Origin: a virus
Strand: one strand, 5' to 3'
DNA: 64,000 bases
Virus record (IMG/VR): IMGVR_UViG_3300005676_000020
Coordinates: 1-64,000 of that record
Part shown: piece by piece, positions 1 through 64,000 of the stretch
Layout of the letters: each line of letters begins with the position of its first letter
Position numbering within the stretch: position 1 is the first letter of the stretch
Translations under genes and position numbers: made by a program
Notes under the pieces: generated by a model
The model's database searches: none
What the model was told of the DNA's origin: nothing
The model's input: the letters and a program-made list of their open reading frames with translations, nothing else

Positions 1-1
1 T

Positions 2-139
2 ACTATTGATTCTGCACATATATTTACATTAACTAATGGTTTACAGGAGTTTGCTGATGATGCAGCAGCCGCCGTTGGTGGTATTCCTGTAAATGGTTTA
101 TATCGTACAGCTTCGGCAGTTAAAATAAGAGTAGCTTAA
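2..139 (+). CDS. 3' end of a tail fibre/structural protein (partial, runs off the window)
   Basis: Open frame from nt 2 reading ...FADDAAAAVGGIPVNGLYRTASAVKIRVA*, a C-terminal motif common in phage fibre proteins. Stop overlaps the next ATG (TAATG). Confidence 0.6.
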   Translation, partial: TIDSAHIFTLTNGLQEFADDAAAAVGGIPVNGLYRTASAVKIRVA

Positions 140-1602
140 TGATACCTGAACAAATAGAAAAAAAACTAAGAGATTTACAACGTATGATATGTTGTAATCG
201 ACCAGATGTTCGTTATAATGAAGATACTGGGAACATAGAGTATTGGGACGGTAGTACGTGGACACCGTATGTCTCTAGTTGGTTACTGACAGGTAATTCT
301 GGTACAACACCTTCTACTAATTTCTTAGGCACTACTGATAATAATGGTATTGCTTTTAAGGTGAACAATCAACATGCCGGTTTTATAAACAGTAGGACAG
401 ATGGTATTGTAACACAAGGGGGATTTGCCTCGTTTGGTCAATATGCTGGTAATAATATGATACCAATGATTAATGCTGGCACAAGACCTGATGGTAGACT
501 TAACACACTTATTGGTCACGCTGCTGGATATAACATTGGTTCAACACATGATGGTGTTGGAACACCTTCTGGAGAAAACGTATTTGTTGGAAACTGGGCT
601 GGTTATTTTGTTCAAAATGTTGGTAGAAACGGTTTTGGTCGTAATGTATTTATAGGACAATCTGCTGGCTTTAGAGGTGTAGGTAGTGGAGAAAATACTG
701 GTGTAGGGTGCTTTGCATTAGAGGTTGTAAATAAAGGTGTTGTGAACGTAGGTCTTGGTAGAGATGCTTTAAGGTCTACTATTGACGGTGACGAAAATGT
801 AGGTCTCGGTGGACTTTCATTAGTGTATTCTTCTACAGGTGTAAGAAGTGTAACTATTACAAATGGTGGTTCAGGCTATACAACCGCAACTGTCACATTT
901 AGTGCACCTTATGCAGGGGGTCCAGGTTTATGTAACGCAACGGCTACAGGAACTGCTGTTATATCTGGCGGGGCTATTATCGGTGTAGATATTACAAATC
1001 CGGGATGTGGATACTCTCAGTATGGCGGTACATTATATCCTGGATTCTCACACCCTGCAGTAACTGTGACCATAACCGGTGATGGCGCCGGAGCAACAGC
1101 TACAGCTAATCTTCAAAGTGCTTCCTATAACACCTCTGCGGGTGGTTCAGCAGGTTTAGGAAACAGGGTTGGTAGATATAATTCTTATTTTGGCTATCAT
1201 AGTGGCACTGGACAAACAAGATATTGGGATTTATATAATACTCTTATAGGAGCTTACACAGATATAGATTCCTCAGTAACTGCAACTACAGCTATTGAAA
1301 AATCTACAGCTATAGGATATGGAGCTAAAGTAGCTAAATCTAATGCAATAGTATTAGGCGCTACAGGTGCTGATCAACCTAATGTAGGAGTAGGAACTAT
1401 ATCTCCAGACGATTCTGCTATAGTTGATCTAACGTCTACAACAAGAGGTTTCTTACCTCCAAGAATGACCGGAGTACAAGCCGAAGCCATAGTATCTCCT
1501 ACAGAAGGATTGTTAGTATATTCTACCGATGGTAGTGGTGTTACAATCACTTCAAAGGGCTGGTGGGGATATGAAGGAGCGACATGGGTTAAACTAAATT
1601 AA
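139..1602 (+). CDS. tail fibre / receptor-binding protein
   Basis: 487 aa, Gly/Asn/Thr-rich, with NxxxGxxAG beta-roll repeats, an N-terminal WLLTGNSGT..FLGTTDN motif and a C-terminal VGIGT.SP..SA..DL.STTRGFLPPRMT motif typical of Bacteroidota adhesins and phage fibres. Confidence 0.75.
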   Translation: MIPEQIEKKLRDLQRMICCNRPDVRYNEDTGNIEYWDGSTWTPYVSSWLLTGNSGTTPSTNFLGTTDNNGIAFKVNNQHAGFINSRTDGIVTQGGFASFGQYAGNNMIPMINAGTRPDGRLNTLIGHAAGYNIGSTHDGVGTPSGENVFVGNWAGYFVQNVGRNGFGRNVFIGQSAGFRGVGSGENTGVGCFALEVVNKGVVNVGLGRDALRSTIDGDENVGLGGLSLVYSSTGVRSVTITNGGSGYTTATVTFSAPYAGGPGLCNATATGTAVISGGAIIGVDITNPGCGYSQYGGTLYPGFSHPAVTVTITGDGAGATATANLQSASYNTSAGGSAGLGNRVGRYNSYFGYHSGTGQTRYWDLYNTLIGAYTDIDSSVTATTAIEKSTAIGYGAKVAKSNAIVLGATGADQPNVGVGTISPDDSAIVDLTSTTRGFLPPRMTGVQAEAIVSPTEGLLVYSTDGSGVTITSKGWWGYEGATWVKLN

Positions 1603-1620
1603 CAATAAAACCAAACAATT

Positions 1621-1803
1621 ATGCAAATCAATGCAGAAGAATTAAAAAAGAAATCAGTAGTAGAACTTAAAGCGATGTTATATGATGTCAATGTCGAAAT
1701 CCAGGTTCTAAATACTATTGCAATGGTAGTAGGATCAGCGCTTGATGAAAAACTAAAAGAGGAGCAAAACAATATAAGGACCGGAGAGATTACAGAATCT
1801 TGA
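1621..1803 (+). CDS. small helical protein, possible fibre chaperone
   Basis: 60-aa ORF with an A-rich leader, directly after the fibre gene. Confidence 0.5.
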   Translation: MQINAEELKKKSVVELKAMLYDVNVEIQVLNTIAMVVGSALDEKLKEEQNNIRTGEITES

Positions 1804-1819
1804 TGATGATCTGAATAAT

Positions 1820-2230
1820 ATGGGAATAATCATAGCTATTATATGGTTTGTTGTGGTTATGTACCTGGATGTACAGTCTGACTACAAGAGAATACAAACA
1901 AACTCAGTAGTTCATAGCCGGGGCCTGTTGATAAGAGCAGCGGCTCTCATACCATCTTTCTTATGCTTTTTACTTCCTGTAAGTAATCCTCACATTACTT
2001 ACATAGTTATAAAAGCGGTTGTCGTAGCCGGTATGATGGCCTCCTGGTGGTGGGAGTTCTTCGATGGTTGGCTCAACACGAAAAGAGGCTATAGTTGGAG
2101 GTTTAACGGAAGTGAAGACTCGGATGATGCGGTCGCCGACAACTTTTTACAGAACTTTTCTCCAGCTGAACAGCTATGGCTTAAATGGACGCTCATTGTA
2201 ATCTTTACCTTAACATATTTATTCCTATGA
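1820..2230 (+). CDS. membrane protein, 4 predicted TM segments
   Basis: Four hydrophobic stretches. Stop overlaps the next start (ATGA). Confidence 0.6.
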   Translation: MGIIIAIIWFVVVMYLDVQSDYKRIQTNSVVHSRGLLIRAAALIPSFLCFLLPVSNPHITYIVIKAVVVAGMMASWWWEFFDGWLNTKRGYSWRFNGSEDSDDAVADNFLQNFSPAEQLWLKWTLIVIFTLTYLFL

Positions 2231-2478
2231 AAAAGAGATTTGGAAACATACTAAAGGGTTGGATCACCTCCATTATAGGTGTTATACTGTTGATTGTCAG
2301 CGTAGTGCTGATAGTTGATGGTAGATTGCCGGTAGTGTGGGAAGGTATTGGCCTTATCTGTATGGCTGTCATATTACTGTATGCTCCACAGACTATAGAG
2401 AAGTTTATCATGCATTGGGTTAAGGGTGGAAATGCTAATGTTACACCGCGGACTCCCGACAACGATGGTGTCGGTTAA
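2227..2478 (+). CDS. putative holin (2 TM)
   Basis: Start reassigned to ATG 2227 (MKKRFG...). Basic N-terminus, W.TSIIG motif, two TM helices and a hydrophilic tail. Confidence 0.5.
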   Translation: MKKRFGNILKGWITSIIGVILLIVSVVLIVDGRLPVVWEGIGLICMAVILLYAPQTIEKFIMHWVKGGNANVTPRTPDNDGVG

Positions 2479-2538
2479 CTCTTTGGTTTGGTTTTATAGA
2501 CGGACTGTGTCTACAGTCTGTAACATTCTCTGTACGTC

Positions 2539-2568
2539 GCCCTGGGATGTCTATCCCGGGGCTTTTTT
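2539..2568 (+). terminator. intrinsic terminator
   Basis: GCCCTGGGAT-GTCT-ATCCCGGGGC 10-bp stem followed by T6. Confidence 0.85.
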
Positions 2569-2958
2569 GTCTGCTGCTTCTTTCGAATTCTGTGTAGCCT
2601 GTCCCCAGTTCCTACAGTTAACCAAACCCTCCTTTAAGCCTTATCACAGATAACCAGACATAAATTCCCCTCCGTATTCCAAAGCCCTAAAAAATCTCTT
2701 GTCAGGAGACTCAAAACACTTGCCCATCTGTCCGGTTGACAGTCACAAAGATTTTGATTGGATATATTACTATAACCCACACCCTCTATGGCGAGGGGTT
2801 TCGACATACAAGTCATGGAGCTACTAGACCTGCTTCATATCATTGCTTTTCATGACAGGTTGTGCCACATTGCTGTGGTTCATAAGAAGCCCCCGGGGTA
2901 GAAACCCCAGGGGGGAAATGTAGTGAAGATAGTGCAACTAAAATGTTGCGTGACATGT

Positions 2959-2990
2959 CAAAGATACAAACGAATTTTGTATTTCCAAAA
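2959..2990 (-). promoter_or_regulatory. Bacteroidota-type sigmaA promoter firing leftwards
   Basis: The minus strand reads TTTTGGAAATAC...TATCTTTG. The TAnnTTTG -7 box is at 2959-2966. Confidence 0.55.
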
Positions 2991-3038
2991 AAAAGTCTAA
3001 TTTTATACTGTCAATTTATCAATAATTAAAAAGACAGC

Positions 3039-4565
3039 ATGTCAAACAAAAAAATCAAGAGGCTTTTCTTCGACATAGAAACGTCTCCAAATGTAGGACT
3101 TTTTTGGTCAGCCGGTATAAAGCAGACCATAGACTATGATAACATTCTTGAGGAGAGAGCTATCATCTGTATTTGTTTCAAGTGGGAGGGTAAAGGAGTT
3201 CAGTATCTTACTTGGGATAAACATCATAATGATAAGTCGATGCTAGAGAAGTTTATCAAGATTGCCAACACGGCCGATGAGCTTGTTGGACACAACTGTG
3301 TTGAGATAAACACCCCTGTTTTAACTCAGGATTTGAAATGGGTGAAGGCGGGAGATTTGGTTGTGGGGCAGAAACTCGCAGGGTTTGAGGAAGGTAATAG
3401 ACCCGGATTTCCTGTAAGAGATAGAGATAGTAGATGGAATAGTGGATATAAAAGGAAGTTAATAGGTTGTGAGGTAACAAATTTTACTATAGAGGAAGCC
3501 GATTGTTTGCGGGTAACTTTTGATAATGGTGATTCAATAATCACTACAAGGAATCATTACTGGTTATCTATGGGTATAAAAGATAATTATCAAAAATGGA
3601 GAATGTCCTCAGACCTTAAACCAGGTCATAGAATCATTAAGTATTTTTCCCCTTGGGAGAAAGAAGATTCTTATGAAGGTGGTTGGTTATCAGGTTTTAT
3701 ATCGGGAGAGGGTACATTAAAGGCAGGAGGAGATTCTGGACTCTCGATAGATTTTTGCCAGAGACCTGGAGTTACCTGGAGCAAGGCATTAGAAACATGT
3801 AGGGAGCTTGGTATCAATGTTTCTAAAAAGAGAGCCCCTAAAACGGGAGGTCTTGGAAAACAGGATACTTTGTATACGGGGATTACTGGTGGTAAGTTTA
3901 AAACTTTAGAATATATTGGACGATTAGAGATTGATAGATTTTTACAAAAAATTAATTGGAACAAACTCGGGTATCTTAAAGGAAAAGGTCTGGAAGTTGC
4001 AAAAGTTGTAAAAGTTGAAGAGGTTGGGGTTAGGAAAGTAGCTGTATTTTCTACTAGTTCCAAGACATTTTTTGGAGCTGGATATCCAATGCATAATTGT
4101 GACAAGTACGATTTGGCCTGGATAAGAACCCGGTGCCTGTTTCACCGAATACCTATGTTCCCTTCGTATACGACAGTGGACACACTGAAAGTCTCCAGAA
4201 GTAAATTTAGGTTTAACTCCAACCGCCTGGACTATATCTCAAAGTACCTTGGAATAGGTAAGAAGATAAAGACCGGCGGTTTTGACTTATGGAAAAAGGT
4301 TATGCTTAACGATGCTGCAGCTCTCAAGAAAATGGTCAACTACTGTAAAGGTGACGTAAGGCTTCTTGAGGATGTTTACTCAGAGATGAGAAATCACATA
4401 CCGCCAAAGACCAGTGTGACCCAGGAACGTCGTAGCTGCCCTGAGTGTGGTTCCAATCACTCCATTATCCATAAGAGAAGGATTTCGGGCGCCGGCTTGG
4501 TCAAAATACAGATGCAATGCCAGGACTGCGGAAAGTTCAATACGATACCGGGAACTAAGAAATAA
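3039..4565 (+). CDS. DnaQ/RNase H-like 3'-5' exonuclease with C-terminal Zn ribbon, intein-containing
   Basis: ExoI FFDIETSP, ExoII VGHN|CDKYD (split by the intein), ExoIII YCKGDV, and CPEC...CQDC. The spliced product would be 241 aa. Confidence 0.85.
   Translation: MSNKKIKRLFFDIETSPNVGLFWSAGIKQTIDYDNILEERAIICICFKWEGKGVQYLTWDKHHNDKSMLEKFIKIANTADELVGHNCVEINTPVLTQDLKWVKAGDLVVGQKLAGFEEGNRPGFPVRDRDSRWNSGYKRKLIGCEVTNFTIEEADCLRVTFDNGDSIITTRNHYWLSMGIKDNYQKWRMSSDLKPGHRIIKYFSPWEKEDSYEGGWLSGFISGEGTLKAGGDSGLSIDFCQRPGVTWSKALETCRELGINVSKKRAPKTGGLGKQDTLYTGITGGKFKTLEYIGRLEIDRFLQKINWNKLGYLKGKGLEVAKVVKVEEVGVRKVAVFSTSSKTFFGAGYPMHNCDKYDLAWIRTRCLFHRIPMFPSYTTVDTLKVSRSKFRFNSNRLDYISKYLGIGKKIKTGGFDLWKKVMLNDAAALKKMVNYCKGDVRLLEDVYSEMRNHIPPKTSVTQERRSCPECGSNHSIIHKRRISGAGLVKIQMQCQDCGKFNTIPGTKK
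3297..4097 (+). mobile_element. intein (267 aa) with LAGLIDADG-type endonuclease region
   Basis: Begins CVEINTPVLT, block B TTRNHYW, LAGLIDADG-like WLSGFISGEG, ends PMHN followed by Cys+1. Confidence 0.9.
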
Positions 4566-4605
4566 ACATTTTTAATTTGTCTAATTTTCAATAAATTATA
4601 TAGAG

Positions 4606-5211
4606 GTGTGTGGATTTTTTGCTAAACGACCGGGGTATAAAAAACCTGACTTAAATGCTCCTCGCTTCAAGCGGGAGCGTGAGAATCCTCTATCCCAGGA
4701 TCTTTTTAAGGCTTTCAAGAAAAAGAATCCTACGTTAGATATTGATTTTCAGACATTTAAGAAGGTTATTCATACATTTAACCGTAAGTTTCGCGAGAAG
4801 GTTATTGAACACCGTGAAGGGGTTGAGTTCCCAGAAAGCCTTGGATACCTTTTTATAGGTACCTGTCCAAAGGCTTCAGGGATAACTGATCCTATCACCT
4901 CAGCTGAATATGACCGGAAATTAGATTTTAAAAACTGGCAGAGTAACCAATATGTTTGCAAGATATTCTACAGCAACTTCGGCACAAAATATCGTTTTTC
5001 CAATAGTGGACTATGGTATTTTGTGCCTTGTCGCAAGTTTAAAAGGTCAGTCTCCGCAGCTTTTCGAAAGAACTGGAACCGGTACATTAAAGTTTCTCCT
5101 ATCTCCAAAGTGTCTAACTTCTTCAAAGACAAGACAATAAAAGCTATTAAAGTAAAACGAAATGAATATTCTAATAGGAGAGTTGATTTCACAGATACGC
5201 AACCTTTTTAA
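4606..5211 (+). CDS. crAss-like IHF/HU-related protein
   Basis: Very basic. The G.EFP..LGYL.I and W.FVPCRKFKR patterns and the position just before the tail ring genes match crAss-like synteny. Confidence 0.6.
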   Translation: MCGFFAKRPGYKKPDLNAPRFKRERENPLSQDLFKAFKKKNPTLDIDFQTFKKVIHTFNRKFREKVIEHREGVEFPESLGYLFIGTCPKASGITDPITSAEYDRKLDFKNWQSNQYVCKIFYSNFGTKYRFSNSGLWYFVPCRKFKRSVSAAFRKNWNRYIKVSPISKVSNFFKDKTIKAIKVKRNEYSNRRVDFTDTQPF

Positions 5212-5830
5212 GACTGTCCACCAGGACAACTTATACGTTAGCGATCGGCTGATATACTCCCTCATTAAAAAACATCTGGCTCTCTTCCTTTACCGGGAAG
5301 ATTCCAAGATGAAGATATCCCAGATACGGGCCATCTTTACAGTCCTCCCATGTGTAGAACTGATAGATGTAGACCTTGTCGAGGCTAATTGTCTTGGCCT
5401 GAAGTCAGATTGTACGATAAAAAGAACCAAGAAGAAGTTGCCGCCGTTAATCCAGGGTTTTAACATGCCTATTATAGGCTCTGTAAGCTCTATAGACGGC
5501 CGTATTTTTTTGACGGCTACAACCCCAGCACAGTATGTAAAGAAGGCTAATGCGTCTGATTTTAAGTATAATAAGACTTTATACTTCTGGTACCTCAACG
5601 GATACCTATATTTTCCTAATTTGACATGGGATGCGGTTCGCGTAGAGGTGGTTCTTGATGGCGTGGCTTTGGATAAAGATGGTCAGGTAGATGAATGTGC
5701 CCAGGCCCAGGATGTCGAGTTTGGCATACCTGAATATCTCATGTCCACGGTTCAGGCAGAAGTCATTAAAGACTTATCGCTAATGTTCCAGATACCAAAG
5801 GATCCGGTAATAGATAAACAAACAACATAA
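5162..5830 (+). CDS. tail ring / tubular protein
   Basis: SDRLIY, PCVELI, RTKKKLP and YFWYLNGYLY patterns, plus crAss-like tail gene synteny. Confidence 0.6.
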   Translation: MNILIGELISQIRNLFKTVHQDNLYVSDRLIYSLIKKHLALFLYREDSKMKISQIRAIFTVLPCVELIDVDLVEANCLGLKSDCTIKRTKKKLPPLIQGFNMPIIGSVSSIDGRIFLTATTPAQYVKKANASDFKYNKTLYFWYLNGYLYFPNLTWDAVRVEVVLDGVALDKDGQVDECAQAQDVEFGIPEYLMSTVQAEVIKDLSLMFQIPKDPVIDKQTT

Positions 5831-5831
5831 G

Positions 5832-6647
5832 ATGGGAAAAGGTTACTCACATAAACTGAAATACAGAACCCTCAGTCAGCTGATTGACGCGGTAAGCGAC
5901 GATTTGCCGGTGCTGGACGACAACAATATGATTGACCCCTCCAATCTGATAAAGGTGGTTACCTGGGCAAATAAAATGCTTGGTTTCAGGATAACCTCTA
6001 CAAAGGAGGCGCTCCTGGACTTCAATAACTATATTGTCAACCTGCCGGATGACCTTGATAATCTGAACTTTGCCCTCATCTGCACCTTTTACAAGAACAC
6101 GGTGCCGGCTATACAAGGTGACATAACCGAACATGAGGACGTAGACTGCAGCAACGGCTGCACTGATGTCTGGATAACTGAATGTGGAGATACCTTCCAG
6201 ATAACTCAGCGGATATACCCTGCCATAGAAAATACTTTTAACATTCAGAAAAGGGTCAAGATAGTAGACAGTCAGAGAAAGATGCAAAATGACGACGTCT
6301 ACGGTGTCATAATGAACGCTAACTTTTTAAAGTTGAACGTCTGCGATGGAAAAATTTATTTGAACTACGAAGGTATCATGGAAAACGCTGACGGTGAACT
6401 ACTTGTGTTGGACCACCCGCTTGTAAATGACTTCTATGAGTACGCTGTAAAGGAGCGAATCCTGGAAAATTTGTATCTTCGTGGTGAGGATGTAGAGCGT
6501 AAGCTAGCCTTGATCGTGCAACGCCGTAGTACCGCTCAAAAGCAAGCGGCTTCAGCGGCAACTCTCCAAGAATTTACTGAATTACAGGAAGTTAGTGAAC
6601 TGAATAGGCAAGCTATGTTCAAAAAATACTTCTCTATTTTCATATGA
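5832..6647 (+). CDS. tail ring / tubular protein
   Basis: 271 aa with LPDD and G.IYLNY...D.ELL..DHP motifs. Lies between the ring and muzzle genes. Confidence 0.55.
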   Translation: MGKGYSHKLKYRTLSQLIDAVSDDLPVLDDNNMIDPSNLIKVVTWANKMLGFRITSTKEALLDFNNYIVNLPDDLDNLNFALICTFYKNTVPAIQGDITEHEDVDCSNGCTDVWITECGDTFQITQRIYPAIENTFNIQKRVKIVDSQRKMQNDDVYGVIMNANFLKLNVCDGKIYLNYEGIMENADGELLVLDHPLVNDFYEYAVKERILENLYLRGEDVERKLALIVQRRSTAQKQAASAATLQEFTELQEVSELNRQAMFKKYFSIFI

Positions 6648-7255
6648 AACAGTTAATAGCAGACGTTGAAAAAAGGGCTATTAGATATGGTGTAAAAATA
6701 AAGCTGGAAAAAGCTGACCTTGTCTATGCGCCGGGTGAAGATTATGGATGTGCTGGTTACTTTGACTCTGAACGTAAGGTTTTGGCCGTTGCCACAAAAG
6801 GTAAAATACTTGACTGGCTTGCGGTATTTATCCACGAGAGCTGTCACATGGACCAGTGGATAGAAAATAAGTTTATGTGGGAGAAACTTACCCACGGCTA
6901 CACTATCTTTTTCGAGTGGCTTTACGAGAAGAAGATTGTTAAAAGGGAGATATTGGAAGAGGCCGTATCTGATATCATCCGACTGGAAAAGGACTGTGAA
7001 GAGCGGACTGTAAAGAAGATACAGAAATACGGCATTGAAATCAATATAGACGATTATAAAAGGAAAGCAAACTCATATCTGTTTGCTTATCTGTACTTTC
7101 TGGAGAAGAAGAAGTGGATTCCGAAGATCTATGCTAATGAAGAGGTTTGGAGAAAGGCGCCGATGAGGTTCAAGAAAGAGTATAAGAAAATACCTCAGCG
7201 CCTTTATAACGCTTTTAAAAACTCAGAAAGACTTGGAACAGAATCAAAAGGTTGA
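6644..7255 (+). CDS. zincin-like Zn-dependent metallopeptidase
   Basis: HESCH (HExxH) with a downstream LEKDCE glutamate ligand. Confidence 0.7.
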   Translation: MKQLIADVEKRAIRYGVKIKLEKADLVYAPGEDYGCAGYFDSERKVLAVATKGKILDWLAVFIHESCHMDQWIENKFMWEKLTHGYTIFFEWLYEKKIVKREILEEAVSDIIRLEKDCEERTVKKIQKYGIEINIDDYKRKANSYLFAYLYFLEKKKWIPKIYANEEVWRKAPMRFKKEYKKIPQRLYNAFKNSERLGTESKG

Positions 7256-10200
7256 CGCGAAGTTTTTTGCTAAAGGGATGCAGTCAGATCTTGACCCTAG
7301 GTTTATAGAACAGGGTCAATATCTGCGTGCAATAAATGCTGTGATGAATAGCCATGAGGGAGACCTGATGAAGATAGGTAACGAGCCTTCTAACATTCGG
7401 TGCAGTAAGATACCTTATACGCTAATCGGCGCTATCTCATTGAAAAATAGCCGGTACGCTGTCTTCTCTACCAACAATACTGATTCTGAGATAGGTATCT
7501 TCGACTCAAGAGATTGTAGCTACACCAAACTCATCAATGACCCTTGTCTTCGGTTCAGTGAGACAGCCCTCATACGAGGAGTGTCTAAGGAGAACTATGA
7601 CTGTACCGAGTCTATCTACTGGAATGACGGTATAAACCCGGCAAGACACCTTAACATAGAGAACCCTCCCTATAAGAAAAGATATCGTCGCGACCCTGAA
7701 GGGGGTTGTGACATAGCTGAAAATACTTCAGAACTGGATTGTGAAGCTTTGCGTCTTACTCCTTTGATGACCGTTCCTGATGCAACCCTGGAGCTTGCGG
7801 AAGGTGGTGGCCTCCCTAACGGCGCCTACAGGGTTACTATAGCCTATGCTACAAAAAATATTCGTATCTCAGACTATCTGATGGTATCTAATCCTCAGTT
7901 TATCTACAACATTACCGGCACCGGTGGTGGACTTGAGGTCACTTTTACTAACCTTGACCCTGACTTCGAACAGTATGAACTGGTGTTGATAGCTACTGTA
8001 AACCAGCAAACTACCGCCAGGCGCATAGGTTTCTTTAATACCTCTCAGGAGAGTGTTTATATAGATAACCTAAAGCAGGATGACATAAGGACAGATTTGA
8101 CCACTATACCTCTGCAGTCTGTATACTACGAGGGCGGTGAGGGGATGTTTCGTGTGAACAAATACCTTGTCCAGACAGCTGTCAGAACAAGGAAGGAGTT
8201 CAACTATCAACCTCAGGCAAATCGTATACGTGCTAAATGGGTTGCATACGCGGTCCCGGAGAACTACTATCGTCGCGGTGGTAATAAGATAGGTTATACA
8301 AAAGGTGAGAATCTTGCCCCCTATATCCGATTTGTATACAACACCGGTCATCGGACAGCTGCTTTTCCGCTGGTTGGTAGAGAGGCTACTGTAAAGGACA
8401 GGACTAAGGTAAACAATATAGATGCTATATCCTACGGTGAAGGAGAGGATGTTCAGTTCTGGCAGATATATGATACTACGACAATAACTAGGATATATCC
8501 TACATCTACTGCCCCGGAATACCCAGTGATGGAAGGAGAGTTTGGCTTTGTGGAAAGTGATGTAGAGTACCCAGATAACCGCGAGGTTTGGGGTTCAACG
8601 TCTTGTAACAAAAGGAGATTGTTCAGATTTCCTGATAACTGCGTTGTTCCAAACTACGACCCTTCTACTAAAAAGATACTTATTCTCGGCTTCAAGTTAG
8701 AGAATATAGAGTACCCTCTGGATGAGAATGGCGACCCGGTTGAAGGGATTGTTGGCTACGAGGTATTACGGGCAGATAAAGAAGGCAACAAAGAAATTAT
8801 CGCAAAAGGTGTTATCTATAACGCCGGCGAATATGAGAGTACTACTGCATTCAACGAAGAAAGGAAAACCCTCTATCCAAACTACCCATTAAATGACCTT
8901 AGGAAAGATCCCTTCTTGTCATTGAAACAAGTTAAGGGTGGATGTGAAGGCAAAGACTTTAGGCCAATGGGCACCTTTCGTCGTGACATATTTACCTTTC
9001 ACTCACCCGAAACGAGCTTTGCCAGACCTGTACTCGGTTCAGTCCTCAAGATAGAAGCGGAGTACTATGGTAAAGTTAGAGGAGCATTCGAGCCTGTATA
9101 CCAGCATCCAAAGAATAAGCTGATAAGAGACTTTGCCTTCTTTGCCTCGGCGGTAATAGGTATAGGTGAAGGTATTCTGGCAATAACCGGAAAGAGGACA
9201 TATACTACTGACCCGACGATTGTCGAAGGTAGTGCGACGGTTCTTGGAGTAGGTGTTAAAGCCTATAGGCCGTTACCATTAGCCAGTACTCTGTTTTCTA
9301 ACACGGCCGTTGGTAATCTTATATCTTCTGTACTTAAAGGTGCAGGTTCTACATCTAAACAGTCTGAAGAAACGGCTGTAGATAAGATACCTGCGGCTTT
9401 GAAGATAGCTAATGCTGCAGTTTTGTTCAGCTTCTACTTTGCCCAGGGCACGGAGAAAACGCTTGAGATAATCAAAAGGCTTGTTCCTTACCAGCAATAT
9501 GCTTATCAATACAATGCCGAAGCTCTTTACACAAATCAAACGTGTACTTCAGAATCTAACAAGATTAGAAGGATAGATAATTATTCTTATCTATTTCCTG
9601 GTTTCCAGGAGTTTGAAGGGTTTCGTATTAATAACAATATGAGGGAGTCTTCAGTTCTATTGAAACTAAACTCTGCTATATCTGATCCTAAGGTTAAAGA
9701 TAACTCCCGTCAGACCATCGGTGACCAGAGACTATGGGAGAACCCTACTAAACCCTTTGAAACAACTACTTCAGCTTATTATGTATCTGTTAAAAGAAAG
9801 TTGAGGTCTCAATATGGACAAGTTGACAGTGGTCGAATATTGCCAACTGGCTCAGTAGTCTTCCCTATAGAAGCTGGTACCAAGGTACAGAGTGATGTTA
9901 TCTTTGGTGGAGATACGGTCATTGACGAATTTACTCTTAAAAGGAAGATGTCTTTCTTTAAACTGGACGCTGTCAAGAATCCGGACGGTTACGAGTTTGA
10001 CTATCGTCTTTACCCAAATATAGATTTGCCAAGATACTGGATGGACTCTCACGAGTATGATATATCCCAGTTCTTCAGATTATCTAACATACAGTTACCT
10101 AATGACCAGCACTATCTGGACCGTCGCAAGACTGACTGTAAGAGCAAAGCATCGTTCATAGTAAAGAACGGTTATTTCTATTTGTATAACTCGGCCGTGG

Positions 10201-11822
10201 TCAGGATGTTTGTTGAAAGTTCTTATAACCTTCCGTTCCGTGAGAACTCCATTGCTAACGACGAACGTAAGCATTACGATAAAGAGTTCATCACTGACCT
10301 TTCGTCCTTGTTCCGGAGTGACATTATCAAATCAGACAACTACTATGAGATTGACAGATCACTGTCACCTATAAAGCAGTTGAATCTGACCTATGCTGAA
10401 CCACAAGCTATAGACTTCTCAATAGCCAAGGCCCGGTGCTTTTCTAACGAACCTAACAAGCTTATATACTCATTACCATCTGACCTGGAGAGTAAAAGAG
10501 ATACCTGGAGAAACTTCCTGGTAAACAACTACGTTCTCTTTCCAAAAGACCATGGTCGTCTGGTAACTGTCAAGGAAATAAACCGTACCGGTATAATGTA
10601 CTTCTTTGAAAATGCGCCGGTTAAGATACATTCAGGAGTAGATGAACTACAGACAGACCTTGGCGTAAAGATAAACATTGGCGACGGCGGACTATTCGCC
10701 AGAGAGCCTCAGAGTATAATCAACTCAGATGTTGACTATACAGAATGCCAGTCAGCTTTCTCTGTGGTAAGCACTCAGTACGGAGTGTTCTTTATGTCAC
10801 AGAAACAAGGTAAGATATTTCAGTATGACGGCTCGGTAAATGATATATCCGGTGGTCTTAAATGGTGGTTATCTGAACATCTTCCATCTAAGTTACTACG
10901 TCAGTTTCCGAATTTTGAACCTAAGGACAATCCGGTAATAGGCGTAGGTTGTATATCTGTATTCGACAACACGAACGAAGTGGTCTATTTCTGTAAGAAA
11001 GACTACCAGCTCAAGAAGGAATTTGAAGGTAGAGTAACCTACAGTTCAGGAAACCAGTTCAAGATAGACGGTCGTGGTCGGATTATTCTAGGTGACCCAA
11101 GATATTTTGACGACGCCTCAGTGACTATATCCTATGACCCAAAGATAAAAGCCTGGATTAGCTTCCATGACTGGCATCCTGACTGGGTTATACAAGGTGA
11201 CCGTCATTTTATGACGTTCAAAGACTCTTATATCTGGAGACATAACGAAGCGGTAGACTCTTATTGTAACTTCTACGATGTAGACTATCCCTGGGAAATA
11301 GAATTCAGCTATGCTGATCCTTACCAGGTTACCTCTCTTGAGAGCATAGAATACTTGTTAGAATGTTATAAGTACTTTAACCGCGATGACCGGTTCCATA
11401 TACTTGACGAGAATTTTGACAGGGCCATAATCTATAACTCTGAACAATGTTCTGGTCTGCTTAAACTGGTTCCTAGGGAGTACAACCGACCTTCCAGAAT
11501 ACTGGAATATCCCCGGGTCAATGGCAACCTTACCGAGATAGAAGTGTCTAAGCAGGAGCAGAAGTACCGGTTCAACCAGTTCGTTGACCTTACGAAGAAC
11601 CGTGGTCAGTTCACACTGAACTGGCGCCTTATATTCAACACTATGGCCAACGGATATCGTAAAGTACTGAACCCGAATAATCTAGACTTTAACAAGTCAA
11701 TAAACGACCGTAAGAAGTTTCGTCATAATAACACTGTGCTAATACTCAGAAAGAACGTATCCGGTAACGTAAAGATGATGTTGCATCTTGGTAGTCTCAA
11801 ATCAGTTAAATCATTCAGGTAA
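7233..11822 (+). CDS. muzzle / tail stabilisation protein (crAss-like; P22 gp10-related)
   Basis: 1529 aa. N-terminal F.KGM..D, central FGGDT.I, C-terminal TISYD....WISFHDW.P. The TTG start is uncertain. Confidence 0.8.
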   Translation: MEQNQKVDAKFFAKGMQSDLDPRFIEQGQYLRAINAVMNSHEGDLMKIGNEPSNIRCSKIPYTLIGAISLKNSRYAVFSTNNTDSEIGIFDSRDCSYTKLINDPCLRFSETALIRGVSKENYDCTESIYWNDGINPARHLNIENPPYKKRYRRDPEGGCDIAENTSELDCEALRLTPLMTVPDATLELAEGGGLPNGAYRVTIAYATKNIRISDYLMVSNPQFIYNITGTGGGLEVTFTNLDPDFEQYELVLIATVNQQTTARRIGFFNTSQESVYIDNLKQDDIRTDLTTIPLQSVYYEGGEGMFRVNKYLVQTAVRTRKEFNYQPQANRIRAKWVAYAVPENYYRRGGNKIGYTKGENLAPYIRFVYNTGHRTAAFPLVGREATVKDRTKVNNIDAISYGEGEDVQFWQIYDTTTITRIYPTSTAPEYPVMEGEFGFVESDVEYPDNREVWGSTSCNKRRLFRFPDNCVVPNYDPSTKKILILGFKLENIEYPLDENGDPVEGIVGYEVLRADKEGNKEIIAKGVIYNAGEYESTTAFNEERKTLYPNYPLNDLRKDPFLSLKQVKGGCEGKDFRPMGTFRRDIFTFHSPETSFARPVLGSVLKIEAEYYGKVRGAFEPVYQHPKNKLIRDFAFFASAVIGIGEGILAITGKRTYTTDPTIVEGSATVLGVGVKAYRPLPLASTLFSNTAVGNLISSVLKGAGSTSKQSEETAVDKIPAALKIANAAVLFSFYFAQGTEKTLEIIKRLVPYQQYAYQYNAEALYTNQTCTSESNKIRRIDNYSYLFPGFQEFEGFRINNNMRESSVLLKLNSAISDPKVKDNSRQTIGDQRLWENPTKPFETTTSAYYVSVKRKLRSQYGQVDSGRILPTGSVVFPIEAGTKVQSDVIFGGDTVIDEFTLKRKMSFFKLDAVKNPDGYEFDYRLYPNIDLPRYWMDSHEYDISQFFRLSNIQLPNDQHYLDRRKTDCKSKASFIVKNGYFYLYNSAVVRMFVESSYNLPFRENSIANDERKHYDKEFITDLSSLFRSDIIKSDNYYEIDRSLSPIKQLNLTYAEPQAIDFSIAKARCFSNEPNKLIYSLPSDLESKRDTWRNFLVNNYVLFPKDHGRLVTVKEINRTGIMYFFENAPVKIHSGVDELQTDLGVKINIGDGGLFAREPQSIINSDVDYTECQSAFSVVSTQYGVFFMSQKQGKIFQYDGSVNDISGGLKWWLSEHLPSKLLRQFPNFEPKDNPVIGVGCISVFDNTNEVVYFCKKDYQLKKEFEGRVTYSSGNQFKIDGRGRIILGDPRYFDDASVTISYDPKIKAWISFHDWHPDWVIQGDRHFMTFKDSYIWRHNEAVDSYCNFYDVDYPWEIEFSYADPYQVTSLESIEYLLECYKYFNRDDRFHILDENFDRAIIYNSEQCSGLLKLVPREYNRPSRILEYPRVNGNLTEIEVSKQEQKYRFNQFVDLTKNRGQFTLNWRLIFNTMANGYRKVLNPNNLDFNKSINDRKKFRHNNTVLILRKNVSGNVKMMLHLGSLKSVKSFR

Positions 11823-14800
11823 TGGCAAAGAAACTAAAAACGTCGACAAAAGGTTACAAGAAGAGTTCGCCGGACAAAAATGAGCCGGCGCTAAGGATAC
11901 CTTCTGGTCGCATCACGATGAAAGATGTTCCGTTCCCGGTTCTGGGCATAGACAACTACGGAAACTCTGTGATAATGCAACCTGGGGAAGAGTACCAGTT
12001 CCCTGGTTCAGAGGTAATAGAAATGCCTGTATTACAAACCGGCGGACGTGCGCCAATCTATACGTCTAACCCTAATGACCCTCGCTTAAGAGCCTATAAC
12101 GATAGTGGGGAATCCTTAATTCCCGAAGGGTTCAATTCTCCGTATAAAGGAGATTTGAAAAGTTTTTCTCCAAAAGTAGATGTTAAGAAAAAGGAGGGGC
12201 AGTCTAAGAAAATAGAACAGCAAAAAAAGGTTGAAAAAATCATAAGTAAGCAAAAAACAATTGGTCCAACAAAACAATTTATAAGTCATCATTTAGAGAA
12301 AAAACATGAAGAAGATAGATTAAAAAAGTTAGAAGAATACGCAGCAACTCACCCTGAAGTTGAAGTTAGTCCATACGGTAATTTAACAACCTCCTCATAT
12401 GGGGAATTCATTCAAAAGTATGGAAAAAATTTAGATAAATTTGCAGGTAGCATGGAAACTCCTCTAGCAATACAAGGTGCTGGAGATTTACTATATGGGG
12501 TAGGTAAATTGGGTGCAAAGTATCTTCCTCAAGTAGGGGAATATCTTACAACACAAACTCCTTTAAAGAATACTTATAAGTATAATCCTTGGGCTTTTAA
12601 ACCTAATCCTGAAATGGGATATAGAATGCTGGGTCAAGAGGGGTTTGAAGATGCTTTAAATACTGGAGTATTAAGAGCTAAACCAATACCTAATAAATCT
12701 ACAAATGGGGGAATATCATTAACTAGAAATACCAATAGAAATCCTAATACAGGTAAGATGCAACCTGCTTTAGACAGACCTTATTTTGCGGATGGTTTTG
12801 TAGATGAAAGATACGCCTCTGACTATATGGCTGCTGTAAATAAAGTGAAAAATAATTTAGTACCTATACCTACTCATAGAGGTATTGCTCCAAGTACAGC
12901 TACAAATATTCCTATTGAAAATGTACAATTTTATAAAAAAGATTGGCTAAGAGGATATAAAGAAATTCCTAAACCTACATCTACTTTTAAGTCAGAAATA
13001 AATTGGAGTAAATGGAATCCAGAGCAAGGCACGGCAACCGGTTATATGAAGAAAGGCGGCCTCACTCCAAATAAGGCCCGTGAGATACTTCATGATGGTA
13101 AAGTGCATGGTAAAAAACTTACAGAAAAACAACGTCGTTTCTTTGGGGCAATGTCCAAAGGACATACGAAAAAGTATCAAATCGGCGGAAACTTAGGTAA
13201 AGCTGCAGCAAGTGCTTCAACCACGGATGAACAACTAGTTTTGAAGAAAAATGAAGACTACCTAAAGAATATAGGTTTAGTTCATTATGCAAATGCTTCC
13301 CGTAAACCTATATCCTCAAACTTTGAATACATACCCGATTTTGACGAAAGTTTACAGTTTATTAAGAATTGGTATGGTTCTCCTGAAGCTTTAGACAGGA
13401 TGACTAAATTGGTAGGTAAAAGAACTTTAGCAGAAAAGAATATGGAGTCAGCTAAAGAGAATGTAGAAAATACTTTTGTCTTTTCTGACCCGGAGAGGGT
13501 AAAGAATATCATTAAACAGTATGAGTCTAGAATGACTTATGCACCAGAGAGTGAAAAGAAACAATTGTATGATGAACTTATAAGACTTGATGTAAATAGG
13601 ATTTCTGCCCTGGAAGCAAAACGGGATTTTTATGGAGACATGATAGATAAAAACAAAGGTTTTTCTGCTGGGTTTTTCAATGCTAATGGGTCTATTGTGA
13701 ATATAAATGAAGGTTTAGTAAAAACAGCAAGTGATTTTGGACATCCTTTACAAAAACAATCAAGGGAAACATTGAAAAGAACCTCGGTTCATGAACTATC
13801 CCACGCATCCGGTATGGATAAACTCATGAAAAAGTTTGAACCAAAACCTTTACACAAATCAGTTAAGAATGCAATAGAAATGGGGTTTGTAGTTCCGAGG
13901 ATCAAAGAGTTGTCAAAAGAACTTGAGGGGAAACAACCGGATAGAGATTACTTAGAATCAGATACTTTTTATCCACGAATCATGGAGTTGAGGTTTATCC
14001 ACGGTATAAAACCGGGGGATACTATTGACAAGAAGAAGTTAGAAGAAATAAAAAAGAACCCTAAGAGTGCAAAGAACCCTTTATTTAGATATTATGGTGA
14101 CGACGATATTATCTGGATGATGAACAATCTGGTCAAGGCTAATAATAACTCTAATACAGAAAATACTATGAAAAAAGGTGGCATACATATAGACCCTAAG
14201 AATAAGGGTAAGTTTACCAAGTCGGCCAAGGCTGCCGGTATGGGTGTACAAGAGTTTGCAAGACATGTGTTGGCTAATAAGGAAGATTATTCTCCTACAC
14301 AGGTAAAGCGCGCAAACTTTGCAAGAAACGCTAAAAAATGGAGTGCTCAGGAAGGTTTTGTAGTACCTTCTGGAGAAACCTGGCAGTTTGATCCTATTAC
14401 AGGAGAACCAATGGGTGCACCGGAAAAATGGAGAAATGAAGACGACCCTGTAACTATACCTGGACTAAAAGAACATCTTGCTAAGATAAAGGCTGGTGTT
14501 CCAACTAACCCGTTTAAAACAACCGGTAATGAAGGCAGTGTACAAAATCCTATGGGCGCCGGCGCACCTGACACAGGTCCTGAAAAGAAGCCTTCTAAGA
14601 ACTATTTACCTACACTGAACGCTATCAACTTTGGGTTGACAAAGTTTGCCGAAAGTCTTAGGAATAAAGAACTTGAGAGATATAATAGGCAGATGATAGC
14701 CTTACAGAATGTCCCTCAACCCAGGAGACTTACCCGTATAGAGCAGTACGGTGACCCTTCTGTTTACCAGATAGGTGGAATGATACCTGAAGATGTATCC

Positions 14801-15463
14801 TATCTTATGGGTACAATACCTAATTTTGACATGTTACCCACTCCGGCAAAATCATCATCTGGGATGGATAACGTTGTTCAAGGAGCTATAAAGGGAACAA
14901 CTCAACAGGCGAAAGGAACACCTGTACCCGGTTCCGACTACGAGAATGTCATCTACAACACCTATATAGAGAACGGCCTAACACCTCAGGCAGCCCTGTT
15001 CCTGACAGCCCAGACAATGCACGAAACAGCTGACTACTCTTCAAACGTATTCAAGCAAAACAACAATGTAGCCGGAATAAAGATACCCAGGAAAAGAAAA
15101 TCTCCTTTTATCGAAGGGGTTGGTACGGCAGCACCTGCTAATGAATCCAAAGACCAGAAGTACAATAAGTACGCAAAATACAAGGATGTTAAGAGCGGGG
15201 CCCTGGACTTACTGGAGTGGATGAAGTACAATAAGATAGACCCTAATAAGTTCAATACCCCAGAGGAATATGCAGAGGCTCTCAGGCAGAAATCTTACTT
15301 TGGAAATACTGAGGAAGGTAAGAAGATATATGTAGCCGGTCTGCAAAACAAGATTAAAAAACTAAAGAAAAAAGGGTTCGAGAAAGGTGGTGAATACGAT
15401 CTTTCTGACTCAGAAATAGCCGAGCTTAAAGCTCAGGGCTACGATATCGAAATAATTGATTAA
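11822..15463 (+). CDS. mosaic virion cargo protein with zincin and C-terminal glucosaminidase-like peptidoglycan hydrolase domains
   Basis: N-terminal ITMK.V.FPVLG...M.PG.EY.FPG motif, HELSH zincin, and C-terminal HETA.YSS..FK.NNN.AGIK...Y..Y...YA..L....YF (GH73/lysozyme-like). Confidence 0.65.
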   Translation: MAKKLKTSTKGYKKSSPDKNEPALRIPSGRITMKDVPFPVLGIDNYGNSVIMQPGEEYQFPGSEVIEMPVLQTGGRAPIYTSNPNDPRLRAYNDSGESLIPEGFNSPYKGDLKSFSPKVDVKKKEGQSKKIEQQKKVEKIISKQKTIGPTKQFISHHLEKKHEEDRLKKLEEYAATHPEVEVSPYGNLTTSSYGEFIQKYGKNLDKFAGSMETPLAIQGAGDLLYGVGKLGAKYLPQVGEYLTTQTPLKNTYKYNPWAFKPNPEMGYRMLGQEGFEDALNTGVLRAKPIPNKSTNGGISLTRNTNRNPNTGKMQPALDRPYFADGFVDERYASDYMAAVNKVKNNLVPIPTHRGIAPSTATNIPIENVQFYKKDWLRGYKEIPKPTSTFKSEINWSKWNPEQGTATGYMKKGGLTPNKAREILHDGKVHGKKLTEKQRRFFGAMSKGHTKKYQIGGNLGKAAASASTTDEQLVLKKNEDYLKNIGLVHYANASRKPISSNFEYIPDFDESLQFIKNWYGSPEALDRMTKLVGKRTLAEKNMESAKENVENTFVFSDPERVKNIIKQYESRMTYAPESEKKQLYDELIRLDVNRISALEAKRDFYGDMIDKNKGFSAGFFNANGSIVNINEGLVKTASDFGHPLQKQSRETLKRTSVHELSHASGMDKLMKKFEPKPLHKSVKNAIEMGFVVPRIKELSKELEGKQPDRDYLESDTFYPRIMELRFIHGIKPGDTIDKKKLEEIKKNPKSAKNPLFRYYGDDDIIWMMNNLVKANNNSNTENTMKKGGIHIDPKNKGKFTKSAKAAGMGVQEFARHVLANKEDYSPTQVKRANFARNAKKWSAQEGFVVPSGETWQFDPITGEPMGAPEKWRNEDDPVTIPGLKEHLAKIKAGVPTNPFKTTGNEGSVQNPMGAGAPDTGPEKKPSKNYLPTLNAINFGLTKFAESLRNKELERYNRQMIALQNVPQPRRLTRIEQYGDPSVYQIGGMIPEDVSYLMGTIPNFDMLPTPAKSSSGMDNVVQGAIKGTTQQAKGTPVPGSDYENVIYNTYIENGLTPQAALFLTAQTMHETADYSSNVFKQNNNVAGIKIPRKRKSPFIEGVGTAAPANESKDQKYNKYAKYKDVKSGALDLLEWMKYNKIDPNKFNTPEEYAEALRQKSYFGNTEEGKKIYVAGLQNKIKKLKKKGFEKGGEYDLSDSEIAELKAQGYDIEIID

Positions 15464-17468
15464 ATTTAAGTATATGGCGAAGGTTAGAATAAAAGGTGTA
15501 CCTAAGAATATAAAACCTCTTTACAAGCAGGATCCTACAACCTATGCCCTGGAAGCAGGGCCGGTTTTCTTCCAGGATGATAAGGACGTTCAGGAATTCA
15601 GAACCCAATATCCGGAAGTAGATGAGGATGAGGCAAACATTGAGGTGGAGGCGGGTGAGCATATTCTTACACCGGACATGGAGAATTTCTCTATAGGTGG
15701 AAAGAAACATTCCCAGGGCGGCACCTTTATCGATGCTGACCCGGGCAGTTTCATATTTTCAGATCATAAATCTTTGAAAATCAAAGGTGAACCCCTGAAA
15801 GAATTTGGTATAAACCCCGATACAAAAAGAGGTAAGAAGGGCTTTACGCCGGCGGAAATAGCCAAGAAGTATAACACGAACAAGATGCTTGCCATCTTAC
15901 GTGACAAAAATTCAGATAAATTGGATAAGGAAACTGCCAGTTTGTCACTTGGCGGCATGACCAATAAACTCTCTAAGCTCGCTTTAATGCAAGAAGCTAT
16001 GAAAGGTTTTCCTCAGGGAATTCCTACAATAGCCGAGGACGAGATGGAAGATGATATGATGGAAGGAGAGGATATGATGAAAAAAGGCGGTTATTATCAG
16101 ACAGGTGGACAAACCGGTTGGAAGCGTCGTCCCCGTACAGGTAATATTGATGATTGGGTCTATGATGAAAATGCTATAGACCAGGAGGGTAATCCCGGCG
16201 CTTGGGTTAGGAGATCAGAAAATGTTCAGCCAGTTTCTGAAGAACCTGTTCAAAGTTCTGGGCAAACTGGTTGGAAACGCCGTCCTCGTACTGGAAATGT
16301 TAACGATTGGGTTTACGATGAAAACGCCGTAGATCAAGAGGGTAACCCCGGTGCTTGGGTAAAACGTTCAGGTGATGGTAAACGAGGTTCTGGACAAACC
16401 GGATGGAAGAGACGTCCTCGCACAGGTGACCCTAAAAAATGGGTTTACAACGAGAAAGGTATAGACGAAGATGGTAATGTTGGCGCCTGGGAAAAAAGAG
16501 GAGATGACGGAGATGGTCAATATAAAACCCTTCCGGAAGTTGTTTTACCCCCTGGTATAAGGAAAAGAAAGCCTGGTCCACAAGTTTCTGGTGTAGGTAA
16601 TGTTGGCCCTATAAAGCAAAGTGATGCTTCTTTAACCACCTATGAGGACCCTCTGTTTGATACCGGTTATGGTTCTGTTGACTATATGAACATGGCCGCT
16701 CCATTCGCTGTAGGTCTTAAAAAATACCCACCTATAAGAATAAATGTTAATGCCCCTCATCTGGATGATACTCTTATGGATTTAGAAGCCCAGCGCCAGG
16801 CTATTCGTGGTCAAGGGACTTTGGCAATGGCCGCAAATAACATGTTTGCAGGTTCTGCTTCAATGGCTTCTGCAAGAAACGCACAGATACTTGGACAGAC
16901 ACTTGACCCGTTAAACCAGAGCTTTTTGACAGAGTTTAACACTAACCAACAATCAAGGGCTCAGCGGGCTGCTAAACAGGCAGAACTTAACTTGCAGGCA
17001 GATACTCTAAATGCTGCAGCTGATGACCAATATAACGAGAGAACCGCTGCTATGAACCAGACCTTTGACGATGAAAAAAGGCTCCGGCTTAAGCAGTTTA
17101 TGAAGTCATTAAATGCTGCAGAAAGGTCTCGTCAGATGAGAAACGCCGCTAACGTCATAAATCAAGACTATATAATCGACGCAGAAGGTATGATAAGAAC
17201 AAAACCGGGTTCAAACGACCCTATGCGTAGATGGCTTCGTATTACCGGTAGCAACGAGGGTATGGCCGGTGCAAGTTTAGCGGACCAGTTTGAAGCATTT
17301 AAACAGTCTCTCCCGCCAGGTCTAAACATGACCGATGAAAAAGCATTTGACTACTTCTACAATAAGAACAGAAGTATTGTAACCGGCAAAGATGCATTCG
17401 GTAACACGGTTAGCCAAAGGAATCCTTTCCTATCCCCTGCTAATTTTCCTATTGGCTATACTGAATAA
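15456..17468 (+). CDS. virion cargo protein with three internal repeats
   Basis: ANIEVE.GE...G.KHSQGG...FIFSD motif seen in crAss-like cargo proteins, and a helical Ala/Gln-rich C-terminal half. The start may be ATG 15474. Confidence 0.65.
   Translation: MIKFKYMAKVRIKGVPKNIKPLYKQDPTTYALEAGPVFFQDDKDVQEFRTQYPEVDEDEANIEVEAGEHILTPDMENFSIGGKKHSQGGTFIDADPGSFIFSDHKSLKIKGEPLKEFGINPDTKRGKKGFTPAEIAKKYNTNKMLAILRDKNSDKLDKETASLSLGGMTNKLSKLALMQEAMKGFPQGIPTIAEDEMEDDMMEGEDMMKKGGYYQTGGQTGWKRRPRTGNIDDWVYDENAIDQEGNPGAWVRRSENVQPVSEEPVQSSGQTGWKRRPRTGNVNDWVYDENAVDQEGNPGAWVKRSGDGKRGSGQTGWKRRPRTGDPKKWVYNEKGIDEDGNVGAWEKRGDDGDGQYKTLPEVVLPPGIRKRKPGPQVSGVGNVGPIKQSDASLTTYEDPLFDTGYGSVDYMNMAAPFAVGLKKYPPIRINVNAPHLDDTLMDLEAQRQAIRGQGTLAMAANNMFAGSASMASARNAQILGQTLDPLNQSFLTEFNTNQQSRAQRAAKQAELNLQADTLNAAADDQYNERTAAMNQTFDDEKRLRLKQFMKSLNAAERSRQMRNAANVINQDYIIDAEGMIRTKPGSNDPMRRWLRITGSNEGMAGASLADQFEAFKQSLPPGLNMTDEKAFDYFYNKNRSIVTGKDAFGNTVSQRNPFLSPANFPIGYTE
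16107..16502 (+). repeat. three intragenic direct repeats (~37 codons each)
   Basis: GQTGWKRRPRTG...WVY.E...D..GN.GAW..R units starting at 16107, 16260 and 16392. Confidence 0.9.
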
Positions 17469-17533
17469 CTCTTATTAAGTTATCTTTGGAATAGTAAATC
17501 TCCAAAGTTTTTATTATCTTTTTAATGTAAAAA

Positions 17534-20473
17534 ATGGCGACGTATACCCAATCTGCGGCTAATCCGGCATACTTTGATATGCCAACCTTTGAGGCTCCAA
17601 TGGAGTTTCTTTTTAGTGTAGCCCGCCAGAAACAACAAAGTTTTGACAGAGGTCTTCAGAACGTGAGACAGAGCTACAATCATATGCTCAATCTCCCGAC
17701 GAATTCCCCTTTTGCCAATGCGAGAAAAGAAGCATTCATGGCTGAAGCCAGTGAAAAATTAAGAAGAGTTGCCGGCGCTGACTTCTCCTTAGAGGAGAAC
17801 CAGACTGTTGCCAACTCAATATATAAGCCATTGACTTCTGATCCATGGATACTAAAGGACATCTCTAACGGAAAGGTTGCTCAAGCGGAAATATCCTATA
17901 TGAACAACCTTCAACACTCTTCTAAACCAGAAGAAAGGCAAATGTACTGGGATAGTGGAAGAGAGTACGTAATGAACTCTGTTGCAAAGCTTTATAATGC
18001 TAAGACGGCAGATGAACTCGACAAGGTGAGCATCCGTAAATATGTTCCGTATGTAGATGTTGCCGGTAAGTTAAACAAAGCCGCTACTGACCTTAAGCTT
18101 AAGGTAGAGGTAGACACTACGCACCCATCCGGTTACAAGATAACCGATACGAATGGTAACCCTATTCCTTTCTATGTCTTTGCCCAGGGCCAGCTTGGCG
18201 CCCAGGAACGTGAAGTCTTTAAGGTCCTTGGAACGAATGCCGCTGACCGGCGTATAGCAGAAGAAACCTATCGGTTTGGAGGAGATGAGCAAGCTGCCCG
18301 TAAGTACCTTGCCACTCAGGCTATTACCGATCGTTTCAACGACTATAATTCACAAAAGTCTGATATTGACCTAAATATAACAGATGCTGAGAAGAAGATA
18401 CAGGCATTGAAAGATAAGCAAGGAGGTCAGATAAACGATCTTAACATTGACGAGATTGTCAACCTAGAAACCAAAAAGAGCTTACTTGAGAATCAAAGAG
18501 ATGAGGTTCTGGAGAGGTTAAGGAACATCGGCTATAACCAGGTAGGTGATAGCTTTGTAAAGAACAACAACTACGATTCTAAGCTTAACGAATACAGTAT
18601 GGACCTTTGGATACCATACATGGAAGAAGCAACTAAATCTACATTATTTAACTGGGCCTCAGGTCTTGCCGGCGCCACAATGTCTCATAAACTAGATATC
18701 GATCCTGTGTTCAAGGAAGCTCTTGACCTTAAAAAGAAGGAACTTGAACTTACCTATCAGATATCTAAAGAGACTTCTACCAAAGGAACAAAAGACGGTA
18801 GTAAAGAAGGCGAAGGAGAAGATAAAACTGGTGAGTCAGCTTACTACGATACTCCTATCTTATTAGGAGACAATCCTTTTGGTCAGGATGCCCGGTCAGC
18901 TTACGATTACTATAAGTCTCAGAAGAAGGCTGTAAACAATGAGCTATTTAGACAAGGAACTACTGTTATTTATGACTCTCTTAAGGACCTTGGTTTATCT
19001 TCTGAGTTCCTTAGTCAGTTCAGTCAGAACATGTTGAACGGAGCTTCTACTGAATCTATCATAAGTAACAATGAGAGTTTAAACCTGGAGACCAAGTTCA
19101 AAGACGATGTACAGAAGATACATAACCTTTTCCCGCCAAAAGCCAACATAAGTTACAGTGAAGTTTTCAGCAAACTTATGACAATGGCCAAGGATAACAT
19201 TAAGAAAAAGCTTGATGAGTATGCTGGCGAAGAAGGTTCCAGGGTTCCGGCCGAATACCAGAACTATGTTAATGTTTCTAAACTGTTGGAAACATCGTTG
19301 ATTTTCAATGAGAAAGACCGTCAGATAAACGAAAAAATATTCAAGTCTGGTAAGTTTGAAGATATTCGTGATAAAAACGATGTCATCTCTCTTAAGGATT
19401 TTGAGAGGAGAATTACCGGCGGCCGTACTAAAGAAGAGACTATTGAGGCTATAAAAGATACATTAAAGAATAGCCCGGGTTTAATAGGAAGTTTGTTCGG
19501 ATTTGACGGAGCTGGTAGTATAGCCGGAACATTACAAAGTGGTAAAAACCTGTCACAGAAAGAGTTAGATACAGCTTTCAAAGCAATAGAAACAGTGTAT
19601 AACCGGCAGCGTAAATCTTTTGATGAAGAGTTCAAGAAGATGATACAACAGGACCCTGAGTTCCTGCAAATCAAGACCGCTAGTGGGGAAATTGCCTTTA
19701 CCTTCCCGGTATATGAACTCATGTTCCATAAGAACACTGACAAAACCGGCCAGGAAAAAGCTGAGACCTTTTTGAAACAAGCCTTTGCCGATGACAAGAT
19801 AACTGACGAAACTAAGATATTGAACATGGACCAGCTCGGCAAGTTCAAAAATATCCAACCTATACTACAGCAGATGATGGCTGAGATAGGGGATATGGAC
19901 CCCGACAAAGGACGACTGTTCTATTCTCAGGTAGGCTCCGATGGCACTAATCCTTCTCTTAGGTTCAGACCATCAAAGCAGTTCTTACAACCCTTCCTCA
20001 CAAAGAACGGAATCAACGACCCTGCACTGGTGGAAGCGGTTACTAACTACGGTGTTGAAGTATCTGCTGCAGGAATCCCTGGTATAGAGCAGTATAAGCC
20101 TAGCATAGTTTCCAGGTTGATTGACGCTCAAAAAGGAAAGCCTTACCAGGTAGCTCCTCTGTTAGCAGAGCAAGGATTTGGGGCGGTAGTAGAAAAAAGA
20201 CCAAATAACGAAGGTTTCGATATAAAAGTGTCTTATAAGTACTTTGACCAGAACGGTAAAGAAGTGATTGTAAAGGATGTATTTCCTTCCAAAAACTTTG
20301 TACCTATAGCTTCTTCTAGATTAGATGAGGCAATATCAGGATTAAATCGTACCTTGTTCGAATATTTGGGACAGTATCGTCGCCAAGCTGAGGCCCTTAA
20401 ACCTAAACCCACACAAACGTATACTGACGCGGACGTCAAAGAGCGCGTAAAAATTGGAATAAAACAAAGATAA
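17534..20473 (+). CDS. virion cargo/ejection protein
   Basis: 979 aa, helical/coiled-coil, directly upstream of the virion RNAP as in crAss-like phages. Confidence 0.6.
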   Translation: MATYTQSAANPAYFDMPTFEAPMEFLFSVARQKQQSFDRGLQNVRQSYNHMLNLPTNSPFANARKEAFMAEASEKLRRVAGADFSLEENQTVANSIYKPLTSDPWILKDISNGKVAQAEISYMNNLQHSSKPEERQMYWDSGREYVMNSVAKLYNAKTADELDKVSIRKYVPYVDVAGKLNKAATDLKLKVEVDTTHPSGYKITDTNGNPIPFYVFAQGQLGAQEREVFKVLGTNAADRRIAEETYRFGGDEQAARKYLATQAITDRFNDYNSQKSDIDLNITDAEKKIQALKDKQGGQINDLNIDEIVNLETKKSLLENQRDEVLERLRNIGYNQVGDSFVKNNNYDSKLNEYSMDLWIPYMEEATKSTLFNWASGLAGATMSHKLDIDPVFKEALDLKKKELELTYQISKETSTKGTKDGSKEGEGEDKTGESAYYDTPILLGDNPFGQDARSAYDYYKSQKKAVNNELFRQGTTVIYDSLKDLGLSSEFLSQFSQNMLNGASTESIISNNESLNLETKFKDDVQKIHNLFPPKANISYSEVFSKLMTMAKDNIKKKLDEYAGEEGSRVPAEYQNYVNVSKLLETSLIFNEKDRQINEKIFKSGKFEDIRDKNDVISLKDFERRITGGRTKEETIEAIKDTLKNSPGLIGSLFGFDGAGSIAGTLQSGKNLSQKELDTAFKAIETVYNRQRKSFDEEFKKMIQQDPEFLQIKTASGEIAFTFPVYELMFHKNTDKTGQEKAETFLKQAFADDKITDETKILNMDQLGKFKNIQPILQQMMAEIGDMDPDKGRLFYSQVGSDGTNPSLRFRPSKQFLQPFLTKNGINDPALVEAVTNYGVEVSAAGIPGIEQYKPSIVSRLIDAQKGKPYQVAPLLAEQGFGAVVEKRPNNEGFDIKVSYKYFDQNGKEVIVKDVFPSKNFVPIASSRLDEAISGLNRTLFEYLGQYRRQAEALKPKPTQTYTDADVKERVKIGIKQR

Positions 20474-23400
20474 ATGCTGCCAGATCAACCATTTTTCCCA
20501 GATTTTGGTATTGAACAATCTAGAATGGCCGTTGACTACCATCAACCTCCGTTAACGGATCATGGTATCAATGACTCACTACAGAACATTGGCTTACTTT
20601 ACCAGCAACTGAGTCTGCTCAAGTCTCGTAATCCTATCCTTGGTTCAAAAGGCGGGATGAAAACAGAAAGTGATTTCATATTCCCTTCCATAGAGCAAGC
20701 CCTCTCTCCAAAGATGAGGACTTCAGACATCGAGCCCGTACAATTCGACCCTGTTCAGGAAAGACTAGGTCGTTACCAGGGCAGCAAATACTTCAGAGAC
20801 ATTGGTTTCTTACCCGGTCGCGATAACGAAGAGCTTTACGGCCGTGCCCAAACCGGTTGGGAGGCATTTACAAACGGTATCTCCGGAGCCTGGCAACTTG
20901 CTAAATTCCAGTTCGTTGACCAGCTTAAAGGTTGGGGTAGGATGGTAGATAGCGTATTTTCAGGCGATCTCGACAAATTATATGACCAGAATGACCTGGA
21001 AGCTGTAAATAGCGACCTTGACGACATCATGAACAAGAACCCGGTGTTCATGACCAAAAACGATCGGGATAAGATATTTACCTGGGCTAACGTAGCCAAC
21101 GTAGTTCAGCAATCAGGTTTTACCCTTGGCGCCATAGCGGAGATTGCCGCAGAAGAACTTCTGCTTACAGCGATCGCCGCTTCTACCGGTGGTGCTGCAG
21201 CTCCCGTACAAGGTGCCAGAAGTGCGGCTTTACTTGCAACTCTAAAGACTGCTTTTAGAAGACTGGCCAGAGCCGAGAACGCGGCAATGGAACCTAACCG
21301 GATGCGTAAGGTATTTAATAGCCTTGGCAGGATGACCCCGTTCACAAATACATTACAGACTGTAGCTAAAGGCGCCAGGGCTGAAGAGAATGCTCTGCAG
21401 CTGGCTAGACGTGGATTTGGTTCTTTCTATCGTGATATACGTGAGGCTAACGCCGCATTTACCGAAGCCCGTGCTGAAACTTCCGGAACCTACTACGAGC
21501 TAAAGAACAAATTAACTGAGGATTTACACAACTCCGGGCAGCCTGTAACTCAGCAGAAATTGCAGGAGATTGACAGGGTTGCCAGGGAGGCGGCTGATGC
21601 AAACTTCTGGGCTAACTCCCTTATCATAGGTGCATCTAACCGTATTCAGTTCGATAATATTTTCCGTGGATTTAAAGGAACCGGTCAGTATTTGAGGGAG
21701 ATTGGTGATGTGGCCGTAGACAAAAAAGGCTTCTTTAAGAGGTCTGCTATACCTTTTACCAAAGGATTTTTAAGAACCGCCAAGGCTGAGGCTATACCTA
21801 AGGCGGCAAGATATTTCAAAAACAACATAACCGAAGCTTTACAAGAAAACTTACAAAGCGCTTCAGACCAGGCAGTTCGTTCTTACTATGAGGCGAACTA
21901 CAATAGCCCAGGCTCTAAAGCGTTAAAGGACTCAATATATGAATCGATTTCATCACAATTTTCGACAGAAGGTGCAAAGACTTTTCTATCAGGATTTCTC
22001 ACAGGTGCAATTACTAATCCATTCACCCGCGGAATCCCTGCTCTGTATGATCGTGTCTCAACTACAAAAGTTCAAAGAGACAAGAGGGCAAAAAACATCG
22101 AAAAACAACTAAATGTATTAAACGGATTTTTCTCCAAAGCCGAAGGTCGTAACGGCGCCGTTCAGCTCCAGATAGGTAAGGAGATGGGAGAAGCTATAAA
22201 ATCCGGGGATATTAAATCCTTTGCTGACTTAAAAGACGAGAGTGTTAGAAGCTTTGCCCGGGCCGTTCTGGAAACCGGCAAGGTAGATCTTGTCTTTGAG
22301 CGTATGCATTCTCTGGCAAAAGGTCTGACAAAAGAAGAATTTGAACAGGCTTTTGGCATAAAATACAGCGACACTAACAAACAAGACTCTCTTCGTTACA
22401 TTGACGCGTTGTATACAAAGGTCATGGACATCAAGCAGATAAAGGATGACCTTGACTACAAGTTTGCAAATCCGTTCATGCCTGAAAAGACCGATACGGA
22501 AGAAGATGCCATGAAAAAAGCTATCTCCTATGCTAAGTATGAAGAAGCTAAATGGCATATAGCTTATATGAAAGACGCTCACATGCGTACTTCAAAAAGA
22601 CAGTCTTCTATCATAAAAGACCTGCAGCTGGAAATGCCAGACATGACCTATTCGGCCATTTCAAAGCTTACGGACATTGCCAAGGCCAAGGACGAGGTTA
22701 AGATGTTGAGGCAAGAAGCTTCTGTGATAAACGACGTTCGTCTCAAAGAAGCCAAAATAAAAGAGGCTGACCTTCTGAATGCTCTTATTCCATCTATACA
22801 AAAAGGTGATATTGACCCGGAAACATTCCGGGAATATGTAAACCTTGTCCAGGAAAAGAACAACCGCGAGCCGATTACCGACGAGTTCATAGACAATAAC
22901 AGAACCCGTCTCAATGACTTTATCCGTCTTGGAGAAGAGCGCCAACGCTATTTCGACAACCTTAACTGGTTAGCTGATCCTGCAAATGCCAGTGACTTCT
23001 TCAATCGCCATATTGAGTTCAAGATACAAGAGGAACATCAAAAGAAGCAAGATGACTTCGCCGATGCCGTAGATGATATCGGAAAAGACCATCCTGGCTA
23101 CGAGATCAGAATGGACGAGAATGGAAACGTCAAAGTAGAGGCTAAAGAAGGAGAAGGTTCCGAACAGGAGACAGAAGCTATAAAAGAAGAGCTTAAAGCT
23201 GCTGAAGAGAAGATATTTGGAAAAAGTCCTGAGGATGAGGTACTTGAGCGTATCAAGGAGAGATTGGCCAGTATATACAGGAAGCTCTCTGATACCGGTG
23301 AAATAAGCGACCAGGACAGGGAATTTCTGAACTCTGCTGAGATAAAAGAGATTGGTGAAAACGATGCTAATTATCGTAAGATAATGGCCATCCTTGAAAG

Positions 23401-26400
23401 AAAACCTAAAGAAGAGGAAGAAGGAGAAAAGAAAAAATCCGCCGATGAGAAAACCGAAACAACTGAAAATGTTACCGAAGATGATACTTCTGCGTTCCCT
23501 TACTATGAAGGGTCTGATGTCAATAAGGAGAACCCTCTCCCTAAAGGCGCTGCAAAGACGATAATTGAAGAGGTAGTCGACGGTGGCGCAAAGAATAATG
23601 AAGGTCGTTATACCGGTGGCAAACGCGATGAAAATGGCGATGCTATAATGGAAGGAGGTTACTCTTTCCTGAGAGGGCAGGTGGCCAGGTTATTCTTAAA
23701 TAACCCTCTGCTACTTGAACAATATGAGTTCGCCATTGTCCGTGATAGCCGGTTATACTACGAACATGTTTCTGGAATGCCTAAAGAAGTTAGAGAAAAG
23801 CTTCAGGTCAGTCATAAGAACTCACCATATAACTTTTTCATAGACTTAAACAGGAAGTCAGATACTGTCGTTATGGTCATCCGCGACCGTAAGACTAAGG
23901 AGCTTATCTACTTCAATCCTTATGTTCCGGGTATGGTCACCGACTCCAAAAATGGACTGGTGGCGGCTTTTGCTCTGGCCAATACTTCTGTGCGTGAAAG
24001 CATCTTAAATTATGTAAAAAAACAACCTAAGCAAGAACTGATTCTTGACTTCTCGAAATACAATCCTATAAGCCCAGGTTCATTCTTTGAAAACGAAAAT
24101 AAACTGAGGGACTTCAGTCAGTTCATGGAAGGTATTGACGCTGAAGAAGTACGACTTCATATCTCAAGAGGTCTCAAACAAATTCCCTGGAATGCAGAGG
24201 AAAACACTCGTAATGGTGGCGTATTTATAAAAGTAGGTAACCTCAACAAAATAAAGCTGTTACCTTCGAAGTTGACTGAGATAAAAGTCGCCGGTGCCAC
24301 CTATGATATTCGACCTTTCTTTGAAAGGGTATTTGATGAAGCTACCGCTAAGGAGATAGCTGCGTCAATGTCCCTGATTATCTATAGGGATATCTTCCAG
24401 CCAAAGAACGCCTTTTATGAAAAGGTGATAGTGTCTATTGAACCAAGGGACGGTCAATATGGACTTAAACTGATACGGTTTGTAGATTCTACGCCAAACG
24501 AACCAGATTTCAAGAAGAAAAAGTTCGTTGACAGCGGTCAGAACACAGCCACTGTGCTGACATATCTGTTAAAAGGCGGACGCCGGATAAACGTAGATGA
24601 AAATATCCAACAGGATATAAACCTGCCGACTATCACCGAGGCCGGCGTAGAGTTCAAGACTATTCCTTATATGGAGTTCTTGTCAAAGAACCTATTCACC
24701 AACAAGGCACGAGTGGTAAGACCTGACGGTAAACTGGATATACATCCGGTAAATAACTTCTTTGTTATTTCTGGTCTTAATGATATTCTTGGAATAAAGC
24801 CTGGAGTAGAAGAAGCTGCAGAAAAAATAGCTGCCAAGATGACAGGTGAGAAACCGAAAGCGCCGGTTGTTTCAATGAGCACTTTACAAGAGAACTTATG
24901 GACAAAGATTGAATATGTAAATGAAAAGGGTGAGGTGTCTCAAAGAACTATTAGCGACATTGAACCTAAGGACGGCCCTGTATTTACAGCACATGACTCT
25001 AAACACAAGAGTCGCCGGTCATTTAATATCTTAAGCATAACTAAAATCCTTGACTTTGTCAAAAGACCGGATGATAAGAAACCTCCTGCTAAACCACAGG
25101 ATACTACCCCGGACACTACTACACCGACTACCGATGACTTGCTTAAGAAGTTAAGGGATGAGACTAAGAACATTGACAAGAAAAAAGATGATGACAAGCC
25201 AAAAGATGACATAAATCCTTTCCTGGCAAAGGTTAAGGACGAGCTTAGCCGGGCTTTAATAGGCAACAAAGAACTGCAGTTCATTAAGGACCGTTTCGGA
25301 GAGCACGTTCTTAACCACCTTGCATATGCGGTAAACTCAGACTATTGGGGTTACTGGAAGCAAGGGGTTATTACATTGTATGGTGACGCAAGACGTGGTG
25401 TAGGTTATCACGAAGCCTGGCACCATTTCTCTCAGATGTTCCTTACCCGGGACGAAAAGATAAGTCTGTATAATGAACTGATGAGCGAGAAGCCTGAACT
25501 GAGAGGTGCAGACCTCAAGCAGGTTGAAGAATACCTTGCAGACCGGTTCTCTGAGTATGCTGTTACCCAGGAAGAAAAGGCTCCGGTAAGGAAGACAGTA
25601 TTCCAGAAGATATGGGAGTTTCTCCGTCGTATTTTTGGCGGCAGCCAGACCCCTAACCAAACAACCCTGGATAAATACTTCACAGATCTGTATTTCGGAA
25701 ATCTGGCTTCATACAAACCTGCTATAAACAATGCTCTCTGGGCAAACCTGAACTACGGCTTCAATGTTACCCAGGAAGGTAAACAAGTTAATATATTTGA
25801 TGCCCAGGAAGATAACGTGGCAAAAGGCCTATTCAAAGTCCTTCTTTATACTGCGTTCACACATGACGGTCCAGAGCATAACCTTAAAGCTGAGAATATA
25901 AGCATAGCTCGGATGTTGAACCTTAGTGAAAACAGCGCTGATAAAAAGGTTATTGTCAATAAAGTATTTAGAGCGGTAGTATTCCATTTGGAACAGTTTA
26001 TTGTAAACAACCGCGCTGAGCTTGAACGTAATGCTCCGTCCAGGTCTATCCTTGACAGGATGCTTACCAATTACGAAGACTTCTTTAACCACGTCTTTGA
26101 AGATTTCAGATTAGGTGTTAATATCGATGAGCTAATAGAAGAGGAAGAAGTTGATGTGGTAGATGTAACGGCCCTTAAACCTGAAGAAGCTGAATTAGCA
26201 GAAGAAGATAGTGAGGATGTTGATGCTCAAAAAGAAAGTCAGTTTTCTGACAAGGTACTTCCTTTCCAGGACAAAGGTCTTTTAGCATCAGTGTCTAAGG
26301 TCATGAAAAGCTTTGTCACAACAATCCCAAAGGCTCAGGTTATCTACAATAACGAAGGGGAAATAGAGGATGTTGTCGAATATAAGAATGGTTATGGGTT

Positions 26401-29400
26401 CCCAGAACCAGCCGATCCTCATAGGATACTTGCCATACTTGGTGAGGAGCTTGCAGGAGTATTCTCTGACCAGGAGATGCTGGAAAAACTTAATAGCCCT
26501 GAACTAATGCAGAGACTTCCGGAAGTAGTGTTCCTTAATAGGACTCTAACCGGGTATGGTGCAGAGGGTCAGCAGTATTCTGTACAGACCATAATGTCTT
26601 TGATGAGAGATTTTAACAGAGTATTCGTTCCTGTCTATTCTGTAATAGAAATAGGTGAGGGTGAAAAGGTTATGGTTGAAAAGACCAAAGGGACTGCAAA
26701 TAAGCTCAGAGCTATCTGGAAGGATAACTTTATGCGTAGCGACAGTTCTATTGTCGTAGCTGACCCGGTAACCGGTGCAGAAAAACGTATTCTAAACCCT
26801 TCATTCTCAGTAAATAACGAGCGGTTAGTAAAAAGAGTCGGTGACGATGAACGTGTTATATTGAACAGGATTGAATACTTGTCTAAGTTAGGTATAACTC
26901 TGTCTGACCGTACTATAAAGACAAAGAAATTCCGTGACTTTATCCTTGGCTACCGGTTTGTAAGATTTGCTGAAACCTTAGAAGGTCGTCAGAAGCTCGG
27001 TCAGAACATAACTGACCCGGTTGCAGATATAACCAGGGACTATGAGTACCGTCGTAAAGGAGAAGATACTGTAATAAGTGCTGGCGAAGGAGCTTTTATA
27101 AGGGAGTTGTTGAGACTTGAAAGTATCTACTCTGATATTGTCCCTTCTAACGTATTTGTTACGGCAAAAGGAACAAAAAAATATTCACTCATGTTACCTA
27201 ACATGTTTAATGTGGTAGGTAATGAGCTAAGGAAAGCAAACAGTATACGGGATATATCCAGTACACCTCACGTATCTTATCTCACCGATCCTGAGAACTT
27301 CTACGTGAACAATTCACTCGTTTTGAAGTCTCTGTTTAACAAGGAAGGTCTCAAAAGAGATATGGAGACTATGAACTTCGAGTTCGGGGATTATAACGGT
27401 ATTGAGTTTAAGATAGCTGACAAAAAGATTAACAAGCAGTCATCTGACCTTACCGGTCGCGACAAGATTATCGCCAATATCAACTCCCTCCTTGGTTTCG
27501 GCATCATAGATGTAATGAGAACCGGTTCTTCTGAATCCTTCTATTTCTACAGGGTTCCTAAGTGGTTCCATTCATATGAGCTCAAGAGAGGAGAGTTTTT
27601 GACAACTGAGTCTACTGTTAACGTTCCGTTCAGTGCTAGACTGTACAGTAAAGGAAGACCTAACTCCCAGTTTGACCTGGTTCTCAAAGGTTATTTCTAT
27701 AACCTCTTAGTAGACGAGGTTAATACTATGAGGTTCTCTTCTGTGCCAGGTAAAGACTTCAGTGATAGCTGGGGTGTCTTTGACGACATTCTGAAAAGAG
27801 ACCTTAAAGCTAAGATAAAGGCTCTTGAGATAAACAGCCCTGCTGATACCAGGAATGCTCTTTATGACCTTATTCCAGAACTCATGGAGGACGTAAGAGA
27901 GTTCTTCTTTACTGGAAGAAATAGTCTCACAAACCGTTTCTTGAAGTATGCAAAGACCTTCGGTATAGGTCCTACTGATGACGGTCGCCCAAATACCTCT
28001 TTTATCAATCCTTCTATAGTTCAGAAATATGGTTCTGACTGGAGAGGATTAGTTGAGAACTTCATACTCAACGATTTTGTAATAAACGTAGAGTACTCAA
28101 AACTGTTTACAGGAATACCTCAGTTCTATAAAGATTACCACAAACGGGCATCTGGACCAATGTCCCCGGGTAACAATGCTAATATAGGGCCTATCATCGC
28201 AGACGCTCTTGAGAGGTCACATCCTATGACAATGCGTGGGGCCTTAGGTAAGCCATTTGACCCCAATATACATCTTTATAAGACGAGCACCACTACCGAT
28301 GAATTCACTAAACTGGATGAAGACGTAGAGGAAGCTTATCGCAGAGCCGGTAAAGCTCTTGGTAAAGTAGATGAGGTTGAGCAGGCTATAAAAGAGTACG
28401 ATCAAACAAAAGCCAAAGCTAAGCCGATAAACGACGGTCAGGCTTGGGTCACACTCGACTTCTATCGCCGGTTCCGTATACAAGCCGGTAACTGGGATCC
28501 TCTTACAGATGAGATTGAATACTGGAAAGAAGTTGCTAAATGGCGCATTAAAAAAGGACTTTATAAGTCAGAGGAAGAACTGAAAGGTCTTCAGTCTTTC
28601 CTGGATAAATATCCAAAAACCTTATCTACTTTCCCTATTGCAAAACTGCAGTATAACGGACCGGAGAAAGCTAGAGGGTTGATGAGACCGGTGTTCCATA
28701 AGTTTGCCGTAGCGCCGATAATCCCATCTGCCTGGGAGAATACACCATTAGAGAAAATGCAGGATTGGATGTTGGAGAAAGACATTGACTATGTAACCTC
28801 TATATCCGGTAGCAAGAACTATAACAAATCTCCGTTCTCGTTCTGGGATGAGAACAAGAGTGATTTTAGTATGTCCCTTGACCCTAACCAGTCAACTCTA
28901 TTCTCTGTTTATCTCAAAGAGCAGATAAAGACTGCTAGAGAGATAAAAGATAAGAGTACCTGGGGTACTCAGATAAAGTCTCTGTGGATGTCAAACCGGT
29001 TCAATGACGGTAAAGCTTCTGAAGCTAACCAGGCTTTGTTTGATACCTATAAGGATGACCTTGAGGCTATTATCGAAGCTGAAAAGAACCAGTTATTTAC
29101 AGAATTTGGTATAAAGGAACAAGGGGACAGGATAGTAATATCTAACGCTAAGGGTTTTGTTGAGACACTAAGGCAACAAGCTGACCTGCGCGGACTAAAC
29201 AGTAATGTAAAAGCATCTATAAAATTTGATGAGGTTACCGGAACATTTGATACGCCTCTTGAGATAATTACCAACCGTCAGTCTATTGTAGATATGATCG
29301 GCGGCATGATATTCAGAAAGCTTGTAAGGATATCTGCGAACGGTGACATGTTGATACAGATGTCATCTCTCGGCACCCGGGCAAATGGTGAACCTGAGCT

Positions 29401-32400
29401 GGCATTCTATAAGCCGGTATTTGACAAGAAAGGTAATTTCATAAGGACACAGGCTGCGCAGACCAAGATAAGCTTTAATAAACATTTCTACCCTCTTCTT
29501 AGGTTACCACATGTTGATGGTAAGAGAATAGATACCCGGGAAAGGCTAAATGAGATGTTAAAAGACCCTGCCTGGGTTAATGCTCACCGCCAGGAAGTTA
29601 CGATAGTAGCCTACAGGTTCCCTACAGAAGGTCCTAACTCTATGGAATTCATGGAAGTAAGGGAGTTCTTACCAGAGGTTGCCGGCTCTATCATGGTAGT
29701 TCCTCGCGAGATAGTTATCAAAGTAGGTTCTGACTTCGACCATGATAAGCTCAATATCTTCCGTCCTAGTTACGGGGATGATGGTAACGTCCTTGGACCG
29801 GACACTATTGAAATATACGAAACTGCCGTAAAGAGGCTCATAAAGATAGCCAGTGCCAACGAGCTTGTTCAGGGGTTAATGTCAAAGATAAACGCGCTGT
29901 TTAGCCAGGAAGAGCTTGAGTCTGAAAATGATCTCGACATTGACTTGGAAGAAGCGTCTGTTTCAAAGGAAGAAAGACTCGCTCTGAAGAACTACAAGAA
30001 GGCGATGAAAGATATGAAGGGTTATCATATGAACCAGGCAATGCAGGCATATATAGATTCATTGTCTTCTCCAGAGATGTTCCTTCAGCTGATAAAGCCT
30101 AACACTACCGAAAAGGTTAAAGCCTTGGCTATGGAAATGGCTGAGAAGCAAGGTCTTGAGGGTTTTACAGAGACCGGCGTAAAGGCATTTACCAACACGC
30201 AGATTTTCGACTATACGAATAACCATATCAAGTTCCTGCAGAACGTCCAGGGTAAGAATGACCTTGCCGTATATGCCGTACTCAATAAGACATTACATAA
30301 CTTCCAGAAGATAGGTGTTAAGTTAAATAGTTCGTTTATAAATAAACTGGCCAAGAAATTTTATGGTACAAGGAATAACCTATCTTTGAATACTACCCCT
30401 TACCTGTTAACTAAAGAGGAAAGGGATAGCTTTATACAGAACGGTGAGATACCTCTAGGCTTTACAGAAGATATTGAAGGTGAGACTATTACGCATATCG
30501 TCGCCGAGTTGATGAACTCTACAGTGGATATCGAAAAAGACGCTTTCTACATAGCTCTTGGTATAAACCGGTACAACAAAGGTGTTGCAGCAATGCTTCT
30601 TGCCATGAGGGTCCCGTTAAAGAGGATTTCTGCATTCTTACTACAACCTTCCCTAAAAGAATACTATTCTCGTCAAGAGTCAGAGCCATTTGCGGTGATT
30701 AACGGGCAGGCCTTCTTTGCATCAAACATCAATGCAAAGAACATGTTCAACCTTAAAAACAGGATTGAGCTTGAAAGAGAAATACAGTTCCGTCAGAATA
30801 ATGATCCAGGAGACATTTTCTCATATGATAACCTGATAGAAAATGTAGGAAGCCGTGATTGGAATAATAGAGAACAGCTTACTATCCTTGCTCACTTCTT
30901 AATGTTACAAAGGTTACAGCGGCTGTATATGATGATACAGTCAAACATCACAGTTGACACTAAGAAGATATCTACGCCGTTAGGTGCTAACTTATTTGAT
31001 TTCTCTAAAAGAGAACTTCTTTCTTCAGGTATAATAAATGAAGAAATGTTCAATAAGATCCATCAGCAAAGTTATACATCAATGTTCCATTCAAGGGATA
31101 TGATAGCTAAAATATTTGAGACGTTGATGCCTATAGGGTTTTCCAGAACTTTTATAGAGAAGTTTTCAAACAGGATAGTTGACGCTGAAGCTTTTCTGAC
31201 AAAAGACCAGATGTTACAGTTAGAAAAGACGGTTGCCAACGACTATATGATGTACATAGTTTTGGAACATGGTGAGTATGAGGGCGAACCGTTAAGGGAA
31301 TATCTGGTAAAGAAACTTAGCCGGAAACTGTCTCAGAAGACGTTGATGATGGAGTTGGTAGAGTTGAAAAAAGCTGAGTATCCTGAGATATTTGAGCTGT
31401 ATGATCTCACAAAGAGGTTAAAGACTAACCAGTCAAGTAAGCTTTCTAATCTACATAACGTTGAAATTCAAAGAGGTGTAGATAACACCACAGAGACTCA
31501 GGAAGTGTTAATATCTGAGTTTATAAAACTTATGAACTTCAGAGGTAATGAGATACCGGGTCGGCAATATAGCCGTGAAGATATACTTAAGATACGTAAG
31601 TTCTTCAGGGACCTTGTCGTTGTCATGTTTGGTCAGTCAGGGTTCAATAAGTCGATGCTCTACGCTACCGATATCCTTCCAATATCAGAGATAAACCCTA
31701 TAACCAAGAGGGCTTTACAGAAGTACAAAGATCGTATTAGTGCAAACCCTGAATATGAAAGTCAGTTTATAGACGCATTTATTAACGAGTTTGTCAAGGA
31801 AAATCCTAAATTTGACATGCAAAAATCAAATGTCAATCTCAACCAGGAACCCTGGAGAGGAAAATACCTTAGAAAGCCCGTGAAATTAGCTAAACCTGCA
31901 GGACCGCAAAGAAAATTCTTCATGACAGAAGAAATAGTCACCCGTGAAGATGTACGTAATAATATCGGTACTCTGTACCTGTTCGGAGATAACGTTCAAA
32001 GAACCGGTCTTGGTGGACAGGCAAAAGAGTTAAGAGGTGAGCCCAATGCTTTCGGTATAGCTACCAAGAAAAGACCGGCAAACGACACTAACGCCTTCTT
32101 TAACGATAAGCAGCTCGAGCAGAACAAGGCTATTATAACCAAAGACATTAACGGTGCCCTGGAAGCTTTCCGTAAAGGAGCTTATGAGCAGATGGTAGTA
32201 CTTCCGTTAGGTACAGGTATGGCTCAGCTGGACAAGAAGGCTCCTTTGACCTTTGACTGGCTGCAGCAGGAGCTTAAGCGCCTTGAAATAGAGGTAAATG
32301 GCGGACAACTGCCCCCTCCGGGCCAAACACCCCCGGCAGCTCCTCCTCCAACTACACCTCCTCCTCCGGTTACTCCACCGACTCCGGTCCAAGGGACACT

Positions 32401-32530
32401 GTTTGAAGAAGTAGATGATGATGATCCGTTCTTATCAGATGATGAAATCCGGGCGATGGGCATAAATGTCATCTCTTCTACGGAGGTAGATGATGTATTA
32501 AGAGAAAAAGATAAAGGTTGTGAATCATGA
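20474..32530 (+). CDS. virion-packaged DNA-dependent RNA polymerase polyprotein (phi14:2 gp66-like)
   Basis: 4018 aa. Catalytic GSDFDHDK (D-F-D-x-D at 29732-29746) preceded by YRFPTEGPNSM. INDGQAW and KR..G..SPG motifs. Also a HEAWH zincin. Confidence 0.9.
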   Translation: MLPDQPFFPDFGIEQSRMAVDYHQPPLTDHGINDSLQNIGLLYQQLSLLKSRNPILGSKGGMKTESDFIFPSIEQALSPKMRTSDIEPVQFDPVQERLGRYQGSKYFRDIGFLPGRDNEELYGRAQTGWEAFTNGISGAWQLAKFQFVDQLKGWGRMVDSVFSGDLDKLYDQNDLEAVNSDLDDIMNKNPVFMTKNDRDKIFTWANVANVVQQSGFTLGAIAEIAAEELLLTAIAASTGGAAAPVQGARSAALLATLKTAFRRLARAENAAMEPNRMRKVFNSLGRMTPFTNTLQTVAKGARAEENALQLARRGFGSFYRDIREANAAFTEARAETSGTYYELKNKLTEDLHNSGQPVTQQKLQEIDRVAREAADANFWANSLIIGASNRIQFDNIFRGFKGTGQYLREIGDVAVDKKGFFKRSAIPFTKGFLRTAKAEAIPKAARYFKNNITEALQENLQSASDQAVRSYYEANYNSPGSKALKDSIYESISSQFSTEGAKTFLSGFLTGAITNPFTRGIPALYDRVSTTKVQRDKRAKNIEKQLNVLNGFFSKAEGRNGAVQLQIGKEMGEAIKSGDIKSFADLKDESVRSFARAVLETGKVDLVFERMHSLAKGLTKEEFEQAFGIKYSDTNKQDSLRYIDALYTKVMDIKQIKDDLDYKFANPFMPEKTDTEEDAMKKAISYAKYEEAKWHIAYMKDAHMRTSKRQSSIIKDLQLEMPDMTYSAISKLTDIAKAKDEVKMLRQEASVINDVRLKEAKIKEADLLNALIPSIQKGDIDPETFREYVNLVQEKNNREPITDEFIDNNRTRLNDFIRLGEERQRYFDNLNWLADPANASDFFNRHIEFKIQEEHQKKQDDFADAVDDIGKDHPGYEIRMDENGNVKVEAKEGEGSEQETEAIKEELKAAEEKIFGKSPEDEVLERIKERLASIYRKLSDTGEISDQDREFLNSAEIKEIGENDANYRKIMAILERKPKEEEEGEKKKSADEKTETTENVTEDDTSAFPYYEGSDVNKENPLPKGAAKTIIEEVVDGGAKNNEGRYTGGKRDENGDAIMEGGYSFLRGQVARLFLNNPLLLEQYEFAIVRDSRLYYEHVSGMPKEVREKLQVSHKNSPYNFFIDLNRKSDTVVMVIRDRKTKELIYFNPYVPGMVTDSKNGLVAAFALANTSVRESILNYVKKQPKQELILDFSKYNPISPGSFFENENKLRDFSQFMEGIDAEEVRLHISRGLKQIPWNAEENTRNGGVFIKVGNLNKIKLLPSKLTEIKVAGATYDIRPFFERVFDEATAKEIAASMSLIIYRDIFQPKNAFYEKVIVSIEPRDGQYGLKLIRFVDSTPNEPDFKKKKFVDSGQNTATVLTYLLKGGRRINVDENIQQDINLPTITEAGVEFKTIPYMEFLSKNLFTNKARVVRPDGKLDIHPVNNFFVISGLNDILGIKPGVEEAAEKIAAKMTGEKPKAPVVSMSTLQENLWTKIEYVNEKGEVSQRTISDIEPKDGPVFTAHDSKHKSRRSFNILSITKILDFVKRPDDKKPPAKPQDTTPDTTTPTTDDLLKKLRDETKNIDKKKDDDKPKDDINPFLAKVKDELSRALIGNKELQFIKDRFGEHVLNHLAYAVNSDYWGYWKQGVITLYGDARRGVGYHEAWHHFSQMFLTRDEKISLYNELMSEKPELRGADLKQVEEYLADRFSEYAVTQEEKAPVRKTVFQKIWEFLRRIFGGSQTPNQTTLDKYFTDLYFGNLASYKPAINNALWANLNYGFNVTQEGKQVNIFDAQEDNVAKGLFKVLLYTAFTHDGPEHNLKAENISIARMLNLSENSADKKVIVNKVFRAVVFHLEQFIVNNRAELERNAPSRSILDRMLTNYEDFFNHVFEDFRLGVNIDELIEEEEVDVVDVTALKPEEAELAEEDSEDVDAQKESQFSDKVLPFQDKGLLASVSKVMKSFVTTIPKAQVIYNNEGEIEDVVEYKNGYGFPEPADPHRILAILGEELAGVFSDQEMLEKLNSPELMQRLPEVVFLNRTLTGYGAEGQQYSVQTIMSLMRDFNRVFVPVYSVIEIGEGEKVMVEKTKGTANKLRAIWKDNFMRSDSSIVVADPVTGAEKRILNPSFSVNNERLVKRVGDDERVILNRIEYLSKLGITLSDRTIKTKKFRDFILGYRFVRFAETLEGRQKLGQNITDPVADITRDYEYRRKGEDTVISAGEGAFIRELLRLESIYSDIVPSNVFVTAKGTKKYSLMLPNMFNVVGNELRKANSIRDISSTPHVSYLTDPENFYVNNSLVLKSLFNKEGLKRDMETMNFEFGDYNGIEFKIADKKINKQSSDLTGRDKIIANINSLLGFGIIDVMRTGSSESFYFYRVPKWFHSYELKRGEFLTTESTVNVPFSARLYSKGRPNSQFDLVLKGYFYNLLVDEVNTMRFSSVPGKDFSDSWGVFDDILKRDLKAKIKALEINSPADTRNALYDLIPELMEDVREFFFTGRNSLTNRFLKYAKTFGIGPTDDGRPNTSFINPSIVQKYGSDWRGLVENFILNDFVINVEYSKLFTGIPQFYKDYHKRASGPMSPGNNANIGPIIADALERSHPMTMRGALGKPFDPNIHLYKTSTTTDEFTKLDEDVEEAYRRAGKALGKVDEVEQAIKEYDQTKAKAKPINDGQAWVTLDFYRRFRIQAGNWDPLTDEIEYWKEVAKWRIKKGLYKSEEELKGLQSFLDKYPKTLSTFPIAKLQYNGPEKARGLMRPVFHKFAVAPIIPSAWENTPLEKMQDWMLEKDIDYVTSISGSKNYNKSPFSFWDENKSDFSMSLDPNQSTLFSVYLKEQIKTAREIKDKSTWGTQIKSLWMSNRFNDGKASEANQALFDTYKDDLEAIIEAEKNQLFTEFGIKEQGDRIVISNAKGFVETLRQQADLRGLNSNVKASIKFDEVTGTFDTPLEIITNRQSIVDMIGGMIFRKLVRISANGDMLIQMSSLGTRANGEPELAFYKPVFDKKGNFIRTQAAQTKISFNKHFYPLLRLPHVDGKRIDTRERLNEMLKDPAWVNAHRQEVTIVAYRFPTEGPNSMEFMEVREFLPEVAGSIMVVPREIVIKVGSDFDHDKLNIFRPSYGDDGNVLGPDTIEIYETAVKRLIKIASANELVQGLMSKINALFSQEELESENDLDIDLEEASVSKEERLALKNYKKAMKDMKGYHMNQAMQAYIDSLSSPEMFLQLIKPNTTEKVKALAMEMAEKQGLEGFTETGVKAFTNTQIFDYTNNHIKFLQNVQGKNDLAVYAVLNKTLHNFQKIGVKLNSSFINKLAKKFYGTRNNLSLNTTPYLLTKEERDSFIQNGEIPLGFTEDIEGETITHIVAELMNSTVDIEKDAFYIALGINRYNKGVAAMLLAMRVPLKRISAFLLQPSLKEYYSRQESEPFAVINGQAFFASNINAKNMFNLKNRIELEREIQFRQNNDPGDIFSYDNLIENVGSRDWNNREQLTILAHFLMLQRLQRLYMMIQSNITVDTKKISTPLGANLFDFSKRELLSSGIINEEMFNKIHQQSYTSMFHSRDMIAKIFETLMPIGFSRTFIEKFSNRIVDAEAFLTKDQMLQLEKTVANDYMMYIVLEHGEYEGEPLREYLVKKLSRKLSQKTLMMELVELKKAEYPEIFELYDLTKRLKTNQSSKLSNLHNVEIQRGVDNTTETQEVLISEFIKLMNFRGNEIPGRQYSREDILKIRKFFRDLVVVMFGQSGFNKSMLYATDILPISEINPITKRALQKYKDRISANPEYESQFIDAFINEFVKENPKFDMQKSNVNLNQEPWRGKYLRKPVKLAKPAGPQRKFFMTEEIVTREDVRNNIGTLYLFGDNVQRTGLGGQAKELRGEPNAFGIATKKRPANDTNAFFNDKQLEQNKAIITKDINGALEAFRKGAYEQMVVLPLGTGMAQLDKKAPLTFDWLQQELKRLEIEVNGGQLPPPGQTPPAAPPPTTPPPPVTPPTPVQGTLFEEVDDDDPFLSDDEIRAMGINVISSTEVDDVLREKDKGCES

Positions 32531-33000
32531 TAGACTTAAAAAAAACAGAAAAGGATCTTTTCGGCAAGGTCGCAAATATCCTTGTAGCGTTCATGGTGCT
32601 TGCTTTATGGATAAAGACAATGCACCTTTTTGAAGGGTGGTTATTCTCCACCGAACTGATTTCCCAACTGTTTTTCTACCAGTATCAACACCCGCAACTT
32701 ATAAATATTTACCTGTTCTGTATAGCGGCGCCGATAGGGGAGGAAGTAGTCTTCAGGCATTTCCCTTTACAGGTGCTGAAGTCCGTAAAGAAACCGGATC
32801 TGTATTGGCCGGTAATACTGATGACCTCTGTCATTTTTGGATGGTTACACCAGGGTCACCTGAATATTCTCATCCAGGGTATGATAGGTCTGGTATGTAG
32901 TGTTTTGTACATAAAAAATAATCATTGTCTATTGTCTGCCATAGCGTTACATAGCCTATGGAATTTGGCTATCCTGCTAAATTTGTTTAACTTTAACTAA
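32527..33000 (+). CDS. CPBP/CAAX-family (Abi) intramembrane protease
   Basis: EEVVFR, FGWLH and HSLWN motifs set within TM helices. Confidence 0.85.
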   Translation: MIDLKKTEKDLFGKVANILVAFMVLALWIKTMHLFEGWLFSTELISQLFFYQYQHPQLINIYLFCIAAPIGEEVVFRHFPLQVLKSVKKPDLYWPVILMTSVIFGWLHQGHLNILIQGMIGLVCSVLYIKNNHCLLSAIALHSLWNLAILLNLFNFN

Positions 33001-36000
33001 TGGCGAATACGTGTTCAATACTCCGTAATAAAGAGACAGGTGAGATAGAGAAAGTACTGGCCCCAAATGGTCAGGAAAGTATCTTATGGAAAAGTCTCAT
33101 AAGCATAGGGGAGCTTTCTATCAATAAAGAAGATACTTTACGTACCTGGGCGGTTGCCTATACAACAGGGTTTAAAAATGAATTTGGAGACTGGGAGCTT
33201 TTCCAGAAGGCCAGGGAGCTGTCAGGTTCTATAGAAAAAGCTTTCTACAGAGACCTTTTTGAAAATGAACCAGAACAGTTCCTGTTTGAAATGGCTCAAC
33301 AGCTCCGGTCGTCTGATATAGAAGCCCAGGCTGCCAGAAATGTAATGGGCAACGACCTTGCTCAGATAGCTCTACAGTTGTTCCCAAACTCCGTAGTAGG
33401 TTCAAAATACACACCTCAGTTTACCGGTAAGGTAGACAGTAATGGTGAACCTTTATTAGAACATGTTGTCTCTCCCCCAGGTCTCCCTTGGTTTGAAGAC
33501 GCTATACCCTACACTCAAAATTTTGAGGAAATACAGTTCCCGGACCTTGCCAAATACGATGACGAAATCATGCAGCAACTGCCGGTTAAGGTTGGAGCTA
33601 AAAAGCAAGTGATAAAGATAAAGGGGTTGGATGTCACCGAGATGAAAGCCAAACGACCTAAAGAAAAAAAGGCTGTATTTATAGATTCAGACACCTTCCA
33701 GGATATAGGTAAGTTTATAAAAGACGGACCTAAGGACCCTACTGACTTCCGTCATGACATTATACGAATAGGTAATAACATATATGTAAAATCCGGTGAC
33801 AACCTGGCATTCAAGCAGTTTTATCCCTTCCTGGACTTTTCCAAGAAATATAAGGTACGGGGCCGAACCTTTTACTATCTCACCAATAACTTTGTCTACT
33901 CCCCCGGTTCAAGTATCGGCGCTTCCAGGGAGTACAGTATCATGAAAGCCAGGGCTATTAAACAGGGTAAGTTTGGTATAAAACCTATAAAAACAAAACC
34001 CAGGTTGACTAAGAGGGCGAAAGAGGCCATAGAAGCATTTATAGAAAAGAAGAGGAGTTATATACCTTTGATAAAGGAGGAAATAGAAAAGTTTGTTTAT
34101 CAAGTAGATAAGTCCCGACAATCCGCTTCTGACCATTTAAGGTCGATAGCTAACTCATACGAGTCACTGATGGACCCTTCACATAAGGAGGAGTATATAA
34201 AGATATTAGAAAGCCGGTTTCTTAGACAGACCGAAGAGTTTTTTAAAACATATGAGGGTGATGACGGAGAGGATATGATAAAGTCGACAATGAGCACTCT
34301 ATCAAACTATCTTCAAAAATTACCGGCACTGGTATTGTTTAATATGGTACATGACCAACCTGTCTCTGAGTTCTCAGCAATGGAATCTGAGATAGATGAT
34401 GAATTTTCTGAGTTCATATATAGATTTTCTGTTAGTTCAGTCATACCAGAATCGTTTATTTCCGGAGAAAATGGAAGGAGGATAAGTTTAAAAAGTATAT
34501 TTGATACGGTAAATGTAGAAATATTCAGCGACCGGGGCTTACGTGAGAAGTTGACCGCTGACGAAATTATGAAAATATCCAAGTCAGGTATCTTCAGAAA
34601 AGTCGACACGAGTAATTTGAAAAGGACAAAGGCGTTAGCTGTATTTTTGGAAGTTTATGACAGACACGGTCATGTTGCAGCTAATACTTTTTGGTCTGCG
34701 TATCGTAAAAATATAAATACTGCTTCTGCCGAAATCATTCAGAAATATTTTAATAAAAATAAGGGTAGAGAGGAAGATTACAACTCTATAATGGATGATA
34801 TAAGAGATACCCTAAAGGGTGTGGATAAATACTCAGGAGCTTATGTAGATAGTGAGTCTATCGAATACCGAACTTGGTTTTCTAGAATAAGTTCCAGCTT
34901 TGTCCCATTGATCGATATAGCCGAAGGTATATATAAATCAGCTTCTGGGTCCGTAGAACTTCACATACTAAACCGGATGTTGTTAGAAGTTCCTGAACTA
35001 GGTGACGACCCTTACCAAAGATTTAGAAAAATTGTTGACCTAATATTTACCAATGAAGAAGACTTATCAGAAGAAGATAGGTCGGTGTTAGAATATCTCA
35101 AAACTACAAAGGCTAAATCTTTGTTTAACAATATATTGAGAGCTTTCCGTGAGCTACTGAGATTTATCATATACGGTCCAGATTTCCAGTCACGTTCTGC
35201 ATTTGAGGCGTTAAGTGCACAAATGGATAAAGTACATGAATATCTTGCCGGCAGGAATACTGTTTTTTCACTTCAAATCGGAACTGGTGAGCGAAAGGAA
35301 GAAATTGTTGTTAACGATCAAGTAGTAGAGATTAAAAATACGGAAGACCGTGTGAGATATGGGATTTCATCTAATATTGAAGTTGACACTGATGAGAATG
35401 GTGTTTCTGAAACGCTTCTTGAAAGATTTCCGGAAGGCTCTACTCTTCAATATGTTCGGGTGCTTGAGGCTCCTAATCTTAAATCAGTGCCGGTAGATTT
35501 CCGGTTCCCTCATCAGCTCCAAAAATTTATTGCCCCCAATCTAAGCATTCAGGATATACCAGAAGGAGAGTTTAAGTCTTTCCTGTTAAATGAAATGCGT
35601 TATGTTAAGTTAAAGGATTATGAAAAGGAGAGGCTTCGTGAAAAAGGAGGTCTCGGTATGATTTTTAACATTTCATCAGCTGTTTCTAAGTTATACACTT
35701 CCGGTAAACCTAAGTATTCATTTGAGCATAAGGCTCTTTTAAAAACAAATCTAGGTGTCGGGTCTTTACCTATGTACACTCTTGGGGAAAACGGTAGCGT
35801 GTTCAATATCGAATTTGGAGCCGGGGCAAATTCTCCTTTTCCAGAAAGTCTTTATGAAAGATTTAGACTTGACCACGGTCTCAGAAAGTTGTATATAGAT
35901 AAACCTATTGGATGGTTCGGTGGGGTTTATTCAGTAGAAAATAAGACTATATCTGTTACTGAGGTTCAGTCAGACCTTTTACAAAGGTCAAAGACTATCG

Positions 36001-39000
36001 GCGAACTTAGGTCTAAGGTAGAAAATTACTATGACGGTTGGCTTTATGTTTTTACCGGAACTGCAATCAATTTGCTCCTAAATTACTATGAGGATGTAAC
36101 TCATATAAGAATACCGACCTCAGAAACTTACAAAAAGTTCAAAAAAGAAAGTCCTTCTCAATATTATGACAAGATAGCTTCTGTATTCCCGACAACTTTA
36201 TCAGAAGACGGCCGCTGGCATGTTATAAAAGTATCGGATATTTTTGGTAAAATCAGTCCAGATAAAAAATCCCAGTTTGATTTTATGATAAAAGCGGGTG
36301 TCAGAGCTGGGGTTAAGGAGCAAAAAGAGATAACACCAGACCTTCAATCTGACAGGGATAATGCAATGGACATATTGGAAAGTTTAAAAGAAAGTGAGAT
36401 TCTTGGTTCTTACCTGAAAAGCTCCCCTGACCATGTGAGTGAAATAGAAAAATGGATTGAGAGGGAGTTCTCTAATGAGAAACCTATGACCGATGATACT
36501 AAAGGAGGAGAGCTTGTTGGACCGGATGGCGAGGTGATTGAAGAGGATGAAGGTTATGAAGAGACAGATATGGACCGGTTAGTAAGAGAGACAGCTGCTA
36601 ATAAAAAAAGAGAGTATGTTTTCGATCTCGACTGGGCTTTAGATGAGTTGTCTGCGGCTATGAAAAATAACGATACTGCAAGGGTGAATTTTATAAAAAG
36701 GCTTTTGGAAGAACACACGTCAGGTAAAATAAACTTCAACCGTTCTTCTTCAGGTAATTACAAACAAATACTGTCTCTAGATAACCAAAAGATTTTTGAA
36801 GAGCTTATTGCAAAAGGACTTATTACTGAGCGGCGCTGGAATGGTATGTACTTTGTTCCAAAGCAATACCGGGAGCCGTTCAGGAGACCTCCGTTCAGCT
36901 ATCTCAAAAAAGACTTTCGTGATGGTCACTTCCTTGACAAGAACAAGTACGAAGAGTTAAAGGCTATCATAGAGGTTCGTGGACTCAGTTGGCTTGATGT
37001 CAGACCTTCTAATTCAGGAGACTCTTATGTTGTAAGAATATTTCCTACCAGACAAGAGTCTATGCAGACTCGTCTCCATGAGTTTGCTGGCAAAGATGCA
37101 TTCATAAAGATTGCTGACCGCCTGTCTAAGCGACTAGGAGTTCCTTATAAGATTATTGATGCTGAACAGGCCCTGAAGATAACAGAGGACTCACAGATAC
37201 CTTGGAATGGTGAAGGGGCCTTTGCCTATAAAGGTACTGTATATGTTCTGCAGGAAGCGTTGTCTCTGGAGAATGCCGTACACGAATTCTCTCACTTCTT
37301 CATCGAAGCTGTCTCCAAAGAGTCTCCTTACCTGTTCTCAAAACTCTATAAGCAGTTAAAAGATGATCCTTATACCCGGGAGAGATACCTTGACCTGGTA
37401 GAAAGACTATACCCTGACCTATCTGAAGAAGATAAGGTCAAAGAGGTTATGGTTAGGGCGTTAACTGACAAAGCCCTGGGTCTCATAGATGAGCGTGGAA
37501 ATGTTATCTTAGAGGCTATCCGTAAGATTTTCAGAACTCTCGCTAATATCATCCGTACTCTGTTCGGAGTTAGTGTTAAGAACCTGAACGAAAACACCAC
37601 ATTAGACCAGCTGGCAGCAATACTTCTCGGAGAGAATGATGGTGAAGTCCTAGACCTTGGCGACCGTAACACAGGCTTCTTTATGAACCTGTTTCCGATG
37701 TTCAACCGGGACATTGCCAACCAACTGGAAAAGCTTACCGGCTCTACTGTAAAAAGTAGTATAGACTCATTCTTTACTGTTACAGATGCCCACTATCAAA
37801 GGCTTCGTCAGGATAAGGACCTGGAAAAGCTGAAAGAGATACTCAGTAACCAAAAGGGTACTACTCTCGTATCAGATGAGCGTCAGATACTTATGAGAGC
37901 TGCAGACTTTGCCAGAACCCTGGAGGAGAATATGAAAGTCGACCGTGCCGCTCTTATCACCTTTGCAGAGGCTATTGAGGGTCAGGAGGTTATAGCTAAG
38001 AAGATGGCCGATCACGTAGCTTCTGTCGTAACCGATAAGGATATGTCCACTCAGGAAAAGCTGGCTATATTCCGTAAATATAGTTTCATAACCAAAGAGT
38101 GGACTACTGTCGTAGACCTTTTCATGAAGGCTATCAAGGACTCTCCTGTGGGCCGTGGAAGAAATCCCTTGAGCGATTCTATCCAAAACATGATATCAGA
38201 CTATAAGTTTATTGACAACAAGATAAAGGATTTTTACAAAGAGGACGGTCTGCCATCATTGTTCAGAGAAGAGATAGAGGGGAACATCTACTATCAGGCG
38301 GCGATGAAAGAACAGGAGGACAGGATAAAAGAACTGGAAGAAGCCTACAAAAAGGATAAAAACCCGGCTATAAAGAAAAAACTAGACAAGGAGCGCGGAC
38401 TCTTAGAGAGATATAAGCTTACCGACGAAACCCTTGCCAAGTACTTATCAGGTGAGATGGGCGATACCAATCACTATTCAATGTACCTGGAAAGCTACAC
38501 CTCCAATCCAGATCCGATTGTTGGTCACTTCGCTAACTGGTTCATGAAGCACAAGTTCCGTGCTCAGTCAAGAGCTCAGCAGCGCATGACAGCCTTCGAG
38601 AACAAAATCTCAAAGATTTACAAGAAACTAGGCTACAAGCCAAAGGACTTCCAGAAAGTATCAGAGAACCTGGTACAGATAGAGACCTTCTTTGACGGCT
38701 ACCGTAACTTCAAAGGGGAAGAAAGAAAAGCCTGGACGTTCATAAACCAGTATGGTGACGATGCCAACGGCGTCGGCTGGCAGTTTGAATATAACCGTCT
38801 TCTCCAGGAAAGGGAAAGTGCCAAGCAACGGATGCACTCCCCTCTCCGGGCTCCCGGCTATGAGAATATGACCGGTGAAGAAGAGTATCGCCGTAAGAAC
38901 CAGGCCTTTGAGCAGTTTAAGCTTGACTATATGTTTGATGAGGAAGCTGATGTAATCAAAGAAGCAAGGCTTTTCTGGTTCCGTGACGCAAACACCCATA

Positions 39001-42000
39001 AGGCTAAGATGCGCAGGGAAGAGGTCTTAAACGAGATACGGGCACTGGACTATAAGGATTTCTCTAAAGACGAGGCTCTGGAAAAAGTAACGCAGAGTAA
39101 AGCGCTATGGAGAAAGTACCGTCAGCTTGGCTCTATCTATGATGAAATGGGCAACAAAAAGGAGGGTGACGAGCTGGAAATAGCACTTACCATACGCGAA
39201 TACAACGAGAAATACGGTAATTTATACGAATACGTAGAGATTTCAGGGGCTTTTGAGTCTAATCTGAAGTCTCATGAGCAGCAGGTTGCCGATGACCTGA
39301 TGAGTTCTGGTAACTACAAGACAGAAGCAGAAGCCAAGGCTTCTCCGGAGTTCCGGGCGGCCATTCAGAAATGGTACCGTGACAATATCCGTATCACCCT
39401 TACAGAAACCTTCTATAAGGAGCGTTCTGACATTGCTGAAAGGTTAAAAGCCTTTTCAGAAAGCCTTGGTGATCAGAAGATTAAAAAGAATCTGGAAGAA
39501 GTTTCCGAAGCGTGGTCTGAAATAAACCGTATAATCCAGGGTAACCGGGACGATGACCGTCAGCCTATTGGCACCGACCTTTCCGATGAGCAGCGTAAAA
39601 GAGTCCTTGAACTGCAGCAAAAGGTCATGGACCTGAACTCTGCATTTAACCAGGCCAACAACCTGAGCGATGAGGAGGATATTGAGTACGGTCAATATGT
39701 CCTTAAAAATAAGGTGTTCTTCATGGAATTGACTGAGCAAGAGTACGCCAGGATGAAAGAATTGGAAGAAAAGGCCGGTATAAAGCTTACTAAAGACCAG
39801 TACCTGGAAAAAAAGAAGATATTTGATGATTTAAATGCCCTACAATCGAAGATCGCCACGCCCTACTATGTAGACACAGTTAATGATTTCCTGGCCGCAT
39901 CGGGCTCAGAATTGCGTATAACGCCACTCAGCGCTGACGAACTGCTCACGGCTGAGGTAATCCAGCCTATTTTGAGGAAAAACCCAGAATTTAGGAAGTG
40001 GTGGAACGAAAATCACCTGGAAAAACAGATATACGACAAGACTGTCGATGCTGTAGTCCTTAAATATAACAGGTCTTATGTCTGGAACCGGAATGTGCCT
40101 AATGACGAGATGTTCAAGACGCTACTCGATAACGGCGACTACGAAGGGTTGTCAAGGTACAAGTCCCCTTATCTTGAGGTAAAACCGGCCCAGGAGTACT
40201 TTTACCGCCGTCTGAAGCCTGAATTCAGGCATTTCCAGTCCCGGGAAACTCTCTGGATAACCCATGACAACCGCGGAAACTGGCTACCTAAGCCTACAGA
40301 GGCTACTGCCACACCGGCACAGAAGGAGTATATGCTCAAGCATAAGATCCCTTTTGCCAAGCCTCGGTTTGAAAATAAAAAGTATTTGGACCTTCGCGAA
40401 AATAAAAAGGACGAGTTTGAGTTACTTGAAGCCTTTAAACAGTTCCACCTTGAAAGTCAGCAAGATCTGGCCAGGTATGCCCGTCTGGGTCTTGAGGTAC
40501 CACGTCTTCGTAAGAACAGTGTAGAGAACGTAGACCTGTCCAAATTGGCTGATAAACCTAAGGATTGGTGGAATAACATAAAGGGTTGGCTTGGCGCCAT
40601 GTTTATGAAGCGCCAGGATGACTATGAACTGGGTACGGGAAGCTATATAGCGCCGGCTAACCGCGCTCAAACATATGTTCTATCTGACCTTATGGGCGAC
40701 CAGATTAACTCTATACCTATCAAATACATGTCACATGTAGAAACTGACCTGGTTTCTATGGACATTGGCAAAGCTGTAGAGATGTACGCTGTATCTGCAG
40801 AGACCAATAAGGTTCTGCACGAGATAAACCCCATGGCAAATGCCCTTAAAGAAGTGCTTTCTGACCCGGAAAATAAACCAAAGGACCTTACAAAGAAGAG
40901 ACGTAACATCATCAAAATCATCACTGATCCCTTAAAAGGTTCTACCAATAACAACGCAAACAAGAAAGGTAACTATAACAGGCTGAAAATCATAGAAAAC
41001 TTCCTGGAAAGAGAGCTTGAAGGAGAGGTTAACATACAACAGTTTGGACCGTTTATAGAAAAAATCGCCCATGGCCTTATGAAGATAGGTGCCTGGGGTT
41101 CATTAGGTGGTAACATATTTGCCGCGCTAAAGAACGCCGTCGGCGGCCAGATACAGAACAACCTCGAGTCGGTCATGGGTCAGAAGTTCACGCCAAAGAC
41201 CATGATGCAAGCAGATTTGGAATTTGGCAAATTGATGGTCGACCTGATGCGGGACTACTACCAGATAGGCGATAAGTCCCTGTATACGCAGATGTTTATC
41301 CTGTTTGACCCGCTTAACTTCTTTACGCAGAAAGCCGGTTCTAACTTTTCAAAAACTGTAACCCGGGACGCTCTCGACCTGCGCTGGATTATGGGAATGC
41401 AGAAGTTCGGCGAGATCAACATCCAGGGTTCCGCCTGGCTGGCGATGATGCTCCACCAAAAGGTAGCGTTTACTGACCCTCATTCCGGGGTGCAAAAAGA
41501 AATCCCATACCTAGAAGCGTGGGAACTCAAAGATGGTGTACTTTCCTTAAAAAAGGGAGTAGACAGTAAATGGGACAGAGGTAACTCGAACTTTTTGCAA
41601 TTCTCCGCATCGGTACATAAAGTGAATGAGTTAAACCAAGGTGCTTACTCTGAAGAATCCCAACCAGAGATTAACAGATATACTCTTGGTAAATTATTTT
41701 TATTCATGAGAAAATTCTATATACCGGCTTCGGTAAATAGGTTTGCTCCAAAAAGGTATAATGCCGGTCTCGGCTCTTTCCGTCAAGGTTACTGGATGCC
41801 TCTTTTTGAGATGATAAAGAATACGGCTACGGGTCACCCTCTGATGCCTGGTACTGACGATTTCAAGGTGATGTACTCTGCTTCTGAACGTGCTGCGGCT
41901 CTCCGTGCTGCTTCTGAGCTTGCTACTATTGCCCTTATTGGCTTGATGATTAAAGCTCTTGGATTCAACGATTCCGACGATGAAAAATACGATAAGCTGA

Positions 42001-42365
42001 AGGATAACGATTGGTTCCACAACTTCGCCATATACCAGCTGATGCTGATTAAATCTGAGGCTGAAACTTTCATTCCGTTGTTTGGTATGGGCATTAACGA
42101 AACAGTTAGGTTCCTTGGAACCCCTACTATTGCGTTTAACACCGCCCGGAGATGGGTTAAGCTGGCTAACGACTTCGTTTTGTGGACTATCGGCTCCGAC
42201 GCTGCCTTCTATCAGCAGGCTTCAGGTATATATGACGAAGGACAGATAAAGTACCTTGCCGACCTGTACAATATCATCGGCTGGAAGAACTTTGCCTATA
42301 TCACTTCAAATGAAGACCTGCAGAAAGGTATCGTAATGTATTCGGCCATGCAGAAGAGGATATAA
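33000..42365 (+). CDS. giant virion cargo / polyvalent protein
   Basis: 3121 aa. LAPNG.ES.L..FKNEFGDW N-terminus, EVQSD motif, HEFSH zincin, and a long helical C-terminal region. Confidence 0.75.
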   Translation: MANTCSILRNKETGEIEKVLAPNGQESILWKSLISIGELSINKEDTLRTWAVAYTTGFKNEFGDWELFQKARELSGSIEKAFYRDLFENEPEQFLFEMAQQLRSSDIEAQAARNVMGNDLAQIALQLFPNSVVGSKYTPQFTGKVDSNGEPLLEHVVSPPGLPWFEDAIPYTQNFEEIQFPDLAKYDDEIMQQLPVKVGAKKQVIKIKGLDVTEMKAKRPKEKKAVFIDSDTFQDIGKFIKDGPKDPTDFRHDIIRIGNNIYVKSGDNLAFKQFYPFLDFSKKYKVRGRTFYYLTNNFVYSPGSSIGASREYSIMKARAIKQGKFGIKPIKTKPRLTKRAKEAIEAFIEKKRSYIPLIKEEIEKFVYQVDKSRQSASDHLRSIANSYESLMDPSHKEEYIKILESRFLRQTEEFFKTYEGDDGEDMIKSTMSTLSNYLQKLPALVLFNMVHDQPVSEFSAMESEIDDEFSEFIYRFSVSSVIPESFISGENGRRISLKSIFDTVNVEIFSDRGLREKLTADEIMKISKSGIFRKVDTSNLKRTKALAVFLEVYDRHGHVAANTFWSAYRKNINTASAEIIQKYFNKNKGREEDYNSIMDDIRDTLKGVDKYSGAYVDSESIEYRTWFSRISSSFVPLIDIAEGIYKSASGSVELHILNRMLLEVPELGDDPYQRFRKIVDLIFTNEEDLSEEDRSVLEYLKTTKAKSLFNNILRAFRELLRFIIYGPDFQSRSAFEALSAQMDKVHEYLAGRNTVFSLQIGTGERKEEIVVNDQVVEIKNTEDRVRYGISSNIEVDTDENGVSETLLERFPEGSTLQYVRVLEAPNLKSVPVDFRFPHQLQKFIAPNLSIQDIPEGEFKSFLLNEMRYVKLKDYEKERLREKGGLGMIFNISSAVSKLYTSGKPKYSFEHKALLKTNLGVGSLPMYTLGENGSVFNIEFGAGANSPFPESLYERFRLDHGLRKLYIDKPIGWFGGVYSVENKTISVTEVQSDLLQRSKTIGELRSKVENYYDGWLYVFTGTAINLLLNYYEDVTHIRIPTSETYKKFKKESPSQYYDKIASVFPTTLSEDGRWHVIKVSDIFGKISPDKKSQFDFMIKAGVRAGVKEQKEITPDLQSDRDNAMDILESLKESEILGSYLKSSPDHVSEIEKWIEREFSNEKPMTDDTKGGELVGPDGEVIEEDEGYEETDMDRLVRETAANKKREYVFDLDWALDELSAAMKNNDTARVNFIKRLLEEHTSGKINFNRSSSGNYKQILSLDNQKIFEELIAKGLITERRWNGMYFVPKQYREPFRRPPFSYLKKDFRDGHFLDKNKYEELKAIIEVRGLSWLDVRPSNSGDSYVVRIFPTRQESMQTRLHEFAGKDAFIKIADRLSKRLGVPYKIIDAEQALKITEDSQIPWNGEGAFAYKGTVYVLQEALSLENAVHEFSHFFIEAVSKESPYLFSKLYKQLKDDPYTRERYLDLVERLYPDLSEEDKVKEVMVRALTDKALGLIDERGNVILEAIRKIFRTLANIIRTLFGVSVKNLNENTTLDQLAAILLGENDGEVLDLGDRNTGFFMNLFPMFNRDIANQLEKLTGSTVKSSIDSFFTVTDAHYQRLRQDKDLEKLKEILSNQKGTTLVSDERQILMRAADFARTLEENMKVDRAALITFAEAIEGQEVIAKKMADHVASVVTDKDMSTQEKLAIFRKYSFITKEWTTVVDLFMKAIKDSPVGRGRNPLSDSIQNMISDYKFIDNKIKDFYKEDGLPSLFREEIEGNIYYQAAMKEQEDRIKELEEAYKKDKNPAIKKKLDKERGLLERYKLTDETLAKYLSGEMGDTNHYSMYLESYTSNPDPIVGHFANWFMKHKFRAQSRAQQRMTAFENKISKIYKKLGYKPKDFQKVSENLVQIETFFDGYRNFKGEERKAWTFINQYGDDANGVGWQFEYNRLLQERESAKQRMHSPLRAPGYENMTGEEEYRRKNQAFEQFKLDYMFDEEADVIKEARLFWFRDANTHKAKMRREEVLNEIRALDYKDFSKDEALEKVTQSKALWRKYRQLGSIYDEMGNKKEGDELEIALTIREYNEKYGNLYEYVEISGAFESNLKSHEQQVADDLMSSGNYKTEAEAKASPEFRAAIQKWYRDNIRITLTETFYKERSDIAERLKAFSESLGDQKIKKNLEEVSEAWSEINRIIQGNRDDDRQPIGTDLSDEQRKRVLELQQKVMDLNSAFNQANNLSDEEDIEYGQYVLKNKVFFMELTEQEYARMKELEEKAGIKLTKDQYLEKKKIFDDLNALQSKIATPYYVDTVNDFLAASGSELRITPLSADELLTAEVIQPILRKNPEFRKWWNENHLEKQIYDKTVDAVVLKYNRSYVWNRNVPNDEMFKTLLDNGDYEGLSRYKSPYLEVKPAQEYFYRRLKPEFRHFQSRETLWITHDNRGNWLPKPTEATATPAQKEYMLKHKIPFAKPRFENKKYLDLRENKKDEFELLEAFKQFHLESQQDLARYARLGLEVPRLRKNSVENVDLSKLADKPKDWWNNIKGWLGAMFMKRQDDYELGTGSYIAPANRAQTYVLSDLMGDQINSIPIKYMSHVETDLVSMDIGKAVEMYAVSAETNKVLHEINPMANALKEVLSDPENKPKDLTKKRRNIIKIITDPLKGSTNNNANKKGNYNRLKIIENFLERELEGEVNIQQFGPFIEKIAHGLMKIGAWGSLGGNIFAALKNAVGGQIQNNLESVMGQKFTPKTMMQADLEFGKLMVDLMRDYYQIGDKSLYTQMFILFDPLNFFTQKAGSNFSKTVTRDALDLRWIMGMQKFGEINIQGSAWLAMMLHQKVAFTDPHSGVQKEIPYLEAWELKDGVLSLKKGVDSKWDRGNSNFLQFSASVHKVNELNQGAYSEESQPEINRYTLGKLFLFMRKFYIPASVNRFAPKRYNAGLGSFRQGYWMPLFEMIKNTATGHPLMPGTDDFKVMYSASERAAALRAASELATIALIGLMIKALGFNDSDDEKYDKLKDNDWFHNFAIYQLMLIKSEAETFIPLFGMGINETVRFLGTPTIAFNTARRWVKLANDFVLWTIGSDAAFYQQASGIYDEGQIKYLADLYNIIGWKNFAYITSNEDLQKGIVMYSAMQKRI

Positions 42366-42369
42366 TTTC

Positions 42370-42597
42370 TCATATTTTATGTGTTTCCTGCAGATACAGC
42401 TCTAGCATAGTAAGCAGAAATTCCCTAGCCTGAATCTGACTTCTGAAATATAGAACCTCGGCTTTGAACCCGTATTCCTCGCATATCAACCTTACCCCTC
42501 TCGGAGGTACTCCCGCTTGCTGACCTCCTTTCGGAGCTTCGGGGAACCGTTCGAACCTTACAGTGTTTAATATGTGTTCTGGTAGCATAGTTGTCAT
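42370..42597 (-). CDS. stand-alone class I release-factor (GGQ) domain protein, ArfB/PrfH-like mini protein
   Basis: 75 aa from ATG 42597. KGGQQAG...GVRL...G....E....RSQ..ARE follows the RF domain 3 pattern GGQ..N....AVRL.H.PTG..V.....RSQ..N. Confidence 0.7.
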   Translation of the reverse strand: MTTMLPEHILNTVRFERFPEAPKGGQQAGVPPRGVRLICEEYGFKAEVLYFRSQIQAREFLLTMLELYLQETHKI

Positions 42598-42608
42598 TTT
42601 AAAAAAAA

Positions 42609-42672
42609 AGCGGCGGCAGGGGTCAAGACCTGCGTAACTTCCCAAAGGGTGCGCCAACCTCGCTTCGCCGCT
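42609..42672 (-). ncRNA. tRNA-like small RNA with truncated anticodon arm
   Basis: AGCGGCG AA GCG-AGGTTGG-CGC A CCC-TTT-GGG AAGTTAC GCAGG-TCTTGACC-CCTGC CGCCGCT, followed by T8. Confidence 0.55.
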
Positions 42673-42703
42673 ATAACTCCAAAAACAAACGTCAGAAAAA
42701 GCT

Positions 42704-43336
42704 TTATAACAATCTCAGCACCTTGATTGAACCTCCTGTGATTTTCGGAAAGACGTCCCATCCGCCAGGGGCTTGATCTGCGGGAATTCTATCCATCTCC
42801 ACTTGTACATCAAACACTCTGGGTTGAGGTAGCAGTTTGTTTATAAGATATTTGAATGCTTTGCCCTTTTCTGCGCCATACTCATTTCTCATCTTTACCT
42901 CATTGAGTTGTTCAGAGTTAATAGAATCCAGGATGTGAATTACATCCTCTTCATTGAACCTCTTCTCATTAAGAGACTGTGCTGTTTTAAAACCTTCGAG
43001 GAAACCGCAATATGCATAGTCATCGAAGTCATTTACTGCATACTCAGCCGCCAACTCCTCAACATCAACCCATCCAATCTTCTTACAATCTTCTTCTGAT
43101 AAAGCAGAGAAGTCTACTGAAGGTAGTTCAGGAATACCTGCTATAATTTTCTTTTGGTTTCTTTCATCAATGTCGTTGAGGTTATCCACTTGCCAAATTG
43201 TCCATTCACCTGTAGTTAGTTTCTCTGCTACATGGTACGGGAAAATGTCTCGTACATCTGGTTCATAACTAACCAGTATCGGCTGTGGTAACATCATTAT
43301 CAATTGTATATTCATAGTCTTTTTTTTATTTAGCAC
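42704..43336 (-). CDS. hypothetical protein
   Basis: Long open frame, probably starting at MNIQLI (43315). No recognisable catalytic motif. Confidence 0.6.
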   Translation of the reverse strand: MLNKKKTMNIQLIMMLPQPILVSYEPDVRDIFPYHVAEKLTTGEWTIWQVDNLNDIDERNQKKIIAGIPELPSVDFSALSEEDCKKIGWVDVEELAAEYAVNDFDDYAYCGFLEGFKTAQSLNEKRFNEEDVIHILDSINSEQLNEVKMRNEYGAEKGKAFKYLINKLLPQPRVFDVQVEMDRIPADQAPGGWDVFPKITGGSIKVLRLL

Positions 43337-43598
43337 CCTCTTGTCTTATATTGTATGTTTAAGCTCAACGCTCTATACACCTTTATAAGAGTAGGGTCAC
43401 GTAGTTAATAGCAGTTAATTACTCTGCATTTATACTCCAATAAAGCAGTAACATTAACTACTTGCTGAGAACTTGTTCATGTTGTAGAGGTAAGTTGCTG
43501 AAGCGACTCTCTTAGCACTCCTTTCTCAAGGGAACAACACGCTACGTCTTACAACGTATATCCAATTTTTAAAGTGGTTTTCGACATTCAGTCCACTA

Positions 43599-43629
43599 TT
43601 GTTTATTCAAACAATATTTTGTATATTTG
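43599..43629 (+). promoter_or_regulatory. Bacteroidota-type promoter for the GIY-YIG gene
   Basis: TTG (43599) - 20 nt - TATATTTG (43622-43629) - 4 nt - ATG. Confidence 0.7.
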
Positions 43630-43633
43630 TAAT

Positions 43634-44173
43634 ATGAACTCTGGCATTTACAAGATAACTAATACTGTAACAGGAGATTTTTATATTGGTTCCTCATGTC
43701 AATTAAACAGACGTAGGAGAAATCATTTTATATCTCTTGAAAGAAACATTAGTCATTCAAAAATATTACAAAGAGCATATAACAAATATGGTAAAGATAA
43801 TTTGTTTTTTGAAGTATTAGCTATATGTCCAAAAGAATATCTACTAAAACTTGAACAATGGTTTATTAATGAACTTAAACCAAAGTACAACATTTGTAAT
43901 ATAAATCCAAATACAACGGAAGGATATAATCATACTAATGAAGATAAAGCAAAAATGAGACAAATAAAATTATCTCAAAATGCTGTAAAATTATATCAGT
44001 ATAATGATAATCAACAACTTATAAAAGTCTGGGATTGTTGTAATGATTATGCTAACTATTACAAAGTATCACCAGCAGCTTTACATAAAGCATGTAGAAA
44101 GGGTCAGAAATGTGCAGGTTTCAAAGTATCTAAAACACCTATTCACCTGCACGATTTCAGTAACCCTCGTTGA
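43634..44173 (+). CDS. GIY-YIG homing endonuclease with C-terminal NUMOD-like DNA-binding segments
   Basis: MNSGIYKITN...FYIGSS...R...H...LQRAYNKYG...LEQ.FI....PKYN (I-TevI-like). Start reassigned to ATG 43634. Visibly more AT-rich than its flanks. Confidence 0.9.
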   Translation: MNSGIYKITNTVTGDFYIGSSCQLNRRRRNHFISLERNISHSKILQRAYNKYGKDNLFFEVLAICPKEYLLKLEQWFINELKPKYNICNINPNTTEGYNHTNEDKAKMRQIKLSQNAVKLYQYNDNQQLIKVWDCCNDYANYYKVSPAALHKACRKGQKCAGFKVSKTPIHLHDFSNPR

Positions 44174-44526
44174 CTTCTTAGTGTGTTGTATTCTTTAAGA
44201 GATTAGCAGCCTCACTGTTCGTAATACCCTCATTGAATTGTACTATCAGTATGTCAACTACGCCCAGTTTATGGATTATCCCGGGCGAAAATCTATTGTG
44301 TTTGGTAGCCGACCTTTCCGCACCTTATCTAACCCCTGATAGCATCTGCATCACTCGGATTAGGGGCTGACCAATAACACGGTACATTTATGGTCATTTA
44401 ACGGATGGGCTTTAAGCGTCTATAAACCCGGACATCTTACCGCCTAAGCGTCCTGTACCACCTCACACAATAGAGTTTTACTGACATCTTGCTGATCCGC
44501 CCCATGTCAGTCTCTTCATATATAAT

Positions 44527-44559
44527 AAAAAACCCCTCCGGAGAGGGGTCTGTTTTTTT
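44527..44559. terminator. bidirectional intrinsic terminator after the RNR gene
   Basis: A6-CCCCTC-CGGA-GAGGGG followed by a T-tract. Confidence 0.8.
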
Positions 44560-44570
44560 CAAAGTTGATT

Positions 44571-47500
44571 TTAAGAACCGCATACACCGCCTTTGGTAAG
44601 GTCGCATATGTCAAAGAATTCTTCTTCAAACTCCTGCCCTACAGACAGGATAGCTTCCTTGTATGGTACTGGGGTAAGAGGTTGTCCTCCCCTTGCACCA
44701 TCCGGGTAGCAGGTGAACCCACGAAGTCTGTGAGCGTACTTAGCCAGTACTTTGGCGAAGTTTACTATCTCACCTTCGTTGTTCAGGTCACTACCCCAGG
44801 CCGGTAGATTTATCGTAGAACTAATTGACATGTCAACGTAGTCCTGTAAGTCTGCCTGGAACTTTATCCTTCTTTCGTAATCTGATGCAAGGTCGAGAGC
44901 TGTCTCAATCTTGTCAGGGTTTATTCCGAAGTGGTCTATCATTATTCTCGCCGTACCGTCTACGACGTACTGATATACCCACTGACTTCTTCCTTTTAAA
45001 TATCTCCTCTTATAAGCAACTGCTATCAGAGGTTCTGCACTTGTCGTGGTACCGGCCAGGATGCCAATGCTTCCTGTTGGCGCTATGGCCCTGTTAGCTA
45101 CCGGGCGGCTTATTCCAAGCCTGTCAGAGAACGTTCTTGACACATAGTCGGAGTGGTTCTTGTATACTGTCATCCACTCACGGAGTTCGTCTGTCATCTC
45201 GTACTTGTAGTTGCGCTTAAGCAACCACTCGTGAAGACCCATGAGGCCTAATCCTATCCTCCGGTTCTTCTCTCTCACCTTATATACTTTCTCGTAGGGT
45301 AAGTCGGCTACCATCGTCCCGCATATGAGGAACTTCATGGCGAGCTCAACCACTTCTACAAGCTCTTTTTTGCTTTCTATATTGGCAAAGTTCAAGCTGC
45401 CAAGGTTGCATACGTCACTGTCGTCTTCAGAAGTAACCTCTGTACAATTGGATATAACCACCCCTTCGGCCATGAAAGAGTGCTCCTCAACCTTAACGTC
45501 GCAGCAGTATACATCCTGAACTTCTCCAAGAGACAAATCTGTGATTTTGATGCTGCTTTTGCGGTAAGCTTCGTGGTTCTTGACTTTGAGACGGAAAGTT
45601 GGAATCATTTCTGCAAACTTGCCAATATACGATCCCATCACGTTTAAGAAGTAGCATTCCCCTTCTCCAGTATACCCACTTTTTCCACTCCTGTAGATGT
45701 TGGACAGGATGCCGTAGCTTTCCAGAGATCTCCGAACACCTTGTAAAAAATCGTAGTGTTTGGAACAGAGTCTCACCCTATGTTGTTTGTCACAGTAGCT
45801 ACCGTCAGAGTCGAAAAGGCCTGCCAAGAAGCTAGTATTTGTGAGATTATAAGGAAATTGATCTTTTGCCAACCCCAGGAAGGTTTGAGAAGGGACATAC
45901 ATTCTAGTATAACCTCTTGGTGTCAAAGGATTTATTGATCTGAACAGTGTTTGGTCCATCCGGGTTAAGCACTGCTTCTTTTCATCATTACATAGCGACA
46001 GTTCAGCCCCACCATCTTTTCTGAAACTTCCGTCACCGTATATAAACCCTAAGGTGTATGAGTGTTCATCGAACTTCTCCGGATTGCTTTCAGGAAGGGA
46101 TGTATGAACAACATCTCCGATTTTCAGATCCTTTGCTTTAACTCTTTGTATTTCTGCAAGTTTTCGACGATGTCCTTTCCCAGAATATCTTTCAATAAGA
46201 AATTCGTGGTCAAAGTCAGCCTCTATTTCCCTACCGCCGGTCATCTCTACCATAATAGTGTTGACGCTAGACTTCGTTTTGACAAATCTGGTCTTGGCCC
46301 ACCGTTTGCCTGTCCAAACCTCTACTTCTTTTCCTAAGGTGTCTGATATCTGTTTATACCCCTGATTGGTCAGTATCCAAGTTTTTGCACTGACCGGAGC
46401 ATTCCTTAGCGTCTCCTTCTCTTTTTCGTAGAAGTTGAAGCTGAAACCGGGTTCTCCTGTACTAAGTGCCTGTTTAGCGTTCTCGAGGAACACGCTGCCC
46501 ATGTCTCCGGTTCTCTTATAGTTCTCCAGCCATTCAGTATCGTAGTTCACTGAAATATTGGTCATGTCCAGAGGCGCTGGAAAGTTAAAGTCCTTCTCTT
46601 TGAGGTCACCTATGGTAAGGTCTGTTCCAGATACTTTCATATTGTACCAGTCCTTAGCATGTATAAACTCGTGGACGTCAACGTGTTTCCAATTCAGGCT
46701 GGCGTAAATAGCTGAGCGCCTTGAGCCTCCCTGCATCACCTCCCTGCCAATCTCGTTAATCATCTTCATCTTTGGAACAGGCCCAGATGCCAGTCCCCCG
46801 GTTCTGTTAATAACCGAATTCTTAGGTCTGTACACGGAGTAGTCAGAACCTATACCTCCACCTGTCATTAGACAGGACTCCGCCTTCCAGGAGAGGTTAG
46901 CCCAGTCTTCCCGGGAGTCATTCTCACATTTCAGCAGGAAACAGTTATAAGTGTCTATTCCACCATCAATTACAAACCTTTGGTGTACAGGCTCGTACGG
47001 GCAATAAACTTCATCTTCTCCACAAAACTCAATCTTTACAACTTTAAAACCGTAGAAGTTTTCACCCTCTTGGAAGTTCTGCATGAAGATTTCATGTCCT
47101 TCATAAACCTTACCTCCTAAGTCTACGTCCCTGGTTTGGGATCTAAGTTCCCCAGTTATCACTAACCCAGCAAAAGCCGCATGTTTCCTAAACCACTCCA
47201 GGTTTTCTTTCTTTACAGAGAAAAGTTTTCCAGCGCCACCATCGGCAGCTATCCAACCACGTATGAAGGAGGCTATATACTCCACAGATTTGTTTTCTGG
47301 AAGCTCTTTCCATTTCTCTTTTTTATAGCCAAAATATAAGCAAGGGTCTCCATTTGCCGAATCCGGGTAAGTCACTGTACCCTCTGAGGATAAAAGTTCA
47401 AGATACTTTTTATCCTTCTCTGCACAAAGTCTTAGTTGACCGTTCCTGTTCCCGTCCCCAAAAACAAATCCGTGAGCGAATCCTGCGCTGTCAAACCCTG

Positions 47501-48029
47501 CAGAGAATGTATTAGCAGGTACGACGTCACCAACTCTAAGATCGTAGGTATCGGAGCCGTCTATTAACGGCCAGTGGTGAGTTCTGGTGGCTTTGACTTC
47601 CCAAGTATGGTTCTGGTGACCTCTGAAAGAACAAAATGTTATTCTGTTCAATGCTTGTTTTCCATGATTGTGGAATGTTGCCGGGTAATAATTGCCGTCC
47701 ACGGGGGATAGTACATTTAACGTCTTCCCCACCGAAGATTTTAAACTTACCCAACCACTATCTGTCAAAACGTTGGTATCTCCAGACAAACAGTTGTTAA
47801 AGGCTTTAAAAGGCCTTCCTGCGTAGTAAAGGTACCTGCCACCAGGTATGAACTTCATCTCTGTAATAAGGAGTTTAAGGTGCTCCTTTTCACCCCGGGA
47901 CATTTTATCCCGACAAACGTCTTCTACTAGGACATCGGCTAGCTTATCCCATGTCTCACAACCCTCATGTCTGTACTTGTGGTTGAAAATATCTTCTCCA
48001 AACTTGTTCCTAAAGAAAGATTTCTGCAT
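44571..48029 (-). CDS. nrdJ: class II (B12-dependent) ribonucleotide reductase with two inteins
   Basis: FIPGGR, NN|CF, GGGIG, RRSA, GEPG, RNA|CTE, CNLGS, GLGLMG, IAPTG motifs and a C-terminal C....GG.C pair. No small subunit gene nearby. The spliced product would be 552 aa. Confidence 0.88.
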   Translation of the reverse strand: MQKSFFRNKFGEDIFNHKYRHEGCETWDKLADVLVEDVCRDKMSRGEKEHLKLLITEMKFIPGGRYLYYAGRPFKAFNNCLSGDTNVLTDSGWVSLKSSVGKTLNVLSPVDGNYYPATFHNHGKQALNRITFCSFRGHQNHTWEVKATRTHHWPLIDGSDTYDLRVGDVVPANTFSAGFDSAGFAHGFVFGDGNRNGQLRLCAEKDKKYLELLSSEGTVTYPDSANGDPCLYFGYKKEKWKELPENKSVEYIASFIRGWIAADGGAGKLFSVKKENLEWFRKHAAFAGLVITGELRSQTRDVDLGGKVYEGHEIFMQNFQEGENFYGFKVVKIEFCGEDEVYCPYEPVHQRFVIDGGIDTYNCFLLKCENDSREDWANLSWKAESCLMTGGGIGSDYSVYRPKNSVINRTGGLASGPVPKMKMINEIGREVMQGGSRRSAIYASLNWKHVDVHEFIHAKDWYNMKVSGTDLTIGDLKEKDFNFPAPLDMTNISVNYDTEWLENYKRTGDMGSVFLENAKQALSTGEPGFSFNFYEKEKETLRNAPVSAKTWILTNQGYKQISDTLGKEVEVWTGKRWAKTRFVKTKSSVNTIMVEMTGGREIEADFDHEFLIERYSGKGHRRKLAEIQRVKAKDLKIGDVVHTSLPESNPEKFDEHSYTLGFIYGDGSFRKDGGAELSLCNDEKKQCLTRMDQTLFRSINPLTPRGYTRMYVPSQTFLGLAKDQFPYNLTNTSFLAGLFDSDGSYCDKQHRVRLCSKHYDFLQGVRRSLESYGILSNIYRSGKSGYTGEGECYFLNVMGSYIGKFAEMIPTFRLKVKNHEAYRKSSIKITDLSLGEVQDVYCCDVKVEEHSFMAEGVVISNCTEVTSEDDSDVCNLGSLNFANIESKKELVEVVELAMKFLICGTMVADLPYEKVYKVREKNRRIGLGLMGLHEWLLKRNYKYEMTDELREWMTVYKNHSDYVSRTFSDRLGISRPVANRAIAPTGSIGILAGTTTSAEPLIAVAYKRRYLKGRSQWVYQYVVDGTARIMIDHFGINPDKIETALDLASDYERRIKFQADLQDYVDMSISSTINLPAWGSDLNNEGEIVNFAKVLAKYAHRLRGFTCYPDGARGGQPLTPVPYKEAILSVGQEFEEEFFDICDLTKGGVCGS
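45447..46397 (-). mobile_element. intein 2 of RNR (317 aa), Pro1 / class 3-like, LAGLIDADG endonuclease
   Basis: PVSAKTWILT..., LGFIYGDG and FLAGLFDSDG, block F DVYCCDV, ends VISN|C. Removal restores RNACTE. Confidence 0.88.
46944..47792 (-). mobile_element. intein 1 of RNR (283 aa), LAGLIDADG endonuclease
   Basis: CLSGDTNVLT..., TRTHHW, HGFVFGDG and FIRGWIAADG, EVYC, ends DTYN|C. Confidence 0.9.
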
Positions 48030-48081
48030 ATTGATTTTAGAGGTTTAAAAGTGAAAGATAAGGTAGAGATTATAAGATATG

Positions 48082-48125
48082 ACAGGAAGAGAAGAGGGCA
48101 AAATATGCCCTCAAATCTTCTCTGT
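48082..48125. terminator. hairpin upstream of the RNR gene (terminator or regulatory stem)
   Basis: GAGGGCA-AAATA-TGCCCTC core with an extended imperfect outer stem. Confidence 0.45.
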
Positions 48126-48147
48126 TTACCCACCGAATCTTTCTGAT

Positions 48148-48324
48148 TTACTCCACTGCCAGTGGTCTCGGCTGACTGAATTCAGCCTTAATCTTACCGG
48201 CAAGTTCTTCGAGAGCCTCTATTGCATCTGATAACAGCACAACCGGCTCTCCCTTAAAGTTTATAGGTCCAATCATCTTTGAACTTATCTCTTCTATCTG
48301 AGTTTCTAAAAAAGTGTCAATCAT
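48148..48324 (-). CDS. small hypothetical protein (58 aa, below the ORF-track cutoff)
   Basis: MIDTFLETQIEEISSKMIGPINFKGEPVVLLSDAIEALEELAGKIKAEFSQPRPLAVE*. Fills the gap between dut and the RNR gene. Confidence 0.6.
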   Translation of the reverse strand: MIDTFLETQIEEISSKMIGPINFKGEPVVLLSDAIEALEELAGKIKAEFSQPRPLAVE

Positions 48325-48335
48325 AGCTTATTGTT

Positions 48336-48773
48336 TTAACCACTGTGACCGAATCCTTTATCTCCTCGCCCGGTTTCGTCCAGGTCGTCAACCTTTTCCC
48401 AGACGGCCCTGAACCAGGGACAGATGACACCTTGGGCTATTTTGTCACCCTTCCTAACCTCATGGACGACATTTGAGTTGTTCTCCATGATTATCATCAC
48501 CTCGCCGCGATAGTCCGAATCTATCGTCCCGGGTGAATTGGCAATTCTTACTTTTGTCTTAGACGAGAGTCCACTCCTCGGCCGCACCTGTAGTTCAAAG
48601 CCGGGAGGTATCGACACGCAAACTCCGGTTTTTACCATAGTGACAGTAAAGGGGTTAAGAACAACCCCTTCACTAGCCACAAAATCAAATCCCGAAGACC
48701 CTTCCGTTGCGTATGTTGGAACCTCAGCTCCGTCAAGGGTTTTTATCTTGATTGTTATCCTGTTATCTATCAT
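48336..48773 (-). CDS. dut: trimeric dUTPase
   Basis: Motifs SGFD, RPRSG, NSPGTIDSDYRGE, IAQ and RG.KGFGHSG. Confidence 0.95.
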   Translation of the reverse strand: MIDNRITIKIKTLDGAEVPTYATEGSSGFDFVASEGVVLNPFTVTMVKTGVCVSIPPGFELQVRPRSGLSSKTKVRIANSPGTIDSDYRGEVMIIMENNSNVVHEVRKGDKIAQGVICPWFRAVWEKVDDLDETGRGDKGFGHSG

Positions 48774-49092
48774 AAAATAGTGGTGAATTTTCGTAGATTC
48801 TTACCGGTCTTTCCACCTTGATAATACACTCGTCTCCTACAACTTTACAATCGACGCCCAACGCTGTGAGCTCCTTCAAGAAATTCTTTTCTATGAAGGA
48901 CGGACTACTCGGATTGTCTACCTCAGCAACATATATTTCGTTCGGTTTTAGTACGTAACCGTACTCCGGTATCCATATCTGCTCTAATTGGTTCTTGCCC
49001 TTAGTGTCCAGGGCGTCTACTTCTTTCTTGCCTGTCTTCTGATGCCTTCTTATGTTCTTCGTGTACGTTAAAAGCCTTTCTAATCTTAACAT
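48763..49092 (-). CDS. hypothetical protein resembling a degenerate dCTP deaminase
   Basis: Start reassigned to ATG 49092. LD.K..N....I.IPE.G.VL.P and V.RPVRIY recall Dcd, but the catalytic segment is missing. Confidence 0.45.
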   Translation of the reverse strand: MLRLERLLTYTKNIRRHQKTGKKEVDALDTKGKNQLEQIWIPEYGYVLKPNEIYVAEVDNPSSPSFIEKNFLKELTALGVDCKVVGDECIIKVERPVRIYENSPLFYDR

Positions 49093-49093
49093 T

Positions 49094-49561
49094 TTACTGC
49101 ATTGTAGTAACTTCACTTTCTTCAGTGCCCACCGGGACACTGTGTCCACTGTCCTCGGAAGCCTTATCACCCATGCTCTCAGGCATACCTGATGTCAAAG
49201 GTGAGCTCTTTTTCAAGGACTCCTCATAAAACTCAAGAAACTGTTCTGAGTTCTCTACAAAATTCTCACAAAACCACCTAATGTCTTTTGGGTCTGAAAG
49301 GTAGAACTCATAGCTGGTTTCTAACCTCACCCTTTCTTGCTTTTCTCTTCGTTGCGGCCCCTTCTCGAGCTGAACCATGCCAAACTCGTCAATCTTAGGA
49401 ACCATCTGAAAACGCTCCTTTACTTCTCGTGTAAGGAGCAGGATAAAATTCTGTTCTGCATAGAACAGACCGTCTGCGTAGGCGGTATCTTTGTGAAGCG
49501 GCATAAAGCCGTAACTTTCCTGGCCTCTAATAGAGGTCTTGTAAGCATAATACTGTTTCAT
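49094..49561 (-). CDS. conserved crAss-like hypothetical protein
   Basis: 155 aa, KE.F.MVPK.DE.G motif, tightly packed in the operon. Confidence 0.6.
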   Translation of the reverse strand: MKQYYAYKTSIRGQESYGFMPLHKDTAYADGLFYAEQNFILLLTREVKERFQMVPKIDEFGMVQLEKGPQRREKQERVRLETSYEFYLSDPKDIRWFCENFVENSEQFLEFYEESLKKSSPLTSGMPESMGDKASEDSGHSVPVGTEESEVTTMQ

Positions 49562-49572
49562 AAAAAACTTAT

Positions 49573-50172
49573 TTAACCCAAAGGTAAGCGTTTTCCAGAA
49601 ACAGAACCAACTTTTTTTACAATTTTCAGGGAAGTTGTTTCTTTTGCTACGTTCGGCGGGTCCATCAGCTCTCCAACCTCTTCAAGATTGTCGACGCCGA
49701 TTTCTTCCGATACGAACTCGTAGTATAGCTCGGGGTACAACGACATGTGAATATGCCGCCCCGGTCTCGGGAGCTTATCTGTGGAAGCTCCATGGAAGGT
49801 TAGTATTCTTTTCTTAACACCTTCCGGGAAAAGGGAATATTTTCCTGCTCTGAACTTGGCCACTGTGTCTTTGATAGACGACAGATTAAACACGTATGCC
49901 TTTCCTCCATCTTCAAGTTCATACATGTGTTCATAGTACGGATTCTTTAGCAGGGTATTTCTTTCAAAGGGCTCATACAGGATTGAGTCAGTCCGTAAAT
50001 AGACTACCAAAAGCCTGTTGTTATCGATACTTTCTTCCTCGCCCCACCACATATAAGTAGACGGGGCGAATGGCTGGTCTCTTGATATCCCCAAAAGGGG
50101 AAACAAGTAGTTCAGACTTTTCTGAAAGTATTCACCGTAAAGGTACTTCTGAGGTTTAATCATCTCACTCAC
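49573..50172 (-). CDS. conserved hypothetical protein
   Basis: 199 aa with YLFPLLG and F..GKYS.F patterns. Operonic. Confidence 0.6.
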   Translation of the reverse strand: MSEMIKPQKYLYGEYFQKSLNYLFPLLGISRDQPFAPSTYMWWGEEESIDNNRLLVVYLRTDSILYEPFERNTLLKNPYYEHMYELEDGGKAYVFNLSSIKDTVAKFRAGKYSLFPEGVKKRILTFHGASTDKLPRPGRHIHMSLYPELYYEFVSEEIGVDNLEEVGELMDPPNVAKETTSLKIVKKVGSVSGKRLPLG

Positions 50173-50488
50173 ATTTTAAAAGTTCACCGTTCAGGTGTTT
50201 CTCCAGAAGCTTTTCGTACAGCTCTCTGGCACCTGGCACCCGGTCGATATCTATCTCGACCTGGGCGTGAACCTCGGGATGAAGCATTATGACATTCCAC
50301 TCGCACCACCTGTACTCTGGAAACCGTGATTTCGGAAGAATATGATGGAAGAATGTGGTCAATGGCTCATCGCCGAGGTATCTGTTCGTAATCTTGCATC
50401 TCCTGTTCGATTTTTCCCAGATTCTCGTGTAAAAGGCTATATCCTTTTGCCACATTTCCTTATTGTATGGTTTCTTCCTTCTTTTCAC
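50165..50488 (-). CDS. HNH/NinG-like small nuclease
   Basis: C.IT...FHHILPKS.FPEYR...NV..L...H pattern. Confidence 0.6.
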   Translation of the reverse strand: MKRRKKPYNKEMWQKDIAFYTRIWEKSNRRCKITNRYLGDEPLTTFFHHILPKSRFPEYRWCEWNVIMLHPEVHAQVEIDIDRVPGARELYEKLLEKHLNGELLKCE

Positions 50489-51461
50489 TCGTTCCTTTTA
50501 ACACCAGTCCCCTTATCTCCTCGTATAGGTCGGGGTTGTTGGTAAGCATTTCGCTTACAGTCCCGATACCTTGCCCTAATCTTGAACCATTGTAATAGTA
50601 CCAAGACCCCTTTACGTCTATGATACCCATTTCGCTTGCAACCTCCGCAAGCTCGGCGATAGTGTCGATTCCTTTTCCAAACACCACATCGAATTCGGCC
50701 TCCTTATAAGGTACGGAGAGTTTGTTCTTTGAAACTATACATGTAGTACGGTTTAGAACCTTAACATCCGATCCCTTTTCTGCCAATACTTTCTTGGAAA
50801 CGTCAACTACCATGTGTGCATAAAACTTGAGCGCATTTCCTCCGGTGCCGGTTACTGGGCTTCCATACATTACCCCCGGTTTTTCCCGAAGTTGGGTTAT
50901 ATAAATGATCAGGCAGTTATGTTGTGCTGCCAGCGTTACAAATTTAGGAAGGCTTGAACTCATCAACCTGGCTTGTAAGGCCATGGATGCTGTTCCTACC
51001 GGGTCCTCTATTTGCTTTTTCGTGATGAGTGAAGTCTGAGAGTCAAAGACCACGACACCTATTGACCCCGATTTAATGAGTAGCTCGGCTATGTTATAGC
51101 AGGTTTCTGCACCATCCTGGTCAAGCTGACGAATAAGAAGTTCGTCAATGTTCACCCCCAAAGCCTTAGCGTACTTTGCGTCGAAAGAGTTCTCGCCGTC
51201 TACAAGAAGGCATTTAACTCCTCTCTTCTGAGCGTTCGCTATAACATTTAGGGCAATAGTGCTCTTACCGCTTGACTGCCAGCCCTTTAATTCAACGACA
51301 GCCCCTCTTGGAAACCCACCTACGCCGGTGGCTAAGTCCAATTTGAGACTGCCGGTGCTAATAACATCCGGTTTCTGCCTGGCTTCGTTACCAAACATAA
51401 CCGAACCCTCGCCAAATTTTTTTTCTACCTCTTCAAGGTATTTTTTAAGTTGTTTATCCAT
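50460..51461 (-). CDS. recA: RecA recombinase
   Basis: ISTGSL.LD.A.G.GG.PRG, Walker A GWQSSGKS, VVFDS, QARLMS, QLREK.GVMYGSP, GGNALKFYA, KNK. Start reassigned to ATG 51461 (333 aa). Confidence 0.95.
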   Translation of the reverse strand: MDKQLKKYLEEVEKKFGEGSVMFGNEARQKPDVISTGSLKLDLATGVGGFPRGAVVELKGWQSSGKSTIALNVIANAQKRGVKCLLVDGENSFDAKYAKALGVNIDELLIRQLDQDGAETCYNIAELLIKSGSIGVVVFDSQTSLITKKQIEDPVGTASMALQARLMSSSLPKFVTLAAQHNCLIIYITQLREKPGVMYGSPVTGTGGNALKFYAHMVVDVSKKVLAEKGSDVKVLNRTTCIVSKNKLSVPYKEAEFDVVFGKGIDTIAELAEVASEMGIIDVKGSWYYYNGSRLGQGIGTVSEMLTNNPDLYEEIRGLVLKGTSEKKEETIQ

Positions 51462-51474
51462 AAAATAAAGGTAG

Positions 51475-52524
51475 TCAAATTTCCTGGAACAGGGAAACTT
51501 TTCTAACACCTTTATTCTGGAAATCTGTATAGGACATGTTCCAGATTCCGTACGAGGAATGCCATGCAATCTCGTCAAGTATCTGGTTAACCCCTTTATA
51601 TTCTCTTCCGTTACGGGTGAACCCTTTCAGGCCTATTTCGAGGTCCTTCATCGAAGTAGTGTAGATTAACGGCCCTTCCATTACATTCTGGCTTGCTACA
51701 ATGAACTGCATTGGCATAATTTCCAGTCCAGGGTAATGTTCTGCAGCCCAAGCTTTTACAGCTTGGTAGTATATAGACCACTGCAGATAGTACCGGTGTT
51801 TAATCACGTTCACCTCAAAGTTCCAGCCTACCGTCTTAAGGTCGTAGATGTATATCTTCTTCTCTTTCAGGTCTACGATGATAATATCACACATAGCCTT
51901 CATGTCATGACCCTGGTATCGGAACTCGATAGTTTGTTCCCGCAAGACTATCGTATCCTTGTCGCTCCTGCGGTTTACTATATGAGCTGTTACACTATTG
52001 GTTTTCAGCTCGTTGACCGTCATATTGGCAAAGTCGAATGTTCTGAGGTCTATCACCTCCTTGCCATAGTTGTCAACCTTCTCTTGGTAGTAAGGTAAGC
52101 CTTCGTTTCTGAATCTATCATAAACTTCTTCAAACGACTTACCTTTAAATGATACTCTCTCGCCGTTGCGGTCGAACGCAACCTGGTCGAACGCCTCTCT
52201 TACCAAACCCTGATCTGGGTCTCTTACCAGCTCTCCTCCTGTCGCCACTATTTTCCACAGGCTATCCACAAGTTCTTTCATCTGAGGTTTCGGAGTAATA
52301 CCTACTCTCAACGGACAGAATCTGTCGTCGAACTCTTCCGGCGTAAGTAGAAGACAATGAACCACGTCCCCGTAAAGGGTCGATGACTTTTCTTCGTCCT
52401 CTGGTTCCTTCAATATGTACTTCTTGTAAAACTTAAGTCGACTGTCCTCAAAGTCTTTGCAAGCACTGTAGTTAATGTACGGCAGCTTTTTATACTCACT
52501 TCTTGTTCTTTGTACAATTTGCAT
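51475..52524 (-). CDS. PD-(D/E)XK exonuclease (DUF3799/RecE-like)
   Basis: NYS..K, G..VH..LL, EQ.I, K...D....D......DLKT and Y.LQ..IY motifs. Confidence 0.8.
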   Translation of the reverse strand: MQIVQRTRSEYKKLPYINYSACKDFEDSRLKFYKKYILKEPEDEEKSSTLYGDVVHCLLLTPEEFDDRFCPLRVGITPKPQMKELVDSLWKIVATGGELVRDPDQGLVREAFDQVAFDRNGERVSFKGKSFEEVYDRFRNEGLPYYQEKVDNYGKEVIDLRTFDFANMTVNELKTNSVTAHIVNRRSDKDTIVLREQTIEFRYQGHDMKAMCDIIIVDLKEKKIYIYDLKTVGWNFEVNVIKHRYYLQWSIYYQAVKAWAAEHYPGLEIMPMQFIVASQNVMEGPLIYTTSMKDLEIGLKGFTRNGREYKGVNQILDEIAWHSSYGIWNMSYTDFQNKGVRKVSLFQEI

Positions 52525-52528
52525 GACG

Positions 52529-52560
52529 CAAATCTAGGTATTTTCTTCGTAATTTCCAAG
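52529..52560 (-). promoter_or_regulatory. Bacteroidota-type promoter, leaderless-style
   Basis: TTGGAAATT...TAGATTTG-CGTC-ATG. Confidence 0.7.
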
Positions 52561-52785
52561 AATGGCTCCATTCTTGTTCGCTACACAGTACTGAGCGTAG
52601 CCTTTCATCACGGCTACTGGCTGAGTTTTCTTGCTCTTAGTGAATACTATCTTTTGAGAGAACATGGAGATGTTTGGCACTATGTGGCATTTGCCACGGA
52701 AATGGACAGACCACATAACCTTACCGGCTTTGAGAGATGCCGGTTTATTATAGTGCGCCGTCCATACGTAGTGTCTTCTCTTCAT
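52534..52785 (-). CDS. small basic hypothetical protein
   Basis: 83 aa with HYNKPAS...SVHF.G.CHIV. Overlaps its neighbours in the operon. Confidence 0.55.
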   Translation of the reverse strand: MKRRHYVWTAHYNKPASLKAGKVMWSVHFRGKCHIVPNISMFSQKIVFTKSKKTQPVAVMKGYAQYCVANKNGAILGNYEENT

Positions 52786-53089
52786 TTTTGGATTTTATCA
52801 TTGCTGAAAAAATAGCCGAATAGCAGGCCAAATCCATAAGGGTGTCATGTACTGACTCGTCCTTTACCTGCAAGGATTTTCCGGCGCTAAAAGACGCTAA
52901 CCTGCTCATTTTGTCCATCATCCTTGTCAGGATTCCGGTTTCTGCAGATATACCCAGACTCTTCACCGACTCAAAGTTGGCAAATGGATTGTCTGAGGTG
53001 TTTGTATAGTCGGAATTTTTAGCCTGTAGCGTATCCAGGCAAGTATCAAAGAAGCTTCCGCAGTGCTTTAAAAAATCGTTTTTATTCAT
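52748..53089 (-). CDS. nucleotide-modification-associated domain protein (DUF1599-like, MazG-fold)
   Basis: KNSDY...PFANF...GILTRM.DK.SRL...ESV.DTL.DLA.YS. Confidence 0.75.
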   Translation of the reverse strand: MNKNDFLKHCGSFFDTCLDTLQAKNSDYTNTSDNPFANFESVKSLGISAETGILTRMMDKMSRLASFSAGKSLQVKDESVHDTLMDLACYSAIFSAMIKSKNEEKTLRMDGAL

Positions 53090-53495
53090 GTATTCTACCT
53101 TTAAAAAATCTTAACACATGTCCATTCCAGCTATCGATAAAGATAGCCTTCTCCGTGAAAAGGTAGTGGGTTTCCCAATAAGATAGGCTTTGCCGGTCTT
53201 TACAGAACTTGAGTATGACTCGTTGAAAGCCCTCTGTAGAACCTCTTTTTTTTATGTATTCGAGAAGGGGTTTACAGCTACCCCAGTAATCCTTCCAACC
53301 ACTGTCTTTGTGTTCTACAACCACTCTTTTTCTTGTGCTTTTCCTTGCTTTCTTGCCAAGACGTCTCTTTCTCTTGTGCTGAAAAGCCTTCTTTCCCCAA
53401 TAAGGTATGCCTTTGTCATCTATGATAACGTAGACAAATCCATAGAACCCTTTAGGGGCAACTCTTATCTCTTTCTTCTTGAAAATCCAATTCAT
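53082..53495 (-). CDS. GIY-YIG family nuclease (Seg/EndoII-like)
   Basis: YGFVY.I.......YWGKK...S.WKDYWGS...L.Y.E...N. Start reassigned to ATG 53495. Confidence 0.75.
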   Translation of the reverse strand: MNWIFKKKEIRVAPKGFYGFVYVIIDDKGIPYWGKKAFQHKRKRRLGKKARKSTRKRVVVEHKDSGWKDYWGSCKPLLEYIKKRGSTEGFQRVILKFCKDRQSLSYWETHYLFTEKAIFIDSWNGHVLRFFKGRIHE

Positions 53496-53535
53496 AGAAG
53501 GGCGAAGATATTGAATCTCCGCCCTTTTACAAAAT

Positions 53536-54114
53536 TTAAAGTTCATCCAATGCTGACTTCAGTAAGTCTTCGATGTATCTCTTCTTCTCGCCTATTGTCC
53601 TGAAAGCTGGCATCTCAGGCTTTCTGGCAAAGGCCCCGGAGATATTCTTCTGAACTCTGATTTCTCCCGGAAGGGAGCTAATCAGCCTTCTCAGCACTGC
53701 ACCCAGGTCTCCTGACAAAGCGTCTGTTTTAACATAGCTCACGGTCAAATCCCTGGTATCTATCCAATCTTCCATTCTTTCGATGTAAAAGACGTCTATT
53801 TGGCCGTCCTTGGTAAGTTCAGCTAAAAGTCCTTTCGCTCCTATGTACGTCTTTTCCTTGTACTTAAAAGCGAAGGGTCTGGAGTACACGTCGATAACTT
53901 CCTCTATTTGAGACCGGGTGAGAGATATTAAGCCGGCACGTTTGCTCGTAGCATAGTACTCGAACTTATTCTCGTTCTCCATAGCCCCTCCCAGAAAATA
54001 GATTGGAAAGTTCACATCAGAATGGTCGAAGTACGTTCCTGAATTTGTCAAGACTGCCCTTTTGACAGCCTCATCAGCATAAGGAACTTGCTTGAATTCT
54101 GCTAACTCAGTCAT
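53536..54114 (-). CDS. hypothetical protein, last gene of the Ubl-conjugation cluster
   Basis: 192 aa. Overlaps the ThiF gene end by 8 nt. Confidence 0.6.
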   Translation of the reverse strand: MTELAEFKQVPYADEAVKRAVLTNSGTYFDHSDVNFPIYFLGGAMENENKFEYYATSKRAGLISLTRSQIEEVIDVYSRPFAFKYKEKTYIGAKGLLAELTKDGQIDVFYIERMEDWIDTRDLTVSYVKTDALSGDLGAVLRRLISSLPGEIRVQKNISGAFARKPEMPAFRTIGEKKRYIEDLLKSALDEL

Positions 54115-54832
54115 TGCTGTACATGTTTAGTGGAACCATGTATTCATGGTAAAACGGAAGTTTTCTTATATTCTTCTCCTTTCCTGTGTTAAAAGCCCAG
54201 TTCGTAAGGAACGCCGTCATATGTGAGGCTATCATCGCCGCACAATGCGAAGTCTGCTTAAATGTACAATCCGCCTCCAGAACTTCGTTGTCGCTGAAAA
54301 GGTAATCCTTTTCGTAGCGGTCCATGTTCTCTGTACTGTCACCGGTAATGCTAAGTATTTGCATGGTCTCTGCCAGGAGTCTGCCGTCCATGAACAAGCA
54401 GTTCCTCCTGTCCTTAGGGTCAAGGCTCTCTACGTGCCGTCTCCAGTTCGCAAAGGCCACCTTTCTTGCAACCATGTTATCAAATCCGCAAAGAACCACA
54501 TCGTTCGTAGGCTCATCCTCGGTGTACTTACCAAAACACTCTACCACACAGTCGGGAGATAGCTCATTGATGAGCTCCTTCATAGCTTCTGCCTTATTCT
54601 TACCTAAGGCATTTTGCTTTACAATCTGACCGGTCATATTATGTTCTTCGTATATGTCGTGGTCGTAAAGATAAAGCTCACAGCCGAGACGGCTGACTAA
54701 AAAGGAAAGGTGAGAGCCTATCCCGCCCTGTCCCAAAATCATAACCGGTTTTTTATAGAGTGAAGGGAACCATTCGGCTCCCTTCATTCTTGCATACTGG
54801 CCCGGAACAACCAGTTCTTTTTCTTCTGTCAT
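54107..54832 (-). CDS. ThiF/MoeB-family E1-like adenylyltransferase
   Basis: ILGQGGIGS, YDHD.YEEHN..GQ, NKAEA, FDNM.ARK, MDGRL motifs, with a candidate catalytic Cys in EADCT. Confidence 0.9.
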   Translation of the reverse strand: MTEEKELVVPGQYARMKGAEWFPSLYKKPVMILGQGGIGSHLSFLVSRLGCELYLYDHDIYEEHNMTGQIVKQNALGKNKAEAMKELINELSPDCVVECFGKYTEDEPTNDVVLCGFDNMVARKVAFANWRRHVESLDPKDRRNCLFMDGRLLAETMQILSITGDSTENMDRYEKDYLFSDNEVLEADCTFKQTSHCAAMIASHMTAFLTNWAFNTGKEKNIRKLPFYHEYMVPLNMYSND

Positions 54833-55830
54833 ACTTCTGAGTCTTGATAATCGTATTTTGCCAGGTCACGGAAACATTCTCCCAGGTCTTCAGTCGCATC
54901 GGCGTTAACCATGTGATAGTTATCTCTCAGAATCCTGGAGGCAGTTTCACAGGTGTTTTTGTAGCGCCTGAGTCCAGGGTCGCTTTCGAACCAGAAGCGG
55001 TAAGCCTCTCCACTCCTCTTTCTTATGCGGTCTTTTACAACCTCTTTCTCCTGCTTGGTTTTATCATCGTACTCGTTCAGGAGTTCGATGATGCTTTTTC
55101 CGCAGTTGACTTCTCCGGAGAGCAGATGTCTGATATAATTATACATTCCTCTCTCAACCTCTGAACCTTTTGGAGTTTTGCTTTTCTTGGTCTCAGAAGC
55201 CGTGCGAAAAAATCCTGAATCGGAAGTACCTCCGGGGGACTTCCTGGCTTTAATCTCCTGGATTCTTCCATTGACGTCGTCAACAGGGACATTTCCTGGT
55301 AAGGTTATGTCGCAATCGTAAACGAAGATATAAGTCTCTCCGTCAGGAACAACTTCCTGTGCGGGTTCGCCTTTTTCGTTCCGATATTCCAGAAGAGAGG
55401 TTTTCCTGACAGCTCTGAAGGCTATTTTAGCCACCATGTCATTGTAGTTGTTCACTATCAGCGACAGGTATATATTGTGGAATTCAGAGTTCGTTTCGAG
55501 CTCATCAGTATCCGTTCCGGAGAAGAACACTGACATTGAATTATGAGAATGAATATGACCTTTGGTAAGACCAAGCAGATGCTTGTTCTCCATCATATGT
55601 TTCACAATATCCGGCCCGTATTCATACTCGGTGTAGCCGGCAGTACCTATATCCATAAGATACAGTTCTTCAGCGCGGCATTTGAAATCCGGGGTTCCAA
55701 AAGAACCTTCGGTCTTATAGAATAGTACACCTGACCATTCTACATTAGGCACCTGCTTGCAGATGTGGCTTATCTGCATCTGCAGTTTTTCTGATATCTC
55801 CAGAGGCACCCGCATTGGAAGAGTTCTCAT
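54829..55830 (-). CDS. JAB/MPN+ metallopeptidase (deubiquitinase-like)
   Basis: VEWSG...HIHSH....FFSGTD = E-x(n)-HxH-x7-S-x2-D. Start uncertain (55830 or 55929). Confidence 0.88.
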   Translation of the reverse strand: MRTLPMRVPLEISEKLQMQISHICKQVPNVEWSGVLFYKTEGSFGTPDFKCRAEELYLMDIGTAGYTEYEYGPDIVKHMMENKHLLGLTKGHIHSHNSMSVFFSGTDTDELETNSEFHNIYLSLIVNNYNDMVAKIAFRAVRKTSLLEYRNEKGEPAQEVVPDGETYIFVYDCDITLPGNVPVDDVNGRIQEIKARKSPGGTSDSGFFRTASETKKSKTPKGSEVERGMYNYIRHLLSGEVNCGKSIIELLNEYDDKTKQEKEVVKDRIRKRSGEAYRFWFESDPGLRRYKNTCETASRILRDNYHMVNADATEDLGECFRDLAKYDYQDSEV

Positions 55831-56836
55831 CTCTAACGAGTCTTTTGTAGACCATGCTTTTGATTTCTTCCCGTACGAACTTCGTGATTTCAGGCCTTGG
55901 GTAATAGGCTTGTTCTGATTTTTTTTCATTAATTACGTCTTTTACTATTGGTTTGTAATGGTGTCCTCTGAAGAACACCCCATGTCCGAAAAGCTCAGGG
56001 TTATTAAGAGCACTTTTGCTAAAATCGTTGTTTATTTCAGGTTCGACATATGTACCTGATTCTGTCCTGAAGCATATGTACTTTTTTCCGTAAGCTTCAT
56101 GGAGCTCTTTGCCGAAAACCTTTTCGAAAGGTGTTTTGATGATAACTTCTACGGAAGGAGAAGTTATAAGAGTCAGGTTTTCTTTTAAGTGACCCTTGCA
56201 TTTTGACAGGACTTCTCTAATATTGTGCTTGTCCGCGTCGGAAAGTTCGTTCTCGTGGACAATCGGCTTAACGGCTTGGTCTTGTCTGACGAAACCGCTC
56301 GAGTCTTCGACATTCTCCCACTCTAAGTATGCTTTCAAAGCTACGGCAAAAGCTTGGAATGGAAGTTCCTCAAACTGAGGTTTATGCCATAAAGCGGGTA
56401 TTATCTTAGACAAAGGGCCACTGCCCATACACACACCTTCAAAGTAACCAGATCCTACTCCGTGACCCATGTTGGCATGAGCATCAGGGACGTCAGTAAA
56501 CGTGGTTCTCGCGAAAATCGGAGCTTGATTGAACGTGCCAGTAGCTATGCTCAAACTAAAGTTCACGAATATATCGTTTACAATCTTCACTCGCTGCTCG
56601 TAGTGACAACGAACGATTATTTCATCGTACCGAACTAGTATAGGAAAGCTACCCCCAGGAAACCTTAGGCCTGCGGAAGCGTTGATCCTGATACATTCAT
56701 CGATATTTTCGTTGTAGCCGTTGATAATCTCGTAGTTCTTTCCGAAGCACCTGTCAAGAGTCTTCTCAATCCTGTCCCACAGATTCTTGTCCCTTTTGTC
56801 CCACTGGTTTCTTAGAGACACTTTTGATATTGCCAT
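55745..56836 (-). CDS. prokaryotic E2-like conjugating protein, paralog 2
   Basis: VRYD.I.V...DIFV.F...RT.F....HAN...VCMGSGP...F.AF.VALKAYLEWE. Confidence 0.6.
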   Translation of the reverse strand: MAISKVSLRNQWDKRDKNLWDRIEKTLDRCFGKNYEIINGYNENIDECIRINASAGLRFPGGSFPILVRYDEIIVRCHYEQRVKIVNDIFVNFSLSIATGTFNQAPIFARTTFTDVPDAHANMGHGVGSGYFEGVCMGSGPLSKIIPALWHKPQFEELPFQAFAVALKAYLEWENVEDSSGFVRQDQAVKPIVHENELSDADKHNIREVLSKCKGHLKENLTLITSPSVEVIIKTPFEKVFGKELHEAYGKKYICFRTESGTYVEPEINNDFSKSALNNPELFGHGVFFRGHHYKPIVKDVINEKKSEQAYYPRPEITKFVREEIKSMVYKRLVRDENSSNAGASGDIRKTADADKPHLQAGA

Positions 56837-57818
56837 TAGCATTTAAGTTTTTAGATAATACAACGTCTTCTATTGCACCTACAACCTGTTTAAGAACGTT
56901 CGGGGAAACTACGTAACCACCGGCCCGTAGTAAGTTCTCTGCCTTATCCGAAGCAATGGTCAGATGAACCCTCTGTCCCTTAAAGACAATATACTTATCT
57001 GGAAACACATGACCCTCCCAACTTCCGGGGGTGTCGACTTCCCTACTTTCCTGAACGTAAGTTTTAGTATAAGGGTCTTTAAGCGCTAAGAGATTAAGGA
57101 ACTTCTGAGCACATATATTCCCTAAAACTAACTCAAATGAGGGAGAAGCTATAACCTTCATGGAATCTCCCTCCTGTACCAGATTCAGATATTTCCATGC
57201 TTCGTGGTTTTTGAGCTCTTTAAGAATTTCGGCTAACTGTTCTTTTGTGGCTGAGGCCACTGCAGGAGTTTTGGAGTATCTTTGTATGTTTTCGTACCCC
57301 GGTTCTTCCCATCCAAGGAAGGCCCTCAGTGCAACCAAGAAAGCTTTGAACTTTGGTTCAGTGATGCATCTCCCCTGTTGTACACAACAACTGTCGAAAA
57401 CATCGTTAATAACACCATTTCCGGTACACAAACCATTAAACTTGTGTATTATCTTCGGGGCGTTAGGATGCGAATGAAGGTAACCACTTGTATATTCGTG
57501 GTAAGTAGCTTTCGTCCTGGCCACGTAGAACCTGAGATGCGGCATGAAAAGACCGTCGTTTTTTACAAAGAACCTTACGTATACATCTCGGATGACATGA
57601 CTTCGCTTATGTACGTTTGTAACTTCTATCGAGTCATACCGGACGGTCACCGGTGTCATATTCATACGAGAGGTTACCATTTCCGGATAATGCCGTTGCT
57701 CCGAACGCATTTGACTCCACTCCTCTTCAGTAACTTTCTCAGGGAAGTCAAAGTTCCCCTCTCCGAAGAAATCTTTAAGACATTTAGTTATGATTTCCCG
57801 GGTATTTTTGTTGACCAT
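56766..57818 (-). CDS. prokaryotic E2-like conjugating protein, paralog 1
   Basis: VRYD.I.V.N......I.DVYV.F...RT......GYLHSHPN...LCTGNG...F.AF.VALRAFL.WE. Confidence 0.65.
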   Translation of the reverse strand: MVNKNTREIITKCLKDFFGEGNFDFPEKVTEEEWSQMRSEQRHYPEMVTSRMNMTPVTVRYDSIEVTNVHKRSHVIRDVYVRFFVKNDGLFMPHLRFYVARTKATYHEYTSGYLHSHPNAPKIIHKFNGLCTGNGVINDVFDSCCVQQGRCITEPKFKAFLVALRAFLGWEEPGYENIQRYSKTPAVASATKEQLAEILKELKNHEAWKYLNLVQEGDSMKVIASPSFELVLGNICAQKFLNLLALKDPYTKTYVQESREVDTPGSWEGHVFPDKYIVFKGQRVHLTIASDKAENLLRAGGYVVSPNVLKQVVGAIEDVVLSKNLNANGNIKSVSKKPVGQKGQESVGQD

Positions 57819-57857
57819 CTTGTTTCTTTTTGTAGATGGAAAAAAAGAAAGGTTGTC

Positions 57858-58145
57858 TTAGACAACCTCTCCACTTTTAACCCTTATCGGGGTAAGGAAA
57901 AGAGTCAGTTCCTGTTCTATGACACTCTCCTCCGTTAACAAATCTTCGTCTCTTTTCAACTCGTTTTGGTTTTCTCCTACCACTACTTTCATACCTTCAT
58001 AGTTAACACCTTGAATGGCAAGCTCTCTTTTGAGTTGACCGAAGGTCTTTGCCGTAGAATCAAAAGATGTTTGGCATGTACCGCTGGTATTATACACGGT
58101 AATTTTCCTTGTTGGTTGCTCTTTCGGAGCGAATTCCTGGGACAT
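57858..58145 (-). CDS. ubiquitin-like (beta-grasp) protein
   Basis: 95 aa with a beta-beta-alpha-beta pattern (RKITVY / TSFDS.A.TFGQLKREL / MKVVV / LTLFLTP), ending VKSG-EVV. Confidence 0.7.
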   Translation of the reverse strand: MSQEFAPKEQPTRKITVYNTSGTCQTSFDSTAKTFGQLKRELAIQGVNYEGMKVVVGENQNELKRDEDLLTEESVIEQELTLFLTPIRVKSGEVV

Positions 58146-58161
58146 ATATTTCCTTTTTTTA

Positions 58162-58881
58162 TTATTTCCAGTCTATTTGTTGGTGGTCGCTGTGCTTTAC
58201 GATAAAATTCACTTTAGAGAACACTTTTTCATGTTTCCATTTCCTTTCAGCATGAGCGGCAGCGGCCGGATGTTCCGTTTTTATTATATAATGTTGTAAG
58301 GGATTCACATACCTTGCATAATACTGACTTTCCTTCCCGCAAAAGACGAGGGGCAACCCGTTATGTTCTTTAAGCACTTCCTCACAGAAGTACTTCATAA
58401 ACGGTTCCCACAATCTTATCTTTTTGTCCAGAACCCTAACCATAGAATGAGAATTCGGCCGGTTAAGCTCTACAGTAAGTGCAGTATTCAACATCATAAC
58501 TCCCTGACGACACAAGTAACTGAGGTCAGGATTTCGTGACCCTTTAATCTTAAGGTCTTCTTCCATTCCGTCGAAAAACAGCGAAAGAGAAGGTTGCTCC
58601 TCTTTGGTTATCGAACAGGAAAGAGCTATTCCATCGGCCACGTCCAGGTCTCCTTTTCTCCAGGGATACGGGTCCTGTAAGAAAAAGACACATTTAAGTT
58701 TGTCTTTAGGAGTTTCTCTGAAAGCTCTAAAGGTGTTCTGCCATGCCGGCAGAACAATCCTTCCTTGAGAGCTTCTGTTTCTGAGGTGGTCGTATATCCC
58801 GTCGCATGAGGGACTCTCAATGAATTTCTTCAAAGAGGGCCCCCATGTTCCGAGAAACTCACCAAACTCCTGGTAGTCCAT
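58162..58881 (-). CDS. ung: uracil-DNA glycosylase, family 1
   Basis: QDPYP, ADG.A.S, QGV..LN.ALTV, SH and HPAA motifs. Confidence 0.9.
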   Translation of the reverse strand: MDYQEFGEFLGTWGPSLKKFIESPSCDGIYDHLRNRSSQGRIVLPAWQNTFRAFRETPKDKLKCVFFLQDPYPWRKGDLDVADGIALSCSITKEEQPSLSLFFDGMEEDLKIKGSRNPDLSYLCRQGVMMLNTALTVELNRPNSHSMVRVLDKKIRLWEPFMKYFCEEVLKEHNGLPLVFCGKESQYYARYVNPLQHYIIKTEHPAAAAHAERKWKHEKVFSKVNFIVKHSDHQQIDWK

Positions 58882-59153
58882 TAGTCGAAAACACCAGAAA
58901 TTGTGTTATCGAACGGGTTGAACTCCACCTGACGACCTACGAGCCAGGTACCTTCCTCTACAGGAATAGTATTGTGCTCCGCGTGGCTTTTTGTCAGCGG
59001 GTCGATGTGCGTCAGTTGACCGTTACGGCCTACGCAAATCTCGGAGAGCTGGTCTCCTTCCACGTACTTGATTTCATCTGCTACAAGTACGTGTTCATGG
59101 CGTCCTTCACCTTTCAGGATCAGGAGCTCCTTTGTGGTCTTCATTTTATTCAT
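58881..59153 (-). CDS. small His-rich beta-strand protein (usual partner of DUF6745-like genes)
   Basis: GEG.H.H...L.H....H.EH..I....G.W.V.RQ.E..P. Confidence 0.65.
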   Translation of the reverse strand: MNKMKTTKELLILKGEGRHEHVLVADEIKYVEGDQLSEICVGRNGQLTHIDPLTKSHAEHNTIPVEEGTWLVGRQVEFNPFDNTISGVFD

Positions 59154-59162
59154 AATCGTTGT

Positions 59163-59885
59163 TTAAGATTCCATTACTACTTTTTCGAGATACTCTTTTT
59201 TGCTAAGGTGGCGGAGCTGGCACTTTTCATACTTTCCGCTCTTTGGTTTCACCATAATGCAATCACCTGCACGAATAATCTTGTCGATTTGTCCTGCCGG
59301 CAGTTCTACCTGGATAGTCCAGGCTACAGCGTCAACCGCATCAGGTTTACTTACGCTACGACGTTCTCTTCCGAACGAGTTACGGCTATCCCATATCTCA
59401 GGGACGTAGATAAGATACTCCCTGTCGGTAGACGTACATTTACAGCGCAGGATGTAGAAGTCCTGGGCCCTTCTGAAGCTTCTGTCGGCGTCGCCGGCCA
59501 GCTTTTCACCCTTTACCTTGTACAGTTGGTACCTGTCCATAAAGCTTTCCAGCTTACCTTCTTTGTTCACCCGGGTAGATTTTTCGATGGTCTGGTCATC
59601 TACCAATTCAGGCTTAAGCTCGTTGAAGATTTTTTCGATGCCGATGTACTTGAAGCACAGACGACGGCTTTCCAGGTTCTGGATTGATAACGCCTCGGTC
59701 ACGGTAATCTCACCGGATTTGTCCCAGGCCTCTCTGAGCATTGCCTCAGCCTCTTCGGGGAAGTGAGGAGATGCTTTCAGGAATGATTCAAATGAACCTT
59801 TGTGTTTTGCTTTTACCACCTTGATACCGGTGTCAAAGTCGAATCGACACATCTCGATTCTGAAACTTGGCTTCTGATCGCTCAT
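59163..59885 (-). CDS. DUF6745-like protein
   Basis: N.E.RR.....IG.E, Y.LY, Y....C.ST.REY...VP and A..AVAWT motifs. Confidence 0.65.
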   Translation of the reverse strand: MSDQKPSFRIEMCRFDFDTGIKVVKAKHKGSFESFLKASPHFPEEAEAMLREAWDKSGEITVTEALSIQNLESRRLCFKYIGIEKIFNELKPELVDDQTIEKSTRVNKEGKLESFMDRYQLYKVKGEKLAGDADRSFRRAQDFYILRCKCTSTDREYLIYVPEIWDSRNSFGRERRSVSKPDAVDAVAWTIQVELPAGQIDKIIRAGDCIMVKPKSGKYEKCQLRHLSKKEYLEKVVMES

Positions 59886-59907
59886 AGTTGCTTTTTTTAG
59901 GAGTTTA

Positions 59908-60237
59908 TTAAGTTTTTAGTTTTTCCTTTTCGTAAAATTCCGTCAACGCTTTCACTACGTTAGGAATTTCCTCTAATGGGATTTGTATTCCTACTCCCCC
60001 TGCTAGCTTAGGCGCACCTCTCGTTTGTAAATTCCTTCCAAGACGAAAACCGTCCATCGTAGATAAGCCTACAGTCCTTACAAGAACGGCCTTCATTCCA
60101 ACACTGTCCTCAAATGGATGATGGAACTCTGATTCTTGGAGTTCCAGCCCAAGGCAAACCTTCTTGTTGGTTTTGGCTGACCATACACCCGCCTTGGTAA
60201 ACTGTGCTGGTAACTTATACATTAACCTTTTATTCAT
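59908..60237 (-). CDS. hypothetical protein
   Basis: Start reassigned to ATG 60237, which overlaps the primase stop (ATGA). Confidence 0.55.
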   Translation of the reverse strand: MNKRLMYKLPAQFTKAGVWSAKTNKKVCLGLELQESEFHHPFEDSVGMKAVLVRTVGLSTMDGFRLGRNLQTRGAPKLAGGVGIQIPLEEIPNVVKALTEFYEKEKLKT

Positions 60238-61196
60238 ATAACTTGTAACGATTTTAAACATTCTTGAACCTTGGACAGACCATGAACCCTGACCATTTCG
60301 GCAAAGTCTTTCTGTTCGCAAGGGAATATGCCTGTAAAGCCAAACTCCTCACATACTTCCTGAGAAGCTCTAGCCCCGGGAATGTCACTGTCAAAAGCCA
60401 CGAATATCGAGCCTCTTGACTGACCTTTCAGCCAGGTGACAGTATCTACAGAAAACGCATGAACCGACTCATTTTGAACGCTGCAGGTGTAAGGATATAG
60501 TAGCTTAAGGCACATCTTATCCTTTTTTGATTTAGTTACTATTATGCTTCGACATTTTGGTATGTCAAAGACCCCGTCTGCAACCTTTAACGGCACGTTA
60601 GAGACCCATTTTCTGGAACCGGTCTCCAATGGCCTGTATATCTTCCAGTATTTATCCTCGTAAAGATAGGCGAAAACCATCTCGTTAGAGCTCATCGGAA
60701 CTTCCGAACGGTTTATGTACCATTTATCCACCGCGAATACTTTCTCTGTACTCAGTTCTGGCAGACCCTGGTAATAAGAACCCCAGTACTCTAACTCACT
60801 CTTGTAAAAATTCCTAGGCTTAACCTGTATGAGAACCTCACTTTTAGGCCTCTCCTCATACTTTACCGGCTCTCTGTCTTGCCGGCTATCTACGGCAAAG
60901 TCGTTGACTATTTTAATCAAAGCTTGCCTGAATGTCATATTGAACATCTGCATTACAAGGTCAAAGCAGTCCCCGGAGTGTTCTTTTACGACAAAGTCGT
61001 AGTGATGAATCCGGTCGCCGTCTTGCCCCATAACAAACGAAGGGTTACGGTCCTTCCTTAACGGGGAACGTATAGCCTTGTCTAACTTAAAATCTTTTCC
61101 TACATAATACCTGTATATCTCCAGTGGAGATACCTTCCTCAAAACATCTTCTTTTGTAAGGAAAATCGTTGCATCCTTCCTTCTTTCAAGGTTCAT
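60234..61196 (-). CDS. crAss-type DnaG-like primase
   Basis: SPLR.D..PSF...DF....GD.F..V N-terminal domain and TOPRIM IVTKS.KD...FDSD..G. Confidence 0.85.
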   Translation of the reverse strand: MNLERRKDATIFLTKEDVLRKVSPLEIYRYYVGKDFKLDKAIRSPLRKDRNPSFVMGQDGDRIHHYDFVVKEHSGDCFDLVMQMFNMTFRQALIKIVNDFAVDSRQDREPVKYEERPKSEVLIQVKPRNFYKSELEYWGSYYQGLPELSTEKVFAVDKWYINRSEVPMSSNEMVFAYLYEDKYWKIYRPLETGSRKWVSNVPLKVADGVFDIPKCRSIIVTKSKKDKMCLKLLYPYTCSVQNESVHAFSVDTVTWLKGQSRGSIFVAFDSDIPGARASQEVCEEFGFTGIFPCEQKDFAEMVRVHGLSKVQECLKSLQVI

Positions 61197-61200
61197 GCAA

Positions 61201-61240
61201 CAAATATAGTAAAAACCCCTGACAATCGCCAGGGGTTTCT
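61201..61240 (-). promoter_or_regulatory. intrinsic terminator fused to a TAnnTTTG promoter box
   Basis: Minus strand: AAACCCCTGGCGATTGTCAGGGGTTTTT-AC-TATATTTG-TTGC-ATG. Confidence 0.7.
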
Positions 61241-61249
61241 TTTTTCTTC

Positions 61250-62080
61250 TTAGTATTGAGCTTTTCTTGGAGCTTCACCGACTATCGGTGAGCTATTATC
61301 CTCCGGAACCTCTCCGGGGATGTACTCAGTCAACGGAACCAAACTGAAAAGTTCAGTAGGGCCATATTTGCCCTTAAGGTCCTCGATGAATTTGTCGACC
61401 ATACCAGGTCGCCTCTTGTCAATGTCCTCAAAATAGGTTATACAATAACCTGGGAGAAACTTCTTAGAATACACATTCTGATAGTATCTCATACCATCCG
61501 GGGTATTCTTACTTCTTACCGTGGCAACTGCCACCACCGTTCCTGCAAACTCACTTCTTGCAAGGTCGTTAAGCTCGCGGAAATCTCCTTTGAACAAACG
61601 ATTCATGTCCAGAAGGATGTTATTCCTTGAACCTCCACGCTCAAGATTCAGCTCGATATCTTTGAGCCAGCTACGGAGAAACTCCATAAGTTCTCCCTCG
61701 CCAACAAGAGCCTCTCTGTAAGTAGCAGCTTTAGTAAACCAGTCACTAAGCTCATTTTCAGAGTTTGCATACAGTGTCTTTCCGACAGCGTTAATGTAAC
61801 GTGTCTTTCCATTTTCGGCCTTAGCCACTTCCTTCTGTAGCCAGAAGTTTAACGGCGTTATAAAGCCGGTTCTCACATCCTTTAACAGGACTTCAATCCT
61901 CACACGTGGAACACCTTCAGGTGTTGTACCCACATACTCAGTTTCTTCAGAATCCTCACTCTTTCTTCCGTAGATTCTGTCTTTCTCTTCCTTGGTTAAG
62001 CTGTAGCCTAATACTTGCCATTCAGCTGGACCAATCCTTAATGTTCTTTCTTTTCTTTCTTTTTTCTGATTTATTTCCAT
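61250..62080 (-). CDS. putative ssDNA-binding protein (crAss-like replication module)
   Basis: 276 aa, beta-rich, located between the AAA ATPase and primase. Assignment is mainly by synteny. Confidence 0.5.
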   Translation of the reverse strand: MEINQKKERKERTLRIGPAEWQVLGYSLTKEEKDRIYGRKSEDSEETEYVGTTPEGVPRVRIEVLLKDVRTGFITPLNFWLQKEVAKAENGKTRYINAVGKTLYANSENELSDWFTKAATYREALVGEGELMEFLRSWLKDIELNLERGGSRNNILLDMNRLFKGDFRELNDLARSEFAGTVVAVATVRSKNTPDGMRYYQNVYSKKFLPGYCITYFEDIDKRRPGMVDKFIEDLKGKYGPTELFSLVPLTEYIPGEVPEDNSSPIVGEAPRKAQY

Positions 62081-62089
62081 TCTATTGTT

Positions 62090-62755
62090 TTACGCCTGCC
62101 ATGAATAATACTCTTTCATCTTCGAGAAGATGTACTCTGCATCATTCGGTATAGTATATCCTTTTTCATCAAACATGTCCGGTGGCACTTTCGTACTCGT
62201 ATCCGGAGCCATAGTCCTCAAGAAGTATTTAACTTCGTCGTTCTTCATATCTTTATCGGCATACATGACAACCGTATAGTAAGATTCTATACGACCTTCA
62301 TACATCTTGCCGTGAACTTTAGCTCTTTTCTGCTTAAACCCTTCTATCAGAAGGAGCTCGTCGTGACCGGTTACCAGTATATCCTTCTTTATATCCCGGA
62401 GAAGGTCCAGGAACTGGACAATCTGCTTGTTAAAAGAAGAGTATATGTCGTAACCCTTAAAGTTGGTCTGACACTCCTGATAGAGCATGTCAAAGGCCAT
62501 GCTTTGACTGTCGATGCCAATGGTTTCAATCTCAGACTTAGAACCAAAATCTTCCAGGTTCTTTATGAAACTGTACCAATTAGCGGGTCTTCCGTGATGC
62601 TTAAATCTCTTTCTAAACGGAAGCGGCTTTCTTTCAGCATTGATGAACCCGAAAGTCTCTTCGTTACAGTTCCTAAACATAAATGTCTTTCCGTAACCTG
62701 ACTGCCCGAGAACCAATGCTTTTCCATAATCTATCCTTTCAATGTTCTTACTCAT
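62090..62755 (-). CDS. AAA_24 / Sak4-like ATPase
   Basis: LGQSGYGKT, KPLPF, IDS, GH, GK...IE...TVV and K.P motifs. Confidence 0.85.
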   Translation of the reverse strand: MSKNIERIDYGKALVLGQSGYGKTFMFRNCNEETFGFINAERKPLPFRKRFKHHGRPANWYSFIKNLEDFGSKSEIETIGIDSQSMAFDMLYQECQTNFKGYDIYSSFNKQIVQFLDLLRDIKKDILVTGHDELLLIEGFKQKRAKVHGKMYEGRIESYYTVVMYADKDMKNDEVKYFLRTMAPDTSTKVPPDMFDEKGYTIPNDAEYIFSKMKEYYSWQA

Positions 62756-62759
62756 CGAA

Positions 62760-62767
62760 CAAATGTA
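62760..62767 (-). promoter_or_regulatory. TAnnTTTG -7 box
   Basis: TACATTTG-TTCG-ATG. Confidence 0.65.
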
Positions 62768-62775
62768 AGGGTTTT

Positions 62776-63912
62776 TTAGGAATCATGATAAATAATCCTC
62801 CTTTTTTTGTCTAAAATATTTAGAGTTCTGCGAAGATACGTTTCGTCTACTGAGTCTTTACAGACGAACATGTACAGCTCCGGAGCGAGACTTCGCAATC
62901 CTCGCCCGGCCTTTTGAATCCATTCAAGTCCTTCGTCCTTTCCGCTGCTTAGCTGAATCATCACAACCACTTCAATACCTTCAAGATTCATTCCTTCACG
63001 GCCCATCTTGTTCATGTAAATCTGCGTGATACGACCTTCGTTGAAGTCTTTAAGTACTGTAAGGTTATGCTTTTTGCTCCTTTTGGAACTTATGGCCAGG
63101 TCTCCGCCGAGGCTTTGACACTGTTCTACTGACCCTCCATAACATAGGAACTTTCTGTTACCAAGCGTCTTCAGGAACTTTCGGACATGCTCAGTTTTGG
63201 ATTCGGCTATTACCTTCTTTCTTTCACCACCAAGCCGATTTATCTTTACAGATGCAAAGTTGCTGAAACCGTCATCATTCTGTTTCCAGTACTCCATCTG
63301 TTCTTCTAAGTACCGGATATACCTTTTCTCCGTCATCGGATAAGACCCTGACTTATACTTGGCCATATACTTTTTCGTAGTATCATCAAGCCTTGTATAT
63401 ATGACATGTATAGCCGGGTCGGGTAACAGTCCCATTCTAATAGCCTCGTCGAGGCTCATATGAAAGCGGTGAAAGTCGCCAAGAGAATACAACCTGTCAA
63501 GTACTTCATTCGGGACGGTGGCAGAATCAGCTATAATCCGCTCGTAGTCAATCGTTTGAGCAATATCCTCCTTTAAGGAAGATAGCCGGTGAGCTTCATT
63601 AAACCACAGATTCAGTTTACGTCCACGGTATTTTGACAGAGAGGCATAGCATATTATGTCTTCTATCTTCTGTTCATACAGATGAGTGAATCCATGTTTT
63701 GCTATGTCTCTCCGCATATTCTCTATCTGAATGATTTCAGGAACGACCACAAGCCATTTCCTGTCACTCTCAATACGGTCAATGGCCATCATACACAGAC
63801 GACCCTTACCGGAACCTGTGGGTAATTCACACAGGAACATCTTGTTTTGTTTCGCAAGTTCAGAACCTTGTTCCTGAACCTTTTGTCTTATTTGATTCTG
63901 CCTACTAAGCAT
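62776..63912 (-). CDS. superfamily 2 helicase
   Basis: LPTGSGKG, motif II NEAH, SAT, EGMN and Q..GR..R. Confidence 0.85.
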   Translation of the reverse strand: MLSRQNQIRQKVQEQGSELAKQNKMFLCELPTGSGKGRLCMMAIDRIESDRKWLVVVPEIIQIENMRRDIAKHGFTHLYEQKIEDIICYASLSKYRGRKLNLWFNEAHRLSSLKEDIAQTIDYERIIADSATVPNEVLDRLYSLGDFHRFHMSLDEAIRMGLLPDPAIHVIYTRLDDTTKKYMAKYKSGSYPMTEKRYIRYLEEQMEYWKQNDDGFSNFASVKINRLGGERKKVIAESKTEHVRKFLKTLGNRKFLCYGGSVEQCQSLGGDLAISSKRSKKHNLTVLKDFNEGRITQIYMNKMGREGMNLEGIEVVVMIQLSSGKDEGLEWIQKAGRGLRSLAPELYMFVCKDSVDETYLRRTLNILDKKRRIIYHDS

Positions 63913-64000
63913 ATATAAGACTACACCAATACTGGTGTCCCTTCAGGGCCTCCGCCCTTGTGGAGTATCTTTCCACTACGTCGCCACCTAAACCCCCAGT
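63905..64000 (-). CDS. 3' end of a small phage protein (partial)
   Basis: Frame reads TGGLGGDVVERYSTRAEALKGHQYWCSLIYA* and overlaps the helicase start. Confidence 0.5.
   Translation of the reverse strand, partial: TGGLGGDVVERYSTRAEALKGHQYWCSLIYA

What the first reader, a model, noticed from the sequence alone, without database searches (positions are those of the whole stretch)
42370..42672. Anticodon-less tRNA mimic placed 11 nt upstream of a minimal GGQ release-factor protein
Seen: a 64-nt cloverleaf with a perfect 7-bp acceptor stem, 2-nt linker, 3-bp D stem with GG in the loop and 5-bp T stem. The T loop is non-canonical (8 nt), the anticodon arm is reduced to CCC-TTT-GGG, and no CCA is encoded. 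The next gene is a 75-aa protein consisting only of the GGQ peptidyl-tRNA hydrolysis domain, with no codon-reading domain and no ArfB-type basic tail. Known: GGQ domains release nascent chains, and many anti-phage systems cleave tRNA anticodons and stall ribosomes. Inference: a two-part phage ribosome-rescue or translation-hijack module, or a decoy for tRNA-targeting defences.
Basis: partly seen in the sequence, partly recalled or inferred. Interest (0 to 1): 0.78.

Follow-up and report, generated by a model that had tools for sequence, protein, structure and literature searches.

The report
Phage bare GGQ domain behind terminator
A 142-kb crAss-like phage from sludge carries a real, conserved 75-residue gene that is only the peptide-releasing GGQ domain of a bacterial release factor, but the "tRNA mimic" in front of it looks like a branched transcription terminator (possibly a decayed tRNA) and is not a conserved partner of the gene.

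Summary

Protein (42370-42597, minus strand):
- Alone it misses Pfam RF-1.
- It has 55 aligned relatives of about 72-76 aa, and GGQ is invariant in all 56 sequences.
- The family profile hits domain 3 of RF2/RF1 at E 4.5e-13, and 46 of 56 members hit PF00472.
- The AlphaFold model (pLDDT 91) matches RF1/RF2/PrfH/ArfB.
- In sister phages 6 of 7 substitutions are synonymous.
- It has no codon-reading domain and no ArfB tail.
- g110 of the cultured phage phi14:2 is a member and is a middle gene with a mapped promoter.
- This scan has met the same catalogued but unstudied phage family on at least 25 other genomes.

RNA (42609-42673, minus strand):
- The cloverleaf is the minimum-energy fold, but it is no more stable than shuffles.
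- ARAGORN and Rfam do not recognise it, and it is single-copy.
- Its 7-bp GC stem runs straight into U9, the longest T run in the genome, at a position where this genome routinely places terminators.
- None of eight distinct related loci has an RNA upstream.
- Its 3' half resembles the phage's own tRNA-Lys (p about 0.004-0.008), so it may be a tRNA relic.

A two-part rescue module is not supported.

The parts
42370..42597 (-). 75-aa gene for a bare GGQ (release-factor domain 3) protein
   Evidence: ORF. It has 55 aligned relatives (58 hits; alignment). The family profile matches RF2/RF1 at E 4.5e-13. 46 of 56 members hit PF00472. AF2 model pLDDT 91; Foldseek hits are RF1/RF2/PrfH/ArfB. 6 of 7 substitutions in sister phages are synonymous.
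42520..42528 (-). codons for Gly24-Gly25-Gln26, the GGQ motif
   Evidence: Invariant in 56 of 56 aligned sequences. It aligns to the GGQ of RF2 and mitochondrial RF1.
42598..42600 (-). AAA between the U tract and the start codon; with the U tract it forms an A/U-rich leader
   Evidence: Sequence. The same layout (hairpin, T run, short A/T leader, start codon) occurs at five other places in the genome.
42601..42609 (-). U9 tract directly after the closing stem (A9 on the plus strand)
   Evidence: Longest homopolymer run in the genome. It is one base shorter in sister phage X16.
42609..42673 (-). branched, cloverleaf-shaped GC-rich structure: probable intrinsic terminator, possibly a tRNA relic
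   Evidence: MFE and centroid fold. Single copy. No tRNA or Rfam match. It is the only branched one of 10 intergenic hairpin + T-run elements. Its 3' half aligns to tRNA-Lys(UUU) of the same genome.
42674..42703 (-). 30-nt spacer between the stop codon of the 210-aa ORF and the structure
   Evidence: It holds only a two-mismatch Bacteroidota-type promoter look-alike, which is expected by chance at 2.3 per kb per strand.
42704..43336 (-). upstream 210-aa ORF of unknown function, the last gene before the structure
   Evidence: ORF. No Pfam family. Parts are replaced by unlike sequence in sister phages.
33000..42365 (+). convergent 3121-aa ORF; its stop codon lies 4 nt from the stop codon of the GGQ gene
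   Evidence: Distant relatives in crAss-like phages. Relatives 55-66% identical over the C-terminal 501 aa.

Best explanation
Position. The region is the meeting point of the rightward structural block and the leftward replication and nucleotide-metabolism block of a crAss-like phage.

The gene. The last leftward gene (42370-42597) encodes a 75-residue protein that is only domain 3 of a class I release factor: strand, GGQ loop, two strands, long helix. It belongs to a widespread phage family of about 72-76 aa with an invariant GGQ. Inferred: the domain docks its GGQ loop in the peptidyl-transferase centre. Most likely it hydrolyses peptidyl-tRNA where the A site is free, on stalled or split ribosomes, without reading a codon. 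How a near-neutral bare domain is held there is unknown.

The RNA. The cloverleaf-shaped element in front of the gene is most likely a transcription punctuation signal: a GC-rich stem abutting U9 that ends or attenuates the upstream operon. The U/A-rich tail would double as the unstructured leader of the GGQ gene, a layout this genome uses repeatedly. The branched interior may be the remnant of a tRNA gene. It is not a conserved partner of the protein.
For: Protein identity (shown):
- 58 hits at E <= 0.001, nearly all 64-103 aa; two long hits are repeat artefacts.
- GGQ is invariant and RSQ nearly so in 56 sequences.
- The family profile matches RF2/RF1 domain 3 at E 4.5e-13 to 1e-9, without gaps from GGQ to the helix.
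- 46 of 56 members hit PF00472. PHROGs names two matching families 'RF-1 domain peptide chain release factor'.
- AF2 model pLDDT 91, pTM 0.76. The top ~48 Foldseek hits are RF1/RF2/PrfH/ArfB, TM 0.6-0.7.

The gene is real:
- Sister phages about 97% identical carry 7 changes in the ORF: 6 synonymous and 1 Ala-to-Val.
- Homologue g110 of phage phi14:2 is a middle gene with a primer-extension-mapped promoter (bioRxiv 10.1101/2020.03.07.982082).

RNA as terminator:
- A 7-bp stem with 6 G-C pairs has probability about 1.0 and abuts U9.
- U9 is the longest T run in the genome.
- The structure begins 31 nt after the stop codon of the 210-aa ORF.
- The genome holds 10 intergenic hairpin + T-run elements. 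Six of them, this one included, lie 12-32 nt before the next start codon on the same strand.

Not a partner:
- Eight distinct relatives' loci (L002, L004, L007, L008, L009, L010, L013, L017) have no tRNA and no match to a model of the element.
- In L004, L007, L008, L013 and L017 the gene overlaps or nearly abuts the preceding gene; phi14:2 g110 (L002) has its own promoter directly upstream.
- The nearest syntenic relative found lacks both the gene and the element.

tRNA relic:
- Nucleotides 30-59 align to nucleotides 39-65 of the genome's only tRNA with 22 of 27 identical. The T-stem difference is compensatory.
- 0.6% of shuffles and 0.35% of GC-matched genomic windows reach that score.
- That tRNA is the best match of the 24 phage tRNAs tried.
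Against: - The structure is not a canonical terminator. Its closing stem encloses 50 nt in three arms, whereas the other nine candidates in this genome are simple 18-27-nt hairpins. The standard scan did not flag it.
- A gene under purifying selection sits directly behind it with no recognisable promoter of its own. Termination must therefore be leaky, or the element has another role.
- The element showed no listed change in two sister phages. About two changes were expected, so this says little either way, and some differences were not listed.
- For the protein, no activity is shown. Established knowledge of ArfB is that its GGQ domain needs the C-terminal tail to bind ribosomes. This family has none, and its median net charge is 0.
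- The window's own protein has Ala where 46 of 56 members have the Asn of RSQxxN.
Confidence: 0.62

Rival explanations
1. Two-part module. The cloverleaf is a functional anticodon-less tRNA-like RNA. It is processed and perhaps CCA-tailed, and it works with the GGQ protein on ribosomes or decoys tRNA-targeting defences.
For: The cloverleaf is the MFE and centroid fold, with arm probabilities 0.69-1.0. The acceptor-like and T-like stems add up to 12 bp. The 3' half resembles a real tRNA on the same strand as the gene. The element and the gene stay together in sister phages while the gene upstream diverges.
Against: No tRNA call by ARAGORN down to -ps40, and none by the Rfam tRNA model on 85 nt or on the whole genome. 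The T loop has 8 nt and lacks the U54-U55-C56 pattern; A stands at position 8. The fold energy is ordinary. No relative of the gene has such an RNA. The U9 tail is a terminator feature, not a tRNA feature.
Confidence: 0.07
2. Leader or attenuator. Transcription starts upstream of the structure, and the stem + U9 is a conditional terminator that sets how much GGQ mRNA is made.
For: A terminator-like element lies 11 nt before a gene that must be expressed. The block 42361-42730 is conserved as a unit in sister phages. A weak Bacteroidota-type promoter look-alike at 42713-42680 would start RNA near the 5' end of the stem.
Against: That look-alike is expected by chance, at 2.3 per kb per strand. 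No alternative antiterminator pairing was found by eye, and no ligand-binding or T-box-like family matches. Five other hairpin + T-run elements in the genome also sit just before genes, so nothing here is specific to this gene.
Confidence: 0.13
3. The protein is not a hydrolase. It is a docking inhibitor or decoy. It may occupy the peptidyl-transferase centre to slow host termination or translation. Or it may soak up a factor that recognises the GGQ domain of release factors, such as the methyltransferase PrmC or a host defence protein.
For: It has no ribosome-anchoring domain or tail, and net charge 0. The helix carries a family-specific acidic and hydrophobic motif (consensus LFELYLDE) where release factors have basic residues. 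Sister subfamilies have replaced GGQ: SQS in L017, and variants in earlier notes of this scan.
Against: GGQ is invariant in all 56 sequences of this subfamily and RSQ nearly so. That is what is expected of a catalytic loop. No partner gene recurs beside it.
Confidence: 0.3

Closest known systems
Domain 3 (GGQ / peptidyl-hydrolase domain, Pfam RF-1 PF00472) of bacterial class I release factors RF1 and RF2
   Same: Same fold and same spacing from GGQ through RSQxxN to the long helix. The family profile matches at E 4.5e-13 without gaps. GGQ is invariant.
   Different: Only this domain is present: no domains 1, 2 or 4, so no codon reading. 'VN' after GGQ is replaced by 'xG', and the basic helix surface by an acidic and hydrophobic one. 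The window's own sequence falls below Pfam's detection.
ArfB (YaeJ) / ICT1 / mtRF-R (C12orf65): codon-independent GGQ rescue factors
   Same: A GGQ domain used without a codon-reading domain. mtRF-R acts on split large subunits, which is the nearest functional analogy (my own knowledge).
   Different: Those proteins have a linker and a basic C-terminal helix or tail, or a partner protein, that holds them on the ribosome. This protein ends three residues after the domain helix and is uncharged overall. The sequence match is much weaker: E about 1e-4 against 1e-13 for RF2.
Catalogued but unstudied phage mini RF-1 domain proteins (phrog_20323, phrog_3122, phrog_19918, phrog_35727; phi14:2 g110)
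   Same: Same size, same fold, phage-borne, in early or middle gene blocks beside replication and nucleotide-metabolism genes.
   Different: This member is divergent: at most 51% identical to any other cluster, with no PHROG or Pfam hit of its own. Here it is the last gene of a block, behind a terminator-like structure.
Intrinsic (Rho-independent) terminators
   Same: A GC-rich stem directly followed by a long U tract, placed after a stop codon in an intergenic spacer.
   Different: The stem closes a 50-nt three-armed interior instead of a 3-8-nt loop, and a selected gene follows 11 nt later.
tRNA genes and tRNA pseudogenes
   Same: Cloverleaf outline, GG in the first loop, and a 5-bp T-like stem. 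The 3' half is 22 of 27 identical to the phage's tRNA-Lys(UUU), with one compensatory pair.
   Different: No anticodon arm, an 8-nt T loop, A at position 8, an unrelated acceptor stem, and no detector call.

Membership tests
RF-1 / GGQ domain superfamily (PF00472) | Gly-Gly-Gln in the loop between the first and second strand | tested here: met
   G24-G25-Q26 is invariant in 56 of 56 sequences and aligns to the GGQ of RF2.
RF-1 / GGQ domain superfamily (PF00472) | Significant profile similarity to the family | tested here: met
   Met only through the family. The single sequence gives no hit at E <= 10. The profile of 56 sequences gives E 4.5e-13 to RF2, and 46 of 56 members hit PF00472, best 1.6e-13.
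RF-1 / GGQ domain superfamily (PF00472) | Fold: strand, GGQ loop, two strands, long helix | tested here: met
   AF2 model pLDDT 91 with E13-18, E34-39, E44-48, H54-72. Foldseek's best hits are all release factors, probability 1.00.
RF-1 / GGQ domain superfamily (PF00472) | RSQxxN motif at the start of the helix | tested here: inconclusive
   R52-S53-Q54 are present. The Asn is Ala in this protein, although 46 of 56 members keep Asn.
RF-1 / GGQ domain superfamily (PF00472) | Peptidyl-tRNA hydrolysis on the ribosome | not testable with these tools
   This needs a biochemical assay.
Class I release factors RF1 / RF2 / PrfH | Codon- or damage-recognition domains 2 and 4 | tested here: not met
   The protein has 75 aa and consists of domain 3 only.
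ArfB / ICT1-type rescue factors | Linker plus basic C-terminal helix or tail that enters the mRNA channel | tested here: not met
   The helix ends at residue 72 of 75. Net charge is 0 and the family median is 0.
tRNA / tRNA-like RNA | Recognised by tRNA detectors or the Rfam tRNA model | tested here: not met
   ARAGORN finds none at default, -ps90, -ps80, -ps60 or -ps40. Only the lax mitochondrial mode makes junk calls (4 in 200 nt), and its call over the element lies on the opposite strand. Rfam gives none at E <= 10 on 85 nt. RF00005 on the genome finds only tRNA-Lys.
tRNA / tRNA-like RNA | Cloverleaf with 7-bp acceptor stem | tested here: met
   It is the MFE and centroid fold, and the stem probability is about 1.0. 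The shape arises in about 4% of interior shuffles.
tRNA / tRNA-like RNA | Anticodon arm (5 bp, 7-nt loop), 7-nt T loop with the U54-U55-C56 pattern, U8 | tested here: not met
   The middle arm has 3 bp and a 3-nt loop, the T loop is UCUUGACC (8 nt), and A stands at position 8.
tRNA / tRNA-like RNA | Structure kept by covariation in relatives | tested here: inconclusive
   Only about 97%-identical sister phages hold it, with no listed change. No diverged copy was found.
Intrinsic terminator | GC-rich stem immediately followed by a U tract | tested here: met
   The stem has 7 bp with 6 G-C pairs, followed by U9.
Intrinsic terminator | Simple hairpin with a short loop | tested here: not met
   The interior is 50 nt and branched. 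The consensus scan did not flag it. It is the only branched one of 10 candidates.
Intrinsic terminator | RNA 3' ends at the U tract | not testable with these tools
   No RNA run holds the stretch.

The most novel reading that the evidence does not exclude
The cloverleaf is a tRNA-Lys-derived, anticodon-less small RNA that is made as a discrete molecule and ends at the U tract. It acts together with the bare GGQ domain, for instance by holding or guiding it on ribosomes stalled by tRNA-cleaving defences. That would supply the ribosome anchor the protein lacks.
Probability: 0.06. Interest if true: 0.85.

Novelty: new member of a known kind. Interest (0 to 1): 0.45.

Why it matters
A release-factor catalytic domain stripped of everything that normally places it on the ribosome, yet kept with an invariant GGQ in many phages, challenges the view that this domain needs a codon-reading domain or a tail. 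It points to an untested way for phages to free or manipulate ribosomes. The useful new point here is that a cultured crAss-like phage, phi14:2 of Cellulophaga baltica, carries a member (g110) that is known to be transcribed as a middle gene. The family can therefore be tested at the bench. The claimed RNA partner would have made this a new kind of system, but it does not hold up.

Tried and rejected
The contigs of the closest protein relatives (P0001-P0011) could therefore not be read.
- No RNA holder was listed among sequencing runs. The two runs guessed to be RNA did not cover 42340-42930, so there is no evidence on expression.
- No DNA relative in the phage collection for the 1.4-kb region, and only chance hits (E = 8) for the element.
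- No exact copy of a 25-nt piece of the element in viral contigs.
- Single-protein scans of viral contigs for the GGQ protein, the 210-aa protein and the C-terminus of the giant protein found nothing.
- tblastn of the window's protein against phages found nothing.
- The whole 338-nt spacer is not unusually structured on either strand: z +1.25 and +1.04. The GNRA-type hairpins I noticed inside the ORF therefore count as chance.
- P0005 and P0022 (345 and 534 aa, 'multi-stretch' hits) are tandem-repeat proteins without GGQ and were discarded.
- attP reading: no tyrosine integrase in the genome.
- Own promoter for the gene: only a two-mismatch look-alike at chance frequency, and eye inspection of upstream regions gave no shared motif.
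- The protein atlas gave only scores below 0.9.
- Literature searches found no study of bare GGQ domains in phages.
- No recurring neighbour gene: ThyA, ThyX, DnaB and unknowns.

Full report
**Setting.** The window is the first 64 kb of a complete 142-kb virus record.
- The plus strand carries a block of very large ORFs that ends at 42365.
- The minus strand carries replication and nucleotide-metabolism genes from about 64 kb down to 42370.
- The finding therefore lies where two transcription blocks converge.
- The giant protein has distant relatives in crAss-like phages.
- Near-identical DNA is held by runs from activated sludge, biofilm and bioreactors.

**The observation.**
The centroid structure agrees.
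- Pair probabilities are about 1.0 for the closing stem and 0.94, 0.77 and 0.69 for the three arms.
- The ATG of a 75-codon ORF lies 11 nt further on.
- The fold is not unusually stable: z = -0.35.
- With the closing stem fixed, 81% of interior shuffles fold at least as well, and about 4% give three hairpins.

- On its own the sequence gives no RF-1 hit in Pfam at E <= 10.
- A search of 1.84 billion representatives found 58 hits, nearly all 64-103 aa and 29-51% identical.
- Two long hits are repeat artefacts without GGQ.
- In the alignment of 56 sequences, GGQ is invariant, Arg-Ser of RSQ is present in over 90%, and the spacing matches release factors.
- The profile of this alignment matches domain 3 of RF2, RF1, mitochondrial RF1 and PrfH at E 4.5e-13 to 1e-9, and ArfB and C12orf65 at about 1e-4.
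- 46 of 56 members hit PF00472.
- The AlphaFold model (pLDDT 91, pTM 0.76) is strand, loop, two strands and a long helix. Its best Foldseek matches are all release factors.
- The protein ends three residues after the helix. Its net charge is 0, as is the family median. There is no ArfB-type tail and no codon-reading domain.

**The gene is under selection and has an expressed homologue.**
- Contigs of two sister phages cover 42361-42730.
- The seven differences listed inside the ORF are six synonymous changes and one Ala28Val. This agrees with the four near-identical proteins in the database.
- Cellulophaga phage phi14:2, a cultured member of Crassvirales, encodes a 73-aa member, g110.
- Drobysheva et al. 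list g110 among the middle genes whose promoters they mapped by primer extension (bioRxiv 10.1101/2020.03.07.982082).
- Directly upstream of g110 and g108 the phi14:2 sequence shows TTTG and TAnnTTTG, the Bacteroidota promoter type. That reading of the motif is my own.

**The RNA is not a recognisable tRNA.**
- ARAGORN finds nothing at default or at thresholds lowered to -ps40. Only the lax mitochondrial mode makes calls: four in 200 nt, and the one over the element is on the other strand.
- Rfam gives nothing at gathering scores, nothing at E <= 10 on 701 nt, and nothing on 85 nt.
- The tRNA model run on the whole genome reports only tRNA-Lys at 86300-86371.
- The T-like loop has 8 nt without the U54-U55-C56 pattern, position 8 is A, and the middle arm is 3 bp with a 3-nt loop.

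**It does look like a terminator.**
- The 7-bp stem (six G-C pairs) uses the first U of a U9 tract. That tract is the longest homopolymer run in the genome.
- A census with fixed criteria finds ten intergenic hairpin + T-run elements. The criteria were a closing stem of at least 5 bp with at least 4 G-C pairs, -11 kcal/mol or better, then T5 or more.
- Six of the ten, this one included, sit 12-32 nt before the next start codon on the same strand. The closeness to the GGQ gene is therefore the genome's habit, not a special coupling.
- Against the terminator reading, the other nine are simple 18-27-nt hairpins and this one alone is branched over 64 nt. The consensus scan did not flag it.
- A selected gene follows it without a convincing promoter. 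Termination must therefore be partial, or the element has a further role.

**It is not a conserved partner of the gene.**
- I read eight distinct relatives' loci: phi14:2, three viral contigs and four kinds of metagenome contig. L005/L006 duplicate L007, L011 duplicates L010, and L016 covers the same contig as L004.
- In five of the eight (L004, L007, L008, L013, L017) the mini-GGQ gene overlaps or nearly abuts the preceding gene. In phi14:2 it has its own promoter directly upstream.
- None of the eight has a tRNA.
- A covariance model of the element matches only itself in all loci and in the four whole records searched.
- The one syntenic relative I could fetch has a giant protein 66% identical in the C-terminus. 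It has a single 139-aa ORF between the ribonucleotide reductase gene and the end of the giant gene, with no GGQ gene and no element. This spot is therefore an accessory hot spot.

**A possible origin.**
- The 3' half of the element aligns to the genome's only tRNA, tRNA-Lys(UUU), from the 3' strand of the anticodon stem through the variable loop and T arm.
- 22 of 27 positions are identical, with three inserted bases. The T-stem difference is compensatory: GTAGG/CCTAC in the tRNA against GCAGG/CCTGC in the element.
- 0.6% of shuffles and 0.35% of GC-matched windows of the genome score as well.
- Of 24 phage tRNAs, the phage's own is the best match.
- Across all 24 tRNAs the signal is weak: the mean z is reached by 4.7% of controls.
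- This is suggestive, not proof, of a decayed tRNA copy re-used as a terminator.
- There is no tyrosine integrase, so an attachment site is unlikely.

**How it probably works.**
- Shown: the fold, the invariant motif, purifying selection, and expression of one homologue.
- Inferred: the domain places its GGQ loop in the peptidyl-transferase centre. Because it cannot read codons or fill the mRNA channel, it would act where the A site is open. Stalled or split ribosomes are the likeliest targets, as mtRF-R does on split mitochondrial large subunits (my own knowledge).
- A docking inhibitor or a decoy for factors that recognise the GGQ domain remains a serious rival. Reasons: the neutral charge, the family-specific acidic helix surface, and sister groups that have lost GGQ.
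- Neighbours in relatives are ThyA, ThyX, DnaB and unknowns, so no partner protein emerges.

**Novelty.**
- PHROGs already names two matching families as RF-1 domain proteins.
- Earlier notes of this scan describe the same bare-GGQ phage family on at least 25 other genomes.
- I found no paper that studies it.
- This is a divergent new member of a catalogued, unstudied kind. The part that would have been new, the RNA partner, is not supported.

Noticed in passing
window 42730-43050: In two sister phages about 97% identical elsewhere, 224-230 nt and a further 54 nt of the 210-aa ORF are replaced by unlike sequence of similar length. The GGQ gene and the giant gene stay conserved. This is a fast-diverging gene of unknown function.
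   Followed up: no
window 42361-42365: The contig of sister phage X2 has about 280 extra bases between the end of the giant gene and the end of the GGQ gene (record positions 2638 to 2918).
   Followed up: no
phi14:2 record NC_021806.1 4370-4499 (locus L019): A weak match to the Rfam tRNA model (21 bits, 130 nt) lies in the g004-g006 region, where Drobysheva et al. report very abundant non-coding transcripts.
   Followed up: no
L017 2501-2725: A family member has Ser-Gln-Ser in place of GGQ. It sits right after a ThyX gene, and two tRNA genes lie about 3 kb upstream on the contig.
   Followed up: partly
L010 2474-2713 and L011: A family member keeps GGQ but has SKGRGKN in place of RSQxxN. It sits right after a DnaB helicase gene.
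   Followed up: no
L046 5506-5925: In a relative whose giant protein is 66% identical, the whole stretch between the ribonucleotide reductase gene and the giant gene is one 139-aa ORF. That stretch here holds a structured RNA, an endonuclease gene, the 210-aa ORF, the element and the GGQ gene. Its reductase gene also has one intein instead of two.
   Followed up: partly
whole genome (G000), e.g. 57846, 61215, 72680, 88148 (minus strand) and 105286 (plus strand): Simple GC hairpins with T5-T7 tails lie 19-32 nt before the next start codon on the same strand. Terminator-like punctuation inside gene blocks is a general feature of this phage.
   Followed up: yes
window 2959-2989 and 43758-43786 (minus strand); genome 85854-85885 (minus strand): There are exact matches to the Bacteroidota promoter pattern TTTG-N17-23-TAnnTTTG. 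This points to a Bacteroidota host. One of the matches lies antisense inside the GIY-YIG endonuclease gene.
   Followed up: no

What the first reader, a model, noticed from the sequence alone, without database searches (positions are those of the whole stretch)
43400..44515. Large ornate non-coding RNA candidate in an otherwise gene-dense genome
Seen (plus-strand coordinates, RNA read on minus): stems 44480-87/44504-11; a 10-bp long-range helix 44465-74/44292-301 closing a multibranch domain with inner stems 44368-73/44391-96 and 44333-40/44359-66; stems 44261-67/44281-87, 44253-58/44169-74, 43534-40/43479-85 and 43453-61/43401-09; and a loop UUGAGAA (43523-29) complementary to UUCUCAG (43465-71), i.e. 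a pseudoknot. Without the endonuclease insert the RNA is about 575 nt. Known: ROOL and GOLLD are phage-associated ornate RNAs of several hundred nt, often near tRNAs, of unknown function. Inference: this is a ROOL-like RNA or a new class. The family link is from recall and is unverified.
Basis: partly seen in the sequence, partly recalled or inferred. Interest (0 to 1): 0.82.

Follow-up and report, generated by a model that had tools for sequence, protein, structure and literature searches.

The report
Phage structured RNA with endonuclease insert
This gap holds a real gene for a roughly 600-base folded non-coding RNA from an uncatalogued, phage-only family, here interrupted by a selfish homing-endonuclease gene. 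Its one studied relative lies in a region reported as very highly transcribed in a crAss-like phage, and its job is still unknown.

Summary
Five of them, and the pseudoknot, are supported by compensatory changes in relatives.

The unit runs on the minus strand from about 44515 to 43330. Natural relatives without the insert (L082, L214, L217) show that a 582-bp cassette (43571-44152) replaces a variable peripheral hairpin. The cassette carries a low-GC GIY-YIG homing endonuclease on the opposite strand.

The 3' half contains a very conserved core: a 7-bp helix, a hairpin with loop CUUGAGAAA, and a loop-to-strand pseudoknot. One 21-mer of this core occurs in at least 120 IMG/VR contigs. Among deposited phages, a search with the 3' half found a relative only in Cellulophaga phage phi14:2, in what is most likely its reported abundant early "long non-coding RNA".

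A short form of the core sits just upstream of phage tRNA and tRNA-like genes. The long form precedes unrelated ORFs.

It is not ROOL, GOLLD, an intron or an HDV-like ribozyme: Rfam gives nothing. This scan has already met the same family on other phage DNA.

Function is unknown. My best guess is a stable RNA that binds a conserved host factor linked to translation or RNA processing. A cis-acting leader is nearly as likely.

The parts
43330..44515 (-). Whole RNA unit (about 1186 nt with the insert, about 604 nt without)
   Evidence: Contigs of other samples lose similarity at 44513-44519 and at 43330 (loose ends). The conserved 3' end GGGUGCUAA is at 43338-43330. G-U wobble pairs in relatives fix the strand.
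44530..44551 (.). Bidirectional intrinsic terminator after the ribonucleotide reductase gene, just upstream of the RNA
   Evidence: Terminator scan on both strands; RNR identified by Pfam.
44480..44511 (-). 5' hairpin (8-bp stem)
   Evidence: Exact complement and present in the MFE fold. Not seen in L082, so untested by comparison.
44292..44474 (-). 10-bp long-range helix (44465-74 with 44292-301) closing a multibranch domain that varies between phages
   Evidence: The helix sequence is kept in L082, but the enclosed domain is about 75 nt there instead of about 150.
44261..44287 (-). Hairpin with conserved loop GAUAAUCCAUAAA
   Evidence: The stem covaries: CGCCCGG/CUGGGCG, CAUUCAG/CUGAGUG, CAUCCAG/CUGGAUG, CAUUCAG/CUGAAUG.
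44169..44258 (-). Helix GUUGAC/GUCAAC enclosing a block that is 94-100% identical to L082
   Evidence: The helix has a C-G to U-A change in L214 and is a 10-bp version in L217.
44153..44169 (-). Conserved motif CGAGGGUUACUGAAAUC, the last RNA sequence before the insert; it also encodes the endonuclease C-terminus and stop on the other strand
   Evidence: Shared with L082, L142/L212 and L214.
43571..44152 (.). Inserted cassette replacing the variable peripheral hairpin (Px) of relatives; GC about 25%
   Evidence: Px is GAACCAUA/UAUGGUUC in L082 and GAAACUGU/ACAGUUUC in L142 and L214. Composition. A contig joins 43542 to 44153 with 106 other letters between.
43634..44173 (+). GIY-YIG homing endonuclease gene (179 aa from the ATG), antisense to the RNA
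   Evidence: Pfam PF01541 and PHROG homing-endonuclease families. The same gene at about 99% identity has different flanks in DNA runs X2 and X4.
43543..43558 (-). GNRA-tetraloop hairpin UACGUU-GUAA-GACGUA directly 5' of the core
   Evidence: All 44 long-form relatives have a GNRA loop here, and the inner 3 bp are 100% canonical with 4-5 pair types.
43455..43543 (-). Conserved core: P1 (43540-34 with 43485-79), hairpin UCC/GGA with loop CUUGAGAAA (43533-43519), variable hairpin, and pseudoknot UUGAGAA (43529-23) with UUCUCAG (43471-65)
   Evidence: Covariance model R1 gives 64.8 bits, E 4e-11. Loop variants in L218, L219 and L220 carry the matching change in the partner.
43401..43461 (-). Helix P-b (GUAGUUAAU/AUUAACUAC) closing a variable region
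   Evidence: Mean 7.15 of 8 pairs in 33 relatives against 6.46 for shuffled partners (maximum 6.91). Compensatory variants are listed.
43330..43397 (-). Terminal helix P-c (ACCCU..UCUUAUA with UAUAAGA..AGGGU) followed by GCUAA
   Evidence: Outer 5 bp include C-G to U-A and U-A to A-U changes. The inner helix averages 5.45 of 6 pairs against 4.84 shuffled, maximum 5.11.
42704..43315 (-). First downstream gene (203 aa, no known family), starting 15 nt after the RNA
   Evidence: Genes after the RNA in other phages are unrelated to it.

Best explanation
The interval is one gene for a multi-domain structured non-coding RNA, read on the minus strand from about 44515 to 43330. It belongs to an uncatalogued family found almost only in phage contigs. 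The phage at hand, and the one cultured carrier, point to Bacteroidota hosts.

A free-standing GIY-YIG homing endonuclease has inserted on the opposite strand. It sits in a peripheral helix whose length varies freely among relatives, so the conserved parts of the RNA are left intact.

The functional heart is an 85-130-nt core: a three-way junction whose hairpin loop CUUGAGAAA pairs with UUCUCA just 3' of the closing helix. Phages use this core in two ways. Alone, it is a cassette placed a few bases before tRNA and tRNA-like genes. In the long form, as here, it is embedded between extra 5' and 3' domains.

Shown: homology, fold, strand, unit boundaries, the insertion, and the restriction to phages.

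Inferred (about 0.35-0.4): the RNA is made as, or cut out into, a stable abundant RNA. Its invariant core acts by binding a conserved host or phage partner that belongs to the translation or stable-RNA-processing apparatus. It would be a decoy or recruiting scaffold rather than a regulator of one particular gene.
For: Identity and fold:
- The neighbouring 203-aa protein has homologues. The closest one (55% identity, L082) is preceded by the same RNA without the endonuclease, and that RNA is 94% identical over 155 nt.
It hits only 9 contigs, all MAGs of mixed phyla, among 185,579 species genomes.
- CM R1 finds 108 copies in 100 loci.
- Covariation supports P1, the small hairpin and the pseudoknot, the GNRA hairpin, P-b and P-c and the 5'-domain helices.
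- Three of three contigs picked only for a mutated loop 1 carry the exact compensating base in loop 2.

Not gene-specific: the ORFs after 46 long-form copies fall into unrelated singletons.

Context:
- Of 103 unique cores, 34 are long-form, 24 are followed within 30 nt by a GUCAGGUGGC-type tRNA 5' end, and 11 follow a tRNA T-arm.
- phi14:2 carries a long-form copy (L215 1601-1861, CM 76 bits) followed by its own terminator-like hairpin and U-run (my reading of the sequence), with a tmRNA in the next long gap.
- The phi14:2 paper reports two long intergenic regions transcribed above most genes, from the earliest time point and persistently.
- Here the RNA heads a two-gene unit whose second product has a GGQ motif.

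Contigs of two RNA libraries hold the core, the 5' domain and an insert-free junction. This shows presence only, not proof of transcription.
Against: - No partner is known, and nothing here shows binding.
- No transcript ends or levels are available for this phage, because the sequencing runs are kept only as contigs.
- In 17 or more long-form loci an ORF starts 13-35 nt after the RNA, which suits a 5' leader as well as a separate RNA.
- Assigning the phi14:2 copy to the paper's "g004-g005 junction" is my inference from gene spacing, since the paper's gene table was not available.
- This phage has only one tRNA and no tmRNA, so the link to translation is by association across phages.
- If the RNA is transcribed through the 582-nt antisense insert, its function here may be impaired.
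Confidence: 0.55

Rival explanations
1. A cis-acting 5' leader module. The folded core is transcribed ahead of untranslated RNAs (tRNAs, tRNA-like RNAs) or an operon. It would secure their synthesis or survival by one of three routes: making RNA polymerase resistant to termination (as HK022 put or the rrn nut-like leaders do), blocking 5' decay, or guiding 5' processing.
For: - The core lies 2-12 nt before tRNA or tRNA-like 5' ends.
- The long form ends 13-35 nt before an ATG in many loci, including this one.
- In this window it directly follows an intrinsic terminator.
- A GNRA hairpin directly precedes the core.
- A motif RGTTCTTTGAAAWW, boxA-like from memory, lies upstream on the same strand of 17 of 127 cores, about 5 times background.
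Against: - The phi14:2 copy is followed by its own terminator-like hairpin about 170 nt before the next gene.
- There is one copy per genome here, so it is not a general operon leader.
- Several hundred bases of extra conserved domains are not needed for a simple leader.
- The downstream genes are unrelated.
Confidence: 0.3
2. A self-cleaving ribozyme, either a distant HDV-like or theta type or a new class. It would cut at its own 5' edge and so trim the tRNA that precedes it.
For: - The conserved unit starts exactly at the G that opens a 7-bp P1, about 4 nt after the preceding tRNA in arrays.
- The fold is a nested pseudoknot.
- Theta ribozymes are a precedent for small phage ribozymes next to tRNAs.
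Against: - No Rfam ribozyme family matches.
- The position where HDV-like ribozymes need a catalytic C is AAAUGAG in long forms and AGAGG in some short forms.
- The hairpin at the P3/L3 position varies freely in sequence and length.
- Most copies are not preceded by a tRNA.
Confidence: 0.07
3. A group I or group II intron carrying a homing endonuclease.
For: The region is a structured RNA with GNRA loops and a pseudoknot, with an endonuclease gene sitting in a peripheral loop.
Against: - No Intron_gpI or Intron_gpII match even at E<=10.
- The upstream gene ends with its own stop and terminator, and the downstream gene has its own start.
- Relatives sit between unrelated genes.
- The endonuclease is antisense to the RNA and absent from most relatives.
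Confidence: 0.02
4. A member of ROOL or GOLLD.
For: Similar size and ornate look, the phage setting, and nearness of relatives to tRNA genes.
Against: No match to RF03087, RF01998 or any other family in the window or in insert-free relatives.
Confidence: 0.01
5. Not an RNA gene. The conservation would reflect DNA dragged along by the mobile endonuclease (co-conversion tracts) or DNA-level regulatory sites.
For: - The 155 nt next to the insert are far more similar to L082 than the neighbouring protein is.
- The endonuclease, with about 55 nt of the core side, recurs in other flanks.
Against: - Compensatory and wobble-only substitutions are strand-specific and fit RNA pairing; for example GUGUUGUU/GGCGGCAC has four G-U pairs.
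- At least 120 contigs hold the core, and the endonuclease is absent from most of the relatives examined.
- The homologous region of phi14:2 is reported as highly transcribed.
Confidence: 0.03

Closest known systems
The abundant early "long non-coding RNA" of Cellulophaga crAss-like phage phi14:2 (g004-g005 junction; Drobysheva et al., bioRxiv 10.1101/2020.03.07.982082)
   Same: The phi14:2 region (KC821624 about 3100-3360) has the homologous 3' half: GNRA hairpin, P1, hairpin with loop CUUGAGAAA (its stem CAC/GUG is compensatory to UCC/GGA), UUCUCAGC, P-b, P-c and GGGUGCUAA. CM R1 scores it at 76 bits. The paper reports no function.
   Different: phi14:2 has a different upstream domain, no endonuclease, and a terminator-like hairpin with a U-run downstream. 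The paper describes only transcript abundance, not a fold or a family. The match of coordinates to its gene numbering is my inference.
ROOL (RF03087) and GOLLD (RF01998)
   Same: Several-hundred-nucleotide ornate RNAs linked to phages, often near tRNA genes, of unknown function.
   Different: No detectable similarity in sequence or secondary structure. This family has a small invariant core that also occurs on its own.
Theta (minimal HDV-like) ribozymes of gut phages (PMC10879173)
   Same: Small pseudoknotted phage RNAs placed next to tRNA genes, with a 7-bp first helix starting with G.
   Different: Theta ribozymes abut tRNA 3' ends within about 1 nt and need a catalytic C. Here the C is not conserved, the P3/L3 equivalent is variable, and the commoner link is to the 5' side of the next tRNA.
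HK022 put RNA and rrn/lambda nut leaders (from general knowledge, not tested)
   Same: Folded RNA elements at the start of transcription units that act on the transcribing polymerase. lambda boxB is a hairpin with a GNRA-like loop.
   Different: No sequence relation was tested here, and no evidence of antitermination exists. This is an analogy for the cis-leader rival only.
Homing endonuclease genes inside stable-RNA genes (rRNA and tRNA introns; free-standing seg/mob genes of T4)
   Same: A mobile endonuclease sits in a highly conserved RNA gene, in a place where extra length is tolerated.
   Different: It is not inside an intron, it is antisense to the RNA, and its last codons and stop are supplied by conserved RNA sequence (44153-44173).

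Membership tests
Unnamed phage RNA family typified by the phi14:2 intergenic RNA | Core: 7-bp P1 starting with G, a 3-bp hairpin with loop CUUGAGAAA, a variable hairpin, and loop pairing with UUCUCA 3' of P1 | tested here: met
   CM R1 gives 64.8 bits, E 4e-11 at 43455-43543. 98% of cells are paired and 8 of 16 pairs have compensatory changes.
Unnamed phage RNA family typified by the phi14:2 intergenic RNA | Long form: GNRA hairpin 5' of P1, helix P-b, terminal helix P-c ending in GGGUGCUAA | tested here: met
   Alignment A1 of 44 long forms including the window and phi14:2.
Unnamed phage RNA family typified by the phi14:2 intergenic RNA | Accumulates as an abundant transcript during infection | not testable with these tools
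   Reported for phi14:2 only. For this phage, contigs of RNA libraries hold parts of it, but contigs cannot show transcription, strand or ends.
ROOL (RF03087) / GOLLD (RF01998) | Match to the family covariance model | tested here: not met
   No hit at gathering score, at E<=10 on 43200-44700, or at E<=1 on insert-free relatives L214 and L217 and on phi14:2.
Group I / group II introns | Match to RF00028 or RF00029, and interruption of a host gene whose exons join into one reading frame or RNA | tested here: not met
   No hit. The flanking genes are complete and unrelated among relatives.
HDV-like / theta ribozymes | Catalytic C at the start of J4/2, a conserved L3 with the P1.1 pairing, and position within about 1 nt of a tRNA 3' end | tested here: not met
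   The equivalent segment is AAAUGAG or AGAGG without a conserved C. The hairpin before P1' is variable. No Rfam ribozyme hit.
Gene-specific riboswitch or leader | Constant association with one gene family downstream | tested here: not met
   46 downstream ORFs form almost only singletons by BLASTP.

The most novel reading that the evidence does not exclude
The invariant pseudoknotted core is a new functional RNA class in its own right. One possibility is a catalytic RNA. Another is an element that captures a central host machine (RNA polymerase, ribosome, RNase P or another RNase). Phages with probable Bacteroidota hosts would place it ahead of their tRNA-type genes and elaborate it into a 400-800-nt RNA, so that it controls how phage stable RNAs are made or how host translation is taken over.
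Probability: 0.15. Interest if true: 0.85.

Novelty: new variant of a known kind. Interest (0 to 1): 0.62.

Why it matters
Large structured RNAs of unknown function are rare, and each has eventually pointed to new biology. This family is common in uncultured phages: at least 120 IMG/VR contigs share one exact 21-mer. It is absent from Rfam and essentially absent from cellular genomes.

It also has a cultured model. In Cellulophaga phage phi14:2, the region holding the relative is reported to be transcribed above most genes.

The fold is now defined well enough to design tests: a core with a pseudoknot proven by covariation, a GNRA hairpin, two closing helices, and sites that tolerate insertions. 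Those tests include compensatory mutants, pull-downs and structural work.

This window adds two things:
- a longer 5' domain, shared with at least three other phages;
- a homing endonuclease that has invaded a non-coding RNA gene outside any intron. This marks the flanking RNA sequence as a conserved homing target and shows where the RNA tolerates 580 extra bases.

Tried and rejected
- Eighty IMG/VR loci with close relatives of the ribonucleotide reductase C-terminus show no trace of the RNA (nhmmer), and their next gene follows directly. The RNA is therefore not linked to RNR.
- The 203-aa protein has no relative in IMG/VR by pattern search. The large protein database was needed to find L082.
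- blastn of the whole interval against deposited phages at the default E-value found nothing. Only a shorter query at E<=10 found phi14:2.
- I mapped the core onto the HDV-like fold. The topology is similar, but there is no conserved catalytic C or L3, so I rejected it.
- I looked for a 5' partner (AGCACC-type) of the terminal GGUGCUA. It occurs in 3 of 45 loci, so there is no general terminal helix.
- Helices bridging the insert (44189-79 with 43544-34, and 44207-196 with 43514-03) are about what chance gives for one 11-mer, and relatives show no covariation. They remain unresolved.
- A variant contig with 10 differences in 44297-44440 has 7 in unpaired positions, 2 that preserve pairs and 1 that breaks a pair. 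This is compatible with the fold but weak.
- Depths and uncovered parts in the laid runs cannot be used. All four runs are contigs. The depth-760 contig of a relative's core in an RNA library may sum many phages or DNA carry-over.
- A sigma-70 promoter scan finds nothing useful. The host is probably a Bacteroidota member with a different promoter type.
- Supplementary tables of the phi14:2 paper are not held.
Full report
**Setting.** The window is the first 64 kb of a 142-kb IMG/VR phage record. The closest cultured matches for one replication protein are Flavobacterium phages. The DNA occurs in sludge and bioreactor metagenomes.

On the minus strand, a class II-type ribonucleotide reductase gene with intein domains (44571-48029; Pfam) ends in a bidirectional intrinsic terminator at 44530-44551. 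The next minus-strand gene, 203 aa with no known family, starts at 43315. The roughly 1.2 kb between them holds only one convincing ORF. It lies on the plus strand and is a GIY-YIG homing endonuclease (ATG 43634, stop 44173). Its GC is about 25%, against 40-47% for both flanks.

**The observation.** The minimum-energy folds recover most of them. Energy alone is unimpressive: z = -2.6 for the 5' part and -1.4 for the 3' part. The case therefore rests on relatives.

**Finding relatives.** Loci chosen through the reductase gene do not contain the RNA. Homologues of the downstream 203-aa protein do.
- The closest one (55% identity, locus L082) is preceded by about 600 nt of the same non-coding sequence without the endonuclease.
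- In L082, 155 nt are 94% identical to 44306-44153, far above the protein identity.
- The 10-bp long-range helix is kept around an inner domain half as long.
- The 3' half is recognisable.

Scans with conserved words then found full-length relatives in L142/L212, L214 (a 167-kb contig) and L216/L217.

**The insertion.** In all of these relatives, the motif CGAGGGUUAMUGAAAUCC is followed by a helix, Px, that closes an insert of 40-150 nt. Px is GAACCAUA/UAUGGUUC in L082 and GAAACUGU/ACAGUUUC in L142 and L214. After it come AAAAACC and a GNRA hairpin.

In the window, Px is replaced by the 582-bp endonuclease cassette (43571-44152). Contigs from other samples support this:
- A contig of RNA library X15 joins 43542 to 44153 with 106 other letters between.
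- An X16 contig carries the L082-type junction.
- DNA runs X2 and X4 hold the endonuclease at about 99% identity with different flanks, so it is mobile.
- In the same runs, similarity to the window stops at 44513-44519 and at 43330.

Without the cassette the unit is about 604 nt.

**The family.** It occurs in only 9 contigs among 185,579 species genomes, all of them MAGs of mixed phyla. A search of about 50,700 deposited phages with the 3' half (at E<=10) matched only Cellulophaga phage phi14:2.

The copies come in two forms.
- **Short form, about 90-130 nt.** It consists of P1 (GUGUUGU/ACAACAC), a small hairpin with loop CUUGAGAAA, a variable hairpin, and a second hairpin whose stem covaries and whose loop is (C)UUCUCA. 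It lies in phage tRNA arrays, 2-12 nt before tRNA genes or unusual 145-155-nt tRNA-Leu-like genes, and sometimes about 4 nt after the previous tRNA.
- **Long form, as in the window.** It adds a GNRA hairpin 5' of P1, leaves UUCUCAGC single-stranded in a junction, and continues with helix P-b, helix P-c and an invariant GGGUGCUAA. An A-rich spacer and an ORF often follow.

The ORFs after long-form copies are unrelated to one another. This genome holds one copy, one tRNA and no tmRNA.

**Structure tests.**
- A covariance model of the core (R1, from 66 sequences) finds 108 copies in 100 loci. The window scores 64.8 bits and phi14:2 scores 76 bits.
- The first set was selected with the loop-1 word, so loop 1 could not vary in it. 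I therefore scanned for copies with a changed G in that loop. All three contigs found carry the exact complementary change in loop 2: UUUAGAA with UUCUAG in L218, and UUGAUAA with UUAUCA in L219 and L220. A fourth, shifted example turned up in L198.
- On the resulting alignment, 98% of cells pair. Eight of 16 pairs have changes on both sides, three of them in the pseudoknot. No shuffle out of 500 reaches any measure, and slid controls give 0-3 such pairs.
- All 44 long forms have a GNRA loop on a covarying stem.
- P-b and P-c exceed every partner shuffle and show many compensatory variants.
- In the 5' domain, the hairpin 44261-44287 and the helix 44253-58/44169-74 covary among four phages.
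- Wobble pairs, for example GUGUUGUU/GGCGGCAC in L187, fix the transcribed strand as the window's minus strand.
- The 5' hairpin 44480-44511 and the inner stems of the multibranch domain are specific to this phage and remain untested.

**What it is not.**
- Rfam 15 gives no match for the window, for the region at E<=10, or for five short- and long-form loci other than their tRNAs. It gives none for insert-free full-length relatives either. ROOL, GOLLD, group I and II introns, and the known small ribozymes are thus excluded at model level.
- The core has an HDV-like order of strands. However, it lacks a conserved catalytic C, and the hairpin at the P3/L3 position is variable.
- It is not a riboswitch for one gene.

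**Closest known.** phi14:2 has a long-form copy at about 3100-3360 of KC821624 (L215 1601-1861). Its small hairpin stem CAC/GUG is compensatory to the usual UCC/GGA. By my reading of the sequence, a terminator-like hairpin with a U-run follows it. The next long gap in phi14:2 scores as a tmRNA (46 bits against a gathering score of 47, E 1.7e-15).

The phi14:2 paper reports that two long intergenic regions, the g004-g005 and g005-g006 junctions, are transcribed rightward above most genes. They are transcribed from the earliest time point and do not decline, and their function is unknown. The gene flanked by the only pair of consecutive long gaps is GenBank gp010. This makes the first gap the family member and the second the tmRNA. 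That mapping is my inference, because the paper's gene table was not available.

Earlier follow-ups in this scan reached the same family and the same closest relative on other phage DNA. I re-tested the phi14:2 link and the loop-loop covariation independently here.

**How it may work.**

*Shown:* a phage-restricted, multi-domain RNA with an invariant pseudoknotted core. The core is reused ahead of stable-RNA genes. The RNA tolerates large insertions at Px and other peripheral sites.

*Inferred:* the sequence of the core is conserved far beyond what pairing requires, and the downstream genes vary. The family member in phi14:2 appears to have its own terminator and, by the mapping above, high persistent abundance. 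The neighbours across phages are tRNAs, tmRNA and, here, a small GGQ-motif protein. From this I favour a stable RNA that binds a conserved partner of the translation or RNA-processing apparatus, at about 0.35-0.4.

A cis-acting leader (antitermination, 5' protection or processing guide) is nearly as likely, at about 0.3. It is supported by the position just before tRNA 5' ends and ORF starts, and by a boxA-like or promoter-like motif upstream of some copies. A ribozyme remains possible, at under 0.1.

**Verdict.** The ROOL/GOLLD link is not. This is a real, uncatalogued and experimentally tractable RNA family. The local novelty is a homing endonuclease lodged in its variable helix.

Noticed in passing
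L215 2532-3003 (KC821624 about 4031-4502): The second long intergenic region of Cellulophaga phage phi14:2 scores as a tmRNA (RF00023, 46 bits against a gathering score of 47, E 1.7e-15). One of the two reported abundant "long non-coding RNAs" of that phage is therefore probably a phage tmRNA.
   Followed up: partly
L187 1578-1722 and 2067-2221; similar genes after short-form cores in L101, L111, L112, L115, L125, L130, L163: These are 145-155-nt tRNA-Leu-like genes. They have a normal acceptor, D and T arms (GUCAGGUGGCGGAAUUGGUAGACGC ... ACAGGUUCGAAUCCUGUCCUGACU) but 50-70 extra nt where the anticodon and variable arms should be. ARAGORN does not call them.
   Followed up: partly
window 42370-42594 (-): A 75-aa protein (MTTMLPEH...) with a KGGQQAG motif and no Pfam hit is the second gene of the unit headed by the RNA. 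It could be a minimal GGQ (release-factor or ArfB-like) protein.
   Followed up: no
L214, L217, L082, L187, L093, L107, L152 and others, 17-620 nt upstream of cores; degenerate copy at window about 44553-44567 (-): The motif RGTTCTTTGAAAWW lies on the same strand upstream of 17 of 127 cores, about 5 times the background density. It could be a boxA-like antitermination signal or a promoter element.
   Followed up: partly
window 44153-44173: The last seven codons and the stop of the GIY-YIG endonuclease are encoded by the antisense of the conserved RNA motif GUCAACGAGGGUUACUGAAAUC. The insertion thus borrowed its 3' end from the target.
   Followed up: partly
L089, L128, L139, L156 directly after short-form cores: Another conserved non-coding sequence (UAGUGAACUUCGGUACCCAUACCGCUGACGAUGGGCUAAGUAAGAUACAAUUCC...) follows the core in four contigs. 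It may be a further uncatalogued phage RNA.
   Followed up: no
window 44571-48029 (-): The ribonucleotide reductase gene carries intein and LAGLIDADG domains (Pfam). Together with the GIY-YIG gene, this makes a cluster of selfish elements in 5 kb.
   Followed up: no
L084 2885-3421 and L085 625-1161; L083 9312-10118 and 11388-12026: Other homing endonuclease genes (GIY-YIG, HNH) lie within 1-2 kb of the RNA or of the 203-aa gene family in related contigs. These loci appear to be repeated homing targets.
   Followed up: no

Follow-up and report, generated by a model that had tools for sequence, protein, structure and literature searches.

Homing endonuclease genes typically spare their host gene by residing in an intron or intein, or are located intergenically. 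Free-standing endonuclease genes of phages, their intronless homing and the co-conversion of their flanks are reportedly established, as a review by Edgell et al. is said to describe. SegB is a free-standing GIY-YIG homing endonuclease of T4-like phages, which is located in a tRNA gene cluster (PMC13096335). I-TevI belongs to the td intron of T4, and its catalytic domain is available as PDB 1MK0/1LN0. In the HEARO/OMEGA systems (IscB/TnpB), a nuclease gene lies beside a structured RNA, and GOLLD (RF02032) and ROOL (RF03087) are large phage RNAs. Finally, passages of a preprint describe an abundant early 'long non-coding RNA' of the Cellulophaga phage phi14:2, which is highly transcribed at the g004-g005 junction (bioRxiv 10.1101/2020.03.07.982082).

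We analysed a 64,000-nt stretch of DNA (the window), which is part of a 142-kb viral record and contains a GIY-YIG gene. Like the Seg/SegB genes, it is a small I-TevI-like gene with its own promoter, which is not part of an intron or intein and lies near stable-RNA genes. Close relatives differ in whether they possess it, and its flanks show a co-conversion-like replacement. In contrast to Seg/SegB genes, it is antisense to its neighbours and resides in a large, ornate RNA gene instead of between tRNAs. It has also lost its native 3' end and takes its stop codon from an RNA helix; the phage probably has a host of the phylum Bacteroidota, and the gene is known from sequence. We consider it probable (about 0.72) that the gene of a long phage non-coding RNA acquired a free-standing Seg-like GIY-YIG gene, either through repair of a double-strand break or through recombination, with a divergent phage as the donor.

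The endonuclease ORF encodes 179 aa (43634..44173, plus strand) and gives matches in Pfam, PHROG and PDB 1MK0. The frame was verified to be open from 43574 to 44173, and the ATG at 43634 is regarded as the true start because homologues begin with MNSGIY. The Pfam GIY-YIG family (PF01541) matches residues 3-86 above the cut-off (E value 1.4e-7), and PHROG families of homing endonucleases match the whole protein (best E value 6e-24). The I-TevI catalytic domain (PDB 1MK0) aligns with residues 1-91 (E value 1e-10), and the catalytic positions are kept (G4-I5-Y6, Y17-I18-G19, R27, H31 and E74). Residues 100-167, approximately the C-terminal DNA-binding part, are conserved between the window enzyme and its relative at locus L002; a Pfam search of this part at E<=5 matched no family. 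The protein is similar to I-TevI in its catalytic domain, but no intron surrounds its gene. Taken by these matches, the product is predicted to be an I-TevI-like/Seg-type GIY-YIG homing endonuclease, ordinary of its type. The GC content is 0.23-0.27 (~25%) within the ORF versus 0.39-0.46 (~44%) in the flanks, in line with the AT-richness reported in an earlier note on this DNA. The same note called the ORF the only credible plus-strand gene in a minus-strand block; indeed, it is the sole plus-strand ORF of at least 110 aa between 42366 and 64000 that is free of overlap with minus-strand genes.

The gene is preceded by the promoter-like string TTG-N20-TATATTTG (43599..43629, plus strand), which is present exactly as first quoted: the TTG is located at 43599-43601 and is followed, after 20 nt, by TATATTTG at 43622-43629. 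TATATTTG fits TAnnTTTG, which we take to be the -7 promoter consensus of Bacteroidota, and ends 4 nt upstream of the ATG. A TAnnTTTG box with the identical 4-nt spacing is found before the related genes in L002, L172, L338 and L348, which supports the view that the endonuclease mRNA is probably leaderless. A generic sigma-70 promoter scan did not include TTG-N20-TATATTTG among its predictions. On one side, the locus is bordered by a class II RNR gene with two inteins, which is encoded on the minus strand and has its stop at 44571, followed by a two-way intrinsic terminator (44530..44556) detected by a terminator scan of both strands. On the minus strand, this terminator (44551->44530) closes the RNR transcript, and its plus-strand side (44532-44556) would end the endonuclease transcript. 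On the other side, downstream of the RNA, a gene for a 203-aa protein starts with an ATG at 43315 on the minus strand. The ~1.25 kb between the RNR stop and the start of the 203-aa gene contain a single credible ORF, the endonuclease gene on the plus strand. With the RNR stop and the terminator on one side and the start of the 203-aa gene on the other, no exons flank the gene, as had been noted before.

The flanks of the endonuclease gene belong to a family of structured RNAs. From a 3' hairpin common to four alleles, the pattern CCCTACTCTTAT-N25-55-AAGAGGGTGC was derived, which matches viral contigs (at least 80) and metagenome contigs (at least 120). In a set of 185,579 species genomes, only 3 MAG contigs are matched, which argues for a phage-specific family. 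Its members often adjoin tRNA arrays and tmRNA. They share with GOLLD and ROOL a large size, multiple helices, GNRA loops, the restriction to phages and this frequent proximity to tRNA arrays and tmRNA. However, the GOLLD model gave no match in the whole 142-kb genome at E<=10, and no member tested matches an Rfam family: Rfam 15, searched at gathering thresholds and at E<=10 with the window, the empty alleles described below and 11 family loci, returned tRNAs and tmRNA only. One cultured phage, phi14:2 (Crassvirales), has a family member, which is located at ~2920-3365 and corresponds to the long non-coding RNA mentioned above, which is transcribed in the orientation that was assigned to the window RNA. 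Both RNAs contain the UAAACAUUGAA hairpin, ..CCUUGAGAAAG.., ACAACACAAAUGAGUUCUCAGC, GUAGUUA../..UAACUAC and CCCUACUCUUAU../..AAGAGGGUGC. The phi14:2 RNA differs from that of the window in having no endonuclease gene, a longer hairpin-H4 region and none of the 5' domains of the window. Expression has been shown for the phi14:2 member only; what we say of the window RNA is read from its DNA. In the whole phi14:2 genome, the hallmark motif occurs once, at the start of the RNA region. The idea that TAAACATTGAA is a general phage promoter was rejected, since there is one copy in the 100-kb phi14:2 genome and none near the genes of the window (0-1 mismatch).

An alignment of 82 non-redundant cores with 425 columns (A5), in which the helices were defined by hand, supports the fold. 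In total, 95.6% of the cells are paired, and 24 of the 37 pairs show compensatory changes. The number of compensatory cells (253 observed versus 51 expected) was reached in none of 500 shuffles, and slid controls did not come close. The hallmark hairpin, whose loop is UAAACAUUGAA, is found in 69 of 81 members, 10-200 nt before helix H4. Its stem has at least 4 bp in 60 of 68 cases and covaries (AGGU/ACCU, ACUCG/CGAGU, AGUGG/CCACU, CUUCGC/GCGAAG and others), and we read this hairpin as the probable 5' start of the universal core. The window carries a degenerate copy of it at 43574..43596 (minus strand), with the stem GUGG/CCAC and the loop ACUGAAUGUCGAAAA. The loop motif, UGAAUGUCGAA, deviates from UAAACAUUGAA at 4 positions; L222 has UGAACAUCGAA instead, and the copies nearest to that of the window are those of L222 and L276. 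The universal core itself occupies 43333..43573 on the minus strand (alignment A5). It consists of H4, a hairpin with a GUAA loop (43558->43543), H5 (GUGUUGU/ACAACAU, 43541->43535 with 43484->43478), H6, a CCUU-GAGA-AAGG hairpin (43534->43518) followed by GAACAAGUUCUCAGC, H8 (GUAGUUAA/UUAACUAC, 43461->43454 with 43408->43401) and H9 (CCCUACUCUUAU/AUAAGACAAGAGGG, 43396->43336). The window core forms 35 of the 37 consensus pairs, and its own MFE fold recovers H4, H5, H8 and H9.

A few members possess additional 5' domains and are referred to here as type-1 alleles (L170, L178, L250, L333, L369 and partly L194). They do not have the hallmark hairpin and carry a stem-loop, H3, in its place; upstream of H3, H1, H2 and an invariant joiner are found and, in some alleles, a far-5' domain of ~200 nt. 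Because large indels spoiled the RNAalifold consensus of five type-1 alleles, which was unreliable, the type-1 helices were set by hand. Next to the insert, the window retains the 5' half of a type-1 RNA (44153..44290, minus strand), as supported by an alignment of five alleles (A3), with which L369 agrees. It contains H1 (GCCCGG/CUGGGC, 44286->44262), H2 (GUUGAC/GUCAAC, 44258->44253 with 44174->44169), which closes a variable hairpin, and the joiner GAGGGUUACUGAAAUC at 44168->44153. This half is 94% identical to L170 and 99.5% identical to L178. H3 is formed by GAACCAUA/UAUGGUUC in L170 and by GAAACUGU/ACAGUUUC in L178 and L250, and H1, H2 and H3 each show compensatory changes among the type-1 alleles. 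Further upstream, the far-5' domain (44291..44512, minus strand) is indicated by its fold energy and by pairs that are kept in relatives. It begins with a hairpin at 44512->44480 and contains a long-range helix between CUAUUGUGUGAGGUGG (~44473->44458) and CUACCAAACACAAUAG (~44308->44293). The domain is common to L178 and L369, L170 has the helix only, and the substitutions in L170 and L369 all preserve pairs. The right flank of the insert folds with -105 kcal/mol (z -3.05) on the minus strand versus -86.5 kcal/mol (z -1.97) on the plus strand. This asymmetry, the covariation and the 35 of 37 core pairs substantiate the earlier claim that the flanks are a structured RNA encoded on the minus strand.

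Alleles without the endonuclease were located via homologues of the downstream gene (L170 and L178) and by pattern searches (L250, L333 and L369). The cassette is missing and the flanks are contiguous in six relatives, namely these five and, in part, L194. The insertion proposed in the earlier note thus has its empty counterpart in related phages, and the two flanks are not unrelated sequences that never occur together. In the five alleles, ..UCAACGAGGGUUAnnGAAAUC, which ends at the position of window 44153 on the RNA strand, leads directly into the H3 stem-loop, followed by an A-rich linker, the GNRA hairpin H4 and the block GCGUGUUG.., with no ORF. Since the sequence of the empty alleles leaves the homology to the window at 44153 and proceeds straight into H3, the right junction was placed at 44152|44153 (alignment A3). 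The left limit was found at 43606/43607 by alignment with L222 (A4). These two alignments and the drop in GC content define an inserted cassette of 546 nt (43607..44152, plus strand), consisting of the promoter, the ORF body and an 18-nt tail. Further searches contributed little: the downstream 210-aa protein had no relative in the viral contigs, BLAST searches with the flanks found nothing, neither in 80 RNR loci nor in 5 whole related viral records, and exact 20-mers of the 100%-conserved tract and the type-1 joiner pattern gave 0, 0 and 1 matches in the viral contigs.

On the RNA strand, the window thus presents intact type-1 5' domains, the cassette, a degenerate hallmark hairpin and a complete core, and H3 is gone. 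The insert replaces H3, a peripheral stem-loop of the long type-1 form. The 66 nt beside the insert (43606->43541) are unlike L170 and L178 but share ~90% identity with the flank in L222; this family member has a sense-oriented GIY-YIG gene at the corresponding site. At the very border, the 11-nt relic AUAAACAAUAG (43596..43606, minus strand) matches the YKQ and stop codon of a sense L222-type GIY-YIG gene in alignment A4; the C-termini of the sense genes are ..YKQ, ..YKD and ..YKTVD, each followed by the stop. The locus therefore looks like a recombinant mosaic and no clean insertion. An L002-type gene would have replaced an L222-type gene or would have come with a flank that formerly held one. 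An in-situ inversion of a resident sense gene was rejected: the window enzyme is only 45% identical to that of L222, so that the present gene does not represent an inverted copy of the former one, while the flank reaches ~90%, and the frames do not join. The 5'-side junction on the RNA strand, GAAAUC|GUGCAGG, has no visible homology, and the event was thus at least partly illegitimate. No donor allele of the cassette was found among the relatives compared. Homing leaves no target duplication. A candidate boundary repeat, CTATT, was dismissed as a chance 5-mer, with one copy at 43596-43600 in the flank and the other, at 44139-44143, 9 nt within the insert.

The extent of the putative exchange can be seen by comparison with the sibling phage L178. 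Both phages are 98.05% identical over 3546 nt, which cover, beyond the 3' part of the 203-aa gene, the following gene and a giant gene of 3121 aa, and their far-5' RNA domains share 99.5% identity over 204 nt. Between 44257 and ~42750 of the window, the identity drops to 0-70%. This patch of ~1.5 kb, with the insert at its centre, looks like a co-conversion tract, such as the repair of a double-strand break with a divergent donor would leave behind. Islands of 90-100% identity are located within the patch at 43418-43299; they could stem from purifying selection on the RNA and need not mark the ends of recombination.

The gene for the endonuclease is mobile. In viral contigs, 93 relatives of the enzyme were found in unrelated contexts, and the flanks of the window gene are absent around all 80 loci kept. 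The closest relative among these 80 (L002:3001-3519) is 62% identical at the amino acid level over residues 1-167. Its gene is antisense and free-standing between minus-strand genes, and its flanks are unrelated to those of the window. The homology between window and L002 at the DNA level begins ~40 nt before the ATG and ends after codon 167 (..VSK, ~44134). The conserved protein body stops at the same point, near 44134 (..GFKVSK), and is followed by the tail TPIHLH (44135-44152, 18 nt), which has no counterpart in L002, and by DFSNPR and the TGA stop codon (44153-44173, 21 nt), which are RNA-gene sequence. The assignment of the last 7 codons with the stop to the RNA gene is based on the homology to the empty alleles, which extends up to 44153. 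The TGA at 44171-44173 is the complement of the UCA within GUCAAC (44174->44169), the 3' strand of H2, and this helix is kept in all endonuclease-free alleles. The alignment with the empty alleles hence agrees with the earlier suggestion that the stop codon is borrowed from the complement of an RNA helix (44169-74), and the native 3' end of the ORF has been lost. A perfect 8-bp inverted repeat (gtgcaggt..acctgcac, spacer of 25 nt) can be read at 44111..44151; it may be a scar of the junction, since it reaches from the conserved KCAGF codons into the non-homologous tail.

Does the cassette interrupt one RNA, or was it placed between two? In the second case, two RNA genes would exist, one for the 5' domains (44512->44153) and one for the core (43596->43333), and they would be independent in the empty alleles as well; being intergenic, like SegB in a spacer among the T4 tRNA genes, the endonuclease gene would have interrupted nothing. 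The core is a complete family member, upstream of which L222 has an endonuclease and a protein gene only. Most members begin at the hallmark hairpin, and the 5' domains occur in only ~6 of the 164 non-redundant family loci. Moreover, no covarying pair linking the 5' domains with the core was found among the type-1 alleles, and pairings of the joiner AGGGUUAC-GUGACCCU or of GAAAUCC with the H1 loop were rejected as links between the halves, since L250 and L333 show no covariation there. However, in six of six empty type-1 alleles, the joiner GAGGGUUAnnGAAAUCC leads into H3 and H4 without spacer or terminator, and since the hallmark hairpin is missing from these alleles, nothing visible marks a separate start of their core. 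H3, in addition, was deleted by the event, so that a structured element was destroyed under either reading. Two separate RNA genes are therefore possible but rather unlikely, and a single RNA is preferred because of the gap-free co-linearity in six genomes and the missing start signal before the type-1 core. For a single RNA, the insert would lie inside the gene as its closest relatives define it, yet where two modules meet instead of in a loop of a continuous fold. The insert is located directly 5' of the hallmark hairpin of the core, thereby leaving the 258-nt core whole, and this core may stand alone in the window, as in L222. The earlier proposal of a homing element inside a tolerant loop of an RNA consequently holds for the mobile gene with its own promoter in a structured-RNA gene but not for the loop of an unbroken fold. 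That the RNA is instead a degenerate group I intron or another self-splicing element carrying the endonuclease gene is extremely improbable. The structured flanks with their GNRA hairpins and the usual position of endonuclease ORFs in peripheral intron loops would fit; however, neither Intron_gpI (RF00028) nor any other Rfam model matched 43200-44700, L170 or L178 at E<=10, so that neither the window nor the empty alleles resemble the group I core that had been considered. Furthermore, the RNA lies between a terminator and the start of the next gene without exons, the ORF is antisense to it, and the family was found hundreds of times, never with an interrupted host gene.

A different question is whether nuclease and RNA work together. 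Nuclease genes were sought by phmmer in the 164 family loci, revealing sense GIY-YIG genes in L222, L172, L338 and L348 and antisense HNH genes in L172, L270, L231, L315 and L212. With the exception of the HNH gene of L172, which is located deeper inside the RNA, these nine genes start or end ~5-55 nt 5' of the hallmark hairpin. For the sense GIY-YIG genes, a further hallmark motif is found on the far side, ~55 nt before the ATG. Altogether, ~10 of the 164 loci (~6%) carry a nuclease gene, and ~94% are without any. The presence of two nuclease families at one hairpin, in either orientation and in ~6% of the loci, indicates a homing hot spot in highly conserved DNA; the site at the hallmark hairpin would be a recurrent homing site, with the pattern of a parasite and not of a partnership. 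In the window and L222, the mutated loop could, as a speculation, shield the phage's own DNA from cutting. A domesticated GIY-YIG nuclease working with the RNA in the manner of HEARO/OMEGA, as the earlier note had also considered, is highly improbable. The recurrence of nuclease genes beside the RNA family and the stop codon inside the RNA gene speak for it, but the low share of loci with any nuclease gene, the involvement of two unrelated families in both orientations, the nearest relative of the enzyme in L002, which is not adjacent to the RNA, and the sibling L178, 98-99.5% identical and without the gene, leave it unsupported. In addition, GIY-YIG homing enzymes are known to locate their DNA targets via protein domains. 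The likeness to HEARO/OMEGA is limited to a nuclease gene beside a structured RNA; the nuclease fold is a different one, the link is sporadic and in both orientations, and no sign of RNA guidance was found. A broader proposal is that at least two unrelated endonuclease families have the UAAACAUUGAA hairpin as their common homing target, that cassette exchange at this site would generate modular diversity (long type-1 versus short type-2 forms and swapped hairpin tips), that the event in the window split one long RNA into two working pieces, and that the antisense mRNA may also control the 5' piece; we regard it as doubtful.

For the entry of a Seg-like gene into the RNA gene, which we favour, the following course can be envisaged. 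The endonuclease would be made from a leaderless mRNA that starts at its own TAnnTTTG promoter, and in co-infecting phages, the enzyme would cut RNA-gene alleles that lack the cassette, close to the hallmark hairpin or the H3 region. Repair would then copy the cassette in and drag along the flanks of the donor. Transcription of the endonuclease gene would continue through the 5' RNA domain, antisense to it, and stop at the two-way terminator (44532-44556). The 5' domains (44512->44153) and the 258-nt core (43596->43333) would each remain intact, the core resembling the short stand-alone form of the RNA; as the insertion point is a module boundary, the host RNA is proposed to survive.

What makes this locus unusual is the residence of the gene in an ornate RNA gene without an intron, the borrowed stop codon, the mosaic flanks and a hairpin that has been hit repeatedly. 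The RNA, which matches no Rfam family, is more remarkable than the endonuclease itself, and the value of the finding lies in the insight into a widespread family of phage RNAs. The insertion marks where the RNA tolerates disruption, at the boundary between modules, and its recurrence suggests that the nucleases target the DNA stretch that is best conserved in the family. Moreover, the pair of L178 and the window phage represents a natural experiment on the role of the 5' domains of an abundant phage RNA.

Around the endonuclease gene, the window differs from the sibling phage L178, which lacks this gene, in a divergent patch (window 42750-44257, compared with L178:1-1320), on either side of which the two sequences are 98-99.5% identical. 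The patch also takes in the 5' ~380 nt of the gene for a protein of 203 amino acids located downstream of the RNA, and the product of this gene shares only 39% identity overall with its L178 copy despite the 98-99.5% identical surroundings.

Two endonuclease genes are found together in a single member of the RNA family on the contig L172 (L172:2885-4083), and the same arrangement is present in L173: a GIY-YIG gene in sense orientation (2885-3421) is placed ahead of the hallmark hairpin, and an antisense HNH gene with a CANCH motif (3589-4083) lies between the 5' region and H4. In the metagenome contig L314 (L314:5326-5648), the 3' hairpin pattern of the family occurs twice with a spacing of 264 nt, which suggests that RNA genes of the family are arranged in tandem there. 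Among 185,579 species genomes, the RNA-family pattern had only three matches (L381, L382 and L383), all of which are MAG contigs labelled as Acetivibrio, Clostridium and Nitrososphaerota, and which are probably mis-binned phage contigs.

Upstream of the RNA lies the RNR gene (window 44571-48029, minus strand), which encodes 1152 amino acids including two large inserts, putative inteins; its C-terminal extein is 68-77% identical to its nearest RNR counterparts among viral contigs. Directly past the RNR terminator, TATATATG (window 44517-44524, minus strand) deviates from TAnnTTTG by one mismatch and could be the promoter of the long RNA, whose first hairpin begins after it at about 44512. TAnnTTTG boxes, the link to phi14:2 and a giant ORF of 3121 amino acids (window 33000-42365, plus strand), which is shared with L178 (L178:1703-4862), together suggest that the window may derive from a Bacteroidota phage with a putative virion RNA polymerase-like giant protein.
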